From Octopus vulgaris (Eukaryota), in contig OX597815.1 of assembly GCA_951406725.2 (NCBI GenBank), positions 126,976,001 to 127,040,000 on the forward strand: 64,000 nucleotides of DNA, read 5' to 3'. Below the pieces are notes generated by a model that was not told the origin of the DNA, ran no database searches, and was given only the letters and a program-made list of their open reading frames with translations. The position numbers and the translations under genes were made by a program. Of this stretch, positions 1-64,000 are shown one piece after another. The number at the start of each line of letters is the position of its first letter. The first letter of the stretch is position 1.

Positions 1-94
1 ATCCTCTTGCTACCACCTGTACAATCCAATGAAGGACCATCTTCAAAAACAACTGGAAAGAAGTTAGTGCAACAGTGCATACATGAATATTTTT

Positions 95-250
95 ACACTA
101 AATTAATTGCAGTAGTCATTGTTATTTCTCATTTTATTGACTGCATCTATATAGATGGCATGTATGGCTCTCACAAGCCATTTGTCTACCTGTGCCTTTC
201 TCAGTCATCATCAGATCTCAAAGCAAGAGATCTTGTTAAAGGCTTTTAAC
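95..250 (-). mobile_element. RTE-clade LINE reverse transcriptase remnant
   Basis: The minus strand reads roughly KAFNKI...LRKAQVDKWLVRAIHAIY, matching the RTE RT segment also seen at 41190-41330. Contains stops. Confidence 0.55.
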
Positions 251-875
251 AAGAATACTAAGTACAGCAGCTTACTTTTAGCTAAGTAACTCTCCTGCAG
301 TTATTTCGCTAACATGAGGTACTCACTACCCTAGCTACCTTCTAGATTGTTGTCTCTGAAAAGAATAGCAATCAATAAGTAGTTATTGTAGGTCTTGCAG
401 CGATAAAAAATGTTCTGGTTGTTGAATGAAAAATCATTATCAGCCTCTTGACATTACTGTATTAAGTGCTAGGACTCATAGGATCAGTTACTTGTTTTCT
501 TTGGTTTATACTTGAATGACATTCCTCCTGTATAGGATGCTAGTCCCTCACATAGTTATTTATTTACAGCTGAGTGAACTGGAGCAATGTGAAATGAAGC
601 GCTTTGCTCAAAAACAGACTGAGGCAGGTGAAAGCTAGCAAGCTGAATCTTCAAAAACACTGTCACCCCTCTATAAGTATGATAGATATATTTCTTTTCC
701 TTTCTAGTTTCAGCTGAAGAGCCACAGCCATGCTAGGGCACCACAATTTGCTTTGCTACACTTTCACTGAACCTCCTCTGAAGTGGAGCATTTGGTGAAT
801 GAATGATTTTGATGTTGCTGCCCTCATCTGTGAAAATGCCTACATCCACTCCATGTAGGTCTCTTAGGATTTTTG

Positions 876-904
<29 letters not shown>

Positions 905-913
<9 letters not shown>

Positions 914-1085
914 ATTCGAGACAAAACCACTATTTTAAAACCAAACAAAGAAAGACTTAATCAATACATAAAATTTTAATATAAATTATTTTATTTATTT
1001 AATTTATATTAAAATTTTATGTATTGATTAAGTCTTTCCTTGTTTGGTTTTAAAATAGTGGTTTTGTCTCGAATTATATTATATA
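905..1085. repeat. Near-perfect fold-back (arms ~905-987 and 1001-1085) between (TA)n tracts
   Basis: ataattcgagacaaaaccactattttaaaacc...aatataaatt is the reverse complement of aatttatatt...ggttttaaaatagtggttttgtctcgaattatat. Loop is 13 nt. A unique tail runs to ~1170, then (TA)n. Confidence 0.95.
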
Positions 1086-1229
1086 ATATTTTACTATAAA
1101 ATTGGATTTAACCCTAAATCTGATTTTTCCCTGTAATTTTGGATTCTTTCCCTAATATTTATTATTATTATATATATATATATATATATGTATGGGATGA
1201 CCCAATATATTTTTATATATATAAATATA

Positions 1230-2792
1230 TTTGGTCATCCCATAAATAATACAGTTTTTTTTCAATTGCATGAACTAAAAGTCAGAGGGAAATGGGATAC
1301 CTGCAATCAACTTGCTATAAAAGCAGGTAGTAATTTTACTGTGTGCTTATTCTTAGTGCAAGTTTCAAAGGGGGCAGTTCGATTTGAACAGTTATTTTAT
1401 CAAAACTATAATGGAAGTGACAAAGGAGCATATTCAGTATATTTTGCTTTATGAGTTCAATAAAGGCAACAATGCAACGGAAAGTGTGAGGAATATTAAT
1501 ACATTATATGGGGATCAGACAGTAAGTGTAAGCCAATGTCAATGGTGGTTCCAGAAATTCCGAACTGGAAACTATAACTCAGAAGACTAACCTCATCCTG
1601 GAAAATCTGGAGAGCTCCATGAAGACATCTAGCAAACCCTGCTGGAACAAAATCCCATTGTAACTGTTGAGAAGCTTAGATTTATTCATTCAACCATTCA
1701 TCAACACCTGCATGCTATCAGAAAAGTCAGTAAATTGGGTCAATGGAATCCTCACAAAATTTCTGAGTCTAATCGCCTGCAGAGAGTGAATGCCTGATCT
1801 TTGCTGTTATGTCTCATGACTCAACCTTTTTTGGACTGAATAGTGACTAGTGATGAGAAATCATCATCATCATCATCATCATCGTTTAACGTCCGCTTTC
1901 CATGCTAGCATGGGTCGGGCGATTTGACTGAGGTATGGTGAACCAGATGGCTGCACCAGATTCCCATCTGATCTGGCAGAATTTCTACAGCTGGATGCCC
2001 TTCCTAACGCCAACCACTCCGAGAGTGTAGTGGGTGCTTTTACGTGCCACCAGCACGAAGGCCAGTCAGGCGGTACTAGCAACAGCCACGTTCAAATGGT
2101 GCTTTTTATGTGCCACCTGCACAGGAGCCAGTCCAGCGGCACTGGCAACGACCTTGCTTGGATGTTTTTTCATGTGACACCAGCACAAGTGCCAGTAAGG
2201 CGATACAGGTAACGATCACGTTGGGTTCTCTATAAAAATGTCAAGGACCAAAGACAGTGGGAATAGAAGGGAGAAACACCAACACTCCAGGCTAAAGGTC
2301 TTCACTCACATAAGGTGTTATCTGTTTGGTGGGATATGAAAGGTTTAGTCCACTTATGAGCAGCTAGAGTGGCTTATATCAGTAGTAGAAGAAAAATGTC
2401 CATCTTTGGCTTCAAGATAAAAGGTGTTCTTCCATCAGGATAATGCTCGGCCACATACAACGAGGAGGACATTCCAAAGGCTTGAACAGTTTGAATAGGA
2501 AATTATGCCTCACCCACCATATTTGCCAGGCATTGCCCCATCTGATTATCATTTATTCCGCAGTCTTCAAAATCACTTGGATGGAATAAATATGAATCCT
2601 GTAGATGAGGTCAGAACAGTACTGGAGGAGTATTTTTCATCACGGACAAGTGAATTTGGAAGAAGGGCCTTACAAGTCTACCACAGAAAAAATGAGCGGG
2701 TGTATATTTTAGATAAAAAAAGAACTTTGTTTATCTTAATTTTGAAAAATAAAAGAAGTTTAAGAAAAACACATTGTTTATGGGATGACATA
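1230..2792 (+). mobile_element. Full-length defective mariner (DD34D) transposon
   Basis: TIRs ttggtcatcccataaataat and attgtttatgggatgaca in TA context. Transposase from ATG 1411 (MEVTKEHIQYILLYEFNKG..., TSDEK|WVLY, HQDNARPH, PHPPYLPGIAPSDYHLFRSLQNHL), with stops and frameshifts. Confidence 0.93.
1861..2220 (-). mobile_element. RTE 3'-end/SINE module inserted into the mariner transposase
   Basis: (CAT)n tail plus the ...cttcctaacgccaaccactccgagagtgtagtgggtgc... module. It splits the mariner motif DEK|WVLY. Confidence 0.85.
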
Positions 2793-2919
2793 TATATATT
2801 TATGTATGTATGTATGTATGTATATGTGTGTGTATGTATGTATATATGTGTGTGTGTGTATGTATATATGTGTATGGGATTTATGGTATATTTATACTGT
2901 CATATACATATATATATAT

Positions 2920-3185
2920 ATGCCATGCTTGAGAAGAAGACCCATCAAGCCAAGTAAAATTGCAGTCATGCCAGATACTGGTGTCATGCAAATGGTACAC
3001 ATGCTAGTGGAATGTAAAAGCACCCATTACACTCTCAGAGTGGTTGGCATTAGGAAGGGCATCCAGCTGTAGAAACCATGCCAAATCAGACTGGTGTCCG
3101 GTGCAGCCTTCCAGCTTGCCAGCCCTGGTCAAACTCTCCAACCCATACTAGTCTGGACAATGAACGTTAAATGATGATGGTGATG
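2920..3185 (+). mobile_element. RTE 3' end with (GAT)n tail
   Basis: Codes ..MLEKKTHQAK* (cf. EKTRQAR* at 18120), followed by gagtggttggcattaggaagggcatccagctgtag and a gatgat tail. Confidence 0.8.
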
Positions 3186-3309
3186 TATATATACGTGATA
3201 CATACATATACATATACATATACACACACACACATATATATACACACATATACATACATACATACATACATACATACATACATACATACATACATACATA
3301 CATTCATAA

Positions 3310-5690
3310 AACTTAGATAAACTTAGATATGTTTTGACCAAAGATTGGTCCAGGCAATGTCTAACTTAATAGCACCACCTGATAGGATTATCTAAATCTT
3401 TTTTAAGTCAAGTTTTGTGTTATCATGGTCCATTCATGTAGGGAGCTCTTGCTGAGTTAGTTGTATCCAGGTTTGGGTGGCTTATCTGGTATTCCTTGAA
3501 GAAATTTGTCCAGACTCCATTTAAAGGTGATGGGATCCTTTTCCTCTTTGATCAGTTTTGGGACAATGTTAAACAGGGCAGGGTCTGTTGAGGAAAAAAA
3601 ATTGTGTCACAGTGTACCTATATGTTGTGATCTTGAATTGGGCAGGGGACGTATGGCCCATGGTCCCACCCTTGGATGAACCTTGAAGCTAATATTCAGG
3701 TCGTTTGGGCAATGCTAGCAGTATATTCTCCCCATTGTACAAATGATGTACCACTTGCAGCAGCGCTGGACAGAGTAGAGTTTCAAGGCTTTAAGGCGGT
3801 CCCAGTAATCGAGATCAGTCATGCCCTTAATTTGTTTAGTGAATGCTCTTTAGGGTGATTCAATTTTCGAGATATTTTGTTTTGTATGGTGAGACCACAG
3901 AGCGCAGCAGTATTTGAGGTGTGGCTGTACAAAGGAGGAGAAAAGTGGAATGATGACACTTTGCTCTCTGGACCAGAAGGTTTTTAAGATCCAGGAGCTC
4001 ATCCTATGAGCTATATCGACCTTATTGTTGATGTGGGCACTCCAACTGAGATAGTTACCAACAATTACTCCTAGGTTTTTGATATTATTAGATGCTGTGA
4101 GTGGTTTCCCTGAAGGAAGGGAGTATGGATGTTTTAGTATAGTCTTTCATCCAAAATGCATCAGCTCAAATTTTCCCTCATTTAGTTGCATTTTGTTTTT
4201 GTCTGCCCATTGACTCATCACATATAAATCAGACTGGAGTTGAGTTCGGTCTTCTTTTTCATTGAGGATTTTCTGGAGCTTAGTGTCATCAGTAAATATT
4301 TTCACTTTGTGTTTTATGACTCTGGAAAGTCGTTTACATAGATTATAAAAAGGAGTAAGCCCAAGACAGTCCCCTGGTGGACACCACTGGTGACTCTTGC
4401 TGGGCTTGAGTGGACTCCATCGACCACAACATGTTGTGCTCTATTTGCCAGGAAATATTCAATCCAGTGTAGAAGTTTTCCATTTTTGAGAGTAAGATAT
4501 TATGGTCAACCCTGTTGAACGCTTTACTGAAGTCAAGATATATGACATCAGAGTTCAAACTTGTTCCCAAGGCTCTAAGTATATCCTCAATATGGTGTAA
4601 GAGCTGTGTCCCTGCCACAGCGAAAGCCATGCTGATTTGCATTTAAGAGTCTGTGGATCTCCAGGAAGCCAGCTATCATTGATCTTACCACTCTTTCAAA
4701 CATTTTAATGATGTGGGAGGTGAGTGAGATTGGACAATAGTTGACTGCAAGGGATCTGTTTCTCTGTTTGCAAACTGAGATGACAGACTGGAATAGGAGC
4801 TCTTTCGGTATATAACCTGAGTCTAAAGAATTTCTTCGGAGGTTGGTCAAAGGGACTGTAAGTTGGTATCTACATTCCTTCAGGAGACTAGTGGGGAATC
4901 TATCAGGGCCTACAGCAGAATAGTATTTCACTTCATTTATTGCTGCTATGATGTTTGAGGTAGTCAAGGTTATGTCCGAGATTTTATGTAGGGAATCAAC
5001 TGCATTCGCTTAGCCTTACATCAATATCAGTGAGGTCACTAAAGACAGGGCAGTATTGTTTCTGCAGCATTTCTGCCATTTCTTTAGCATCATGTTGGGG
5101 AATGCCGTTATCATCAATCAATGGACCAATGGGTGAAACAGTGGTTCTATACTTATTTGCGTAAGAGTAGAACACTTTTAGGTTCTGTTTGATGTTTTTG
5201 ATTACCCACTGTTCATCTGTATCTCTTTGATTTTCAATGGAGGTTTTCATGTCAGTCTGTAGATGAAGTTTTTCCAACTCCAGGTTTTCCATTGTTGTTG
5301 AAAGAGGATGTTGTATGTGGGAATATTTTAATTGGTTGATTTTTTTAATTGAGTCTTTTTGATGCGCCTAATGAGTGTTTTTTTTTTCTTTTTAGGGAGC
5401 CGTTTTCTGTTTGTGTCAGTGGATTTCATAGGAGCATGTTTTAAGCATGTATAGGTGATGATGTTCTCAAAGTGCTGCCATGTGGTCTCAATGTGAGTGG
5501 AAGTGAGAGTGAAGGACCAGTTGATGAAGGACAGATCCTTTCTGATTGCTCCCCAGTCTGCTTTGTGGAAGTTATGTTGTAAAATAAGTGCAGTGGAGTG
5601 GGATTGGCTGGTTTGGCTTTGATATGCCAGGAATTAAAATTGCAGAGTATCATGTCGTGGTCTGAGAGGAGAGTTTTTTCAACTGAAATA
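3310..5690 (-). pseudogene. CR1/Jockey-group LINE ORF2 remnant (RT)
   Basis: Fragments read: KNIKQNLKVFYSYAN, SAVGPDRF, NYCPISLTSHIIKMFERVV, NQHGFR, DVIYLDFSKAFNRVDH, FTDDTKL, RPHLKYCCALW. Multiple frameshifts. Confidence 0.9.
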
Positions 5691-6263
5691 CTGTGCTCCC
5701 ATAACTTAGCAGTTCAGAGAAAGAGATTGATAGAATAAATATCAGGCATTAAAAAAAAAAACATAAGGTACTGGGATTGATTTGTTTGACTAAACCTTGC
5801 ACGGTAGTGCCCCAGTATGGCCACAGTCTAACAAGTGAAACAAAATAAAAGATAAAACCATAAAAGATGATGGCTGAGAGCATTTTTTATCGTGTTTTCT
5901 AACTTGCAGCACTCAGTCTATACATCAAATCAGCACATTGTCTGTGCTTACTATTTTCAAAAATTCTAAAAATAGCATCGTGTTCTTTAATAGAGAATTC
6001 TTTCATTTATGTCACAGCTTTCTCAGTTCTGTCATAATGATCATTGTCATAATACTCACATTACAAGTCTAAAGCTTTAAAAAAAAATGGAAATTGTTGA
6101 GGCAGATTTTCTACACCCAAATCTCACCTGTTTCCAAACAAGGTAATACAGCCCCATGGACAAACATTTTTCCATAAAAGACCGGAAATGACCAACATCA
6201 CTTTGTCTGATGAAGATGCTCACTTACAATCTTCAAATGATGTCAAGACAGGGTCACACACAA

Positions 6264-6305
<42 letters not shown>

Positions 6306-6486
6306 TACTTGATAAACATTTAAATATTCTATGAGTCTTCAGTTAGTGTTGAATGTTTACAAATCATGTATTATTAGGACAGTTATAAGCTATTGCCATT
6401 TTATCCCTGTTTCAATCCCACCCTTCACTACCTCCTCAATGATGACTGTGCTTCTTTTTATACAATGATTTTGTGTGCATGTCTAG

Positions 6487-6519
<33 letters not shown>

Positions 6520-6569
6520 AAGCAGAGGAAATTGAAAATGCAAATTATAGGCAGTCAAACAGATTCCCA

Positions 6570-7211
6570 GATGCATAGCAGTAGGGAGAACCTGTGGAAG
6601 AGGTAGACCCAGGAATATCTGGGATGAGGTGGTGACCGAAACCTTTGGAGATATGCTGTGCTTAAGAAGACCCAGCAAGCCAAGTGAGACTGTAACTATG
6701 GCCTATGCCAGTGCAGCATAACTGGCCTATTAAAGAGTACCCTTCAATCATTGAGTAATAAACCGCGTTTGCGAAGACCTGTTGAGTCAAGTGAAGTCAT
6801 TGTCATGGCTGACGACAGTACCATCTGATTGGCACCCATGCCGGTGGCACCTAAAGGCACCATTCGAGCTTGGTCAATGCCAATGCTGCTGACTGGTCGC
6901 ATGCCAGTAGCACGTAAAAAGCACCATTTGAGTGTGGTTATTGCCAGTGCCACTTGACTGGTTCCTGTGCCAGTGGCATGTAAAAAGCACCATTCAAGTG
7001 TGGTTGATGCCAATACTAGCTAACTGGCCTTCGTGCCAGTGACACGTAAAAAGCACCTACTACTTTCTTGGAGTGGTTGGCATTAGGAAGGACATCTAGC
7101 TGTAAAAACTCTAACAGATAAGGTTGGAGCTTGGTGCAGCCTTCTGGCTGGCCAGCCTTCAGTGAAACCATCCAACCCATGCCAGTATAGAAAGCAGACG
7201 TTAAACGACAG

Positions 7212-7260
<49 letters not shown>
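6570..7260 (+). mobile_element. RTE LINE 3' end and 3' UTR with internal tandem subrepeats
   Basis: TCGRGRPRNIWDEVV coding tail, then repeated ~50-60 bp units (gcacgtaaaaagcaccatt..) and a (GAT)n tail at ~7212-7258. Confidence 0.85.
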
Positions 7261-7279
7261 AAAAGATATAACAATTAGT

Positions 7280-8240
7280 ACAGCAGAGAATTTAGTGTCC
7301 AGGTAGGAGTTCATCAGGGTTTGGTTATCAGTCTCCTCTTGTTTATCATAGTCTCCCCAGATCATAACAAAGGAATTTAAGACCAGTTGCCCATGGGAAC
7401 TTCTCTATGCTGATGACATTGTTATTATAGCTGAAAGTGCAGAAGAATTATAATTAAAATTCCAGATATGGAAACAAAACCTAAAATCAAATGGTTTTAA
7501 GGTTCACTTAGCAAAGATAAAAGTTATAATTAGCAGGAAAACAGACAGGACACTAATCCCTTCAGGTAAATAGCCCTGTTCCATATAAAGATAAGGTGTT
7601 GGTAGACATTTCATACGGTATGCTCAGTGCAAACTATGGACTCATGAGAGGTCAACTGGATTCAAAGGAAGGTTAATAAAGAAAGTAGAATTTGTTTGTG
7701 GTATATGTACAGGAGCAAAAACCAATAAGAGCACACAGGCAATAGATGTCCTGCAATACATCTAGATGTTGTTGATTGTTTCTGTTCCTAATTAGCAGTA
7801 GAGTCAGATGCTCTGAAAGTATAGTTACTAGAATACAAATTGGTTGGAGAAATTTAAGAGAACTTACCTTTGAAAGTAACAAAAGCTTTCTTTCTCTCTA
7901 TAAAAGGTAGACTGCATGATGGCTGTGTACAAACAACAATGCTACATGGCTGTGAAATTTGAACTGTGAATGCAGAGGACATGCAAAGACTTGAAAGAAA
8001 TAAAACAAGTATGTTCCGATGAATATACAATGTCAGTGTGCATGTAATACAAAGCACAGAGAAAAATTGGGCATAAGTGGCATCAGATGAGATGTGCAGG
8101 AGAGAAGGTTGTGCTGGGATGGTCATTTGATGTGAATGGATGAGGACAGCTGTACAAAGGGCTTGTTGCTAAACATGGAAAGAATAAGTAGAAGTTGTGG
8201 GATGAAGTGGTGAAGACTGACCTCAAAATGTTAGTGTAAA
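7280..8240 (+). pseudogene. RTE-clade LINE RT/C-terminal remnant
   Basis: QVGVHQG...LLFII, CPWELLYADDIVIIAES, zinc-knuckle-like CKLWTH region, GRLHDGCVQTTMLHGCE. Confidence 0.88.
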
Positions 8241-8879
8241 TAAGAATTTGATTTTCTGTATATAAAAAAGAAATAGGAAAGGAATATTTGATTGTGTGCA
8301 TATAAAATAAATAAAAGTAATGATAGAATTCAATCTTAGTAACTAAAGGTATCCTAGTCCATTCACAGAACTCAAAAACTACAATATCAAAAAAAAAGAA
8401 GGAAAATGAAAAAGAAAGAAAGCAATTAAAACCCTTAATGAGAAAAAAGGAGAAGGCAATGGAATGTTGATTTTTAGAACGCTATTGCAATTTACTTTTT
8501 TTCCTAAAGCTACATTACATAATCAAAAATGGTTGCAAAAGTGGTAACACAGAAGAAATAGTTATAAGAGGAAATAAAAATAAAATTGAAAGGTATCGGA
8601 AAGTTTTCATTATGAATTTTTCTATGAAAAACCTACTTTATGAAAATAGTACAGAAACTTTTTCCTTTTATGCAAGCAAGTACTCAGGATGTTATCTCTT
8701 GAGCCCAACTTCTCATTTTACTGTAATAAATCTTGTGGATTATGCAAAAGATTACAACTTAGCTTCTTTCTACTGTAAACATATCTTATAAGCAAGTGTG
8801 AAATCAAGGTAAACCATTTTATATCAGAGATCTTAATAAACTCATACACTTATTCATTTATACATGTATCCTCCAATTC

Positions 8880-8940
<61 letters not shown>

Positions 8941-8959
8941 CATACGGATGTGTGTGTGT

Positions 8960-8990
<31 letters not shown>

Positions 8991-9160
8991 CAGAAATACA
9001 GAAGCTCAATTAAAGATTACAAACCTCATTCAGGGATAGCAAAATCCTATGAAAGTACTGGTTAGTTACCTATACAAAGAATATTGAACATTACATTTAA
9101 TACTCAACTGCAAGGTAACTATATAGACTGTGGTTTATATATACTTATTTATAATAATAA

Positions 9161-9492
9161 TAAGATGAGTAATTAATAAATCATCATTTATTAATTAAAA
9201 TATTGACAAACAGCCCAAACAGCTGTTTCAATTCCAGATTTCAGAAAATTAATTAAATTGAAAATTATTTGAAAGTCGAATTTCTTCCGAGGTAGATAAA
9301 GATATTCAAAAATTAAACCTCATTTGTATATCTTTATCTACGTCTGAAGAGATCCGACTTTCAAATAATTTCTAATTTTATTAATTAATTAATCTTCTGA
9401 AGATCTAGAATTGAAACAGCTGTAAGGGATGTTTGGCAATTTTTAATTAATAAATAATAATTTATTAATTACCTCTCTATTTTCTCATCTTA
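9161..9492. repeat. Diverged fold-back (arms ~9161-9308 and ~9323-9492) within a (TA)n-flanked element (8991-9492)
   Basis: acagctgtttcaattccaga pairs with tctagaattgaaacagctgt; aattatttgaaagtcg pairs with cgactttcaaataatt; gtagataaagatat pairs with atatctttatctac. Confidence 0.9.
9392..9430 (+). ncRNA. Minimal type I hammerhead ribozyme-like motif
   Basis: atctt-CTGAAGA-tctagaatt-GAA-ACAGCTGT-A^agggat. Core intact, palindromic stem III, GUA site. Stems I and II are weak. Confidence 0.6.
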
Positions 9493-10020
9493 TATATATA
9501 TATATATATATTCAACCAGAGATCAAACTAGTTTCAATTTTTTTCATAAACCCTTGTATTCTATTAATATTAATACATTGACCCATAAGTAAAGGCATGG
9601 CTATGTAGCTAAGAAGTTTGCTTCACAACCATCTAGTTCTGGGTTCATTCCCATTGTATAGCACTTGTGTTGCACATTTCACAGCATTACCTGTCACCAA
9701 CAGATTGAAATAGTAACTCAGTGTTTAGACTTTTAGTTGACATTATGACAGATCACTCTACAATTTTGAAGAATAGAGGAACAAAAAAGAAAAATCTCTT
9801 ACTTGGAAATCAGATAAGGTTTAACAACAGGAAGAACATCCAACTAGAGATCTTATATTTAAAGAAATCTCCATCCAAACTATGGTAGCATGGAATAACA
9901 GATATAAAATGAACAAATGAATTAATTCCTTTTATCTTTTCAATTGCCCTTCCACTTATAACATATTTTGTCAGTCAGACAAACAAATGGACAGATAGAC
10001 AGATGAATAGTTAGTATATT

Positions 10021-10055
<35 letters not shown>

Positions 10056-10697
10056 GGGGGGGAGGGAGGGAGCTCTGTATGTTTATGTTTCTATGGAATA
10101 ATTCAAGTTACATTTCTTTTATGCAAAACGTTACTGAATCATTCAATAAATTAAAAAATCATTGAAATAAATAGCAGACTGGAATGAACATTGGAGTCAA
10201 TATGCTTGAGTAAAAGCCCTTGAAAGGTATGACCACAGTCCAGTGACTGAAACCAGCGAAAAAATTTAAATAAAAGAAAACAGAAAGAATACCCATTTCT
10301 CATCCAAACAAAGTAGCCTTCATTAATTAATCCAGCAGTCTCAATCCCTGTAACCAATTGTTGCTCTGTTCACTAATCCATTGATCAAACACTCCAGCCA
10401 TCAGTGAATATATGTACAACACTATTTAGTTAATCTATCCATCCAACCATCAATCCATTAGTCTGTACAGCTGTCAGTTCGTCAGTCCATCCAGCCATCA
10501 CTAATTACAGCTAATCATCTATAAATTGATAACTGTTCATTGAATCATTTGACAATCCATTCAGCTATGCAGCTGGCCATTCCTCAATCCATTAAGCCAA
10601 CATTAAATCCATCTTCTCTTCTATCTATGCATTTATCTATCTACCTATATTTCTACCTATTTACCTATCTACCTGCCTATCTATCTTTTCATGTACA

Positions 10698-10836
<139 letters not shown>

Positions 10837-10932
10837 TTGATTGTCTGTCTGCCTATCAATCTGTCATATTTGTCTATTTAGCTGCCAATCTCTCTCTCTC
10901 TCTATCACTTTTTTGCTCTCTGTCTCTCTCTT

Positions 10933-11000
<68 letters not shown>

Positions 11001-11279
11001 AATGTAATCAGAAGACCATCCAATCTTCACAACAACCAGCCATCCAACAATCTTTTAACTCAACCATTCCCCACTCCACCCAGTCTTTTCAGGGCCAACT
11101 TACAAATCCTGTGAGAAGTAAGTACTTATGACATTGTATAAAACATAGAATGGACACATCGTAGAAGCCTCTCTTTTGAGAGAGAGAGAGAGAGAAAGAG
11201 AGGCTCATATTTTGTTTGTTTTTGTGCTGCAATACAATTAAGATACTTGCACATTATTTTAACCAGATATGGAGCATGA

Positions 11280-12309
11280 ATGAAAGAGAGAGCTAAGTAG
11301 AAGAGAAGAGAAAAAGAGAGAGAGAGAGCAGGGAAGAAGAATTTGTGTAATGAGGAAAGTGGGAAAAAGACAGGAGATAAAGGCAGTCGGTGTTAATGGT
11401 TGTGTTAATCAGAATGGATCTCAGAAGCACATGCATACATTTGTAAGTACATGTACTTGCACACCCTGCAGAAGTAAAGGGAGTGAGAGGCTACAAGAAT
11501 ATGACATTTTGTAGTGAAATACAAGTAGGAGTTGGGAGAGAAATGAAGGAATAAAGAGCAAGAAGAAAAAAGAGGGAGAGATAAAAAGAAGAGGAACAAA
11601 AATAAGAATAAGATTTTGACGATGAGGGAAGAAGGTGTCAGAGGTAGAAGGAAAAGTAGGTGCAGAGAAAGAGAGAGGAGGAGTGGGAGAATAGAGGGCG
11701 AAGGGGAAAAGAGAGAGGCAGAAAGAATGAGAGAAAGAGTGAGGATGTCGGCAGTAATAGCAGGAAATGTGTGAGAGACAGAGAGGAGGAGGGAAAGAGA
11801 AGGGAGAGAGGGAGCGAGACAGAGGGAAGGATAGAGACAGAGAAAGGAGAGAGAGAAAGCGGGAGAGAGAGAGGGAGGAAAGAAGAGAGAGGAGGAGCAA
11901 GAAATGGAGAAGGAAAGGAAAAGAGAGAGAAGTAAACAGAGAGTAAGAGGCTATGAGCAAGAGGAAAGATATATTAGGAGAGTGAGAGAGAGAGAGAGAG
12001 AGAGATGCATATATAAATATATAGATGTATAAAGAGATTTGGGAGAAAGGAAGAGAAAAGTGACTGGATGAGAGAAAGAGAGAGAGAGAATAAAAGACAG
12101 AGAGAGAGAGAGAGAACAAGAGATAGCATGTGTGTATGTGCGTGTGTGTATGCATGCTTGTATATGTGTATGTAATGGTAGTGTGTGTATGCATTGGTAG
12201 TGATGGCAACAGTTGTTTTGGTTAACAACAACAGTGGCAGCACATAACAGCAGCAACGTCAGCAGCAGTAGTAGTAGCAGTAGCAACAGCAGCAGCAATA
12301 ACAATAATC

Positions 12310-12358
<49 letters not shown>

Positions 12359-12400
12359 CCACAGAGCAATGATGATGACAATGATGATGATCATGATGGT
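11280..12400. repeat. Purine-rich low-complexity tract followed by CAG/TAG/GAT repeats
   Basis: GA-rich strand asymmetry. Explains the spurious 262-aa Leu/Ser/Phe ORF. Confidence 0.85.
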
Positions 12401-13222
12401 GATGATTTCTAACATAAGCACAAGACCAAAAATTTGTGGGTAGGGGTAAAAAATAATTATTAAAAAAATTAAGCCAGCAGTGTTTATTTACAGTCTTTTC
12501 TGGTTATTTTTCTCGTTTTTTTTTTTGGGGGGGGGGATTATTTTTAAAGACGCTGATTTATTTATTTATTTAAATTGAATAAGGTAGGGCAAGGAGGGAT
12601 TGATAGGAGGGGTGTAAAATGAGAGGCGCTTACTATTTGTTGATGTTGTAGCTGTTGTTATTATTGATAGTGTTGTTGTTTTTGTCATTGTTATTGTTGT
12701 TTAGCCCTAGGCCAGTCCTCGATGAGGAGATCGAAAGAATTTCAGTAATGGGTGCCAGTTCAACCTAGTCACATGACCATGTAGAGGTCCTCCCATTGGT
12801 TTGTTTCTTAAATTTTTTCTTGTTTTGCTAGATTTTTTTATTCTTGTTTTTACAATAAAATTTTCCATTTTATTTACATTATTTATAAATTTTGATTTTT
12901 TAAATTCATTTTATCTTCTGTTTTTAAATGTAGCAATAAATGAATGCTGTTATTCAAGGTTGTTTTCACTTTGATAAATTTATTTATATTATTATTATCA
13001 TTATCATCGTTATTTATTTATTTATTTGATTGATTACTTTTTAATGTTTATAATTTGCATTACTTTGACCCCCTCACAAAAAAAAAAAAAAATTACTGTC
13101 ACAAAATGTCTTCTTTCTTTTCTTTTCTTTTCTTTTATTTATTTTTTCCTTTTATCAGTTTTCTGAAACCTATAAAACTATAATTATGTCAATCATAGCT
13201 ACATGCATACACATACACAAAC

Positions 13223-13301
<79 letters not shown>

Positions 13302-13596
13302 TCATGTACATATATATTATGCATTCTGACATGCATATAATCTGCATACATCTGCATGCCTACTTGCACAAATATTCATGCAGGCAGGTGTATATGCCTA
13401 CAAACATATACACTTTTGCTAATATAGCTGTTTATACACCATAAAACTGCACATTCACTAAAATACATCTCCTAACATTATGTAATAAAACATTATTTCC
13501 ATACATATATTTGTATGTATGAATGTTTGTTTCTATGTATTGGTGTATGTAAAAGTAACATGTACAGTATGATTCTTTATATGCACTTAGGTGTGT

Positions 13597-13635
<39 letters not shown>

Positions 13636-14119
13636 CTCTTCTATTTTTGATTATTTGAAATCATCCTGTAAGGAAGGAACTGATCTCTTACAAAGACATG
13701 AAGCCCCACTGTTGAAATATATATAATAAAAACTAATACATGGTAGATACCAGCGTCACACAAATAGCACCCATGCCGGTGGCATGTAAAAGCACCCATT
13801 ACACTCTCAGAGTGGTTAGCATTAGGAAGGGCATCCAGCTGCAGAAATCAAACTGGAGTCTTGTGTAGCCTTCCAGTTTGCCAACTCAGGTCAAACCATC
13901 CAATCCATGCCAGCATGGGCAATGGATGCTAAATGATGAAAACATGAAAACAATTCATATTTTGAATTTGAGAAAGGTCATGCATATTTTTACTGTTCCA
14001 CTTACCGATTGTATTTGTAATGCGCAAGTTAGCTGGTTTAGTCATTCTGAAAAACCCCATTTCATTCAAACTGTCAGTCATTTACTTACAAAACCCAATG
14101 CACCAATTATTATTATTAA

Positions 14120-14632
14120 CTAGCAGTATCGCCCGGCGTTGCTCGGGTTTGTAAGGGAAATAACTATATAAGCATTTTTAGAGAGTTACTTCCCTTATAG
14201 ATGCCAATTCGGGCTTTCTTAGCCATTTCTGTTTTGGTGTCTTCAAGCCATGAAGTCGTTGTTCTAAAAGAACGCTGGTCTCCTTGACAACGCTTTACGA
14301 CGTTGATTTCCTTACACTCCCTTCCCCACAGCTTCACGAGGGAGGGAAGAAGGGGGAGAAGCAAACAGGTGCAGGTGTGACCATGGACGCCAACTCCGCC
14401 GCCATCGACACACGAAAAATTATGCATTAAAATGGAATAAAAAATGATGTTAAATTATTTTTAAAATAGTAGACTCATCGTAGATGCGCGCTAATACTCA
14501 GACGGGCTCGATATAAATCACGACTATAAGATACCCGAATTTGGTTAAACTGCACCGCAAAATGTGGGAGTAGTTAGGAATCTAAATCGAAGGGGACAGA
14601 CACTCACACAACTACAGTTTTATATATATAGA
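14120..14632 (-). mobile_element. Non-autonomous Helitron
   Basis: The minus strand begins TCTATATATATAAAA after an A. It ends with hairpin CCCGAGCAACGCCGGG, a short spacer and CTAG, followed by T (A^T target). CpG-rich, so probably young. Confidence 0.9.
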
Positions 14633-14904
14633 TATAAATGTGAATTTCTCATCTGAATATAGGACTTGAAGATTTTAAACCAGTTATCCATAGTTATCCT
14701 ATTTCTTTTAGATTTCTGAAGAAATGTTCACATCAACAGAGCAGCTAATCTCTATGACAGTACATACTTTCCTTTGTTTGTTCCAAACAACAATATCTGG
14801 CTTATTATGTTTGCACTTGTATGTACGAAGTTATGTATGTATGTATGTATGTATGTATGTATGTATGTATGTATGTATGTATGTATGTATGTATGTATGT
14901 ATGC

Positions 14905-15080
14905 ATGTATCTAATGCGTCACCTTCACCTTTGCAGCATTTGACTATGGTGCTGCTACACCAGTCATTGGGTGTGACTCCTTCATGTATCACCTGATTGA
15001 CTATACGGGTGACTAGATTATAGCCGACACCACCAGATATTTTAAGCATCTCTGCAGTGATTCCTGATGGGCCAGCACTA
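14905..15080 (-). mobile_element. RTE RT N-terminal fragment
   Basis: AGPSGITAEMLKISGGVGYNLVTRIVNQVIHEGVTPNDWCSSTIVKCCKGEGDALD. Confidence 0.85.
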
Positions 15081-15238
15081 CAGATGTGCCAGCAACCAGA
15101 AGCTTGAAGCATGGCTGCCCTCACACACTTCTCATGAGGAATTCCGGAAGTAGCTTTGTGAGACCACTGCAGAGATGCTTCCAGAAAAAAAAAACGGTTG
15201 AAAAACCAATTATAGCAGTGACTCGATCAATTCCTAGG

Positions 15239-15280
15239 GATATCTGAAGAAGGAATTTTTATATTCCGAAATATTATATC
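15239..15280 (+). ncRNA. Minimal type I hammerhead ribozyme motif
   Basis: gatat-CTGAAGA-a-ggaat(ttttat)attcc-GAA-ATAT-T^atatc. Perfect 5-bp stem I and stem II, intact core, 4-nt palindromic stem III. Lies ~85 bp upstream of (TA)n. Confidence 0.7.
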
Positions 15281-15363
15281 AGACTATGGATGTTTAAATT
15301 ACACCAGTTATTATAGTCCATTGTTGTTATTATAGTGCATTATTATGCCAGTCAAAACACATG

Positions 15364-15426
<63 letters not shown>

Positions 15427-15429
<3 letters not shown>

Positions 15430-15722
15430 TCATCATCATCATCCTCATTTAACGTCCGCTTTCCATGCTAGCATGGGTTGGACAGTTCAACTGGAGTCTG
15501 GGGAGCCCGAAGGCTGCACCAGGCCAGTCAGATCTGGCAGTGTTTCTACAGCTGGATGCCCTTCCTAACGCCAACCACTCCGAGAGTGTAGTGGGTGATT
15601 TTATGTGCCACCGACACAGGTGCCAGACGAGGCTGGCGAACGGCCACGCTCGGATGGTGTTTTTTTTTTTATGTGCCACCGACACAGGTGCCAGACGAGG
15701 CTGGCAGACGGCCACGCTCGGA
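15427..15722 (-). mobile_element. Young RTE-tail/SINE module with an internal duplication
   Basis: (CAT)n tail, CpG-retaining consensus module, and duplicated ttatgtgccaccgacacaggtgccagacgaggctggc. Confidence 0.85.
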
Positions 15723-15745
15723 TATATATATATATATATATATAA

Positions 15746-16102
15746 AACCAAGAAGAAAGCAACAAGAATGGATCGGTAGTTTAGTACAATTGTTTCATAC
15801 TATAAACATTTTATTTAAAGCTGCAAATATTACAGCAAATATAATGTCAAGTATTTTTCAGCTAAATTTCATATAGGTTTTCCAAACACCTTAGAGAGTG
15901 TAAATATCCTTCATAGAACTCACTCCTATAACTTCATAAGGACATTTACACTCTCTAAGATGTTTGGAAAAACTATATGAAATTTAGCTGAAGAATACTT
16001 GACATTATATTTGCTGTAATATTTGCAGCTTTAAATAAATGTTTATAGTATGAAACAATTGTACTAAACTACCGATCCATTCTTGTTGCTTTCTTCTTGG
16101 TT
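15746..16102. repeat. Fold-back with ~165 bp arms (15746-15911 / 15938-16102) between (TA)n tracts
   Basis: aaccaagaagaaagcaacaagaatggatcggtagtttagtacaattgtttcatac... is the reverse complement of ...gtatgaaacaattgtactaaactaccgatccattcttgttgctttcttcttggtt. Unique tail to ~16200. Confidence 0.96.
15983..16068 (+). ncRNA. Type I hammerhead ribozyme with extended stem II
   Basis: tttag-CTGAAGA-atact...agtat-GAA-ACAATTGT-A^ctaaa. Perfect stem I, stem II base, palindromic stem III, GUA site after 16063. Confidence 0.8.
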
Positions 16103-16202
16103 ATAATCACCCCACATAATTTTATGGTTAATACCATAAAAAATTCTGTTGCATCTAAGTTAAGTACCATATTCTTTTGAATCTAAATTGTTTTGCTGAA
16201 AT

Positions 16203-16240
<38 letters not shown>

Positions 16241-17496
16241 AATGGATAGATAGATAGATAGATAGATATACACACATGTATGTATACATATGTATGTGTA
16301 TATGTATGTATGTATATGTGTGCATGTGTGCGTGTGTATGCAAGTGTATGTGATCTCTATTTAGTTACTAGATGTTTTGTTTTGTCTGTATTTTTCGCAT
16401 TTATATAAATTATTACTTTACATTACAGTTCTTTTGGGGCATTCCTTTCACCAGCTACCAACTGATACCCTTCAGCAGTATTGGTATTGACTCTGATACC
16501 CTTCAGCAGTATTGGTATTGGACCCCCAATCCAGTGGTATTGAGCAGCTCTAATTTGGAGAGCAGCTCTAATTTGTAAGATTGTAAAGGATAAGAGAAAT
16601 ATGGAGTGGGAGATAAAGAGTTAAACATTAATGCTGAAGTTAAATGTAAATATTAACCCTTTTTGTTGCATCTGGGAAGCACGAACTCACATAAAAAATC
16701 TTGCACAAAATCCAAAACTGAAATTAAGATATATTGTCATGCATATATTTACCACTATGTAGATACCAAGGTATGATCTTCTGTGTGTTATATCTTCATT
16801 TTCCTCTTCTTTTCAGGTTTGGAATGAAGCTGAAAATTCTGGCTGTCTTTAGTTTTAAAATCAGGTTTTTTCAGCTGTGCCTTAATCAAATTCTTTGCTG
16901 CAATAGCTGTATGGCTTGGATCTTTCAAAGCTTTGCATCATAATAGAAGGCTGAGTATTTCAAAAACCAGACACATATGGAAAGCTTATATGTGTTGAGC
17001 TTTTCTGTATTTTGAAAATTAGTAAGTAATAACCTATCTCAACTTTCTCCTCAGTCATCTATATATATAATTTGGTAGTGTTGCTTTGGTTGGGATTAAA
17101 ATGATCAGCTTCTACTTGGTAGATTATGACTTTAGCATTTCAGTATTTGTTCAATATGTAAGCTTTAAGTTTTTGTGAGAATAGTTTTCTTCAGACGTAA
17201 TTGTAGGTTTGATCTAGTGGATATTTTACATGTTAAAAGTACAACTATAACTTCATTTGAGGGTGTGTCTGTGGAATAATTTGCTATATTTTTGGTTAAA
17301 GGGTAAATGCTTTCATATTAAGTTGAGAAAGATCTTAGCTATATTAGATTTTATATAAGCAGATTTAGCAAGACAAAATACATGATGCTTCATTGCCTTT
17401 ACTTTATATTATTAAACCTTGAGCTTGATGTGTTATGCATGTGTGTGTACAGAGAAAAGCGCATACATATATACACCAATATATGAGTGTATATAT

Positions 17497-18910
17497 CATC
17501 ATCATCATCATCACCGTTTAACATCCACTTTCCATGATAGCATGGGTTGGACGATTTTGACTGAAGGCTGGCAAACCAGATGGCTGCACCAGGCTCCAGT
17601 CTTGATCCGGCAGAGTTTCTACAGCTGGATGCCCTTCCTAACGCCAACCACTCCGAGAGTGTAGTGGGTGCTTTTTACATACCACTGGCATGGGGGCCAG
17701 TCAGGCGGTACTGGCAATGACCTCGCTCAAATCTTTTTACACATGCCACCAGCACAGGTGCCAGTGAAGCGACATTGGTAACGATCACGCTCAAATGGTG
17801 CCCTTTTACGTGCCACGGGTACGGCTGCTCTGGCAATGATCACGCTCAGATGGTATTCTTGGCACCCTACTAGCACAGACATAAGTGCCAGTAAGGCATC
17901 ACTGGTAACGATCATACTCAAATAGCCGCTCTGTCAATGATCACACTCATATGGTGCTCTCTGCACCCCGCTAGCACGGATGCCAGTCATCGAAATGATT
18001 TTGATTATTATTTCACTTGCCTCAACAGGTCTTCGCAAGCAAAGTTTAGTGACCAAAGAAGGAAAAGGTATGCATAAGCAGGCTGGTTATGCTCCTGGCA
18101 TAGGCCACGGGTTATGGTTTCATCTGGCTTGCCGGGTCTTCTCGGGCACAGCATATTTCCAAAAGTCTCGGTTGCTAGTCATTTCCTTGGTGAGGCCTAA
18201 AGTTCGAAGGTCGTGCTTCACCACTTCATCCCAGGTCTTCCTAGGTCTACCTCTTCCACAGGTTCCCTCAACCGCTAGGATGTGGCACTTTTTCACACAG
18301 CTATCCTCATCCATTCTCACCACATGACCATACCAGCGCAGTCGTCTCTCTTGCACACCACATCTAATGCTTCTTAGGTCCAACTTTTCTCTCAAGGTAC
18401 TTACACTCTGTTGATTATGCACACTGACATTACACATCCATCGGATCATACTGGCTTCATTCGTTGCGAGCTTATGCATTTCCTCAGCAGTCACAGCCCA
18501 TGTTTCACTGCCATGTAGCATGGCTGTTCGTACACATGCATCATACAGTCTACCTTTTACTCTGAACAAAAGGCCCTTTGTCACCAGCAGAGGTAAGAAC
18601 TCTCTGAACTTTGTCCAAGCTATTCTTATTCTAACAGCTACACTTTCAGTGCACTCTCTTCCGCTACTGACTTGGTCATCTATTTAATGGAATCTATCAA
18701 CTACTAGGTTTTCACCCTGGAATGTGGTGGAAGTTGTTCTCTGCACATTTTCAGTGTTTATCGCTCCCGAGCATCTGCTACATACAAAAACTATCTTCCC
18801 AGTTAGCCTTCCTTTGATATTACTGTACTTCTTACGTGTCCATAGCTTACACTGGGTACATCTTATAGAGTTTCTACCTACACCTCTACTACAAATCAAG
18901 CAGGGCCATG
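17497..18910 (-). mobile_element. 5'-truncated RTE LINE with complete 3' UTR
   Basis: WPCLICSRGVGRNSIRCTQCKLW..., KGRLYDACVRTAMLHGSETW...RRLRWYGHVVRM...GRGRPRKTW...EKTRQAR*, followed by the 3' UTR and (GAT)n. Confidence 0.93.
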
Positions 18911-19044
18911 TATGTTTTATACACACACACATATATATATGTATGTATGTATATATATATATATATATACACACACATATATAGTGTACTGTTCCCTGAT
19001 GTTAAGATCAGCAAAAAAGTACTCCATCTGGTGAGAGATAAATG

Positions 19045-19669
19045 TTATTTAATAAAGTATGTGTTTTATGTGCTACCATTAGTTTCATATGATGAGAGCA
19101 TGCCAGACAGTATTTTTTAACATGTCTGGTGTTTCAGCACAATCTTCCAGTACTATCCATACGATAAAGTGGAAAATAATTGAAAAATCCACACCATGTG
19201 TTAACAGATCAAAAACATGTAACTGAAAGAACTCTAACACATTGCTGAATTCTAGATCTGAAATTTTCAGTGCTTGTAAGCATATGACTAAGTTCCTGAT
19301 CACAAATTGGAAAGTGTCACCCTCTCTGAATTGAACAGCTGTACCACAGACTCTAAGCCATTATCTTTTCAGCTTTATATTTTACAGTCAAAAGGAAAAT
19401 AACTCTAATTTCCTGCTCCACCATTTTTGCCTTTTTCTGTTTGTTTTTTTCAATTTCTGGTTTTCAATATTCCATCATTTATATCTATTTCTCACCTTTT
19501 CTCATTTTTTCTCTCATCGTATCATCCCATTTCTAGTTTGTTATGCTATGTTAGCAGTGCCTGAAGATTGTGCTGAGATACTAGATGTGTTAAAAATACT
19601 GTCTGGCATGCTCTCATCACATAAAACTAATAGTAGCACATAAAAACATAAACTATGTTTATTAAATAA
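19045..19669. repeat. Inverted repeat with ~110 bp arms (19045-19154 / 19556-19669) and ~400 bp spacer
   Basis: ttttatgtgctaccattagtttcatatgatgagagcatgccagacagtatttt pairs with aaaatactgtctggcatgctctcatcacataaaactaatagtagcacataaaa. Confidence 0.9.
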
Positions 19670-19771
19670 TATATGTAGATGTGTGTATGTGTGTGTATTT
19701 GTGTGTGTGTATGTACATATATATATATACGTGTGTATTTATGTATATGTGTGTGTGTGTGTGTATGTATA

Positions 19772-20010
19772 TCATCATCATCATCATCATCGTTTAACGT
19801 CTGCTTTCCATGCTAGCATGGGTTGGACGGTTCAACTGGGGTCTGCACCAGGCCAGTCAGATCTGGCAGTGTTTCTACAGCTGGATGTCCTTCCTAATGC
19901 CAACCACTCCGAGAGTGTAGTGGGTGATTTCATGTGCCACCGACACAGGTGCCAGACGAGGCTGGCAAACGGCCACGCTCGGATGGTGTTTTTTACGTGC
20001 CACCAGCACA
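19772..20010 (-). mobile_element. RTE-tail/SINE module
   Basis: Near-identical to 15427-15670, with a (CAT)n tail. Confidence 0.85.
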
Positions 20011-20040
20011 TATGTTTGTGTATGTATATATATGTGTGAA

Positions 20041-20085
<45 letters not shown>

Positions 20086-20559
20086 GTGTAATTGTGTGTG
20101 TGTGTGTGTGTATTTGTAAATATATAATCCATAAGAAAATAATCAAATACCTTATCCATCAGCCATCTCAATTCTTTATTAACTAAAGTATGTTTTGCTT
20201 TTATAATGGACATTTATGTGGAGTGTGAGATGTTTGTCTGGCTTGACAATATTTCCTGCTCACTGTTTTATGCTGTATCTTCTATTACTGATCGACTACC
20301 ATCCAATTAAACCTTGATGGTCAACTTTATGTATAAGTTGTGAATGATATAAATAAAGATGCATCAATTTAGGTGTGAGAATAGCATTCCATGTTAAGGA
20401 AATTTTAACTTTATACAATGTCAAGAGGTGTTCAAAAATTAAGTATTTGGGGAGTTCTAACAGCAAAGAATTCATCAGCAAAAAAACCCCTCTATACCCC
20501 CACTATGGCCCTGAGAAAGAGCCCTCAAAGTTATTCCTAGACCTTATTGTCGCCGAAGA

Positions 20560-21090
20560 TCTTTCCTGACAAAATCACATCCTTAACATAACTAAGACTG
20601 TATCTCGAAGACTGGGTGTTCCCTTTCGAAACAGAAGATATTTTAACCCCCAATAACTGTAGATACTCAATAAGGTTCAAGTGAAAGCCAAAATGGAGTA
20701 TTGCTCCCATGCTTGGGACAGTGTCGATACTATGTACACAAGTATCCTATATTACATCTAAAGAAGAGCCAATCAACTATTTGGTATCCAATTTTTTAGG
20801 ACATGCTCCAGTCTCTGGTCCATAGACAATGTTTCTTTTTTTGTCTTTTCTCTAAGCCTCAAAGCTGGCTGATCTCACACCTCCACCTTTCAAACACCTC
20901 TGACCCACTCATCTTTTCACCACTTGTCACTTTTGGTGCACCCAACCAACTCAGTCTTGCCCTTACCATTATACCCAGTTTTTTACTTCCAGGGTTTTAT
21001 CTCCCTGGAATCTTCTCCCTGCTCATATCTTTCTTGCATGTGTTGATCTACAACAGTTTAAACTGAACATTAATAACATCATGTCTTCTT
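20560..21090 (+). mobile_element. Old CR1/L2/Jockey-group LINE C-terminal remnant
   Basis: SRRLGVPFRNRRYF...KVQVKAKMEYCSHAW...LQSLVHR. Confidence 0.6.
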
Positions 21091-21840
21091 GTCTCAGAAG
21101 GTTGGGAAAGATCACGAGCAATGCCTTCCTTCCAGACTCAACAAATAAAAAAGAATAAGGAGGAAGTGGATTAGAATTATGGATGTTAGCCCATGTAGTG
21201 CTAAGCATATTTTTTTGTTATGGAATTATATTTACTGTACTGTTTTACTCCTACTTTTCCATGTCTGTATGAGCCAAGTGGAGTTTCGTATTGCAACAGT
21301 TAGCTGTACATTTGCTACAAAGTATACTTAATAGTCAAGGAGAAGTGAAACCAGCTCTTTTATCATTTAGACAAAATGAAGCAGAGTTTTGTGCATCTTG
21401 TTCAAGGTGTGTTAAGTTTTATTTTATAACCATGTCTTATACTTCAGTATTGTTTGGGTGAAGTCTGGGTCTACTAGAGTTCTTCCTTGAAATATATAAC
21501 ATCTTATAACATAATATATATAAGAAAATTAAACATGATTAAATTATCATATATTATTAAACATTAGCAACAATACCCAGCCTTACCTCATATTTCTCAA
21601 TACCTAAAATACATCTAACCATGACCACTGTCTCTTTTCTGTTTTTAATTCAAACACTTTTCCCTTCTGTTCCTCATTATTGATAAATCCAATTTTTTAA
21701 AAAAGTTAACACAAAAGGAATCACATTGCTATGACCCGTCTTTAAAAAATTGTGCTCCTATACAAAATTTCAGCTACTTAGAGGCAAAACTGCATTCTAC
21801 AACTTGGAACATATATGCATTGATACCTATGTATTTATAA

Positions 21841-22323
21841 TGGATGGCAAGGCTTACGATATCGGGAGAATATTGCCTTCCTCCATTATCTCTTTTTGTT
21901 CTTCCTGTAGTTCAGGCTCCGGCTGGTGAAGAGAGAAGACTTCAAGTACAAATGCAACTTACAACTGGTTTATTTACAGGTTTCACAGGATAAGTGAAGT
22001 GTGCTGCTTTCAGCAACCATCTTTAGCGTTGTGTAGTAGCTCTGTTAGTGCAGGCACATTGCCTCTTGAGGTACAACATACAGACAGGCCCAGCCAATGG
22101 AGTGTGCTCAGCCAGAGCTGCTGCTAAGAGGCGGAAAGGGAGGTGGCAAAAAGAGGGAGAATCTCAATCTGTTTTGCTCTTATATACAGTTTGCCATCAC
22201 TAGCCTCTTTGAGATCTCGCGCATGGCAAATGGATGCAGGTAAGGTCTCACTTCAGTCTCGGAGATGGCAATGGCTGCTGCGAGATCTCATCCAATATGG
22301 CACTGACTGCTTGTGCCGCTACA
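21841..22323 (-). mobile_element. Probable solo LTR
   Basis: The minus strand starts TGTAGCGG and has a TATA box (plus cttatata ~22179) and a downstream AATAAA (plus tttatt ~21968). GC-richer than its flanks. The far end is either 21906 (TGTAG) or 21841 (imperfect TSD tataa/tatta). Confidence 0.55.
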
Positions 22324-22354
22324 TATTAAATGATTAAACTACTAGATTGTGAAG

Positions 22355-22630
22355 GTATGGGGCCCAGTGGTTAGGGAGTTGGACAACTACCATAAAGTTG
22401 TGCTTTTGATCCCCATACTGGACAACACATGGTGGTGTTGAGCAAAATACTTCATTTCATGTCACTCCAGTCCAATCAACTGAAAATGCTTTACCAGCAA
22501 TAGTAGAGTGTTAACCCTGTAATTAAGTGGCACCCCAAGTCAGGCAGATCTTGTATTCTCATTCACTGATATGCCATGGAAAGTGGTACAAGCTCCATCC
22601 TGATGAGCTTTTAGGTTCAGGACAAACCTA
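22355..22630 (+). mobile_element. Old tRNA-derived SINE
   Basis: Box A-like ggcccagtggttaggg, decayed box B, CORE-like body (ttgagcaaaatacttcatttc), and tail aagctccatcctgatgagc. Confidence 0.55.
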
Positions 22631-23786
22631 AAAATGATTGTTCTTTGAAGGAAGAAGGGTGGGGAGGGAGGTCTTTTGCAGGGAAGAAATTGAGGGCTAT
22701 CTCAGTTTTGCAGATCTTTATAGAATTAATGGTGATAAACAGATAATTTATGAAGAGGAAGAACAGAGATGAGAAAAAATAACTGTTTCTCACAATACAC
22801 AAGTGTTCATTGACTGAGTAATTGAAAGAGATCATTATCAATGCACATTGATAAGATACAATTACTGAGAAAGTATAAGGACAAATTGATTTCTTCTTGA
22901 TATGTTCTACTTTATCAAGTCTTTTGTCATTACTGAACCCAAGACGTTTGAATTTTATTACAACTACCAAAAACCAAAGATACCTCAAAAAAACAAAAAA
23001 TCCTCATGCATAGTGAAGTTGATTATCAGTAGCTCTAACTTTACATGAGCCATGAGAAAGAGGGGTGGAAAGAGGAATGGAAAAAGTGGAGAAGGAACCA
23101 ATGCATGAAACAGTTATTAATGATGGATAAAAACTTTTGAAATGATGATGAATCAACTGAGTTTCTTTTATTTAACATGGTTTCTAGATAAAATTCTCAT
23201 GGAAGAGATAATAAAGGTCAAAGCATTTTCTTATTAATAAAGCTACATAATTTGATGCCTGTTGAGGTGTAATCTGCTGACATATTTAATACATCATAGT
23301 TAAGGCTTTATATTATTATATAGGCCTTGTGAAGCTCATTCTGATAATTATCTCTTCAACATACTAATTTCATATCTCTACTACATCTAACAAATAAATA
23401 GCATTTCCAACAAATGAAGCATTATTTCATCCAATTTCTAAATATTTAATACAGTCAACCAACAAAATTCCAATAATTTTTTTTTCATATTCATCTATAT
23501 TTGCTTATGCCACACATCAGAAATTAATGACAAACAGCTTATGAAGTTAATTGTTTGTTCTCGTCAATTAATATTGGATTTATTTTTAATAAAGTTCTCT
23601 GGGGATTATAGAAGCTTTACCAAGGCACAAGTATGGCTGTGTGGTTAAGAAGTTTGTTTTGCGACCCCAGGGTTTTGAGTTCAGTCTTACAGCATGGCAT
23701 TTTGGTATCTTTTACTATAGTCCTGGATCAAGCAAAGTTTTGTGAGTAAATTTTGTAAATGGAAACTGAAAGAAGCCCATTGTATG

Positions 23787-23832
<46 letters not shown>

Positions 23833-24550
23833 TGTGTTTGTGCCTCCTTATTTTGACATCATTGGCTAGGTGTAAACAAGTATTACAACTTCAACCATCA
23901 AATTTCACTTCTAATCCTTCATGGAAATATATCTGGTATATTGGAATATTACTTTACTTGGAAACAAGTGAGGATTGGTAACAAGAAGTGATTCTGACCA
24001 TAGAAAATCTACCTCAATGAATTCCAGCTGTGGACATTAAAATGATGACAATGATGACAATATCTTAGTATCAGCCCCTTAATGATCTAAATGGGGCTCT
24101 CTATGTGGTTGCTCAACTTACAAGAAAAAACAATAAAAAATTCCACAACTCAACTTTCACTTTCAAAAGTGAAAGACACATTAGAAAAAGTGGTCCTAGA
24201 TTCCCTACAGCCCAGCAGAAGAAATAGTCAGGGCTAGAATGCTTTTGATCATAGTTTTCTAGCAATCAATGTTATCTTGAGGGTTAAACAACTAAACAGC
24301 AATAACTGGACCTGTGTTTACTATTTATAATTAACAAGTTACACTGTTTCGTGTGGCAATCACACCTTGGTGAATTAGCTTGTGTACATATTTGAATAAT
24401 GGAAGATGTTGTTTATGAGTGGAAATGAACAACATTGCTTGTATGATGGTGATACTTCTTTATAAAAATCACATAATGTCAAGACTAGAGTACACAGAAA
24501 CACCAACACACACATATACATATACATTTACACGCACGCACACACACACA

Positions 24551-24604
<54 letters not shown>

Positions 24605-24637
24605 CACACACACTCATATATATATATATATATATAG

Positions 24638-24786
24638 GGAGAATTCACAAAAAAATAAAAGCCAAAGACAGGTGGTGTAGACAACAAACATATGTATTAG
24701 TATAATGCTCGGGAAGTGAAAAAGTCTTTAATGTTTCCAGCCTACGCTCTTCCACAGAAAAGAACACAAAAAGAAACAAGGAGAAA
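24638..24786 (-). mobile_element. Short Penelope pLTR-like fragment embedded in (TA)n
   Basis: Flanked by (TA)n on both sides. The minus strand contains the hammerhead-like tggaaga-gcgtaggct-ggaaacatta. Related to 28141-28328. Confidence 0.5.
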
Positions 24787-24800
24787 TATATATATATATA

Positions 24801-25171
24801 CAGGGTGATTCAAAAGTCACCATACATAGGAACCATTTATCTTTTTATAAGAAACAGTTTATAAGAACAGTTTTTTTTTTATTTAACAGGTACTATATGG
24901 TTACCATTGTTTTGAATACACATGGTAATATGTTTACCCCACACATTGGGAACTCGTAATGGCACATTTGGTGATACATGTGCAAAGGAGTTGGTGATGC
25001 GTTCCTTCAAATGATTTATGTCTTTTATCTTTCTGCGATACACCATGCCTTTCAAATGGTGCCAAAGATAGAAATCAAGAGGGGTCAGATCAAGTGATCT
25101 AAGGGATCTTATAAAATGTTTTTAATAAAAAAAATAATTTTTTCTATATATGGAGACTTTTGAACCACCTG
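24801..25171 (-). mobile_element. Internally deleted Tc1/mariner-superfamily element (MITE-like)
   Basis: TIRs cagggtgattcaaaagtcaccatacatag and ctatatatggagacttttgaaccacctg in TA context. The minus strand encodes LRSLDLTPLDFYLWHHLKGMVYRRKIKDINHLKERIT. Confidence 0.88.
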
Positions 25172-25799
25172 TTTATATATATATATATATATATGATCAT
25201 TTAATGTCTGCTTTCCATGCTGGCATGGGTTGGATAGTTCGACATGGTTTTTATGGCCAGATGGCCAGATGGAATCTTTGAACTTATCTTCTCTACCGTT
25301 ATGAAGGAGGTTCATCTCATCCAATGTTAACTGCATCCATACAGCTGCATATTGTGATAAACTAAATCCACCAACATTATTTACGGATCACTGAACTCCC
25401 AGAAACAGCTGTTGGATTTATAACACATTTCTTCCACCTCTCTAATTTTCTCTGTTATTTGTATTCTATGTAAGTTGAATCTATATATTTATACATAAAA
25501 ATTCATCGTTTGAATGATTTTACTTTTTGCTTTCTCTCATTTCGCATGTATAGGTGTATATATACATACCTTGTATTTGATGTATTTAATATATTTAATA
25601 TATTTGATGTGTCTAATTTGTTTATCCACATAATTGTCTCTATACCGGCCCAACTTGAATCCTCTTATAGCTTTTTTTATTACTTTGTGGAATTGATGCT
25701 CTGTAATGACATCAGAGTCTAAGTTTGAATCTTTTGAGCACTACTATGTGTCTTCCATACTGAGAATCTCTGAATTTTATTTGCAAACTAGTTCACCAC

Positions 25800-26490
25800 C
25801 ACCATCATCATCATCATAATTATCATTCAACGTTCATTTTCCATGCTGGCATGGGTTGGACAGTTAGACTGAAAACTGGTAGGTTGGGGGCTTGGACCAA
25901 GTTCCAATCTGATTTGGCATGATTTCTACTGCTGTATGCCCTTCCTAGCACCAACCACTCCAAGAGTGTAGTGGGTGCTTTTTACATGTCACCGGCATGG
26001 GTGCCAGTTATGAAACACCAGCACTTGCCATGACTACGATCTCACTTGATTTGACAGATCTTCTCAAGCATCGTATATCACCAAAGATCTCGGTTACTTG
26101 TCACTGCCTCTGTGAGGCCCAACATTCCAACAGTACTTTTTACGTGCCACCAGCACAGGTGCCAGTTATGCAACACTGGCATTAGACATGAATATGATTT
26201 CGCTTGGCTTGACAGGTCTTCTCAAGCATGGCATATCATCCAATGTTTGAGGATGCTCTTTACATGCCAGTTACATGACACTGCCATCAGCCATGACTAT
26301 GATTTCACTTGGCTTGACAAGTCTTCTTCTGCATAGTATATTGCCAAAGGCCTCAGTCACTTGACATTGCCCCCATGAGGCCTAACGTTTGAAGGTCACG
26401 CTTGACCACCTCGTCCCATGTCTTCCTGGGTCTACCTCTTCCACAGGTTTCCTACACTGTTAGAGTTCAGCACATCTTCACACAGCTATA
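25800..26490 (-). mobile_element. RTE 3' end and UTR
   Basis: TCGRGRPRKTWDEVVK coding tail plus the shared 3' module and (CAT)n. Confidence 0.82.
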
Positions 26491-26912
26491 TATTCTTTTA
26501 TTCTTTTATTCTTTTACTTGTTTCAGTAATTTGACTGCGGCCATGCTGGAGCACCACTTTTTTCACTTGAACAAATCGACCCCAGGACTTATTCTTTGTA
26601 AGTTTAGTATTTATTCTATCAGTCTCTTTTTGCTGAACCGCTATGTTACAGGGATGAAAACACCAGCAGTGCATGTCAAGCGATGTTTGGGGGTGGGGGT
26701 GGACAAATACAGACACACAAACACACATGCGCACACACACACACATACATATATACGGCAGGCATCTTTCAGTTTCTGTCTACCAAATCCACTCACAAAG
26801 CTTTGGTTGGCCTGAGGCTATAGTAGAAGGCACTTGCTCAAGGTGTCACACAGTAGGACTGAACCCGGAACCATGTGGTTGGTAAGCAAGCTACTTACCA
26901 CACAGCCACTCC

Positions 26913-26917
<5 letters not shown>
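26490..26917 (-). mobile_element. tRNA-derived SINE (family B)
   Basis: Head gcaggagtggctgtgtggtaag (box A) and ccgggttcagtcc (box B), internal (TG)n, tail ctccagcatggccgcagtcaa...gaaacaagtaaaa. Confidence 0.88.
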
Positions 26918-26950
<33 letters not shown>

Positions 26951-26952
<2 letters not shown>

Positions 26953-27270
26953 AGTGGGTGAACAAACAAAAGAGGGGTACTCAACCAATTTATTGGGATT
27001 TACATGTATGGATCAAAACAATTTGATTCAAATTTGTTGGTACTCTTGAGTTTCATGCGTGGTTGGTGTTAGAAAGAGCATCCAGCAGTAGAAACCATGC
27101 CAAATCCCCAACCAACTAGTTTTCAGTCAAACTGTCCAACCCATGCCAGCATGGAGAATAGGCATTCAATGATGATAATGGTAATGCTAATGATACTGGC
27201 TGATGACTAGCATCATGCTTGAAACTCAAGAGTAACAACAAATTTGATTCAAACTGTTTTGATCCATATA
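26951..27270. repeat. Fold-back (arms 27007-27058 / 27217-27268) with an RTE-tail fragment in the spacer, next to (TA)n
   Basis: tatggatcaaaacaatttgattcaaatttgttggtactcttgagtttca pairs with tgaaactcaagagtaacaacaaatttgattcaaactgttttgatccata. Confidence 0.88.
27196..27239 (+). ncRNA. Type I hammerhead ribozyme motif
   Basis: ctgg-CTGATGA-ct-agca(tca)tgct-t-GAA-ACTC(AA)GAGT-A^acaac. The inverted copy has ^ccaac, which restores stem I pairing with tgg. Confidence 0.7.
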
Positions 27271-27505
27271 TCATCATCATTTAATGTCCATTTTTCATAC
27301 TTGCATGGGTTAGGTGGTTTGACTGAGGCCTGGAAAGCCAGTGGCTGCACTATGTTCCAATTTGGTCAGGTAATGTCTCTACAGCTGGATGCCCTTCCTA
27401 ACACCAACCACTCTAAGAGTGTAGTGAGTGAGTTTTATGTGCCGCTGAAACAGGAGCCAGTCAGGCAGGCCTAACAAAATATATATATATAAAATATATA
27501 TATAT

Positions 27506-27586
<81 letters not shown>

Positions 27587-27607
27587 ATATGTAAATATAT
27601 ATTATGC

Positions 27608-27648
<41 letters not shown>

Positions 27649-27654
27649 CATACA

Positions 27655-27861
27655 CCAGAGTAAGTATATAAATGCAAAACAAGGTGGAAAATATAGTACT
27701 CGAATACCAGAGGTAGAATAATATGCTTTATTAAAAAGCAGCAAAAATATCACAAAAACTGTTACTCAGAGTTTCACATTCCCTTTCGTCCAACAAACAA
27801 GGATGTGAAACTCTGAGTAACAGTTTTTGTGATATTTTTGCTGTTTTTTAATAAAGTATAT
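27655..27861. repeat. Fold-back (27721-27782 / 27801-27861) in (TA)n, with hammerhead half-motifs
   Basis: The arms are reverse complements. Both contain GAA-ACTC(T)GAGT-A^acag. The minus strand of the left arm keeps a partial core, gacga-aagggaatgt-gaaac. Confidence 0.88.
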
Positions 27862-27871
27862 ATATATATAT

Positions 27872-27872
<1 letters not shown>

Positions 27873-27910
<38 letters not shown>

Positions 27911-28140
27911 GTTTAGCGTCTGCTTTCCATGCTGGCATGGGTTGGACGGTGCAACTGGGGTCTGGGAAGCCAGAAGGCTGCACCAGGCCCAGTCTGATCT
28001 GGTAATGTTTCTATGGTTGGATGCCCTTCCTAATGCCAGCTAGCTGTAGTGGGTGCTTTTTACGTGCCACCGGCACAGGTGCCAGACGAGGCTGGCAAAC
28101 GGCCACGATCGGATGGTGCTTTTTACGAGCCACCGGCAAT
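27873..28140 (-). mobile_element. RTE-tail/SINE module
   Basis: (CAT)n tail and the shared module. Confidence 0.82.
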
Positions 28141-28225
28141 CCAAAAAGAACAAACCAAAAGCAACAACGTGAGGACATAGTACATGTAATGTATTAGCAG
28201 ACGCTCAGGAAAGGAAAGAAAGATG

Positions 28226-28261
28226 GTTTAACATTTTGAGCATCTGCTCTTCTTCAGAAAC
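28226..28261 (-). ncRNA. CpG-decayed minimal hammerhead motif in a Penelope pLTR-like fragment (28141-28328)
   Basis: Minus strand: gttt-CTGAAGA-a-gagc(agat)gctc-AAA-ATGT-T^aaac. Restoring two CpGs gives GAAACGTT. Confidence 0.6.
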
Positions 28262-28373
28262 AGAGGAAAGTCCAATTGAAGGGAAGATGGAGGAAGAAAA
28301 TTGCCAACAATTCACATGCAGTTACATAAGTGTGTGTGTCTGTGTGTATGTATATGTATGTCTATGTATATAT

Positions 28374-28430
<57 letters not shown>

Positions 28431-28748
28431 GTGAGCTCTGTTCAGTTTCCATCAACCAAATCCACTTACTAGGCTTTGGTTGAACTCGGAATATAGTAGA
28501 AGATACTTGTCTGAAATGCTGTACAGTAGGTCTAAACCCAAAGCAACTTGGTTGGGAAGGAATCTTCTTAACCACATGACCACACCAACATATTTGAAAT
28601 ACTTTTTCCATCTGTATATCAAACAATTTCGGATGGTAAAGTATGCAAGTCTGTAAATACTCACTTTACTTGGATGATAGCAATTACCATTCCTATTTTA
28701 CAGGTGAATAGCTTTCAAATTTGTCTCTAACAATATGACTGAGATCAA

Positions 28749-28840
<92 letters not shown>

Positions 28841-29899
28841 CATTCCATCCTTGATATTTTAGAAAACAGACATAAAATTCTAAAACTAAATTTTTAAATA
28901 TGTTAGTTTGATATTTATATTAATAAAATATCCATTAAGTTCAAGTTCAGAAACTATATTTTCCGAGCCATTACACAGGCAAAGATGTATGAGATGATCA
29001 TGTAGAATTAATCTAGCAATATGGTTCTCAGAAAGATGATAAAGTAAACTATTTTAAGTGGAAAAATCAATGCGTGACATTCTAAGAAGGTTTCTGCTTT
29101 TATTTTTATTTTTATTCTATTTTATTTCATTTTTTTTAAAAATTCTGTTGTGAACATTATTGTATTGAGGTTGTCAGAGATTTCTAAAATATTAAACTCA
29201 AAGCTTTAGTCTATGCTTTATGTGCACTCAGGGATCTTTTCTTTTATCTTTTACTTGTTTCAGTCACTGGACTGCAGCCATGCTGGAGCACTGCTTTGTT
29301 GGATTTAGTCAAGCAAATCAACCCAAGTGCTTTTTGTTTTTATAAGCTTGGTACTTCTTCTATTGGTCTTTTTTGATGAACCAGTAAGAATCAGAGACAT
29401 AAATACCCCAACACCAGTTATCAAGTGGTGTAGGGGGACAAACACAGACATAAACACACATACACACATACACACACGTGTCAGGCTACTTTTAGTTTCT
29501 GTCTCTCAAATCCACTCACTTTGGTTGGACCAGGGCTATAATAATACAGTGGGACGGAACCTGAAACCATGTGCTTAAAAAGCAAACTTCTTATCACACA
29601 GCTATGGCTGTGCCTGGTAAAAAAATATCATAATGCCATGTATAAAGAAGTTCATTTGTTTAACATCCACTTTTTCCATGCTAGCATGGGTTAGATGGGC
29701 CTTTTACAATTGGATGCCCTTCTTGTTACCAACATCCCCTGTTTTTCAAGTTATGCTTTTTTTTTATATATATTGTACTGGTCTTCATAGAAAAAAACAC
29801 AGTTCTTAGTCAAGAACTATTTGGTTAAAGATGTGGAGTTAGATGCAACACTTGTTGGTCCTTTGTGTATCTGAAGGTGACCACATTATCAGGTTTATA

Positions 29900-30420
29900 C
29901 TTTACAGGTCCTGAAATGGCTTATTAGGCTAATTATAGCAAGAAATCTGGAGTAACAATTAGAGTACTTAATAACAGAGCACAAACCCCACATGATTTCT
30001 GTTTTCTCTGCAGCCCTTCTATCTTTTGTTTCTCTGGTCGTATCGGATTCAGAGTACTGTACTCCAGAATACATATCACTATGCCACAGTGAGTGATCCT
30101 GAGCAAGATGGTCGCAAATAGACTGTGTAAAGTGCTCTATGCTACAACTTTCCAAGATTGTCTTCAGTGTGTCCTATCTCTTCTTTGGTCTACCATGGAC
30201 GTGAGAGTCAACTGTTAGTTTACCACAGATCTGTTTAGAAAGTCTGGATTTATGCATGCTTGCTATATGTTCACTCCACTGCAGCTGGAATTTACTCAGG
30301 AAAGCATACATGTCTGACATATTAATTCTCTCAAGCACAGTTGTATCAGGAGTTTTATCCTGCTATCAGATGTTAAGAATATTTTGCAGACATATCAGTT
30401 GAAAGTGGTTAAGTTTTTCA
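29900..30420 (-). mobile_element. Old RTE/BovB-like LINE C-terminal remnant
   Basis: LNHFQLICLQNILNI..QDKTPDTTVLER...LQWSEHIASM...GRPKKR.DTLK. Confidence 0.75.
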
Positions 30421-31969
30421 GCATTGAAAAACAGTTTAACAAAAAATTTCACTGCCTCGCCTAAAAGCCATAACTGATTCTGAAACTACCAACAAAAGGA
30501 CACAATTTTCTCAACCTTGTAAGCTGCTATGCATGCAATAATGACCAATGACCATGCAGCCAAAATGAAATATAAAACTTAGAAGGTATGAATCATTCAC
30601 CTTCATATTCTATTCTTAATTAGGAATCCTAGCTTTCATCCCAGCAACCTGGGTTCAATTCCCCAGCATAAGAACATCTATATTTGTGAGCACAGGCTGG
30701 CTGTATAGCTAAGAAGCTCTTTGCAACCTCATACTTTTACAGCTCAGTTCTACTGCATGGCACCTTGAGCTGAAAAATGGTAGATAAAAACTGTGTGAAA
30801 CCTCATTTTGTGTGTGTGTGTATGTGTGCATGTGCATAATTGTATATGTAAGTGTTTGTGCGTGTGTGTGTGTGCGTATGCATGTACATGTGTGTAATTG
30901 TGTATGTGAGTGTGTGTGTGCACATGTGCATGCATGTGTGTAATTGTGTATGTAAGTGTGTGTGTGTGTGTGTGTGTATGTGTGTGTGTGTGAGTGTGTG
31001 TGTGAGTGTGTGTGTGTGTGTTTGTGTGTGTCTATCTTTGTGACTATGCTTTTTCCCTCTACCACCACTTGACAACAAGTGCTGGTTTATAACTCAGCAG
31101 CTAGCAAAAGAAACCACCAAATTATGTACTAGACTGAATGATAAGTACTGGAGTTGTTTATTTTTAACTAAACCCTTCAAGGTGGTACCCCAACATGGCC
31201 ACAGTCTAATGACTAAAATAAGTAAAGATAAAAGATATACTAAAACTATAATGATAGTAAATTCCTTTTCCTTTAGCCAGTTGTCGTTGTTGTTAATATT
31301 GTTACCAACATTGCCATATCATTAAAAACAAGTTGAGTTTTGTTTGTGTTATTTTTTCTTGGACTTTCTGGAATATGAAGAAGCCATTGCAAATGAGAAA
31401 TGTCAATCAGCTTAACCAATCAAAATAAATTAAAACAAAACAACAAAATATATAGGAAGCCAACTAGCTACAAATTCTTTATCCTTCTTACATATGTTTA
31501 CTTCAGAATAATTTGTCTGGTAGTAGTTGTGGTCAGACAGTAGATAATACCATTCTATTGAAAACATAACATTCAGAGCATCTCTTAATGTTATAGATAG
31601 TATTTTAAAAAGAAATTGTGGTGATTGTGTCCAACATTTAAGAGACCAAGGTAGCAGGAGTTACATGCCTTGATCATTGAGGTGAACCCTTAATTATTGA
31701 ACTAATTACCTGAAACCCAGTCAACTTACACCACTGCATCTTCTCTTCTTGAAAAACTGACTCAATGACCACCTCAACCTATTGGTTACTTATCAAGCAA
31801 CAAAGGTCCCCTGAATAGGAAGCTAATCTATCACAAGGAGCTTTATGCATAGAAGAAATGAATCCAACACCATAAGTGGTGTTACATATTTAGTGCCAGA
31901 TTGCAACTGTGGTACCTGTTTAGTGCTAGATGGATTCATCCATAGCAAGTTAAGTATCTTGACCACTAA

Positions 31970-33034
31970 TCTATATATATAAAAGAGGCTTTGGGTCAAA
32001 ATTGTGTGCACATTTTGCTACGTCAGAGGTTGACGGCCAAACCAGTGGTCGGATCGAGCTGAAAATTGACACAGGCATAGAAGGTGTAATGAGGCAGAAT
32101 GTTGAGTAGGATAAAACTTGCCATCTGGAAATATGCAGTTGCTATGGTGAGAAGAGTGATTTTTTATCGATTCAAAGGGTCTCTAAGCTCCTCCAGATTG
32201 GCGTGATTGGCATCTAATCTAATTTATAAAATGAAGAAGGCAAACATTGATACAAATTGGATTTTCATGTAAAAAGATGTCTAAATGGGGCTAGGAGGGG
32301 ATTAAAATTTACAGGAGGGGGTAACTTGAAGTGAGAAATTGATTGGGAGACGTTGGGGGGTACTACTGGAGTTGCTTTGCTGTGGAAACGGGGATTTTAT
32401 TGATTTTTGGGGACACTTGTGGGTCTAGATTTCAATCAAATTTTCAACATGGTAATGTGGAAGCAGATTTGTAATTGAAGCACAGAAAATGGGTTCGAAA
32501 TTTTGAAAATTAAGGCAAGATTTTTGAAGTTGAAAAAATTTCTCATTTTTATGTATTTTTGCCTTTTATTTTTTATTGTTTACAGTTTTCATTTTTTCTG
32601 CATGTAGCCCGTGTTTAGAGCTTTCATTTGCATGGTCAATCGTCGAAAAATTCCCCAAATAAGTACTAAATTTAACGAAGAGATCCTTTTTTTCCTTATT
32701 TTTAATCACTCAAATAGTGGCACGTACAAAAAACAAGTGTGCTTTCCGTTGTCACTGCCTGATATTTATGATAGATCTTTCAAAATATGTTCTTTCTCAA
32801 CTTACTCAAGATCTTTGGTTTTTTATAAATGGGAGAGAGATAGATAGAGAAAGATAGAGAGTAAGAGAAAGCAAGGGAGAGTCCGAGAGAAAGGAAGAGT
32901 AAGAGAGTGGGAAAGTGAGAGAGAAAGGAGAGAGAAACAAAGAGGGAGAATGTGGCAATAAGAAACAGAAAGGAAGCAACAGAAAGTAACAACCACACAC
33001 TCACCCGTGCATAGAGCGGGTTACATTAAGCTAG
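31970..33034 (+). mobile_element. Non-autonomous Helitron
   Basis: A^TCTATATATATAAAA start. 3' hairpin cccgtgcatagagcggg, then a spacer and CTAG^T at 33031-33035. Confidence 0.88.
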
Positions 33035-33821
33035 TACAACATATTTTGGTGATGGGACACAAGTTGTTGACTTCTGAGTTGATTAACTTGCTCCTCTAAG
33101 CTCCCTCTCTTCAGGCAAATGATTATACTGGCTTTTGCAAAAGTTCTGTTACATTCGGTTTTGATTTTTCAAGAGGTTAACGTGTGTGATAGACAAAGTG
33201 CTGTCAAACATACTTAGAGTTCTGCTTTTCCAGCATGTGTCATTAAAACATTTTTTTCCATTGTGTGCAGGATTATCAAGATGGAAGTGAAAAGAAGCAA
33301 GATCTCCCTTTCATTACGAGTCTGGCTCTGAGAACAAATGTTTTGTTTTTATAAGCTTTGAATTAAAATCTTCCACCAAACCTTAGTCTCAATTGATGTT
33401 CCTAATACTTATTTTACTAAATTCTTTGTTGCATTTAAAATAATTGAAAGAAACACAGCACATCTCAAAATAAATACCGTAATGAAAGAGTTAAACTCAT
33501 ATTTATATGTTAAAACAATAAAACATGTCTAACTGCATCAAAACTATCATTGTGTCCTTTGTTGAGAGCATCATAATGAGTGTAACAGGACCTTGACAAA
33601 GCCTGGTTGATATGAATGCTACCATTTCCCAATTTCCCTATTAATTTCCCTCAAATTTGAAACTACAACTCATGAGTTGCAAATCCTCTTTGGTAAATGT
33701 CATCAACACATTAATCTTCTTCTTTGTTTGTTTTTTTTTTGTTTTTGAACCTTAGAACTCATAAGGCCAGTTACCAGATTTCAGAAATCACATCAGTCTG
33801 TTGCAGAGTTCAAAGTCACCA

Positions 33822-34030
33822 ATGGCAAGCTGGCAGAAACGTTAGCACACTGGGCGAATTGCTTAGCAGTATTTTGTATGTCTTTACATTCTGAGTTCAA
33901 ATTCTGCCATGGTCTACTTTACCTTTCATCCTTTCGGGGTCAATAAATTAAGTACCAGTTGCATACTGGGTCAATCTAATCGAATGATATCCCACAAAAG
34001 ATTTCGGGCTTTGTGCCTAGAGTAGAAAAG
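33822..34030 (+). mobile_element. tRNA-derived SINE (family C)
   Basis: ggcaagctggcagaaacgttagc head, box B gagttcaaattc, central cctttcatcctttcggggtcaataaattaagtaccag. Other copies at ~42325, ~50955 and ~59040 (+) and ~34050-34210 and ~42850-42970 (-). Confidence 0.8.
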
Positions 34031-34744
34031 AATATTGAGGGGAGAGCAACAAGTCAATTACATCAACCCCAATACTTGACTCCTGCATTAATTTATCAAC
34101 CTCTAAAGCATGAAAAGTAATGCTAACCTTTGCAGGATTTGAACTCAGAACATAGAATCAGAAGAAATGCAACTGAGCATTTCAATCAATGTATTAACAA
34201 TTCTGCCAGTATTAGAAATTATTTTCATTATTCAGTCTTCACTATGTATTAAATTTAATCTCAACAGCTTCCCCTAAAATAAAGAAATTTATCAAATAGA
34301 AAGACAGTGTACTTTTAAAGATATGTGTATGTAGTAGTGGTGGTGGTGGTGGTGGTGATGGTGGTGGTAGTGGTGGAAGGGACTGTGTGCATCTGTATGT
34401 GCTTCTAGGTATGTTTTAATGTTTGTTCAACTCTTTGTATAAGAAAACCAATATTCTTAGTTAGGCCTCTGTAATTAATAAAATAACATTTTCACAGCTC
34501 ATTCTACTATGTTTTAATTATTTAAAAATTATTTCAAGTTTAAATCATAGTCGATCATCGAATGAATCAATTAAGGTTATCTCAAATGAATGTTTTAAGA
34601 TATATATATATTAAGATATATATTTTTGTTTAAATTTTCATTGTTTGTCTTTTCCATCCTGCAATTTAATAGAAAATTTCTCAAGGTCCTTTGAAACAAT
34701 TTAATTACTACTACTGATGAACCAAATATCATTTTATTTACGTA

Positions 34745-35990
34745 AGTGCATGAGTTCGTCAGCCCGCTCTTATTCATTATAACCATCCAGGTCATAACAG
34801 AGGAATACAAAACTGGGTGCCTGTGGGAACTGTTATATGCTGATGACCTTGCTCTTTTTGCAGAATCTTTAGTAGAATTGGAGAAGAAATTTCAGATATG
34901 GAAACAAAACCTGAGATTAAAGGGCTTTACAATTAACCTATTGAAGACCAAAGTTGTTAGTAAGAAAGAAGATAAAACTCTCTTTCTGTCAATGTGCAAG
35001 AAAGGAATTGGAAGAAATTCCATTTGCTGTACCCATTGTAAACTATGGACACATAAGAGGTGTGGTGGAATGACTGGCAGATTAACAAATAAAGTCATTT
35101 TCATATGTGACAGATGTACAAGAACAATAAGCTCTATGAGCACTCATGACTTAGATTGTCTCAAATGCCCAGGAGGCTCTCTTAAACAAAAATATAGAAA
35201 ATTAGCACTACTACCACCACCACCACCACTACTACATAGATATATCTCTAAAAGTACACTGTCTTTCTGTTTGATAAATTTCTTTATTTTAGAGAATGTT
35301 GTTGAGATTAAATTTAATGCTTAATGATGAATAATGAAAATAAATTTCTTATATTGTATAGAAGGCAGTGATCTGGCAGAATTGTTAATACATTGAATAA
35401 AATGCTCAGTTGCATTTCTTGAGGTTGTAGATAGTTTTTGTTACCTAGGTGACCAAATTAGCAATGGTGGAGGATGTGCAGAAAGTATTTGTTTCTAGAA
35501 TAAGAATAAAGTGGAGGAACTGCAGAGAGCTATTAACTCTGTTAGCAGCAAAAGGACACTCTCTCAAAGTGAAAGGCAGACTTTATGATGCTTGTGTGCA
35601 AATGGCTATACTCCATAGTAGTGAGACATAGACTCTGAATGCAGAAGACATGTGTAGACTGGAGAGAAATGAAGGTAGTATGCTCTATTGGATGTGCAAC
35701 ATCAGTGCACATGTGTGGCAAAGTGCAAATATATTGAGAGAAATGTTGGGCATAAGAGGAATCAAATATAGCATGCAAGAGAGAAGACTGTATTGGTTTG
35801 GATGTGTGATGCATATGAATGAAGACAGTCGTATAAAGAAGTGCCAATCACCGATTGGAAGAGGGAAACCCAGGAAGATGTGGGATGAAATGGTAAGGAC
35901 TGATCTCAGGAAGTTGAACCTCAGAAATGAAATGATGATATGAAGTTTTTGAGAAGATCTACCCACATCAATGAAACTGAGTTCTAGAAG
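34745..35990 (+). pseudogene. RTE LINE remnant interrupted by a locally copied insert
   Basis: SPLLFIITIQVITEEYKTGCLWELLYADDLAL...CTHCKLWTHKRC...CPGGSL|insert|EVVDSFCYLG...GRLYDACV...RRLYWFG...GRGKPRKMWDE. Confidence 0.92.
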
Positions 35991-36726
35991 CAATGTGTGT
36001 CTTACCTGCTCTTAACAAGGAAATCTTTCAAACACCCTGCCACAACAAACCAAACTACATTTCTACACCTCTTCTCTTCCTTGCATTTCCCACTCTCCAA
36101 TCCTGTCCTCTTGGCCCTGTCACACTGTATCATTGCTATCCACTAGCTCCTGACTTGTGTGTTCCACCCACATACCCTGGCTCATTGTATCATTGCTATC
36201 TGCTAGCTCCAATCTGTGTGTTCCACCCACAAGTAACAAGAAAACTTTTCACACACCCTACCCCAACAAACCAATCTACATCTCTTCTCTTCCTCACATT
36301 TCCTCCTTCATACACTATGCCTAGCTCTCACTCCCTAATCCTGTGTTCACAGCACTGTTCCTCTGTATCATTGCTATCCAGTAGCCCCCCCACACACACA
36401 CACACACTCACATTATATATACTCTGGTTTTTGCTACTCACTTCCCAAACCCCTCCACAATCTCTAATCACACTTCTTTTGCAATATCCTGCCACTTATA
36501 TTATGATGTCCAAATCTCAAGGATTCTTTTACTCAACCATCCCATTTATATTTTGATCCCTGTCCCTTGTGAGTCTTCCTGGTACTTTACCACCATCTCA
36601 ACCCTACTTTCTCCCATTCTCTCTCTCTCTCTCTCTCTCTCACTCACTCCTTCTCTTGTACTTCCCTCAGGTTGGGTAACCATGTATTTCCTTTGCAGCA
36701 GCACACTTGTTTCTGTCTTCATTCCT

Positions 36727-36769
<43 letters not shown>

Positions 36770-36974
36770 CTCTCTCTCTCCCTCTCTCTCTCCCTCTTTC
36801 CCTCTTTCCCTCTCTCCCTCTCTCTCTCTCACACTCTCTCTCTCTTTCCCTCTCCCCCTCTCCCCCCCGGCTGGATGACCTTGTACCTCCTCTATAGCAA
36901 GACACCTGAGACATCCATATCCATTAACAGTTATTTCTAACACTTTTGCTTTTCTTTACACAGAATGAGAAGCT

Positions 36975-37450
36975 GGCATTGGATGGCTTGACTGAGGACT
37001 GGCAAACCAGGAGGCTGCACCAAACTCCAATCTAATCTGGCAAGGTTTCTACAGCTGGATGCCAACCACTCTGGGAGTGTAGTGGGTGCTTTTTACATGC
37101 CACCAGCACGGGAAGCCAGGTGATACTAGCATCAACAATGCTCAAATGGTGCTTTTTACATGCCACTGACGCGGGAACCAGTTAGGCAGCATTGGCATCA
37201 ACCACATTCGAATGATGCATTTACGTATCACCAACATGGGTGCCAGTCATGCACTGGCATCAGCCACAACTATGGTTTCACTTGGCTCAACAGGTCTTAT
37301 CAAGCACAACATATTGTCCGACAATTGAAGGGTACATTTAAACAGGTTGGTTATACTACACTGGTATCGGCCATGACTACGATTTCAATTGACTTGCCAG
37401 GTCTTCTCAGTCACAGGTCTTGGTTGCTTGTCATTGCCTCTGTGAGGTTC
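36975..37450 (-). mobile_element. RTE 3' UTR module
   Basis: Shared gtttctacagctggatgcc...gagtgtagtgggtgc module and its subrepeats. Confidence 0.7.
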
Positions 37451-37551
37451 AACCTTATAATTATATAATTATTCCCTCATTATATATGAATGTTCTTATA
37501 ATATGCATTGTAGCACGAACCAGTTATTAAATGTTTGGAACAACTGTAAAG

Positions 37552-37591
<40 letters not shown>

Positions 37592-38573
37592 GTATGTATG
37601 TATGTATGTATGTATGTATGTATGTATGTATGTATGTATGTATGTATGCATGTATGTATGTGTATGTGTCTATGTATGTATGTATGTATTTATGCATGCA
37701 TGCATGCATGTATGTATGTATGTATTTATGTATGTATGTATGTATGTATGTATGTATGTATGTATGTATGTATGTATGTATGTATGTATGTATGTATGTA
37801 TGTATGTATGTATGTATTGCTTTGTTGGGATAAAAATATAGAAATATGAATCATGAAATCTGAATACTAAAATGCATCCAGGCCAATAATTTACCATTTC
37901 TATCAACTCATACTTCTTCACAATCCTATAAGGCAGTTTTATGCATTTTGTTAACTTGCTCAAAATTGCTTTGAAATCTCCCTCAATACATGCTTATCTC
38001 ATATGCATTTTAAAAACTTCTGGGCTTAACTAAACCAAAAATCTCAAAATTGATGGATGGTTACAGCTAGAATGCCTTTGATTATACATTAGCTCAATCA
38101 GAGCTGACCTGGGTCTAAACATCATCATCATTTAATGTCCACCATCTATGCTGATATGGGTGGGATGGTTTGGCAGGAGCCAGTCAGGCAGAAGCTTGCA
38201 CCAGACTTCTGTGATTGTTTTGGCAGGATTTTCACAGCTGAATACCCATCCTAACCCCAGCCACTCAGCTGAGTAGTTTTTATGTGGCACAAGCACAGAT
38301 GAAGTCAGTATTGGCAAAGTTTTTACTGCTGGATGCCCTTCCAAACACCAACCTCTTTACACTGTGGATATTTTTTAAGTTGCACCTGCACTGACAGGGT
38401 CACTAAGTACTTGCAAGACAAAAAGATAAAAGACAATTTTGTGAGGGAAGGGACATTGGAGGAAGTGATCTTGTGTCAGATGAGGAAAGGTTATAGTAAG
38501 ACAGAGAGAGAGAAAAACAGGTGTCTTGCTGTAGAGGAGGTACAAGGGTATCCAGCCAGATAATTGTCACTCT

Positions 38574-39122
38574 ATGTGACTAGGGTGTTAAAAACACCTA
38601 TATTGCTAGAAATAAGAGCTAAAATTCTCTAATGCTGTGGATAATGATCATGAATGAAAACATATACGTTAACAGGGACCATAATTGTCCGAAAAATGCT
38701 GACTGAGAATTCTTAAGACTGACATCAGTCTGGGCAATGTAGGTGTATTTTAACTCCCTAGTCACATTGAGTAACAATTATAATTCTCCTTTTTGGTGAA
38801 ACATTGCAACCAGTTGTTTATATTAATTTTGTGTATACACATTAGCGAAGCACTAAGTCATCCATTAATTTGATGACAGAAACATATATACTAATAGAGA
38901 AATGGGTCTGGAAAAGGCTGAATGCTGAACTGGCTTAACTGATGATGGCAACGGAAATTGCCAAAACTGACGTCAGTCTTAAGAAATCTCAGTCGGCATT
39001 TTTTCAGACAATTATGGTGCCTGTTAGTGTATGTTTTCATTTATGTGCATTAACTACAGCATTAGAGCATTTTAGCTCTTATTTCCAGCAATGTAGGTGT
39101 TTTTAAAACTCTAGTCACATTT
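38574..39122. repeat. Fold-back (38574-38729 / 38966-39120) with an internal direct repeat of the terminus, abutting (TA)n
   Basis: atgtgactag...aaaacacctatattgctagaaataagagctaaaa pairs with ttttagctcttatttccagcaatgtaggtgtttt...ctagtcacat. 38734-38768 repeats 39088-39121 directly. Confidence 0.92.
38934..38983 (+). ncRNA. Type I hammerhead ribozyme motif (G12 mutated)
   Basis: cttaa-CTGATGA-t-ggcaa(cggaaa)ttgcc-AAA-ACTGACGTCAGT-C^ttaag. All three stems are perfect and the site is GUC. The GAAA is changed to AAAA at a CpG. Confidence 0.8.
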
Positions 39123-39139
39123 AATGACATTTATATATA

Positions 39140-39191
<52 letters not shown>

Positions 39192-39576
39192 TATACATAT
39201 ACATACATACATACATACATACATACATACATACATACATACATACATACATACATACATACATACATACACATATATATATTTGAAAGTCTATGAGGAT
39301 TGCTTAATAATTTTTGAAATGCAAAAGTGATATTTAAAAAACAAATTTTTTTTTTAATGTTATGAAATCTATTATGAGGGGGTTAATATATACAAACAAT
39401 GATTTTTTTTTTTCAGCTTCCATGTACTAAATCCACTCATAAGGGTTTGGTTGCCCCAGCACTATAGTAGAAGACATTTTCCCCCAGTGCTATGCAATGA
39501 GTCTGAACCCCAAATGAAAACCACTTGGTTGGGAAGCAAGCTTTTAACCATAGAGTTGCACCCACACATGCACACA

Positions 39577-39624
<48 letters not shown>

Positions 39625-39751
39625 CACACTCATATACATATATACGTATATACGTATGTATGTATACACACATTTTTTTTCTCATTAAGGAATAATCATA
39701 TTTTTCACATTAAATCTGTAGCACCATGCTCTCTCTCTCTCTCTCTCTCCC

Positions 39752-39789
<38 letters not shown>

Positions 39790-40849
39790 CCCCTCATCCA
39801 AACTGTCATCAGAATTGGCAAACATAATGCAATCTTGTTACTATGACTAGTCACCATGTCTCTCTGCTTTCCAACATGCTTTTCCAACCTAATCAGTACC
39901 CCTGCTGAGTTGATACTGTAGACAACCAAACTTTCTGTCAAATTCAGTTGAAGTGACTTCCTCTTTTTCTGCATTTCTACATTCCTCTAAAGCTGTTTTT
40001 TCACTACTTTTGCAATATTCATTTATATATTTCTTTTAAAAATATCTAATCAATAAGCTTTCTCTTAATCTGATATCACCCTGGAAGAATCCATTTTTTC
40101 TTCTTTTCTTATTTCATTTTTTTATTTTTGCATTTTTGAGGACTAAATATAACTAGATGAAAAATTAAATCAGAAAAAGTTATACAACCTAAATTTTACC
40201 AATGTCGTTGATTCTTAGAAATCCCCTAAATTTTAATTACAAATTGCATATGTAATATGTATTTGTATATGTGCATGTATGTGTGCATGTGTGTTGGGTA
40301 TATTAAACATCATATATTTTTATGAATGCTCTTCTTTTTGATTTTAAAATGTTGTTTATGAATCAGTAGTGTTTAATGTGCTTATATTCAATTATTACAC
40401 AAATATGTGTATGTATATATGCATATATGTATACATGTATGTATGCATATGTGTGTGTATATATACATGTGTGTGTGTGACATCTATTTCTGTCTCTTTC
40501 TCTTTCTTTGCCTCTCTTTTGTCTTCTTCCCTCTCTCTTTCTTTCTATTTCCATCCTGTTCTGACTTTCTGTCTATCCTTCTCTTGTCTCCAGTCCTACA
40601 GAACATTTTCATTTTCCTTTGCATTACTCCATATCTGCTTTTCTGGTAGTTTAATGAAATCAGTTTATGGTTGCATTTGTGCATGAACTGCACATGAAGT
40701 TCCTTTTCTCTCTTTGTATGCTAGTAATTCCATTGCACTTTCTGTGCACTCAACTACATATATTGGCTACATAGTATAGAGTTCCTTCTTGTTTATTTCA
40801 TTTCCTGCATATCAAACATCACTACTTTCCAAATGGCAGAATTTTAATT

Positions 40850-41338
40850 TGTCTTTGCTCAGTTACTTTTAATGTTTTTCCTTTTACACATTGCTTCCAT
40901 GTTTGGAATATTTCTTCTGACTCTTCAGCTGATTCAACTCTGATAACTAGATCATCAGCATACAGAAGTTTGCATGAACAACAAATCTTGAACTCTTGAA
41001 CTCTTCATAGAGAGATATAAACAGAAAAGGATTGTAAGCAGAACCTTGATGAACACCTACCTGCATGCTAACTTAGTCACTAAGCTCATTGATAACTGTC
41101 ACTTTGCTGATTGTACCTCTGTAGTGCATGGCTTGACCAGCATCTTCAAGTCATTCATCTACACCCAGTTTTCTTAACTTCTTAACTACAAGTTAAGAAA
41201 ACTGAGTGTAGATGAATGGCTTGAAGATGCTGGTCAAGCCATGTACTACAGAGGTACAATCAGCAAAGGGACAGTTATCAATGAGCTTAGGGACTAAGTG
41301 TGCAGGTAGGTGTTCATCAAGGTTCTGCTTGCAATCCT
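40850..41338 (-). mobile_element. RTE RT fragment whose 5' part is duplicated as a hairpin (41028-41180 / 41190-41338)
   Basis: Minus strand LRKLGVDE..., QVGVHQGS, LLYADD. The arms are reverse complements with a 9-nt loop. Confidence 0.88.
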
Positions 41339-43176
41339 CAGAGTGTGGTACTCTATCAAAGACACCTCCAGATCAACAAAAGCTAGCTTTATGGTTTGCT
41401 TTTGGTAGCTTTTGGTTTGCTTTTGGCAGCTTTTGGTTTGCTCCTGTAGCTGACTCCCAAAAAAGATTGCAATGGTGGTTCCATATTCTGGCCCAAATTG
41501 AAATTAAACCTTAGCTAAACTAACTCACTTTGATAAGCTTTATGACAACTCTTTCTGCCACTTACCAATTTGATGATTTGATAGCTCTGTATGAGTTTCT
41601 TTATAGATTATCTCCTTTAGCCTTGTTGCAGTTTCATGCTGATTGCTAACTTTACTGCTATGCCAATTCTAGAAAACATGGCAGCCTCATACTTTTGCTG
41701 GAAGCATTAGAAAACATGTCAAAATATGTAAAATGGAGTGAGAAGTGGTCGCCAACCCATCTAAGAGAGTAATAACTCTGAATAAGAACTAACTTGGATC
41801 ATAGCAACCCATCATCCATACAGCAATGATGATGATGATGATGAGAGTGATGACAACGATGACAACGATGAAGACAATGATGATGGTGACAACAATGATG
41901 ATGATGGCGATGACGATGATGATGACTGTGTTGTATTTCTATGTTTGCATGGGTTAGCACGTGCCTGACTGCCACCTGAAGTTAAACATGAAAAACAACA
42001 ACAAATCTTACTAGAATCAAGTCTGGCCAAATGATTAAAAAGTTCCTTTCACAATTATAAAATCATAAATTCATTCTTGATTGGGACCACCTTTTACAGA
42101 TGTTTTCTATCATTTAGCTGATAGCCTTGAGTCAACACAGGCCCTTTGGTTTAAAATGAGTAAACCAAAACAGCTTGAAAACCTGTTACAGATTGATTAT
42201 ATCTGTAATTCAAAAGGTCACTTATTTCACATACTTTAACATACTGTTTCTGCCAGGGGATTGCATTAAGTATGCTAGTGTTTATGAAGTACTTACCCAC
42301 TTACATTATAATTCTGTGAGAAAAGATGGCAATCTGGCAGAGTCATTAGGGCATCATTCAAGACTACATATTGGCATTTGTTCTGATGCTTTATATTCTG
42401 AGTTCAAATTCTGCCTAGGTCAACTTTGCTTTTTGTCCTTTTGAGGTCAATAAGTATCAATAAGTACCAGCTGAGCATCAGGGTCAATGTAAATGATTTA
42501 CTTCCTTCTCCAAAATTGCAGGCCTTGTACCAGAATTTGAAACCATTCAATGATTAAGTAGCTCAGATGACAGGAGACCTGGAATATGTAGAGTCACCAC
42601 ATGCATCTACACATTTATATGCAGGCCTGGGCTAGATCTTTTGAAGAAGACTGACATTTATGCATTCGATTCTCTCTCTCTCTATGTTACCAATATTCAT
42701 CCAAGACAAAAGTCATCAACTTAGACTGATATGGTTTAGCACCAGGAGCATTACAAGCATTGATGACAGAACACAAAGCACCAGATCAGATACCACAAGG
42801 AATCTTGCACAACCAAATCCACCAACCCACTACCTTAGACTGGTAATTGCTACATTTTTATCAACCCCCTAAAGGATGAAAAGCAAAGTCAACCATGGCA
42901 GAATTTGAACTCAAAGTACAGGGAACCATAAAACATTCTGTTCCAGTGTGCTAATGCTCAGCCAGTTCATTGCAAATAACTGAAATACCCATGACTGAAA
43001 CCAACCTGAGATCTGTTTATGTACAACCAAGATATCATATGTCCAGTATAAACTGCTACAGTTATTACATCATTTCATAGCGTTTGTATATCATAGATGT
43101 TAGATGAGGGAATGGTGAAAAACTAATGCTGTTGCTACTATGATAGCAGCTGTTATACTATTTGTGTATCAAGTAT

Positions 43177-43213
<37 letters not shown>

Positions 43214-43825
43214 TACATAACTGTTGCTGCTGCTCTTGCAACTACTACTACTGATGCTGCTGTTTGTGTACCAAGTAACATTTAAAAACATTAAAAAAAA
43301 TGCAAAGGATGCTAATGTTGTTATTACCACTCTGCCAGAATATGGAGGAAGAGGAGGAAGAAAGGATAGCTATGACAAGTGCAATGATGATGACAATGAA
43401 GATGACAATGATGATGATTATAATGATGATGGTGGTAGTGATGGTGATGACGACGATAATAATGATGACCACAATGATAATGATGAAGATAATGATGATG
43501 AGGAGAAGGTAACAGGATTGGGAAGAAGTAGAGGAGGGGGAGGAAGGAGAACAACCATGAAGAGAAGCAGGAGAAGGAAGAGGACAACAGCAAGAAGAAA
43601 CAGCAGGAGGACATCAGTGAAGAGAAGTAGGAAGAGGGGGGAAGAGAAGAAAGCAGAAGAGGAAAAAGGCAGTAACAGACATGATGACAATTACAATGGC
43701 AACAACGACGACGACGACGTCATCGATGATGATGATAATGATGGCCAACAATATCTTTGTGTATTCCTGGAAGAAATAACATTCAATAATTTTTTGTAAC
43801 TGATAAGAAGAAAAGGATTTTTTTA

Positions 43826-44270
43826 TCATCTCTTCAAATTAAACTTGGTTTAATTTATATTTGTTAAGGTCATGGGTACAGAAAATTCCAGAGGATTTCA
43901 ATATCTGTCAGAAATATTTCCAAAATTAAGTGCTCTAAAAATTTATAGAACTTCAAATCTTGGAAGCATTAAAAGCTAAAATATTTTATGAAACTTTGGT
44001 ATCACTTTTGCATGCTTTCAAATGGGCCCTTCTTTAAAACTACAGGTCCCCTTCTGTTCAAAGTGGAGTTGAGAATCTGATTAAGGCTTTCAAAAATGCA
44101 GGTTGTTTCATGTCCCCTGAATTACACTTTATATATTCACATTTAGATATTTTTACTGAAAATTTTGGCATAGTTAGGAATGAACAAGGAGATGTATTTT
44201 AGCAGGATATAAAAAAATCTATGGAAGATTACAAGCAATGAATCTGGAATGAAAATGATTCACTATTGTC
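43826..44270 (+). mobile_element. Chapaev3-like (CMC superfamily) transposase remnant
   Basis: FVKVM..ENSRGFQYLSEIFPKLS and VENLIKAFKNAGCFMSPELHFIYSHLDIFTENFGIVRNEQGDVF*QDIK. These resemble the MSLKxHFLHSHLDFFPxNLGxVSDEQGERFHQDI motif as I recall it. Confidence 0.72.
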
Positions 44271-44971
44271 AATCTTATACTCCCAACATCATCCCACTAT
44301 ATTTCTAGTTATATCCCATGTTCTGATTTATCAATCAACTACCAAAGATTTCAAGAAATATTAAAAAATTAATAATGTTGAAAACTTGAGAACATATAGT
44401 AATTTTCATTTTTTTAACATTTTTGCTAAACATTCATTTTATGTAACATACATCAATTGTTCTAATTTACCACTCAAAAATGCTTTAAGGAAAATATTTC
44501 TTCTTGATAAAAAAAAGAAAATAGTAAAAGAATAAAATGAAAAAATGTTTAACAAAAATTTTCTTGTATCATTTTATATGAAAACTGATTATTTAGAGTA
44601 AATAACCTTGTAAATAAGTTTGTTTATTTAGTACATACAAACAAATGGTTGAGGGGATAAAGAAATGGCCTACAAACACATAGTTCCTGAGTTCATTTCT
44701 GTTTTGTTTTATTCAGTGCAATGAACTCTAGATTATTTATCTTCTGATGATGTTATTTGTAATGGTCTTACATCATATCCGAAAAGACCTCCGTTTTTCA
44801 ACCCTTTTGTTAAAGCACTGTGACTTGTAAAAGAATTTTCAAGGTTTTGAGTCTCACAGAGATGACAAAGGATTAAACTAATAAATCGAAATGCAGTGCA
44901 AGTAAACGCTTCCATCAAATGAAATGGACATTAAAACAGATATGTATGCACACGAATGTGTGTCTATATGT

Positions 44972-45004
<33 letters not shown>

Positions 45005-45409
45005 AAATAAGTATATATAACTGTTGTGATCTCCAGCATTCTTCAGATGCCTGCCATATTTGGTAATGTTCATTTATTCATTAGTTTAATGTCATTTCTT
45101 CCATGCTAACAAGGCCAAGATGAGCATATATTGTGGCATTGTTTTCACCAAGATACTGTTCCAGTCATTAACCTTCACCTGTTTTATAGCCCAACAGCAT
45201 GTCATTGGGCTACCTTGTCCAGCCACATGTCAATATTTGCTCTTAACACAGTGCAACCTGATGACATGAGAGGTTATGTTTTACAGTATCTTATAGATGT
45301 TGCTCTTCAAACACACTTGTATGTACAATGCTAAAATGCAATAAAATCACTTAATGAAACGATTGTAGGAATACCATATAATGCATTCATTTGTTTTTTA
45401 TTTATCACC

Positions 45410-46250
45410 ATTATCATTTAACATCCATAGTCCATGCTGACAAGGGATGGACAGTTTGATGAGAGCTGGCAAGCTGGGAGCTGTACCACAATCGAGTCTG
45501 ATTTGCCATGGTTTCTACAGTTGGATACTCTTCCTAACACCAGCCACAGAGTGCGCTGGGTGCTTTTACATGGCACAACATGGGCATTTTAACATTACAC
45601 TGCATGGCCACTTTTACATGGCACTACCACAAGTGTTTTTTTATGCGACACTGGCACAGGACTCTTGCAGGTCAATCCTCACCACTGTGGTGACCAGTCT
45701 TAATATTTCTGCTGTGGAGTACAAGCCTTCTTGAGTACAGCAAGGTGCCAGGCATCTTGGTCCTTCGTCATCTCATCCTAAAGTTTCAGTGTCCTGAGGT
45801 TGTTCTTCAGCACTTTGTCCAATGTCTTCCTGAGTCTCCTACTTCCATGTGTTCCATCTACTTTGAGAGATTGGCACTTATTTATGGAACTGTTGACATC
45901 CATCCACATTACATGACCAAACTAGTGCAGTCTTCTCTCTTGCACAGCAACTAATTCTTCTTATGCCTAACTTCTCTCAAAGCACTAGCATTCTGTCAAA
46001 CATTACACATCTAGTGGAGCATACTAGTCTCATTGCTTTATAGCAATTCAGCACCCATGTTTCACTATCAGGTAAAATTGCTGTCTATCTAATCTACATG
46101 CATCATACAATCTTCCTTTCACTCAGAGAGAAAAACCTTTCAAAGCCATCCTATACTTATTTTAATTGTCACACTTTCTGTGCATCCTCCTTCTCTACCA
46201 AATTGTTTCATTAGGTAGCAGAAATTATCTACTAACTCTAATGTGGTCAA
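45410..46250 (-). mobile_element. Old RTE 3' fragment with UTR
   Basis: KGRLYDAC, ETWVLN, ERRLH.FGHVM, RKTLDKV motifs plus a decayed 3' module. Confidence 0.7.
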
Positions 46251-46255
46251 TGAGG

Positions 46256-46505
46256 AGAGTAATTGGTACACTCGGGAGTATCAGCACTCAACTATCAATG
46301 TGGCTCAAAACAATTGGTACAAATGTAAAGATAGAACACCTACACAAATCAGAATTACTTGGAACAGAAAGAATTCTTCACAGGGTTCTTGAAGCATGAT
46401 CAGTAAACAAGTGTCACTTTAGTCTGCTAGCTGAAGACAGCTGACACTTTCCATCATACCCAGCAAAATAAACTAAGAGCTTACATCAAATAATAATGAT
46501 AATAA
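46256..46505 (+). mobile_element. R4/Dong-type retrotransposon extreme 3' end
   Basis: VIGTLGSI...IEHLHKSELLGTERILHRVLEA*, a short UTR and a taataatgataataa tail. Confidence 0.75.
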
Positions 46506-46604
46506 GCTATACACCCTAATTCTCATTACATAGTTAATTGCCCTGCAGCAGAATGGGATAGTGATTAAGTATTAAGGGGATAGACATGACTTCAGTCCAT
46601 GGAT

Positions 46605-46642
<38 letters not shown>

Positions 46643-46683
46643 CTCTCTCTCTCCAATATACATACACATGCACACTCATACAC

Positions 46684-46737
<54 letters not shown>

Positions 46738-46739
<2 letters not shown>

Positions 46740-47830
46740 ACAAACCTAACAACACTGGCCACCCCATCGTCTCTACCTGCAACTACCCGACCGAACTCAT
46801 CTCCAGATATCTTGACCATGTCCTTGCCCCCCTAGTGACTTGCTTCCCTTCTCACAACCATGACACTAACCATGCACTTCATTTGTTTAACACTTTCTCC
46901 TGCCCTTCTGGCCCCTCTAAACTTCTCTTCACCCTTGACATCCAGAGCCTTTACACAGTGATCCTTCATCATGAGGGGCTACGTGCACTCCAGCATGCCC
47001 TTGACCTTCGACTCAACTCCAAACCTGACACATCCATACTCATTCATCTAGCCAAACTTGTCCTCTCACACAACCGCTTCTCGTTTGCAGGTTTTTGGAG
47101 TGGCCATGGGAATGAGAATGGGCCCCAACTATGTGAATCTGTTCATTGGCTATGTTGAGACCCAAATATTCTCAAGTTTCACTGGTCCCATACCCAAACT
47201 ATACAGCCGTTATATTGATGACTGTAACGGTGCAACCTCACTCTCTCACAAACTCCTTCCTCTCTTTTGTCAAATCTTTCCATCCTGCCCTCCACTTCAT
47301 CCTACATTGATATCCCCTCACCCCTATCCACACTGCCCTTGCCAGAGTATGTTCTGTGGACCGTGCATCTGCTCTCCCCTGAACCAACCCCATCGTCTCC
47401 TGTCTCCCATTTCCCTTACATAACACCCACCACCCTACCTCTCGAATGCACCATTATCCGAGCCTTCTGGTGAATCCAGTCTGACCCCTCCACTTTGCAC
47501 ATCTTCCCTAACCGACCTCTTCACTTCACACATCTTCCCTAACCAACCCCTCCCATCCTTCAAACGATCCCACAAACTACGAGACCTCTTAGTCCACAGC
47601 TTCTTCTTTAACCCAACATCCCAACCGGCTTGTTCCCCTGCTCCTGCCCATGTTGCTGCACTTGCCCTTGCCTCTCCTACACCCCCCTCACCAGCACCCA
47701 TCATCGACCCTATCACATCACCAACTCCTTCACCTACACCTCTACCTATATCATCTACTGCATCTCCTGCTCTCTCTGCCCTTCTCTATACATTGGGCAA
47801 ACAGGACGCTGCTTGGCTGACCAGTGGTCA
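46738..47830 (+). pseudogene. Penelope-like element remnant (RT + GIY-YIG endonuclease)
   Basis: Begins right after (TA)n. Reads HKPNN.GHPIVS..PTELISRYLDHVLAPLV, LFTLDIQSLYTVI, GVAMGMRMGPNYVNLFIGYVE, YSRYIDD and IIYCISCSLCPSLYIGQTGR. Confidence 0.92.
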
Positions 47831-49176
47831 CAATGATGATAACGATATCTTAGTTATCAGCTTTTTAGCTCATTCACATATTTTAAAACTCTCTTTGGAA
47901 TTGTTTCCTTTCATTTACACCACTCTACTATTAAGAAAAACGTGAACTTCATTTCATAGCACCAGTTTTCTTTCTCCAGTAAAGAATTTCTTAATTAAAT
48001 ATTTCACACTTGTTATTATTAGCTCATAGCTGCCTTTTCTTTAGACAAGACATTATCATCTTTATTTGTCTCAATCTTCCAAACTGAAAACTGAATACTA
48101 TTGTCTAATTTTTCCTATCTGAAAACTAAAAACTGGCGTTTAATTTTCACTTAAACACTTTATTTAAAACACCTGCTCCAAAAACTTCAATATCTCACTT
48201 TTGTGACTCAAACATGGAAAGAAGAAGAAACTGATAGTGGGGTGGAGAGGGAGAGATGATGAAAACATATTTTCAATCCAGATCATGACTCTCTCTCTCT
48301 CTCTCTCTCTCTTTATCTCCTCCTACTCCCAATGCATACTGTTCCTTATCACATTTCTACTGAGATACCATGAAGACAAATGTGAGCAAGTTAAAAACTA
48401 TTTCTCATATAAAAGTTCAGAGAAATTTGAATGAAATAACTTTGAATGTATGAGCATTGCTAGTGCTGGTTTCAAAGATTATAAAAACCATACCAGGGAT
48501 TGTGGTGGCGGTGGTGGTGGTGGTGGCTCTTAGATGCAGAGGTGGGGTGTGAGGTTTGAAGATTTGTCTATTAGCATGGAATAATAATTTCCTTTTTCTA
48601 TTATCTTGTAAGTGAAGCAAGATGAGAATGAAGGCCGGTGTCCATAAAAGGTTTCTTTTTCTCATACACTCCTAGATTTAGAGATAAAGATTACTGGGAG
48701 ATGTTTAATGCTAGGAGATTATTAATACTGCACATATTAAATAATTTTTGCAGGTTTACTAGTTACAAAGTAAACATGAACAGAGAAAGGACATCTCAGT
48801 GAGGTCTTCTCCTGTGGAATAAAGTTCAGAAAAGAGGAGTGAAACATGGCATGAGGGAAGTGGAGAAACCAAGTTAGTAAGGCACATTGAGTTAATGTTT
48901 AGGACAAGTTGGTCTATGTTGTTGGAAATTCCAGAGAAAGAAAGAGTGACTATTGTAGAATTGATTGAAGACACAGATTAGCTAACAGAATTCATTGGTG
49001 GTTTAATCCCTCTTGCAGGGCCTTACAGAGATGACTTTTTTTTTATGTGGTTCAGAATCAGTATTTGGAGGAGTATATTTTTTTTATGCTAATGCAAAAG
49101 AATAAATATCAACATTTCATGTTTTGTGGATGGAAGTATCTTATCTATTTGTAGTTATAAAAAGGCACTGCAACGT

Positions 49177-49794
49177 ATAAATAATTCACTGCTGTAAACA
49201 GCAACAGTTCTTTAACATGAATTTCTAACAAAAGCAAAAAGGTACAAAGCTATAAATTTTTTGCAGAGTGATATAGTTAAATATATGGTGTTTATTTTAT
49301 CAAGCCTGGGAGGAGCAGTTCAGTGAAATTACCGTGTTTTTCATCTGGTTACAGCACACTGAGTTTATCTTTATTTGAGTGTAGCTTAGAGATGTGTATT
49401 CTTTACTCTACATACTTTCTTATATGTTATATGTTATATGAGTTAGGTCTTAAACCAAAGCATGTTCAGAGACTTCTTTAGTAAATATATGTGCTTGCAT
49501 AGAAACAGCATTTGTTTATGACTCTGGAAAAAAATGCTAGCTTTTGTGAAATCATCTTCATAATGTGTTATAGCCATGGCATCTCTAAGCTACACGCAGA
49601 TAAGGATAAACTCAGTACTGTAACCAGATGAAAAACATGGTAATTTTACTGAACTCCTCCTCCCAGGGTTGATAAAATAAACACCATATATTTAACTATA
49701 TCACTCCTCGAAAATTTATAGCTTTGTATCTTTTTGCTTTTGTTAGAAACTCATGTTACAGAACTGTTGCTGTTTACAGCAGTGAATTATTTAT
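49177..49794. repeat. Fold-back with ~217 bp arms (49177-49394 / 49580-49794)
   Basis: ataaataattcactgctgtaaacagcaacagttc...gtagcttagagatg pairs with catctctaagctacac...gaactgttgctgtttacagcagtgaattatttat. Confidence 0.93.
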
Positions 49795-52602
49795 CCAAGC
49801 TTCTAAAACTTAATATTTGAAGATAGTATGATTTTAGCTATGTGTTCTTCTTTAGATAGTGAAGATGTAGCGTTTGTATTTTCTTTCTTGGTGTAAAATA
49901 TCTGTGTTCTCTGGTAGTTTTAAGGGAGCCTAAGATAGTAACCTCTAATTGCATGCTTATGCTTCTTCAGGCAACCACAACAAAGATGTATCTCATAATG
50001 CTGCGCTATGATTCTCTGTCTTCCATTAGTTTTGGGAGATTTCTAATTTCATGGAGTGGGTCTCTGCCTATAACATCAATGTGATTGAGTGATCATCATT
50101 CTCTGTTAGAGTGCTGAAGTCTTCAGAATATGATATCCGATACAACCTGTTTTCAGCACAATTGTAAAGGCCAAAAAAGCTTATCCTGTGTTGAGTAACA
50201 ATAGTAAAGATGGACAGAGAATGTCCATAAATCCAATCTTTGATCTTATGATCAGACCCACAAGACGTTTTGAGCCCTCATGAGAAGTTTGGTTATGTAC
50301 CATCAAAGCAACCTTTAAGTTGCTTCACCCTTATCCAGTTTCCAGCTCAATAGAGAAAAATACTTTCAACACAAACCCTGAAGAAGGTAATCCTCATTAA
50401 TTTTTAAATACTCATTTGCCAAATGTTCTGAAGCATGTTACAGGTATTTCATACTAATCCTTTGTGTCTAAGGAAGATTTTTTTGTTATCAGCAGCATAG
50501 GACTCAAGTTCCTTCAAGTCACTGACCTTCAGTTGTAGACTAATGTTGGGACAAACTAGTTGGTGGCTTTCATCTTCATTGATGGTCATACAGTCAGTAT
50601 TCTTTGCACTGATAAACAGACTCACTTTGATTGTAGCATTCAGGAAGGATGTTAACAAGTCTTGCCCATCACACAATCAGTAAGCATAGTCAAAATTAAA
50701 GAAATACATGCTCTATTGATATCTTAATGGGTCACTTTGTATCTCATTAAGGACCATGAAACATTTTAATTTCATCAATATATGAAAGGTGCCAGCACCA
50801 CATAAAAGCACCCAGCACACTCTGTGAAGTAGTTGGCATTAGGAAGGGCTTATAGCTGTAGAAAAAAATGCCAGAACAGATGACTGTCAAACTGTCAAAC
50901 TGCTTAATTCATGCCAGCATGGAAAATAGATGTTAAACGATGATGATGATGTGGTGAGATGGCAGAACACTTAACATGCTGGACAAAATACTTAGCAGTA
51001 TTTTTTGTGGCTTTATAATTCTGAGTTCAAATTCTGTCAAGGTTGACTTTGCCTTTCATTCTTTCAAGGTCAAGAAAATGAGAACCAGCTGAGTACTGGG
51101 ATCAATGTAATCAACTTGATCCCTCCCCTAAAATTATAGGCCTTATATCTATAGTAGAAAGAAATTTCATAAATGTATCTCCTTGATGAATTCCAGTTCA
51201 AAGCATGCATAACTTACAGAGGCTGATCATATATTTCCTCATGGCACTTATTTATAACCAGCTGTAGGGATGATGGTGTATTTGAGCAGGGGGAAATAGC
51301 ACTGAGAGTTAAGTGATTTTAAGTTGGACATAGTGTAGAAGCAAGAGTAAAACTTGTCCAGTTCTTGTCCAGCTGCTGCCTCATATTTTTCAAGATGGCA
51401 GATAGAATTCAAATGGCAAACAATTTCTTTGTAGAACAATGACTTGCCATAAAAATGACTTGCTAAAGCATTTTGACATAACTGAATTGTTAATGAAGAT
51501 TAATAAGAATGGTGGTAATGATGACGACGACGACAACGACAATGATGATGATGATAATTATGATGTTGGAGGTGGCAGCAATGATGATAATGAGAGTAAT
51601 GATGATGATGATAACAACAACAACAACAACAACGACAATTAAGATGATGATAGTAATGGTGGTGATGATGGTGACAACAACTCAATAATAATAACAGCAA
51701 TGATGATGACTATGACAACAATGACGACAATAAAAATGATGACAACAAAAAAAGACAACAAGCTGGAGGAGATGTTTAACAGCAAGTAGTAGCAATGAAT
51801 TACAATAGAAGCAAAGCAACCACTAGAAATATAGATCAGTAGCAACATCTGCTAAGATTATCTTATTTATAGAGGGCATAGTGAAGACTGCAAATGAAAA
51901 TCATGGGTAAACAAAACTATTTCATAATATAGATAACACAGCATCTATTTTTGTTATATCTAATTTGAAACTGATAGAAATTCATGCTGTTTGTGCTTGA
52001 CCATTCTTGCAAGCGAATACAAAAGATATTTTCAATAATATGCATACATGCATAAACATTTACACACATACACAAACACATGCAAACACATACATAGACA
52101 TTTATATCTATGGTATATTATAGATATCATATTTATAAATATCTATACGGCATGTAAATTCATTGCGAGAGTGCCTGCTTTGACTAGGGTAAAACCAGTG
52201 AACTACCCTACCCATTCCAGCATGTGTTCACACAAATATCAAAACAAGTCTACCATCACCACACACTCCTCCCTCTCTTTTATCATTACTGTTCCTTTTT
52301 CTTTCTCTCTCACCTTCTATTCTTCCCAGCCAAATACACACAGAACTGCCCACATACTCCAAAGGACTTCTTTATTGGTGTAAATTAATAAACATCTTTT
52401 AGTTATACATTTGTTGCCTCCAACTTTAATACAATATTGCCTGATGAAATGAACACATGAACTATGATCCATCTGATGTCCATGGATACTATGGATTGTA
52501 CCGTAATCATCCCAGGAATACAGACTATGATTGTAAGAAATATGTGAACTGTGGAAACACTTGTAGCAGTGCATAGAAATATTTATAAGTTTCATCCATG
52601 GA

Positions 52603-53132
52603 TTATTATGATTATTGAGTGAGAGAGCAGTGCATGCCATCAAAGTGACACTGGGGTAAAATATACAAAGCCCAGTATACCCATCATGACTACCAGTCTG
52701 ATAAGAGTACACCAGGCACATGCACCACAACCATATGTGCGCAACATGGTGATCTCATATCAAGATAAACAGCACATGACCTTGCAGGTGGGGCCCAGTT
52801 AGAATTTTCTTCAGGTCAAGTAACCCATCCTGCTCAAAAGGTCCCATGTTTCCAAGGGTGAATTATCCAAACCCCAAAGAATCCCTCCCAACACATGGCT
52901 ATGATGCTCCCCCACTACTTCTGCTCATGATCAGAGATGCACATATCGTCAGCCACTAAGGGACATGCTCAACTGATTAAGGTCAAGCAACTGACAAGCT
53001 AATCTGTGGTATTGAGCAGAATATTTGCTGTAGCCCATCTTTTATACCAAGACAAAATAATGTACATGATAACATTTCCAATCTCTTAAGATCAGAAGCC
53101 ATGAGAGTCACTGCCTGGTACTGCATCAGGGC

Positions 53133-53135
<3 letters not shown>
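52603..53135 (-). mobile_element. Non-coding element bounded by (TAA)n at both ends; probable Dong/R4-mobilised non-autonomous element
   Basis: The minus strand starts after (TAA)n with AAATGCCCTGATGCAG and ends CTCTCTCACTC-aataatcataataat. GC-richer than its flanks, with no credible ORF. Confidence 0.55.
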
Positions 53136-53190
<55 letters not shown>

Positions 53191-53191
<1 letters not shown>

Positions 53192-54317
53192 TATGTTTGT
53201 ACAAGTTGGCTCCAAGTCTCACCCAGAGACCTCAAGAGACAACAGGTTGGAAGTTCACGTTGTTGTTATGCCTAGTGTGGCATATATTTGGGGGGTTTTT
53301 TTCTCTTTTCTTCTTTTTTTTGGTGTTGTACTAGTGAATGTCTAATAAATAAATTTTAAAAAAAAATTTTTTTTTAAAGTTTGTTTTAAACCTTGGAATT
53401 ACATAGAGAGTATTTTGCGTAGGATATGAGCAGTTCCCATGAGCACTATCTTCTGAATTTCTGCCATTTTGGGGTTTCCTGGTATCTGAGTTAGGTAGCA
53501 ATCAGTCCCTTTCGCTATCATTCCCAGGGCACCTATGACAACAGGTATTGTTTTAGTCTTCAGCTTCCACATTTTGCTGATTTCTATTTCAAGATCTTTA
53601 TATTTGCTCAGTTTTTGGTAGGTCTTGACAGATACGTTTATATTGATTGGGACAGTCATATCAATGAGGAGGCATGTTCTTTGTCTGAAGTCTTTCAATA
53701 TGATGTGTGGCCTATTTGCATCTATCTTTCTGTCAGTTTGAATGGTGAAGTTCCAGAGGAGTAAGATGTGGTCATTTTCAAGTACTGGAGGTGGCTTGTG
53801 TTCCCACCAGTTTTTTTCATGGGGCAAATCCAGGGTTTTGCAAATTACCCAGTGAATATATTGTGCAGCTCTATCATGCCTGTTGAGATACTCTGTAGGC
53901 GCTAGAAGACTGCATTTGGAGACAACATGATCAATGGTTTCATTTTGTTGTCGACATACACGACATGTTGGGCTACTGCTATTCTTTAATATGTTGGCCT
54001 GGTAGTTTCTTGTTGGTAGGCATTGATCTTGAGCTGCTATGATAAACCCTTCTGTTTCAGATTTTAAGCCAGAGGCCATTAGCCATTGATGGGTCAGGGC
54101 TTTGTCAATATCTGCATTATTCGCTCTCTTTGGGTATTTGCCATAGAGAGGTTTTTCTTGCCATTTATTATTCAGAATATCTAAGGCCGCAGTTTTGGCA
54201 CGGGTTTTCATGCGCTTAGCTTTTTCTGTTCTTGTTTCTTGTATGTCTATCTCTAATTCCGAAATTTGTTGTATTCGGAATTCACTTAGATATTCTTTTG
54301 CCTGTTTTGTTACTGAG

Positions 54318-54320
<3 letters not shown>
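53191..54320 (-). mobile_element. 5'-truncated R4/Dong-clade RLE retrotransposon, copy 1
   Basis: About 307 uninterrupted codons: CCHC finger CRVC..ETIDHVVSKC, YLNRHD, RP(H)IILKD..LIDMTVP..K..KY (PD..D/ExK nuclease), VIGALG. Has a 3' UTR and (TAA)n flanks. Confidence 0.93.
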
Positions 54321-54397
<77 letters not shown>

Positions 54398-54398
54398 T

Positions 54399-55068
54399 AT
54401 GTTTGACTTTTGCTTTACATTAGTACAAGTTGGCTCCAAGTCTCACCCAGAGACCTCAAGAGACAACAAGTTGGAAGTTCATATTGGTGTTATGCTTAGG
54501 GTGCCATGTATTTTGTTTTGTACATAGTGTTGTTCTAGAGAATGTTTAAGAAATCATAAAAAAATTATATTTGTTTTAAAACTTGAGATTACATAGAAAG
54601 TATTTTGCGTAGGATATGAGCAGTTCCCATGAGCACTATCTTTTGAATTTCTGCCATTTTGGGGTTTCCTGGTATCTGAGCTAGGTAGCAATCAGCCCCT
54701 TTTGCTATCATTCCCAGAGCACCTTGACAACAGGTATTGTTTTAGTCTTCAGGTTCCACATTTTGCTAATTTCTATTTCAAGATCTTTATATATGCTATG
54801 TTTTTGGTAGGTCTTGACAGATACGTTTATATTGATTGGGACAGTCATATCAATGAGGAGGCATGATTTTTGTCTGAAGCCTTTCAATATGATGTCTGGC
54901 CTATTCACATCTATCTTTCTGTCAGTTTTAATGGTGAAGTTCCAGAGGAGTGAGATGTGATTATTTTCAAGCACTGGAGGTGGTTTGTGTTCCCACCAGT
55001 TTTTATCATGGGGCAAGTCCAGGCTTTTGCAAATTACCCAGTGAATATATTGTACAGCTCTATCATGC
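54399..55068 (-). mobile_element. 5'-truncated R4/Dong-clade RLE retrotransposon, copy 2
   Basis: Highly similar to 53191-53880. Starts at RHD, keeps RPDIIL, and has a frameshift near IPVV. Confidence 0.92.
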
Positions 55069-55929
55069 CTATTATTGTTGTTGTTGTTGTTGTTGTTGTT
55101 GTTACTGTACTTATCTTACATTATACTGGCACAGCTTGGTACAAACCCATAAAACTGCTCTTGCAAGTCAGTATCATTAGGCTGTAGCCAACATAATAAA
55201 ATCAGATCTCCTATATGCTTACTCAAACATGTTTTGTGTAAACAAATCTAAAGGATATATATATGCATATGTATGCATGCATGTATCTGCATGTGTGTAT
55301 GTATGTATGTATGTATGTATGTATGTATGTATGTATGTATGTATGTATGTATGTATGTATGTATGTATGTATGTATGTATGTATGCATGAGTGTGTGTGT
55401 GTGTGTATGAGTGTACACCCACACAGACACAGTGTGGCTGTGTGGTAATGAGTTTACTTTATGAAATCCTGTTTTGAGGTTTAATCTGACTGCTTGTAAC
55501 CTTGGACAAGTGTCTTCTACTATAGCCCTGATTCAACCAAAATCTTTAAGTAATTTGATAGGCAAAAACCGTTAGAAGTCTGTCATGTATGTATACACAC
55601 AGACACAAGCACATGCATATATCTTTTCTTTTACTTGTTTCAGTCATTTGACTGCGACCATGCTGGAGCACTGCATTTAGCCAAACAAATCGACCCCAGG
55701 ACTTATTCTTTGTAAGCCTAGTACTTATTCTATTGGTCTCTTTTGCTGAATTGCTAAGTTACGGGAACATAAAAACACCAACATCGGTTGTCAAGCGATG
55801 ATGGGGGGGGGGAACAAACACAGACACACACACAAATATATACATATTCCCTCCACCAAAACCACTCACAAGGGTTTGGTTGGCTCGAGGCTATAATAGA
55901 AGTTTTTTTTAACAATTTTTATCACAAAA

Positions 55930-56310
55930 ATCACCTCATTCTCTTCATTTAGCAACCTTTCATAGTTCATCTCCAAGTCTCTCTCTTTGCAGCCTCACTA
56001 AATGCAGTCATCCATGAGAACACATTTCTTTCCTATGATATCATGATTCTCTCTCACACACTGTCTTGCAACATGAAACACTTCAAGTCTTTGGACCCCA
56101 TGATGCAGAACATGGGCAAATATTTCCTTATCTGCTTCCCCTCCTGCTAAGTAAACCTGTCTCCTAGCTTCCTTTCTAGCAATCGAATACAATTCCCTGC
56201 TCTCACTCTTCTTCCAGTCCTTCCATGCCTGTTTCTTTTCTCTAATGGCCCTGTCAACTACATTGTTCTAACGCCATGTTACCTTGGATCAAGAGGGGAT
56301 TTTGCATCAA
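55930..56310 (-). mobile_element. RTE LINE internal fragment
   Basis: NNVVDRAIREKKQAWKDWK...LYSIARKEARRQVYLA... Confidence 0.7.
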
Positions 56311-56314
56311 GCCA

Positions 56315-56660
56315 GCTTCCCAACAACATGGTTCTGGATTCAGTCCCACTACACAGTACCTTGAACAAGCATCTTCTACTATAGCCTCAGGCCAGCCAAA
56401 TCCTTGTGAGTGGATTTGGTAGATGGAAAATGAAGGAGGCCCTTCATGTATACTTGTGTGTGTGTGTGTGTGTCTGTATTTGTCCCTGGTGATGGTGTGT
56501 TTACGTCCCTGTAACTTAGCAGTTCAGCAAGAGACCGATAGAGTAAATACTAGGCTTGAAAAACAAAGTCCTGGGATCCATTTGTTTGACCAAAATCCTT
56601 CAAGGCAGTGCTCCAGCATGGCTGGAGTCAAATGACTGAAAAAAATAAAAGAATAAAGAA
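56315..56660 (+). mobile_element. tRNA-derived SINE (family B)
   Basis: ggattcagtcccact...gccttgtgagtggatttggtagatggaaa, internal (TG)n, tail ctccagcatggct..gactgaaa. Confidence 0.8.
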
Positions 56661-56717
56661 TATATATATATATATATATTAAATCTCTGAGTGAGATATA
56701 AACAGTAGCAGTATGGA

Positions 56718-57158
56718 ACTGTAACATATATTTGTCAACTAAGTGTGGTGTCCTATATAGGACAGCGCTACTGAAGTTTATAGCCCCAGGAAGACATCTC
56801 CCAGCTAGTTAACAAAACACATTCTGTGTCCAATTAGTATCTGCAAGGAGAGGTCACTGCTCCCATCTCTAGCCTTACATGAGACGCTAGAAAAATATAT
56901 AATAATTTGCAAGTGGAATGAGTTTCCATCACTAGCTGGTGATTAGCACATGCTGAGGATGGGTAACTACCCAGAAACTCAAGTCGATGTGTATCATGTA
57001 AAGCTGGAGATGAGAGCGATGACCTCCCCTCGCAAATACTAATCAGACAAAATGTGTTTCATTAGCAAGCTGGAGGAGATGTCTTCCTGGGGCTATAAAC
57101 ATCAGTAGCACTGTCCTGTATAGGACACCACACTTAGTTGACAAATATATGTTACAGT
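56718..57158. repeat. Fold-back with ~165 bp arms (56718-56882 / 56994-57158)
   Basis: actgtaacatatatttgtcaactaagtgtggtgtcctatataggacag...tagccccaggaagacatctcc pairs with ggagatgtcttcctggggctataaac...ggacaccacacttagttgacaaatatatgttacagt. Confidence 0.93.
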
Positions 57159-57161
57159 ATA

Positions 57162-57570
57162 CTCTTTTTTTTACTCTTTTACTTGTTTCAGTTATTTGAC
57201 TGCGGCCATGCTGGACACCGCCTTTAATCGAGCAACTCGACCCCGGGACTTATTCTTTTGTAAGCCCAGTACTTATTCTATCGATCTCTTTTGCCGAACC
57301 GCTAAGTAACGGGGACATGAACACACCAGCATCGGTTGTCAAGCAATGCTAGGGGGACAAACACAGACACACAAACATGCACACACACACACATATATAC
57401 ATACATACGACGGGCTTCTTTCAGTTTCCGTCTACCAAATCCACTCACAAGGCATTGGTCGGCCCGAGGCTACAGCAGAAGACACTTGCCCAAGGTGTCA
57501 CGCAGTGGGACTGAACCCGGAATCATGTGGTTGGTAAACAAGCTACTTACCACACAGCCACTCCTGCGCC
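57162..57570 (-). mobile_element. Young full-length tRNA-derived SINE (family B)
   Basis: Minus strand ggcgcaggagtggctgtgtggtaag (box A), ccgggttcagtcc (box B), many intact CpGs, A-rich tail. Other copies at ~23625, ~29240, ~30700, ~55430, ~55625 and ~61875. Confidence 0.9.
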
Positions 57571-57758
57571 TATATATAGTATATATATATAAATTCAAAA
57601 TGAGGGTGAGAAATTTGATATTAATTTAATTAACATCAATTTCACACCAGTGGTCTAGCATATAAAAAAACTGAAGGTTCAGTAAAATTGTATTATATAC
57701 ATATGAGAGGGATAACCACTATGTGAACACCCTTATGCTAGAAGTAGATCCACTATGG

Positions 57759-57916
57759 TCTTACCACTAAGAAATATTCCCAAGAAAAATTTAGCAAACA
57801 ACCAAAACGTAATTGAGCAAGACAAAAGAAAAGCAATAAAAATTTTCTTTTGTCTTGCTCGATTACGTTTTGGTTGTTTGCTAAATTTTTCTTGAGAACA
57901 TTTCTTAGTGGTAAGA
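57759..57916. repeat. Hairpin (57759-57832 / 57843-57916) with a unique tail 57590-57758 reaching (TA)n
   Basis: tcttaccactaagaaat...gagcaagacaaaagaaaa pairs with ttttcttttgtcttgctc...atttcttagtggtaaga. Loop is 10 nt. Confidence 0.93.
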
Positions 57917-58677
57917 AAGACATCCAGTCAGAGAAAAATATGCCTCAACAAATTCCATCCAAACCATATGAATACCTATTGTCTCCACTAATCACCTCCT
58001 TTCTGTGCCTTCTCTCCCCTGTGTTGTTTTCCACCATTAACACCTCACTTATCTGCTATCACCTTCAATGTCTCACATATTTACCCCAACTTCCATCCCT
58101 GAGTCTCTCCTATATTTCTCTCCATCATTTGCTATGGTTACCTCAATCCTTCCTCCACTCACCTAGCCTAAAACCTCTGTATAACCTCACTTATTCCCCA
58201 ATCCAAGTCTTTCGAGTGCTTGTCCCTGCACATCTTTATCACCATCTCTCTCACTATCAGCATCTTGATCTTACGCTCTAACTCACACACTTTTCTTTTC
58301 CAACTGGGTATCCATGTATCTACTACACAGCAAGACATCCATCTCTATCCCTCTATACCTTTGATAGTATAAAGCAACCTTCACTTTCCAATACCACTCC
58401 TCTTGCTAAGCGACTCTGCTAGTGATGGTGAAACTTAAAAAGCACTGGTGCTGGATCCTCATAAAAAGCACCTAGCACACACTATAAAGTGGTTGACATT
58501 AGGAAGGGCATCAAGCTGTAGAAACCAAGCCAAAACAGACAATGAAGACTGGTACAGCTCTTGGCCATGCCAACTCCTGTCAAACCATCCAATCCATGCC
58601 AGAATGGAAAACAGATATTAAAAGATGATGATCATCATCATAATGATGATGATGATTCCCACACAGACACACACATA

Positions 58678-59010
58678 CGGGGTGTCCCAAAAGTCACTGA
58701 TAGGTTTCTATTTTTAGTAACTTCTTTAACTTTACAAATAAATGCATGAAATGTTGATACAATATAAAGGACATAATTGAAATTAATATGCACAAGTCAA
58801 ATTTTGTAGTACCACCACATCACATATGAAAAATCACATCGCTTAAATGGCACCCATGCTCATTCCAAAACTTTCACCTTCAAGAGTTTCGAACTTCACT
58901 TCTCTGATTTCTCTATTGATATTCTCCTTCAGTTGCACCAGGACCTCTGGTTTGTTGACATAAACCCTCTCTTTTAGGTATTCCCACAAGAAAAAGTCTG
59001 GACATGACAA
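58678..59010 (-). mobile_element. Tc1/mariner-superfamily 3' remnant with one TIR
   Basis: TA-cggggtgtcccaaaagtcac terminus. The minus strand reads LSCPDFFLWEYLKERVYVNKPEVLVQLKENINREI. Confidence 0.8.
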
Positions 59011-59579
59011 AATATTGAGTCAATATTTATAGCTTAATGAAGGTAGCAAGCTGGCAGAATTGTTAATGCTCTACAAAAAATGCTTAGCAGCATTTCACCT
59101 ATCTTTACATTCAGAGTTCAAATTCTGCCAAGGTCGACTTTACCTTTCATCTTTTCAGAGTCGATAAAATAAGTACCAGTTGAATACTGAGGTCAATGTA
59201 ATCAACTCTCCCGACATGACTGGCCTTGCGCCAGAATTTGACATCACTATTTATAGCTTCATTTGTATTTGAGCAACATCTTAAAAAAACTTATTTTCAA
59301 ATTTCTCAACATTTCAAATGAAGCAACACATATTTACACACATGCATATGCATACATTATATATATGCATACATATACATGTGTGTGTGTGTGTAAGCAT
59401 GTATATGTATGTAATATTGTATAGGAACTGTGCATATGTGCATGTGTGTGCGTGCACGTAAGTATATATTATATATACTTATATATTGTGTGTTTATGTG
59501 TGTGTGTGTATATGTGTGTATGTGTGTGTATGCATTCATGGAAATGTTACCATAATGTGGAATTGCATAATGAGAAATA

Positions 59580-60368
59580 CAAGGTCTGATCAATAAGTAT
59601 CCGGACTGTTGCCATAGTAACAATCTTAAAGCACGCAGTGAAGCCGCTTGGCACAGATTGATCTTAAACTCTGCTGTGCATGAGTACTACACTTCAACAT
59701 TCAAGCTTACTTCTACTGTTTACAGCAGTGCTTGGAAGGAAGGTATATGAGCTGCACATAAGTGTGTGAGTGGTTCAGATGTTTCCAAGATGGCCGAAAA
59801 ATGTTGATACTGAGAAACATTCTGGGAGACCCACAACCAACAGAACTGAGAAAAACATCGCAGATGTGCATGCAGCTCTGAGGGGAAATCATTGAATCAC
59901 TATTCATAAGTTATGAGAGGATGTGTAGATTAGTTACCTTTCAGTTCAGTCCATTATCACTGAAGATTTGGATATTAGATGCATGCTTGCAAAGTTTGTA
60001 CCAAAACTGCTTTCAGCTGACCAAAGGACACTTGAATTTCAGTTGCACAAGATCTCTTTGATCGCATCAAGATTGATGAAAATGTTTTAAAAACTTTGCA
60101 TAGGCCTCTGAACAGTTATCACCAAGCTTCTGGCAAAATTTAATGCAAATTCTCTGCTCAACTTTCTCTGTCAAGGTCAATGTGATGATCACACACTACA
60201 CACCTTCCTTCCAAGCAATGCAGTAAATAGTGGAAGTCAGATAGGATGTTAAAATTTAGTGCGCATGCACATCAGAGTTCAAGGTCAATCTGTGCTGAGC
60301 GACTTTACTCTGTATTCTTTAGCTTCATTACTATGGCAACAGTCCGGATACTTATTGATCAGACCATG
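59580..60368 (+). mobile_element. Non-autonomous mariner derivative with ~170 bp TIRs and TA TSD
   Basis: TA-caaggtctgatcaataagtatccggactgttgccatagtaa ... ttactatggcaacagtccggatacttattgatcagaccatg-TA. Internal EWFRCFQDGR...SGRP...AKFVPKLLS (mariner HTH and linker). Confidence 0.92.
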
Positions 60369-61050
60369 TACATTTGTCCATTAGCCTCCATATTACACAG
60401 AAATCAATGGTTTAAAAGGTTTCACATTATAAAAATCCACATTACACCATTGCTTTCTTTTTTCAGAAAACTATGTTTCCATAACACTGAGGGATGTCCG
60501 TACATTGTTCTATCAGATAGATTGCTTTAACCTACTGCTTATCAAATAAAACTATTCATTGTAGATAACAAGCTGGTAGACAAAGCTCTTATAATGGTAA
60601 ATGTATCTTCTTTTAATTCTCTCTTTTTATGTTGACTAATACATTTGTATTCCATTTTTATAGTTGATTCAATGAATCTTTCATGGGGGTTGCTAGAAAT
60701 AGTAATTAAACCATGCTACTTCTTTTAAAAATTTAAAGGTATGCTGGTTAATGTAGGCCTGGTTACACTATTTCTAAAAAAATCAGTTATGGTTAAAATG
60801 TCCTTGAACATGTAGGTCTCTTCAGTCAAGGCTAAACAAAATCAGTAACAAACAACAGCAACAATAACAATAGCAACAACAGCATTATGAATGACTTCCA
60901 CAATAATTCACCTTCTCGTCTAATCTGATACAGCTATTATGTTTCTGTTTCCTTGGCTTTCAAAAATGAATTCAACTTTACATGTTAAAAAATAACATCT
61001 GCTTTCTGATTTGTCAATGTTAAAATATTGACAAAAGTGATATGTGTTAT

Positions 61051-61089
<39 letters not shown>

Positions 61090-62111
61090 ATGTGTGTGCA
61101 TGCATGCATGCAAGTGCATGTGCATGCATGCACGCAATCTTATCTGCAACATCTAGGGAATTTTTTTCTCTTTTTTGACTGATTCTTGGTGATATTTTCA
61201 AAAAATGCCTGGCTTCCTGTTGCTATTTCTGAGAATTTTATCCAATGACTTCTTCCTTTATTAATTTTCTGTATATATATATATATATTGTTATTGTTAT
61301 AAGTTTTATTGATGTTATATTATCATGTGGAATTTAATCAAGGCCCCGTTTTTATATTTCTTTTTCTTAATGATTTCATTACAATTTGTTAATATGTGCT
61401 TCAGTTTACAATCCCCATCTGCTAAGTAGTCATTTACCTACATCGGAATATTCCCACATTTTTCAGTTATATTGGTAGAGATTCAACTTCATAAACAAAA
61501 TTATTGATAATTTTGTAACCACTAATAATATCATAATAATTAATAGCATTATCTTTAACAAAATTATCAATTATCATAAAACCATTAATGATTTCTACGT
61601 GCAGAGCCTCACAAGATAGGAAAAGTGCTAAAAAACTGAGAATATATATTGGTTAGTAGACATGTCCAACCCATGCAAGCACGCAAACAGATGGCTGCTA
61701 GAATGCTGATGATAATGAGGATATTATAATGATAATGATGAAGAGGAACAGGTGGAAAAAGAAGGAAGAGAATGATGAAAGTCCTGGCTGATAAAAATGA
61801 TGACTTCCTTTAATAAGGATGATAGTAACGATTACAATAAAAAAATAAAAAAATATATATATATATATATATCTTTTATCCTTTATCTTTTATGTGTTTC
61901 AGTCATTAGACTGTGGCCATGCTAAGGCACAGCCTTGAAGAACCTTGAGTTAAATGAACTAACCTTTTAGTCAAAAGAACTGTTCTTTCTTTTCTTAAAG
62001 CCTGGTACTTATTGTATCAGCCACTTTCGCCGAAACCTCTAAGCTATGAAGACGTAAACACACCAACACTGCTTGTCAAGCAGTGGAGTGGAAACAAATT
62101 CAGACACAAAG

Positions 62112-62149
<38 letters not shown>

Positions 62150-62335
62150 GACAGGCTTCTTTCAGTTTCCATCTACAAAATCCACTTACAAGGCTTTGGT
62201 CAACCTGAGGCTATAGTAGAAGACACTTGCTCAAGGTGTCACACAGTGAGACTGAACCTGAAACCAAGTGGCTGGGAAGCAAACATCTTACAACACTGCT
62301 GCTATGCCTGTATATATATATATATATATATATAG

Positions 62336-62378
<43 letters not shown>

Positions 62379-63566
62379 TTGACGTCACTATTTATAACTT
62401 CATTTGTATTAGAGCAACATCTTAAAAAGACTTATTTTCAAATTTCTCAACATTTCAAATGAAGCAAGACATATTTACACACATATATCAATCTATCTGA
62501 CTGTCTATCTACCTATACATGCATGCACGCATACATCCATGCATATATACATACATGTATGCATATGTGTGCCTGCATGCACGTGTGTTTGTGCATGTGT
62601 TTGTGTATACATGTGTTTGTACATGTGTGTGTATGTGTATATCCATGAGTGAATATCTTTGTGTTTGAGTTTGTCCCCTACCACTGTTTGACAACCACTG
62701 CTGGTTTGTTTATATTCCCGTGACTTAGTACTTCAGCAAAAGAGGCTGATGGAATACACACACACTTGGGATTAGATTTGGTTGATGGAAACTGAAAGAA
62801 GCTTGTCATATATATATATATATATATATATATAGGGCTGTATATGAGTATATGTGTGTTAAATATGGATATGTATGTTGTACATAAATAGATATATACC
62901 CATAACCCCACCACATACACACATATACACTCACATACATAAATACTTACATTAATATATATATATATAAGTGCATGTGTGTGTGTGTTTGTAGGTATGT
63001 GTGTGCATGCATATATGTGTTTATATGTATGTGTAGAAAACACATGTAGAAAAATGCAAACATATATGTATTCATAACAAGCCTTAAACAGACTCAGATT
63101 AGACTTAGTAGTTTGATGTATAACCAGTACTGACTGCAGATAACTACTATCTCCAGTGTATGAAGTAAGTAGATATACACACATGGATCAATTTAAAAGA
63201 ACAGTGTGGAGTTAATCACTTCTAACAGGCAATACACAAATATATCTCATGCACTCTATTGTTTCAACCAGAAAAATAATAAATAATATAAGCTATATAT
63301 ATATGTGTGTGTGTGCTTGTGTGTATGTACATGTGTGTGTATATGTGTATGAATGTAATTTATTGGTAATTTTGTCTAGTCTATCTATCTAGTTACCTAT
63401 CTAGTCATCTACTATCTGTTCATCTGTCTATTTGTCTGTCTGTCTGTCTGTCCGTCTATCTATCCAGCTGTCTATTTATCTGTCTGTGTGTGTGTATGTG
63501 TGTGTCTGTTTGTCTGCCTGCCTGCCCGTCCATCCATCTGTCCATCTCTCTCTCTCTCTACATATA

Positions 63567-63657
<91 letters not shown>

Positions 63658-64000
63658 ATACACATCTATGAAATTGTGTTGCAAGACACCTGATGTGAAA
63701 TTGTGTGTTGAAACAGATATTGTATTTTGTGACGGTCATTTGTTTTATTTTACCCAAGAAACATGCACACTATATATTCATTCTTCACTCATTTATTACT
63801 GTTCTTATTCTAACTCATGTCCATTGTCTAGAAATCTTTCATCACACATCTGTGACCTCTTCAGCGACACTTTCTTTCTTCGCGCATGCTCTTCCTCCAC
63901 TTATTTCATTCTGTTCTTCTATGATATGTATTCTTATTTGTGTATGCATTTGCACCTGTGTTAGTGTGTGTGTGCGTGTGTATGTGTGTATGTGTGTGTA

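Follow-up and report, generated by a model that had tools for sequence, protein, structure and literature searches.

The fold-back at positions 15746 to 16202 of the window, the whole 64,000-nt stretch of Octopus vulgaris DNA that we analysed (assembly GCA_951406725.2, contig OX597815.1, forward-strand positions 126,976,001 to 127,040,000), is probably (about 0.8) a 5'-truncated, head-to-head copy of a Penelope-like element (PLE) with Hydra-clade motifs. It stands in (TA)n, likely arose when two sites of the element RNA served for priming and the products were joined by microhomology, and carries a conserved hammerhead predicted to act only as a dimer. We observed the arm boundaries, the TA flanks, a link to a GIY-YIG ORF, a tail that corresponds to the 5'UTR, the pairing of one short with one tailed arm, covariation of the stems, and a G8A change private to the locus. 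We regard the copy itself as ordinary debris and most likely inert, a relic in neutral decay, because it has one sense ribozyme per strand and its arms would form a 166-bp duplex.

Architecture of the fold-back locus

The insertion is preceded by a (TA)n run (15722-15745) and begins with an inverted short arm on the minus strand (15746-15911), a 5'-truncated part of a PLE pseudo-LTR that terminates at site A, approximately at +39 to +41 relative to the predicted cut; 98 of the 113 scored short ends are likewise followed by a TA run. A 2-nt overlap (TT, 15910-15911; gap of -2) joins this arm to the sense arm on the plus strand (15910-16102), and overlaps of 1-7 nt occur at 24 of the 42 tight junctions. 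The sense arm represents the end of the PLE 3'UTR or pseudo-LTR, which in loci L056-L059 is continuous with a GIY-YIG ORF approximately 1.0 kb upstream. It is followed by a tail of approximately 100 nt (16103-16202, plus strand) that ends at site B, is found after the plus arm only, and is homologous to the 5'UTR preceding the ORF in full-length relatives; the sequence-only reading of this DNA had made no mention of it. A second (TA)n run (16203-16214) forms the right flank. We adopted this order because the arm ends, the tail and the flanks match those of family copies. The left arm pairs with 15938-16102 to give a 166-bp fold-back interrupted by four substitutions and one 1-nt indel, with a unique loop at 15912-15937 between the two paired segments.

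An abundant unrelated repeat, which starts with (CAT)n and occupies 15426-15721, adjoins the left TA run and is present in at least nine other places. LINE reverse transcriptase remnants lie at 4587-5367, 18120-18683 and 53399-55115 of the window.

The sense arm contains a type I hammerhead motif (15983-16068, plus strand) with a 5-bp stem I (TTTAG at 15983-15987 and CTAAA at 16064-16068), the core segments CTGAAGA (15988-15994), GAAA (16052-16055) and GUA (16061-16063), and a predicted cut after A16063. The intact core, perfect stem I and GUA site that had been claimed for this copy were all read at these positions. Its description as the best preserved holds inside the window but not beyond it, where L002 and L003 are nearer to the family than either arm; the plus arm carries four private changes and the minus arm two. 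Other copies swamped the contigs of four runs aligned to 15440-16190 (90% likeness), and the private letters at 15943 and 15972 were absent from all of them.

Family membership and clade

A 161-nt query gave 43 matches at 93-100% identity (40 scored of 1367 candidates). The 5' ends of family copies vary, and their 3' ends fall into two kinds, each entering (TA)n; the short one lies approximately 40 nt past the cut site and the long one approximately 100 nt further. In L022 and L056-L059, which hold partial ORFs of the subfamily to which the window locus belongs, the pseudo-LTR repeat continues upstream into the 3' end of the GIY-YIG ORF, whose stop codon stands approximately 1.0 kb before the cut site. 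The Pfam GIY-YIG match of the L022 ORF was weak and below the cut-off (E 0.009), and its protein contains CNCRIKSKC, CQLC and CIH. When the L022 protein was used as the query, 150 of 16,982 candidates were scored, among them full ORFs of approximately 980 codons from a related family that is 67% identical to the window subfamily in EN and 76-77% in the pseudo-LTR. The protein P0001 of this related family shows RWK, ADKT, QFDINSYY, YRDD, CKCRIKSKC, CQLC and CVH but no CCHH (the RT motifs were located by eye), and it resembles Hydra-1_Obim, also by eye; Pfam gave no match on three long ORFs. In L051, L052, L053, L055 and L060, the 5' pseudo-LTR extends across the tail and reaches the ATG.

The Hydra clade of PLEs with a C-terminal EN includes Hydra-1_Obim and Penelope-13_HM, the latter carrying a 5'-truncated copy in inverted orientation (Craig et al. 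2021, PMC8557442). Its members share RWK and DKT, a CxCX5C linker, CxxC and CxH near the end, the lack of CCHH, and (TA)n targets, together with a type I hammerhead near the 3' end, a self-complementary stem III of approximately 4 bp, and an inverted 5' copy (PMC8557442). We found the linker, CxxC and CxH without CCHH in L022 and P0001, RWK and DKT in P0001 of the related family, insertion into (TA)n, and the layout of EN+ Penelope-like elements, that is, direct or inverted pseudo-LTRs with a hammerhead and a tail at one end. Judged by these protein motifs, the element is an EN+ PLE, most likely of the Hydra clade. It departs from the published description in three respects: Hydra-clade units are generally shorter than 3 kb, whereas L051 measures approximately 4.65 kb from hammerhead to hammerhead and has an Asn-rich insert; their tails are 30-40 bp, in contrast to approximately 100 nt here and about 115 nt in the L051 family (PMC8557442); and their listed hammerheads have a stem II of 3-7 bp with loops of 3-10 nt, compared with 57-60 nt here (PMC8557442 File S2). 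The Neptune clade, our first candidate, was dropped against the Hydra criteria (PMC8557442 section 11).

Loci L051-L055 and L063 belong to a related family that is young, its copies being nearly identical; they have open ORFs of approximately 956 aa with a long Asn-rich insert and a 3'UTR of approximately 1.5 kb, and their stem III, ACGATTGT, would dimerise via G-U pairs.

Insertion ends and proposed mechanism

The loci that we compared were best matches and pattern matches, 11 of which had been chosen as close pairs and none by end type, and they are not a random sample. Among the 158 loci, 55 of 60 head-to-head pairs combined one short and one tailed arm, and in 52 of these 55 the arms lay within 400 nt. 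The pair in L033 is cut by the locus edge, and L058, which is the same place, shows the tail; three other non-conforming pairs are internal 5' pseudo-LTRs of full-length composites, the outer ends of which are short plus tailed in L051 and L052 and ambiguous in L053; L038 is a short-plus-short pair. The long ends (n = 93) comprised 47 with the terminal motif and a TA run, four with the motif and no TA run, and 42 without the motif, which fell outside scoring.

The arms of a pair resembled each other more than they resembled other arms: in the 40 pairs whose overlap was 60 nt or more, partners differed by 4.1% on average and the median other arm by 11.7%, and the partner stood at the 3rd percentile of distance (median, among 55-165 arms). 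Rare variants common to both arms numbered 33, eight of which were present in no other arm. Short-plus-tailed pairs with shared rare variants suggest that both target strands were primed from two fixed sites on one RNA. Since a further 195 rare variants were confined to one arm, and the average distance to the nearest other arm (2.8%) was smaller than that to the partner (4.1%), we infer rather than observe that the arms came from the same RNA. Conversion between arms, or sources of the same era, could also give shared variants.

These one-arm variants are what would be expected if the arms had been copied, at the same two start sites, from separate RNAs of the same PLE carried by an enzyme dimer, with later conversion; some pairs are 7-10% apart, and an outside arm is often nearer than the partner. 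We regard such an origin as rather unlikely, given the low percentile at which the partner stands among 55-165 arms and the several pairs that are identical or carry variants found nowhere else; the strict short-plus-tailed rule is also easier to obtain when one RNA offers both sites.

It is less likely still that one cDNA or antisense RNA of the PLE folded back and copied itself, as suggested for rotifer Penelope elements, although self-priming from junction palindromes has been proposed (PMC3846280) and would account for tight junctions with overlaps of 1-7 nt and for rare variants common to the arms of one locus, including a G8A in both arms of L024. A fold-back copy must stay within its template, yet the short arm reached further 5' in 22 of the 52 close pairs and the tailed arm in 25 (equal in five), and two pairs had no overlap. 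Because either arm can extend further 5', neither is a fold-back copy of the other, and the restriction of the tail to one arm also speaks against self-priming.

In the mechanism that we favour, with two sites on one RNA, site A (+40) and site B (+138) would be the starts of reverse transcription. Both sites precede TA-like letters in the element, and because such letters stand after each of them, the 3' end of (TA)n could anneal at both. The two nicked target strands would each be primed at one of these fixed sites on the element RNA, both cDNAs would likely be copied from the same uncut RNA, and the two short cDNAs would be joined by microhomology. In a full element, the hammerheads of the 5' and 3' pseudo-LTRs would pair through the palindrome of stem III. 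We found no copies starting at the cut site: none of 153 had a non-A base before it, and 30 of the 30 inspected keep GTA, so cut 5' ends were not seen as insertion ends. A few 5' ends lie 3-10 nt upstream of the cut, in the palindrome (L075-L077 and L020), and those of L093 and L113 are in or beside it. Approximately ten tailed arms start at +15 to +27 and stop 14-26 nt past site A.

Two internal starts of reverse transcription, extension of both strands, and insertion that does not need cleavage have been reported in vitro for Poseidon_Ac (Frangieh et al. 2024, PMC11167929). The octopus element shares its AT-rich targets and would share two further traits: in Poseidon_Ac, the tail is set by a pair of starts located downstream of the hammerhead, and each target strand is cut and then extended. 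Poseidon_Ac belongs to another clade, however, and its hammerhead overlaps the ORF start and its sites are adjacent, without homology to the cut DNA (PMC11167929); the octopus sites are in the 5'UTR, approximately 100 nt apart, and before TA-like letters at which the target would anneal. Short-plus-tailed pairing and shared variants are not quantified in the available parts of PMC11167929, and the near-strict rule, the spacing of approximately 100 nt and the shared arm variants were not found in the literature searched.

The mirror copy

The left arm carries a mirror copy of the hammerhead (15780-15866, minus strand) which, as the sequence-only reading had stated, reads CTGAAAA; the T at 15856 is one of the four arm substitutions. 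The C3-G8 pair has an established role in the hammerhead core, and the G8A change should for this reason inactivate the mirror copy, as had been proposed. A G8C change abolishes a PLE hammerhead (PMC11167929). Within a 26-nt context, G8 was present in 115 of 116 copies, the window locus being the only one with another base. Damage was found in 17 of the 147 arms with the whole core (one place, L035/L056, is counted twice). The 28 pairs with both cores comprised 19 with both intact, eight with one damaged (the short arm in four and the tailed arm in four) and one with both damaged (L024), where independent decay predicts about 19, eight and one. The data gave no support for reading significance into the disabled antisense twin, since the G8A is private to the locus and core damage is unbiased between the arms, as independence predicts. 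The change is likely a random mutation, that is, neutral decay. Locus L024 (G000:C3:720585-721172) has G8A in both arms, which reflects either mobilisation of a template with a dead ribozyme or conversion between the arms.

The proposal that the duplex would compete with the ribozyme fold in a read-through transcript agreed with computed folding (-249.4 versus -139.2 kcal/mol), in which forcing the ribozyme inside the fold-back cost 110 kcal/mol. A long duplex, if transcribed, would be an ADAR substrate. A host-selected switch could be built from these elements: a read-through transcript would contain a working ribozyme with its antisense twin disabled, and the duplex would regulate cleavage or draw A-to-I editing. 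The G8A is real and lies in the core, and the duplex would block the ribozyme fold; we nevertheless consider a switch very improbable. The twin is antisense on the plus transcript, so its catalytic state is irrelevant, the unbiased core damage in 17 of 147 arms fits independence, and the plus arm has more private changes than the minus arm. No host domain or exon was recognised among the 67 ORFs scanned of 215 candidates, which gave a single retroelement match. At 16800-17030, a polypyrimidine tract, a CAG at approximately 16817 and a GTAAGT at approximately 17022 form a candidate exon-like arrangement on the plus strand without an open frame.

Conservation and predicted dimerisation of the hammerhead

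The core (CUGANGA, GAAA and UH) was invariant in 16 of 16 aligned relatives, which had been chosen for having it. Pair 10.1-11.1, for which G10.1-C11.1 is typical of PLE motifs, is A-U at the window locus and was GC in five, AU in four, GU in two and other in five of these relatives. The 16 relatives used for the covariation analysis had been selected to be diverse and to have an intact core, and relatedness is not taken into account by the shuffle control; 84% of cells were paired, against 75.8 ± 1.2% after shuffling, and double-change cells numbered 55 as opposed to 24 (0 of 500 shuffles), while slid controls paired at 28-45%. Double changes occurred in three of five pairs of stem I, three of five of basal stem II, three of seven of the apical helix and one of four of stem III. 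Support was good (86-93% paired) for stem I, the base of stem II and the apical hairpin, and weak (60-65%) for the middle helices of stem II.

The strand of stem III at 16055-16062 (plus strand), ACAATTGT, is a perfect palindrome that the sequence-only reading did not include, and it is predicted to pair between two ribozymes. Of 30 loci drawn from many families, 26 have a fully self-complementary 8-mer at this place, the outer two pairs being fixed by the search pattern. Pair 15.3-16.3 switches among AU, GC and GU in the relatives, which fits an intermolecular helix, because in the monomer this pair closes a loop of only 2 nt. Given the covariation among relatives in stems I and II and in the stem III palindrome, the hammerhead is a conserved motif of the family that would likely cut only as a dimer.

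Computed folding gave a non-catalytic hairpin as the minimum free energy (MFE) structure of the monomer (-15.5 versus -13.3 kcal/mol for the hammerhead, a preference of 2.2 kcal/mol) and favoured the double hammerhead (-37.8) over two monomers (-31.0); the MFE structure of the two-copy cofold was a non-catalytic dimer (-41.5), below the double hammerhead. The 5' strand of stem II (AUACU, 15995-15999) resembles the cut site (GUACU, 16061-16065), and therefore both compete for AGUAU. The resulting hairpin, which is inhibitory to the hammerhead, is the MFE structure in several relatives, and this competition is possibly a built-in off state of the hammerhead.

Rfam returned no matches at gathering score in the whole 64-kb window, and around the locus at E<=10 it returned no hammerhead-named family but only RAGATH-6 (E 0.48, minus strand) and plant and animal microRNA hairpin models, the latter all far under their gathering scores. 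With 43 matches at 93-100% identity and stems that covary, the motif is not due to chance; by sequence and covariation it is a real type I PLE hammerhead motif, with ribozyme activity predicted. The microRNA models might be taken to mean a microRNA-like hairpin, or a miniature DNA transposon, with a fortuitous likeness to a hammerhead, but this has a negligible probability and is ruled out by the ORF link and the covariation, as the arms are unequal, have variable 5' truncation points and are continuous with the PLE ORF, and pattern matches far outnumber the control (17,063 versus 176).

Length and frequency of stem II

Stem II (15995-16051, plus strand) is 57 nt long and consists of a 5-bp base, including A10.1-U11.1, and a 47-nt extension that holds gctgtaatatttgcagc at 16013-16029 and ends in a GCUGUAA/UUGCAGC hairpin. 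The reported length and sequence of the extension were confirmed, but its predicted fold is a single unbranched, bulged hairpin and not a branched one. The stem had also been called unusual; it is far longer than in published metazoan PLE examples, but it is common to the family and to most such motifs in the genome.

We searched the 2.8-Gb genome for CTGANGA-N-GAAACNNNNGTA with a variable spacer N, using the reversed pattern as a control. Spacers of 8-30, 31-53, 54-62 and 63-85 nt gave 8,230, 8,318, 17,063 and 7,247 matches, respectively, versus 505, 358, 176 and 365 in the control. Over spacers of 8-85 nt, there were 40,858 matches versus 1,404, and 80% had a stem II longer than 30 nt; some are nested or chance matches, as no structure filter was applied, and other stem III lengths and cut triplets were left out. 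A match to P0001 was present in one of 30 long-stem loci from many families (1.5-kb flanks). The approximately 40,900 hammerhead-pattern matches, the approximately 80% with a long stem II, and a window motif missed by Rfam go beyond what was found in print; our literature search turned up no description of cephalopod PLE hammerheads with a long stem II, although the supplements of PMC4209133 may show a longer helix II. Searches with a capped stem II spacer, such as the 7-17 nt of the core search in PMC8557442, would miss most of the motifs here, and hammerhead counts and claims of hammerhead-free PLE clades may therefore need a second look. The Naiads (Naiad_Ovul, 'HHR_half_core'), which are said to be without hammerheads, show in eight cases the two halves of the core with 35-50 nt between them (PMC8557442 File S1), and long-stem-II motifs might account for some of these.

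A second, older fold-back in (TA)n (9136-9508, 78% arm identity) holds a long-stem-II hammerhead of another family, with its core at 9344 and GAAACAGCTGTA at 9413, like L161 and L183. The inverted repeat at 27721-27861, which adjoins (TA)n, retains just a 3' half-hammerhead (GAAACTCTGAGTA) in each arm, and those at 898-1089, 57759-57916, 41028-41338, 49177-49794 and 38560-39134 have no complete core.

Relation to known elements

The window fold-back is the usual 5' inversion of a PLE and thus a known kind of element; inverted copies and one-sided tails of PLEs have already been described (PMC8557442 and PMC3846280), as have opposite-strand hammerhead pairs 100-700 bp apart (Cervera and de la Pena 2014, PMC4209133). 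Minimal PLE hammerheads are type I, with a helix I of 4-5 bp, a palindromic helix III and a predicted dimer, and are mostly found in truncated copies (PMC4209133). The window motif would fit these dimer-type, weakly active hammerheads, from which its subfamily differs by A10.1-U11.1, by the lack of an extra base after A9, and by a stem II of approximately 23 bp with bulges, compared with a 'larger than usual' helix II of 7-8 bp (PMC4209133). A long, roughly 50-nt stem II marked as non-canonical occurs in PLE-X1_sMoe and PLE-X1_sTam of spike mosses (PMC8557442 File S2); these are single, EN-minus, 28S-targeting plant families, unlike the tens of thousands of motifs here. Type I hammerheads also occur in non-LTR retrozymes, which are short repeats related to PLEs and without coding sequence (PMC7229834; bioRxiv 10.64898/2026.07.22.740005), but these are head-to-tail tandem units, each with a hammerhead (PMC7229834), whereas the window locus is a head-to-head truncation whose arms are linked to a coding element. 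The axolotl, with 126,247 raw hammerhead matches, has more than we found here (PMC7229834).

What is new at this locus is modest: a variant of a known element type with a long stem II and a long tail, at an otherwise ordinary site. Taken together, our results may point to two things at once, a joint reading that we hold tentatively and at somewhat less than even odds: that the genome has approximately 40,000 PLE hammerheads of the dimer type in which stem II forms a module of free length (8-85 nt, with a peak at 54-62 nt) missed by standard descriptors and Rfam, and that Hydra-clade elements use fixed-site twin priming, in which one enzyme dimer would prime both (TA)n strands at two TA-like sites of one uncut RNA that are separated by approximately 100 nt. 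The short-plus-tailed rule, the shared arm variants and the intact-looking young relative (L051-L055) make this one-RNA, two-site model testable, and it bears on how PLEs build inverted insertions with a single tail. If the joint reading is true, fixed-site twin priming would explain the inverted structure of PLEs with one tail, and it would seed thousands of long duplexes in an animal rich in RNA editing.

Follow-up and report, generated by a model that had tools for sequence, protein, structure and literature searches.

The element at positions 38560-39135 of the analysed window belongs to a dispersed hammerhead repeat family of Octopus vulgaris with a non-coding unit of 354 bp, and is an old copy that has decayed. 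The window is a stretch of 64,000 nucleotides (OX597815.1, 126,976,001-127,040,000), taken from a genome of 2.8 Gb that is rich in microsatellites. The family carries a type I hammerhead and is probably a non-autonomous retrozyme, whose copies would have been reverse-transcribed and inserted by a Penelope-like protein with reverse transcriptase (RT) and GIY-YIG domains.

The window copy is composed of two pieces in opposite orientation. The forward copy (38734-39135) contains one 354-bp unit and 49 bp of the next. The full unit (38734-39087, plus strand) is a circularly permuted, non-coding monomer, spanned over its whole length by the family profile, and the start of the second unit (39088-39135, plus strand) is 84% identical to 38734-38782. 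This direct repeat had been described as 35 bp long in a first-pass annotation of the window; it is real and lies at a spacing of 353-354 bp, and its length is 49 bp. The second unit stops at the short 3' end of the family, without the tail of ~55 bp. The upstream piece is an inverted 5'-truncated copy (38560-38738, minus strand) that was recovered by profile hits and by alignment to 38957-39134 (155 of 180 columns identical, 86% identity to the forward copy, E 2e-55). This arm covers unit positions of about 224-354 plus 1-48, and only the 3' half of the hammerhead lies inside it. It had been said to end exactly at the 12-bp palindrome of stem III; the arm exists, and its end is placed ~9 bp further, into stem II. 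An alignment search for further copies of the arm within the window found none. The alignments of the inverted and forward copies overlap at GCAAT (38734-38738), a junction microhomology formed by the end of one and the start of the other. Downstream, a (TA)n/(TACA)n microsatellite (39136-39281) is the likely insertion target, as microsatellites are frequent at the 3' ends of the family.

The order of inverted arm, hammerhead and (TA)n reported earlier therefore holds, all parts being present and the microsatellite beginning at 39136. The claim that no coding capacity is visible also stands, the longest stop-free frame in the window copy having 55 codons. On the other hand, the ~165 bp taken for unique sequence belong to the repeated family unit, and the architecture is incomplete, since many copies have ~55 extra bases at one 3' end, whereas the window copy is short-ended on both sides. 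A target-site duplication was not seen on inspection of the window copy by eye. Another sequencing run, possibly the source of the assembly, contains 38943-39082 with one difference, so that the locus did not arise as an artefact of assembly. The left flank of the element contains pieces of two high-copy repeats (38300-38360 and 38445-38560). Elsewhere in the window, a near-perfect 122-bp hairpin (57777-57898) has a sub-threshold match to a miRNA model on both strands and is perhaps a small inverted-repeat element.

The type I hammerhead of the window copy (38934-38983, plus strand) was delimited from its sequence, the family alignment, pair counts and counts at G12. The numbering of hammerhead positions and the role of G12 are well established. 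Read on the plus strand, stem I (38934-38938/38979-38983) is followed by the core CTGATGA (38939-38945), a T inserted between A9 and G10.1 (38946), stem II (38947-38951/38958-38962), an A replacing G12 (38963), stem III (38966-38969/38974-38977) and the GUC cleavage site (38976-38978). Stem III and its ACGT loop together make the 12-bp palindrome (38966-38977). The three stems and the GUC site had been recognised earlier; the extra T at 38946 is added here. An Rfam search of the window and of the element gave no hammerhead hit, and at an intact copy (L047) the same approach gave a sub-threshold hit to the type III model (25.3 bits against a threshold of 48.5). The window copy is predicted not to cleave; it is a fossil.

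The search of the octopus genome for DNA similar to the unit returned 2100 candidate places, 40 of which were scored. After removal of duplicates, 79 loci were retained for the analysis of architecture and 95 distinct loci for divergence. Genome-wide, the motif search matched 83 cores that retain G12 and lack the extra base, 29 that carry the extra T (of which one has no relation to the 354-bp unit) and eight in which G12 is substituted; the controls gave 0 in each case. Two subfamilies are distinguished, one with the extra T and a GUC triplet, to which the window copy belongs, and one without the extra base and with a GUA triplet, which accounts for about half of the family. The family majority unit has a GC content of 36%. 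The monomer of ~355 nt proposed earlier is borne out by the 354-bp unit, whose register is kept in all loci that extend beyond a single unit. The forward piece is longer than 360 bp in 42/79 loci, longer than 500 bp in 13/79 and longer than 700 bp in 1/79. The expected tandem ~350-bp copies thus occur as partial tandems, and long arrays were not found: a tight genome-wide pattern matched three loci against two control matches, and a loose pattern matched mostly unrelated repeats among the matches listed (100 of 210).

The window copy has one hammerhead only. Three loci (L061-L063) carry two GAAA-stem III motifs each, 346-361 bp apart, and two intact cores are present in each of L052, L062 and L063, with some damage to stems or triplets in every one of these loci. 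L052 holds 2.3 units, and since two of them differ by just 2%, a later duplication of DNA appears to have produced them. Other duplications involving hammerheads were noticed. In L117 (C25:4010948-4013979), 112 bp with the entire hammerhead recur ~12 times in tandem within a copy of a sister subfamily, and a core base is changed in several units; the array can be described as a minisatellite born from a ribozyme. An 87-bp tandem array at C7:11043070-11044471 has a hammerhead-like motif of a different family in its unit, and this motif is also dispersed (L192, L193 and L199). L002 has its hammerhead region twice (oriented 498-613 and 1671-2021), the duplicate lying 1.2 kb upstream with just 4% divergence, and pieces of a young Penelope-like family with a 717-aa protein lie between and beside the two regions.

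The conservation of the ribozyme was evaluated in 37 pieces whose loci had been chosen for their general DNA similarity, blind to the motif (seven are second pieces of the same loci). The core is intact in 22 of the 37; it shows 21 mismatches, where 47 would be expected if the base-specific rates of the rest of the unit applied. The G12 site is G in 30/37 and A in 7/37; together with the 83 exact motif matches in the genome, this answers the question, set earlier as a test, of whether other copies have G12. Covariation was assessed in an alignment of the window copy and 30 motif-picked copies. Two-sided changes occupy 35 cells against 19.6 in shuffles (0/500 as high), mainly in stems I and II, where alternative pairs are found in stem I (U-A/C-G 16:9 and A-U/U-A 17:7) and stem II (A-U/U-A 22:5); the pair-count control ignores relatedness. 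Pairing reaches 81% in the true stems and at most 41% in slid controls. Two of the five pair-count measures were no better than shuffles. Because compensatory changes and core conservation extend across the subfamilies, selection on the ribozyme while the family was active is implied. The unit is predicted to fold as a circle with z-scores of -9.6 for the family majority, -2.8 for the window copy and -1.6 to -4.2 for six single copies. In the predicted minimum-energy fold, the 5' half of the core pairs with the 3' strand of stem III, and the active fold is placed 5-6 kcal/mol above this blocked fold in the window copy, L047 and L036, and 12 above it in L046.

The G12 site lies in a CpG. In pieces with the extra T, G12-to-A changes number 6/35, compared with loss at other CpGs in 57/276; in the set without the insertion, they are rarer (4/91) than other CpG losses (35/241). 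The loss of G12 in the window copy is read as ordinary CpG decay. A spreading, inactive sub-lineage marked by G12-to-A was considered and rejected, as the rate equals that of other CpGs and the two arms of one locus (L093) differ at G12. The copies with G12-to-A cluster weakly (permutation p 0.019, with pieces that are non-independent). Among the genome-wide motif matches, G12 is lost in 9/24 copies with the extra T and in 8/91 without it (Fisher p 0.0015).

The ends of the copies are variable, follow the register of the unit and do not coincide with the cleavage site. An inverted 5' copy adjoins the forward piece in 35/79 loci, a proportion inflated by the choice of the first 30 loci for their likeness to the arm-bearing query, and is absent in 44/79. 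The inversion breakpoints of the 35 loci are scattered over the unit. A link between the inverted arm and the stem III palindrome was rejected, since about 3/35 breakpoints fall at or beside it. The 114 scored 3' ends concentrate at two preferred places ~55 bp apart, with 35 ends at profile positions 31-60 and 39 at 91-105; both places are TA-rich, which blurs the exact position. Where both ends could be scored (35 loci), 17 loci combine a short and a long end, three (the window copy included) have two short ends, one has two long ends, and the others are broken or ambiguous. Within 30 bp, 59/93 family 3' ends have a microsatellite, compared with 188/1580 random places (12%). According to the published description of Penelope-like elements (PLE), such elements form partial tandems, bear an inverted 5'-truncated copy, often have a tail of 30-40 bp at one end and are biased to (TA)n (PMC8557442). 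A later account explains the tail as the sequence separating two internal sites at which RT can start (PMC11167929).

The family is old. The two arms of the window copy differ at 19/161 aligned positions (12%), and the median difference between distinct loci is 22% (3671 pairs). The family is therefore likely extinct, and a young burst of copies was not seen among the 95 distinct loci. The closest pair of loci (5% apart) lies on C22 and may reflect a duplication; the next closest differs by 9%. Repeated pieces differ by 18% within a locus and 22% between loci, and the within-locus pairs fall below the between-locus mean in 39/53 direct and 47/55 inverted cases, which hints weakly that each insertion had a single template.

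Penelope machinery is present in the genome in the form of two young, autonomous PLE families. One (L084:2745-5090 and L084:1406-2485) has an intact 781-aa ORF with RT and GIY-YIG domains and a CxxC linker, an open frame of 359 codons upstream and many full-length ORFs. The other (L139-L158) is very young, with a 717-aa ORF, a tandem period of ~2.59 kb and many 100% identical copies; a degenerate hammerhead-like motif is located near its 3' end. The window itself holds a decayed reverse-transcriptase fragment (46760-47225) that matches the 781-aa protein (E 1e-10). The search for GIY-YIG copies gave 6136 candidates in the genome, of which 150 were scored. The comparison with the unit covered 66 PLE-type loci, 46 from these 150 listed candidates and 20 from one further family, where the unit profile scored no match stronger than E 0.5 and revealed no shared end. 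As autonomous partners, the 781-aa and 717-aa families and 20 more GIY-YIG loci were tried and rejected, having no DNA in common with the unit. The loci tested had no PLE protein match in the unit or in a frame joined to it. PLE fragments occur 0.4-1.5 kb from eight loci, downstream, on the opposite strand or behind the inverted piece, and look like separate insertions. In C20, two copies 4 kb apart were considered as paired pLTRs; this was rejected, the pair being a local duplication of 1.45 kb with 96% identity.

In the preferred reading, RNA would have been transcribed from a source locus of at least two units, and the hammerheads would excise 354-nt monomers able to circularize. A Penelope protein may have nicked AT-rich DNA and primed cDNA synthesis at internal points of the RNA that lie ~155 or 210 nt past the cleavage site, at unit positions of about 46 and 100, and would have copied more than one unit. 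A second priming or a template switch could then have generated the inverted 5' piece. After insertion, the window copy decayed, so that its arms are now 12% apart, and G12 was lost at the CpG. A more specific form of this proposal can be advanced as a tentative one, rather less probable than even. It holds that a ribozyme-processed 354-nt circle served as template for rolling reverse transcription with two fixed start points inside it, leaving the tail and the inverted head, and that the family is a missing link between retrozymes and PLE. Such a circle would have no detectable homology to the living Penelope families of the genome. Contigs presumed to derive from RNA contain scattered fragments of the family and a 354-base go-back joint, and the joint is also found in DNA-like runs.

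The 354-bp tandem register fits a circular RNA and an uncleaved multimeric transcript equally. We consider it unlikely, although to be taken seriously, that the family is a non-autonomous PLE derivative that moved as such a transcript, with the hammerhead as a passenger and no circular RNA; this alternative differs from the preferred reading only in the form of the template. In its favour, the inserted ends lie off the cleavage site, and the blocked fold is predicted to be more stable than the active one. For the one PLE tested in vitro, cleavage is reported to have been dispensable and unprocessed RNA to have been the main substrate (PMC11167929), and 8/9 Xenopus retrozyme dimers are given as uncleaved in vitro in a preprint (bioRxiv 2026.07.22.740005). 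Against a passenger role stand the compensatory changes and the core conservation across subfamilies, with the selection that they imply, and the strong self-pairing predicted for the unit as a circle.

That the copies are 5'-truncated ends (a pseudo-LTR with its tail) of an old autonomous PLE, whose ORF copies are decayed or unsampled, is improbable, even though the hammerhead, the inverted copy, the tail and the (TA)n targets are marks of an autonomous PLE end in the published description (PMC8557442), and PLE fragments are found near eight loci. What lies upstream of the unit is another 354-bp unit, up to ~2.5 units, and not an ORF; the fragments lie on the downstream side, in the opposite orientation or beyond the inverted piece; and the 66 PLE-type loci have no DNA in common with the family. 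Whether the unit is just the end of a long autonomous PLE had been set as a test, and no Penelope ORF is joined to it in the loci tested. Judged from its sequence, the 354-bp family is not an autonomous PLE. Taken by itself, the window copy resembles an element with long terminal inverted repeats, and it lacks an Rfam hammerhead hit, so that a foldback DNA transposon or a satellite-derived repeat with a chance hammerhead pattern might be suspected. This is extremely improbable, and the variable arms and the covariation refute it for practical purposes: the arm is absent in 44/79 loci and its breakpoint varies, the stems covary, and the motif controls gave 0 against 83 matches. The earlier reading of a tandem element in the retrozyme size class is accordingly supported, both findings named beforehand as fatal to it (no other copy with G12, or a unit that is always the end of a long PLE) having turned out otherwise.

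The family is an extra case for the proposed mobilization of retrozymes by PLE and defines no new class. A retrozyme-sized unit with a Penelope insertion signature is also a testable template for an assay of trans-mobilization. If the rolling-circle reading were true, the family would provide genome-level evidence for the trans-mobilization of retrozyme circles by Penelope proteins, and unit positions of about 46-100 would be the RNA segment recognised by the Penelope protein. The rarity of the architecture was initially overrated, since the copy is decayed and earlier studies already give the same arrangement (PMC8557442) and the unit size (PMC7229834). A literature search found no description of the 354-bp family, which repeat databases or preprint supplements may list.

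The unit falls within the size range of retrozymes (150-450 bp) and, like them, is low in GC and non-coding. With animal non-LTR retrozymes (Cervera and de la Pena 2020, PMC7229834), whose units measure 350-390 bp in the mussel, the family has in common a non-coding, low-GC 354-bp unit with a type I hammerhead, a head-to-tail register, a predicted self-paired circle and coexisting autonomous PLE. Unlike these retrozymes, the family is old, its copies mostly comprise 1-1.5 units and have inverted heads, the searches turned up no long arrays, and the window copy has a single hammerhead with G12 lost. Coral and axolotl retrozymes likewise differ from it, as no long tandem array of the 354-bp unit was found.

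The likeness to EN+ Penelope-like elements, as presented by Craig et al. 2021 (PMC8557442) and Frangieh et al. 2024 (PMC11167929), includes the partial tandem, the inverted 5'-truncated copy, the optional tail at one end, the (TA)n targets and a hammerhead upstream of two preferred 3' ends. The tail measures ~55 bp in the 354-bp family and 30-40 bp in Penelope-like elements (PMC8557442), and the two classes of 3' ends resemble the pair of positions at which RT was mapped to start in vitro on an anole element (PMC11167929). Unlike the EN+ elements, the family has no RT/GIY-YIG ORF, and its period is 354 bp instead of ~2.6 kb or more. With the PLE hammerheads described by Cervera and de la Pena 2014 (PMC4209133), the family shares the type I topology, a palindromic loop 3, the G10.1-C11.1 pair and, in the subfamily of the window copy, the extra nucleotide between 9 and 10.1. 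Helix III has four pairs, unlike the 0-2 pairs of PLE hammerheads, and a dimer was perhaps unnecessary. Penelope-like elements have been proposed, not shown, as the mobilizers of animal retrozymes (PMC7229834; bioRxiv 2026.07.22.740005). The same relationship, with retrozymes as non-autonomous PLE derivatives that are mostly dispersed monomers, is put forward by Li, Clavereau and Pollet (bioRxiv 10.64898/2026.07.22.740005). Their proposal is based on co-occurrence and pLTR homology in vertebrates, whereas for the 354-bp family, in which no homologous pLTR was found, it is the geometry of insertion that points to a Penelope-like protein.
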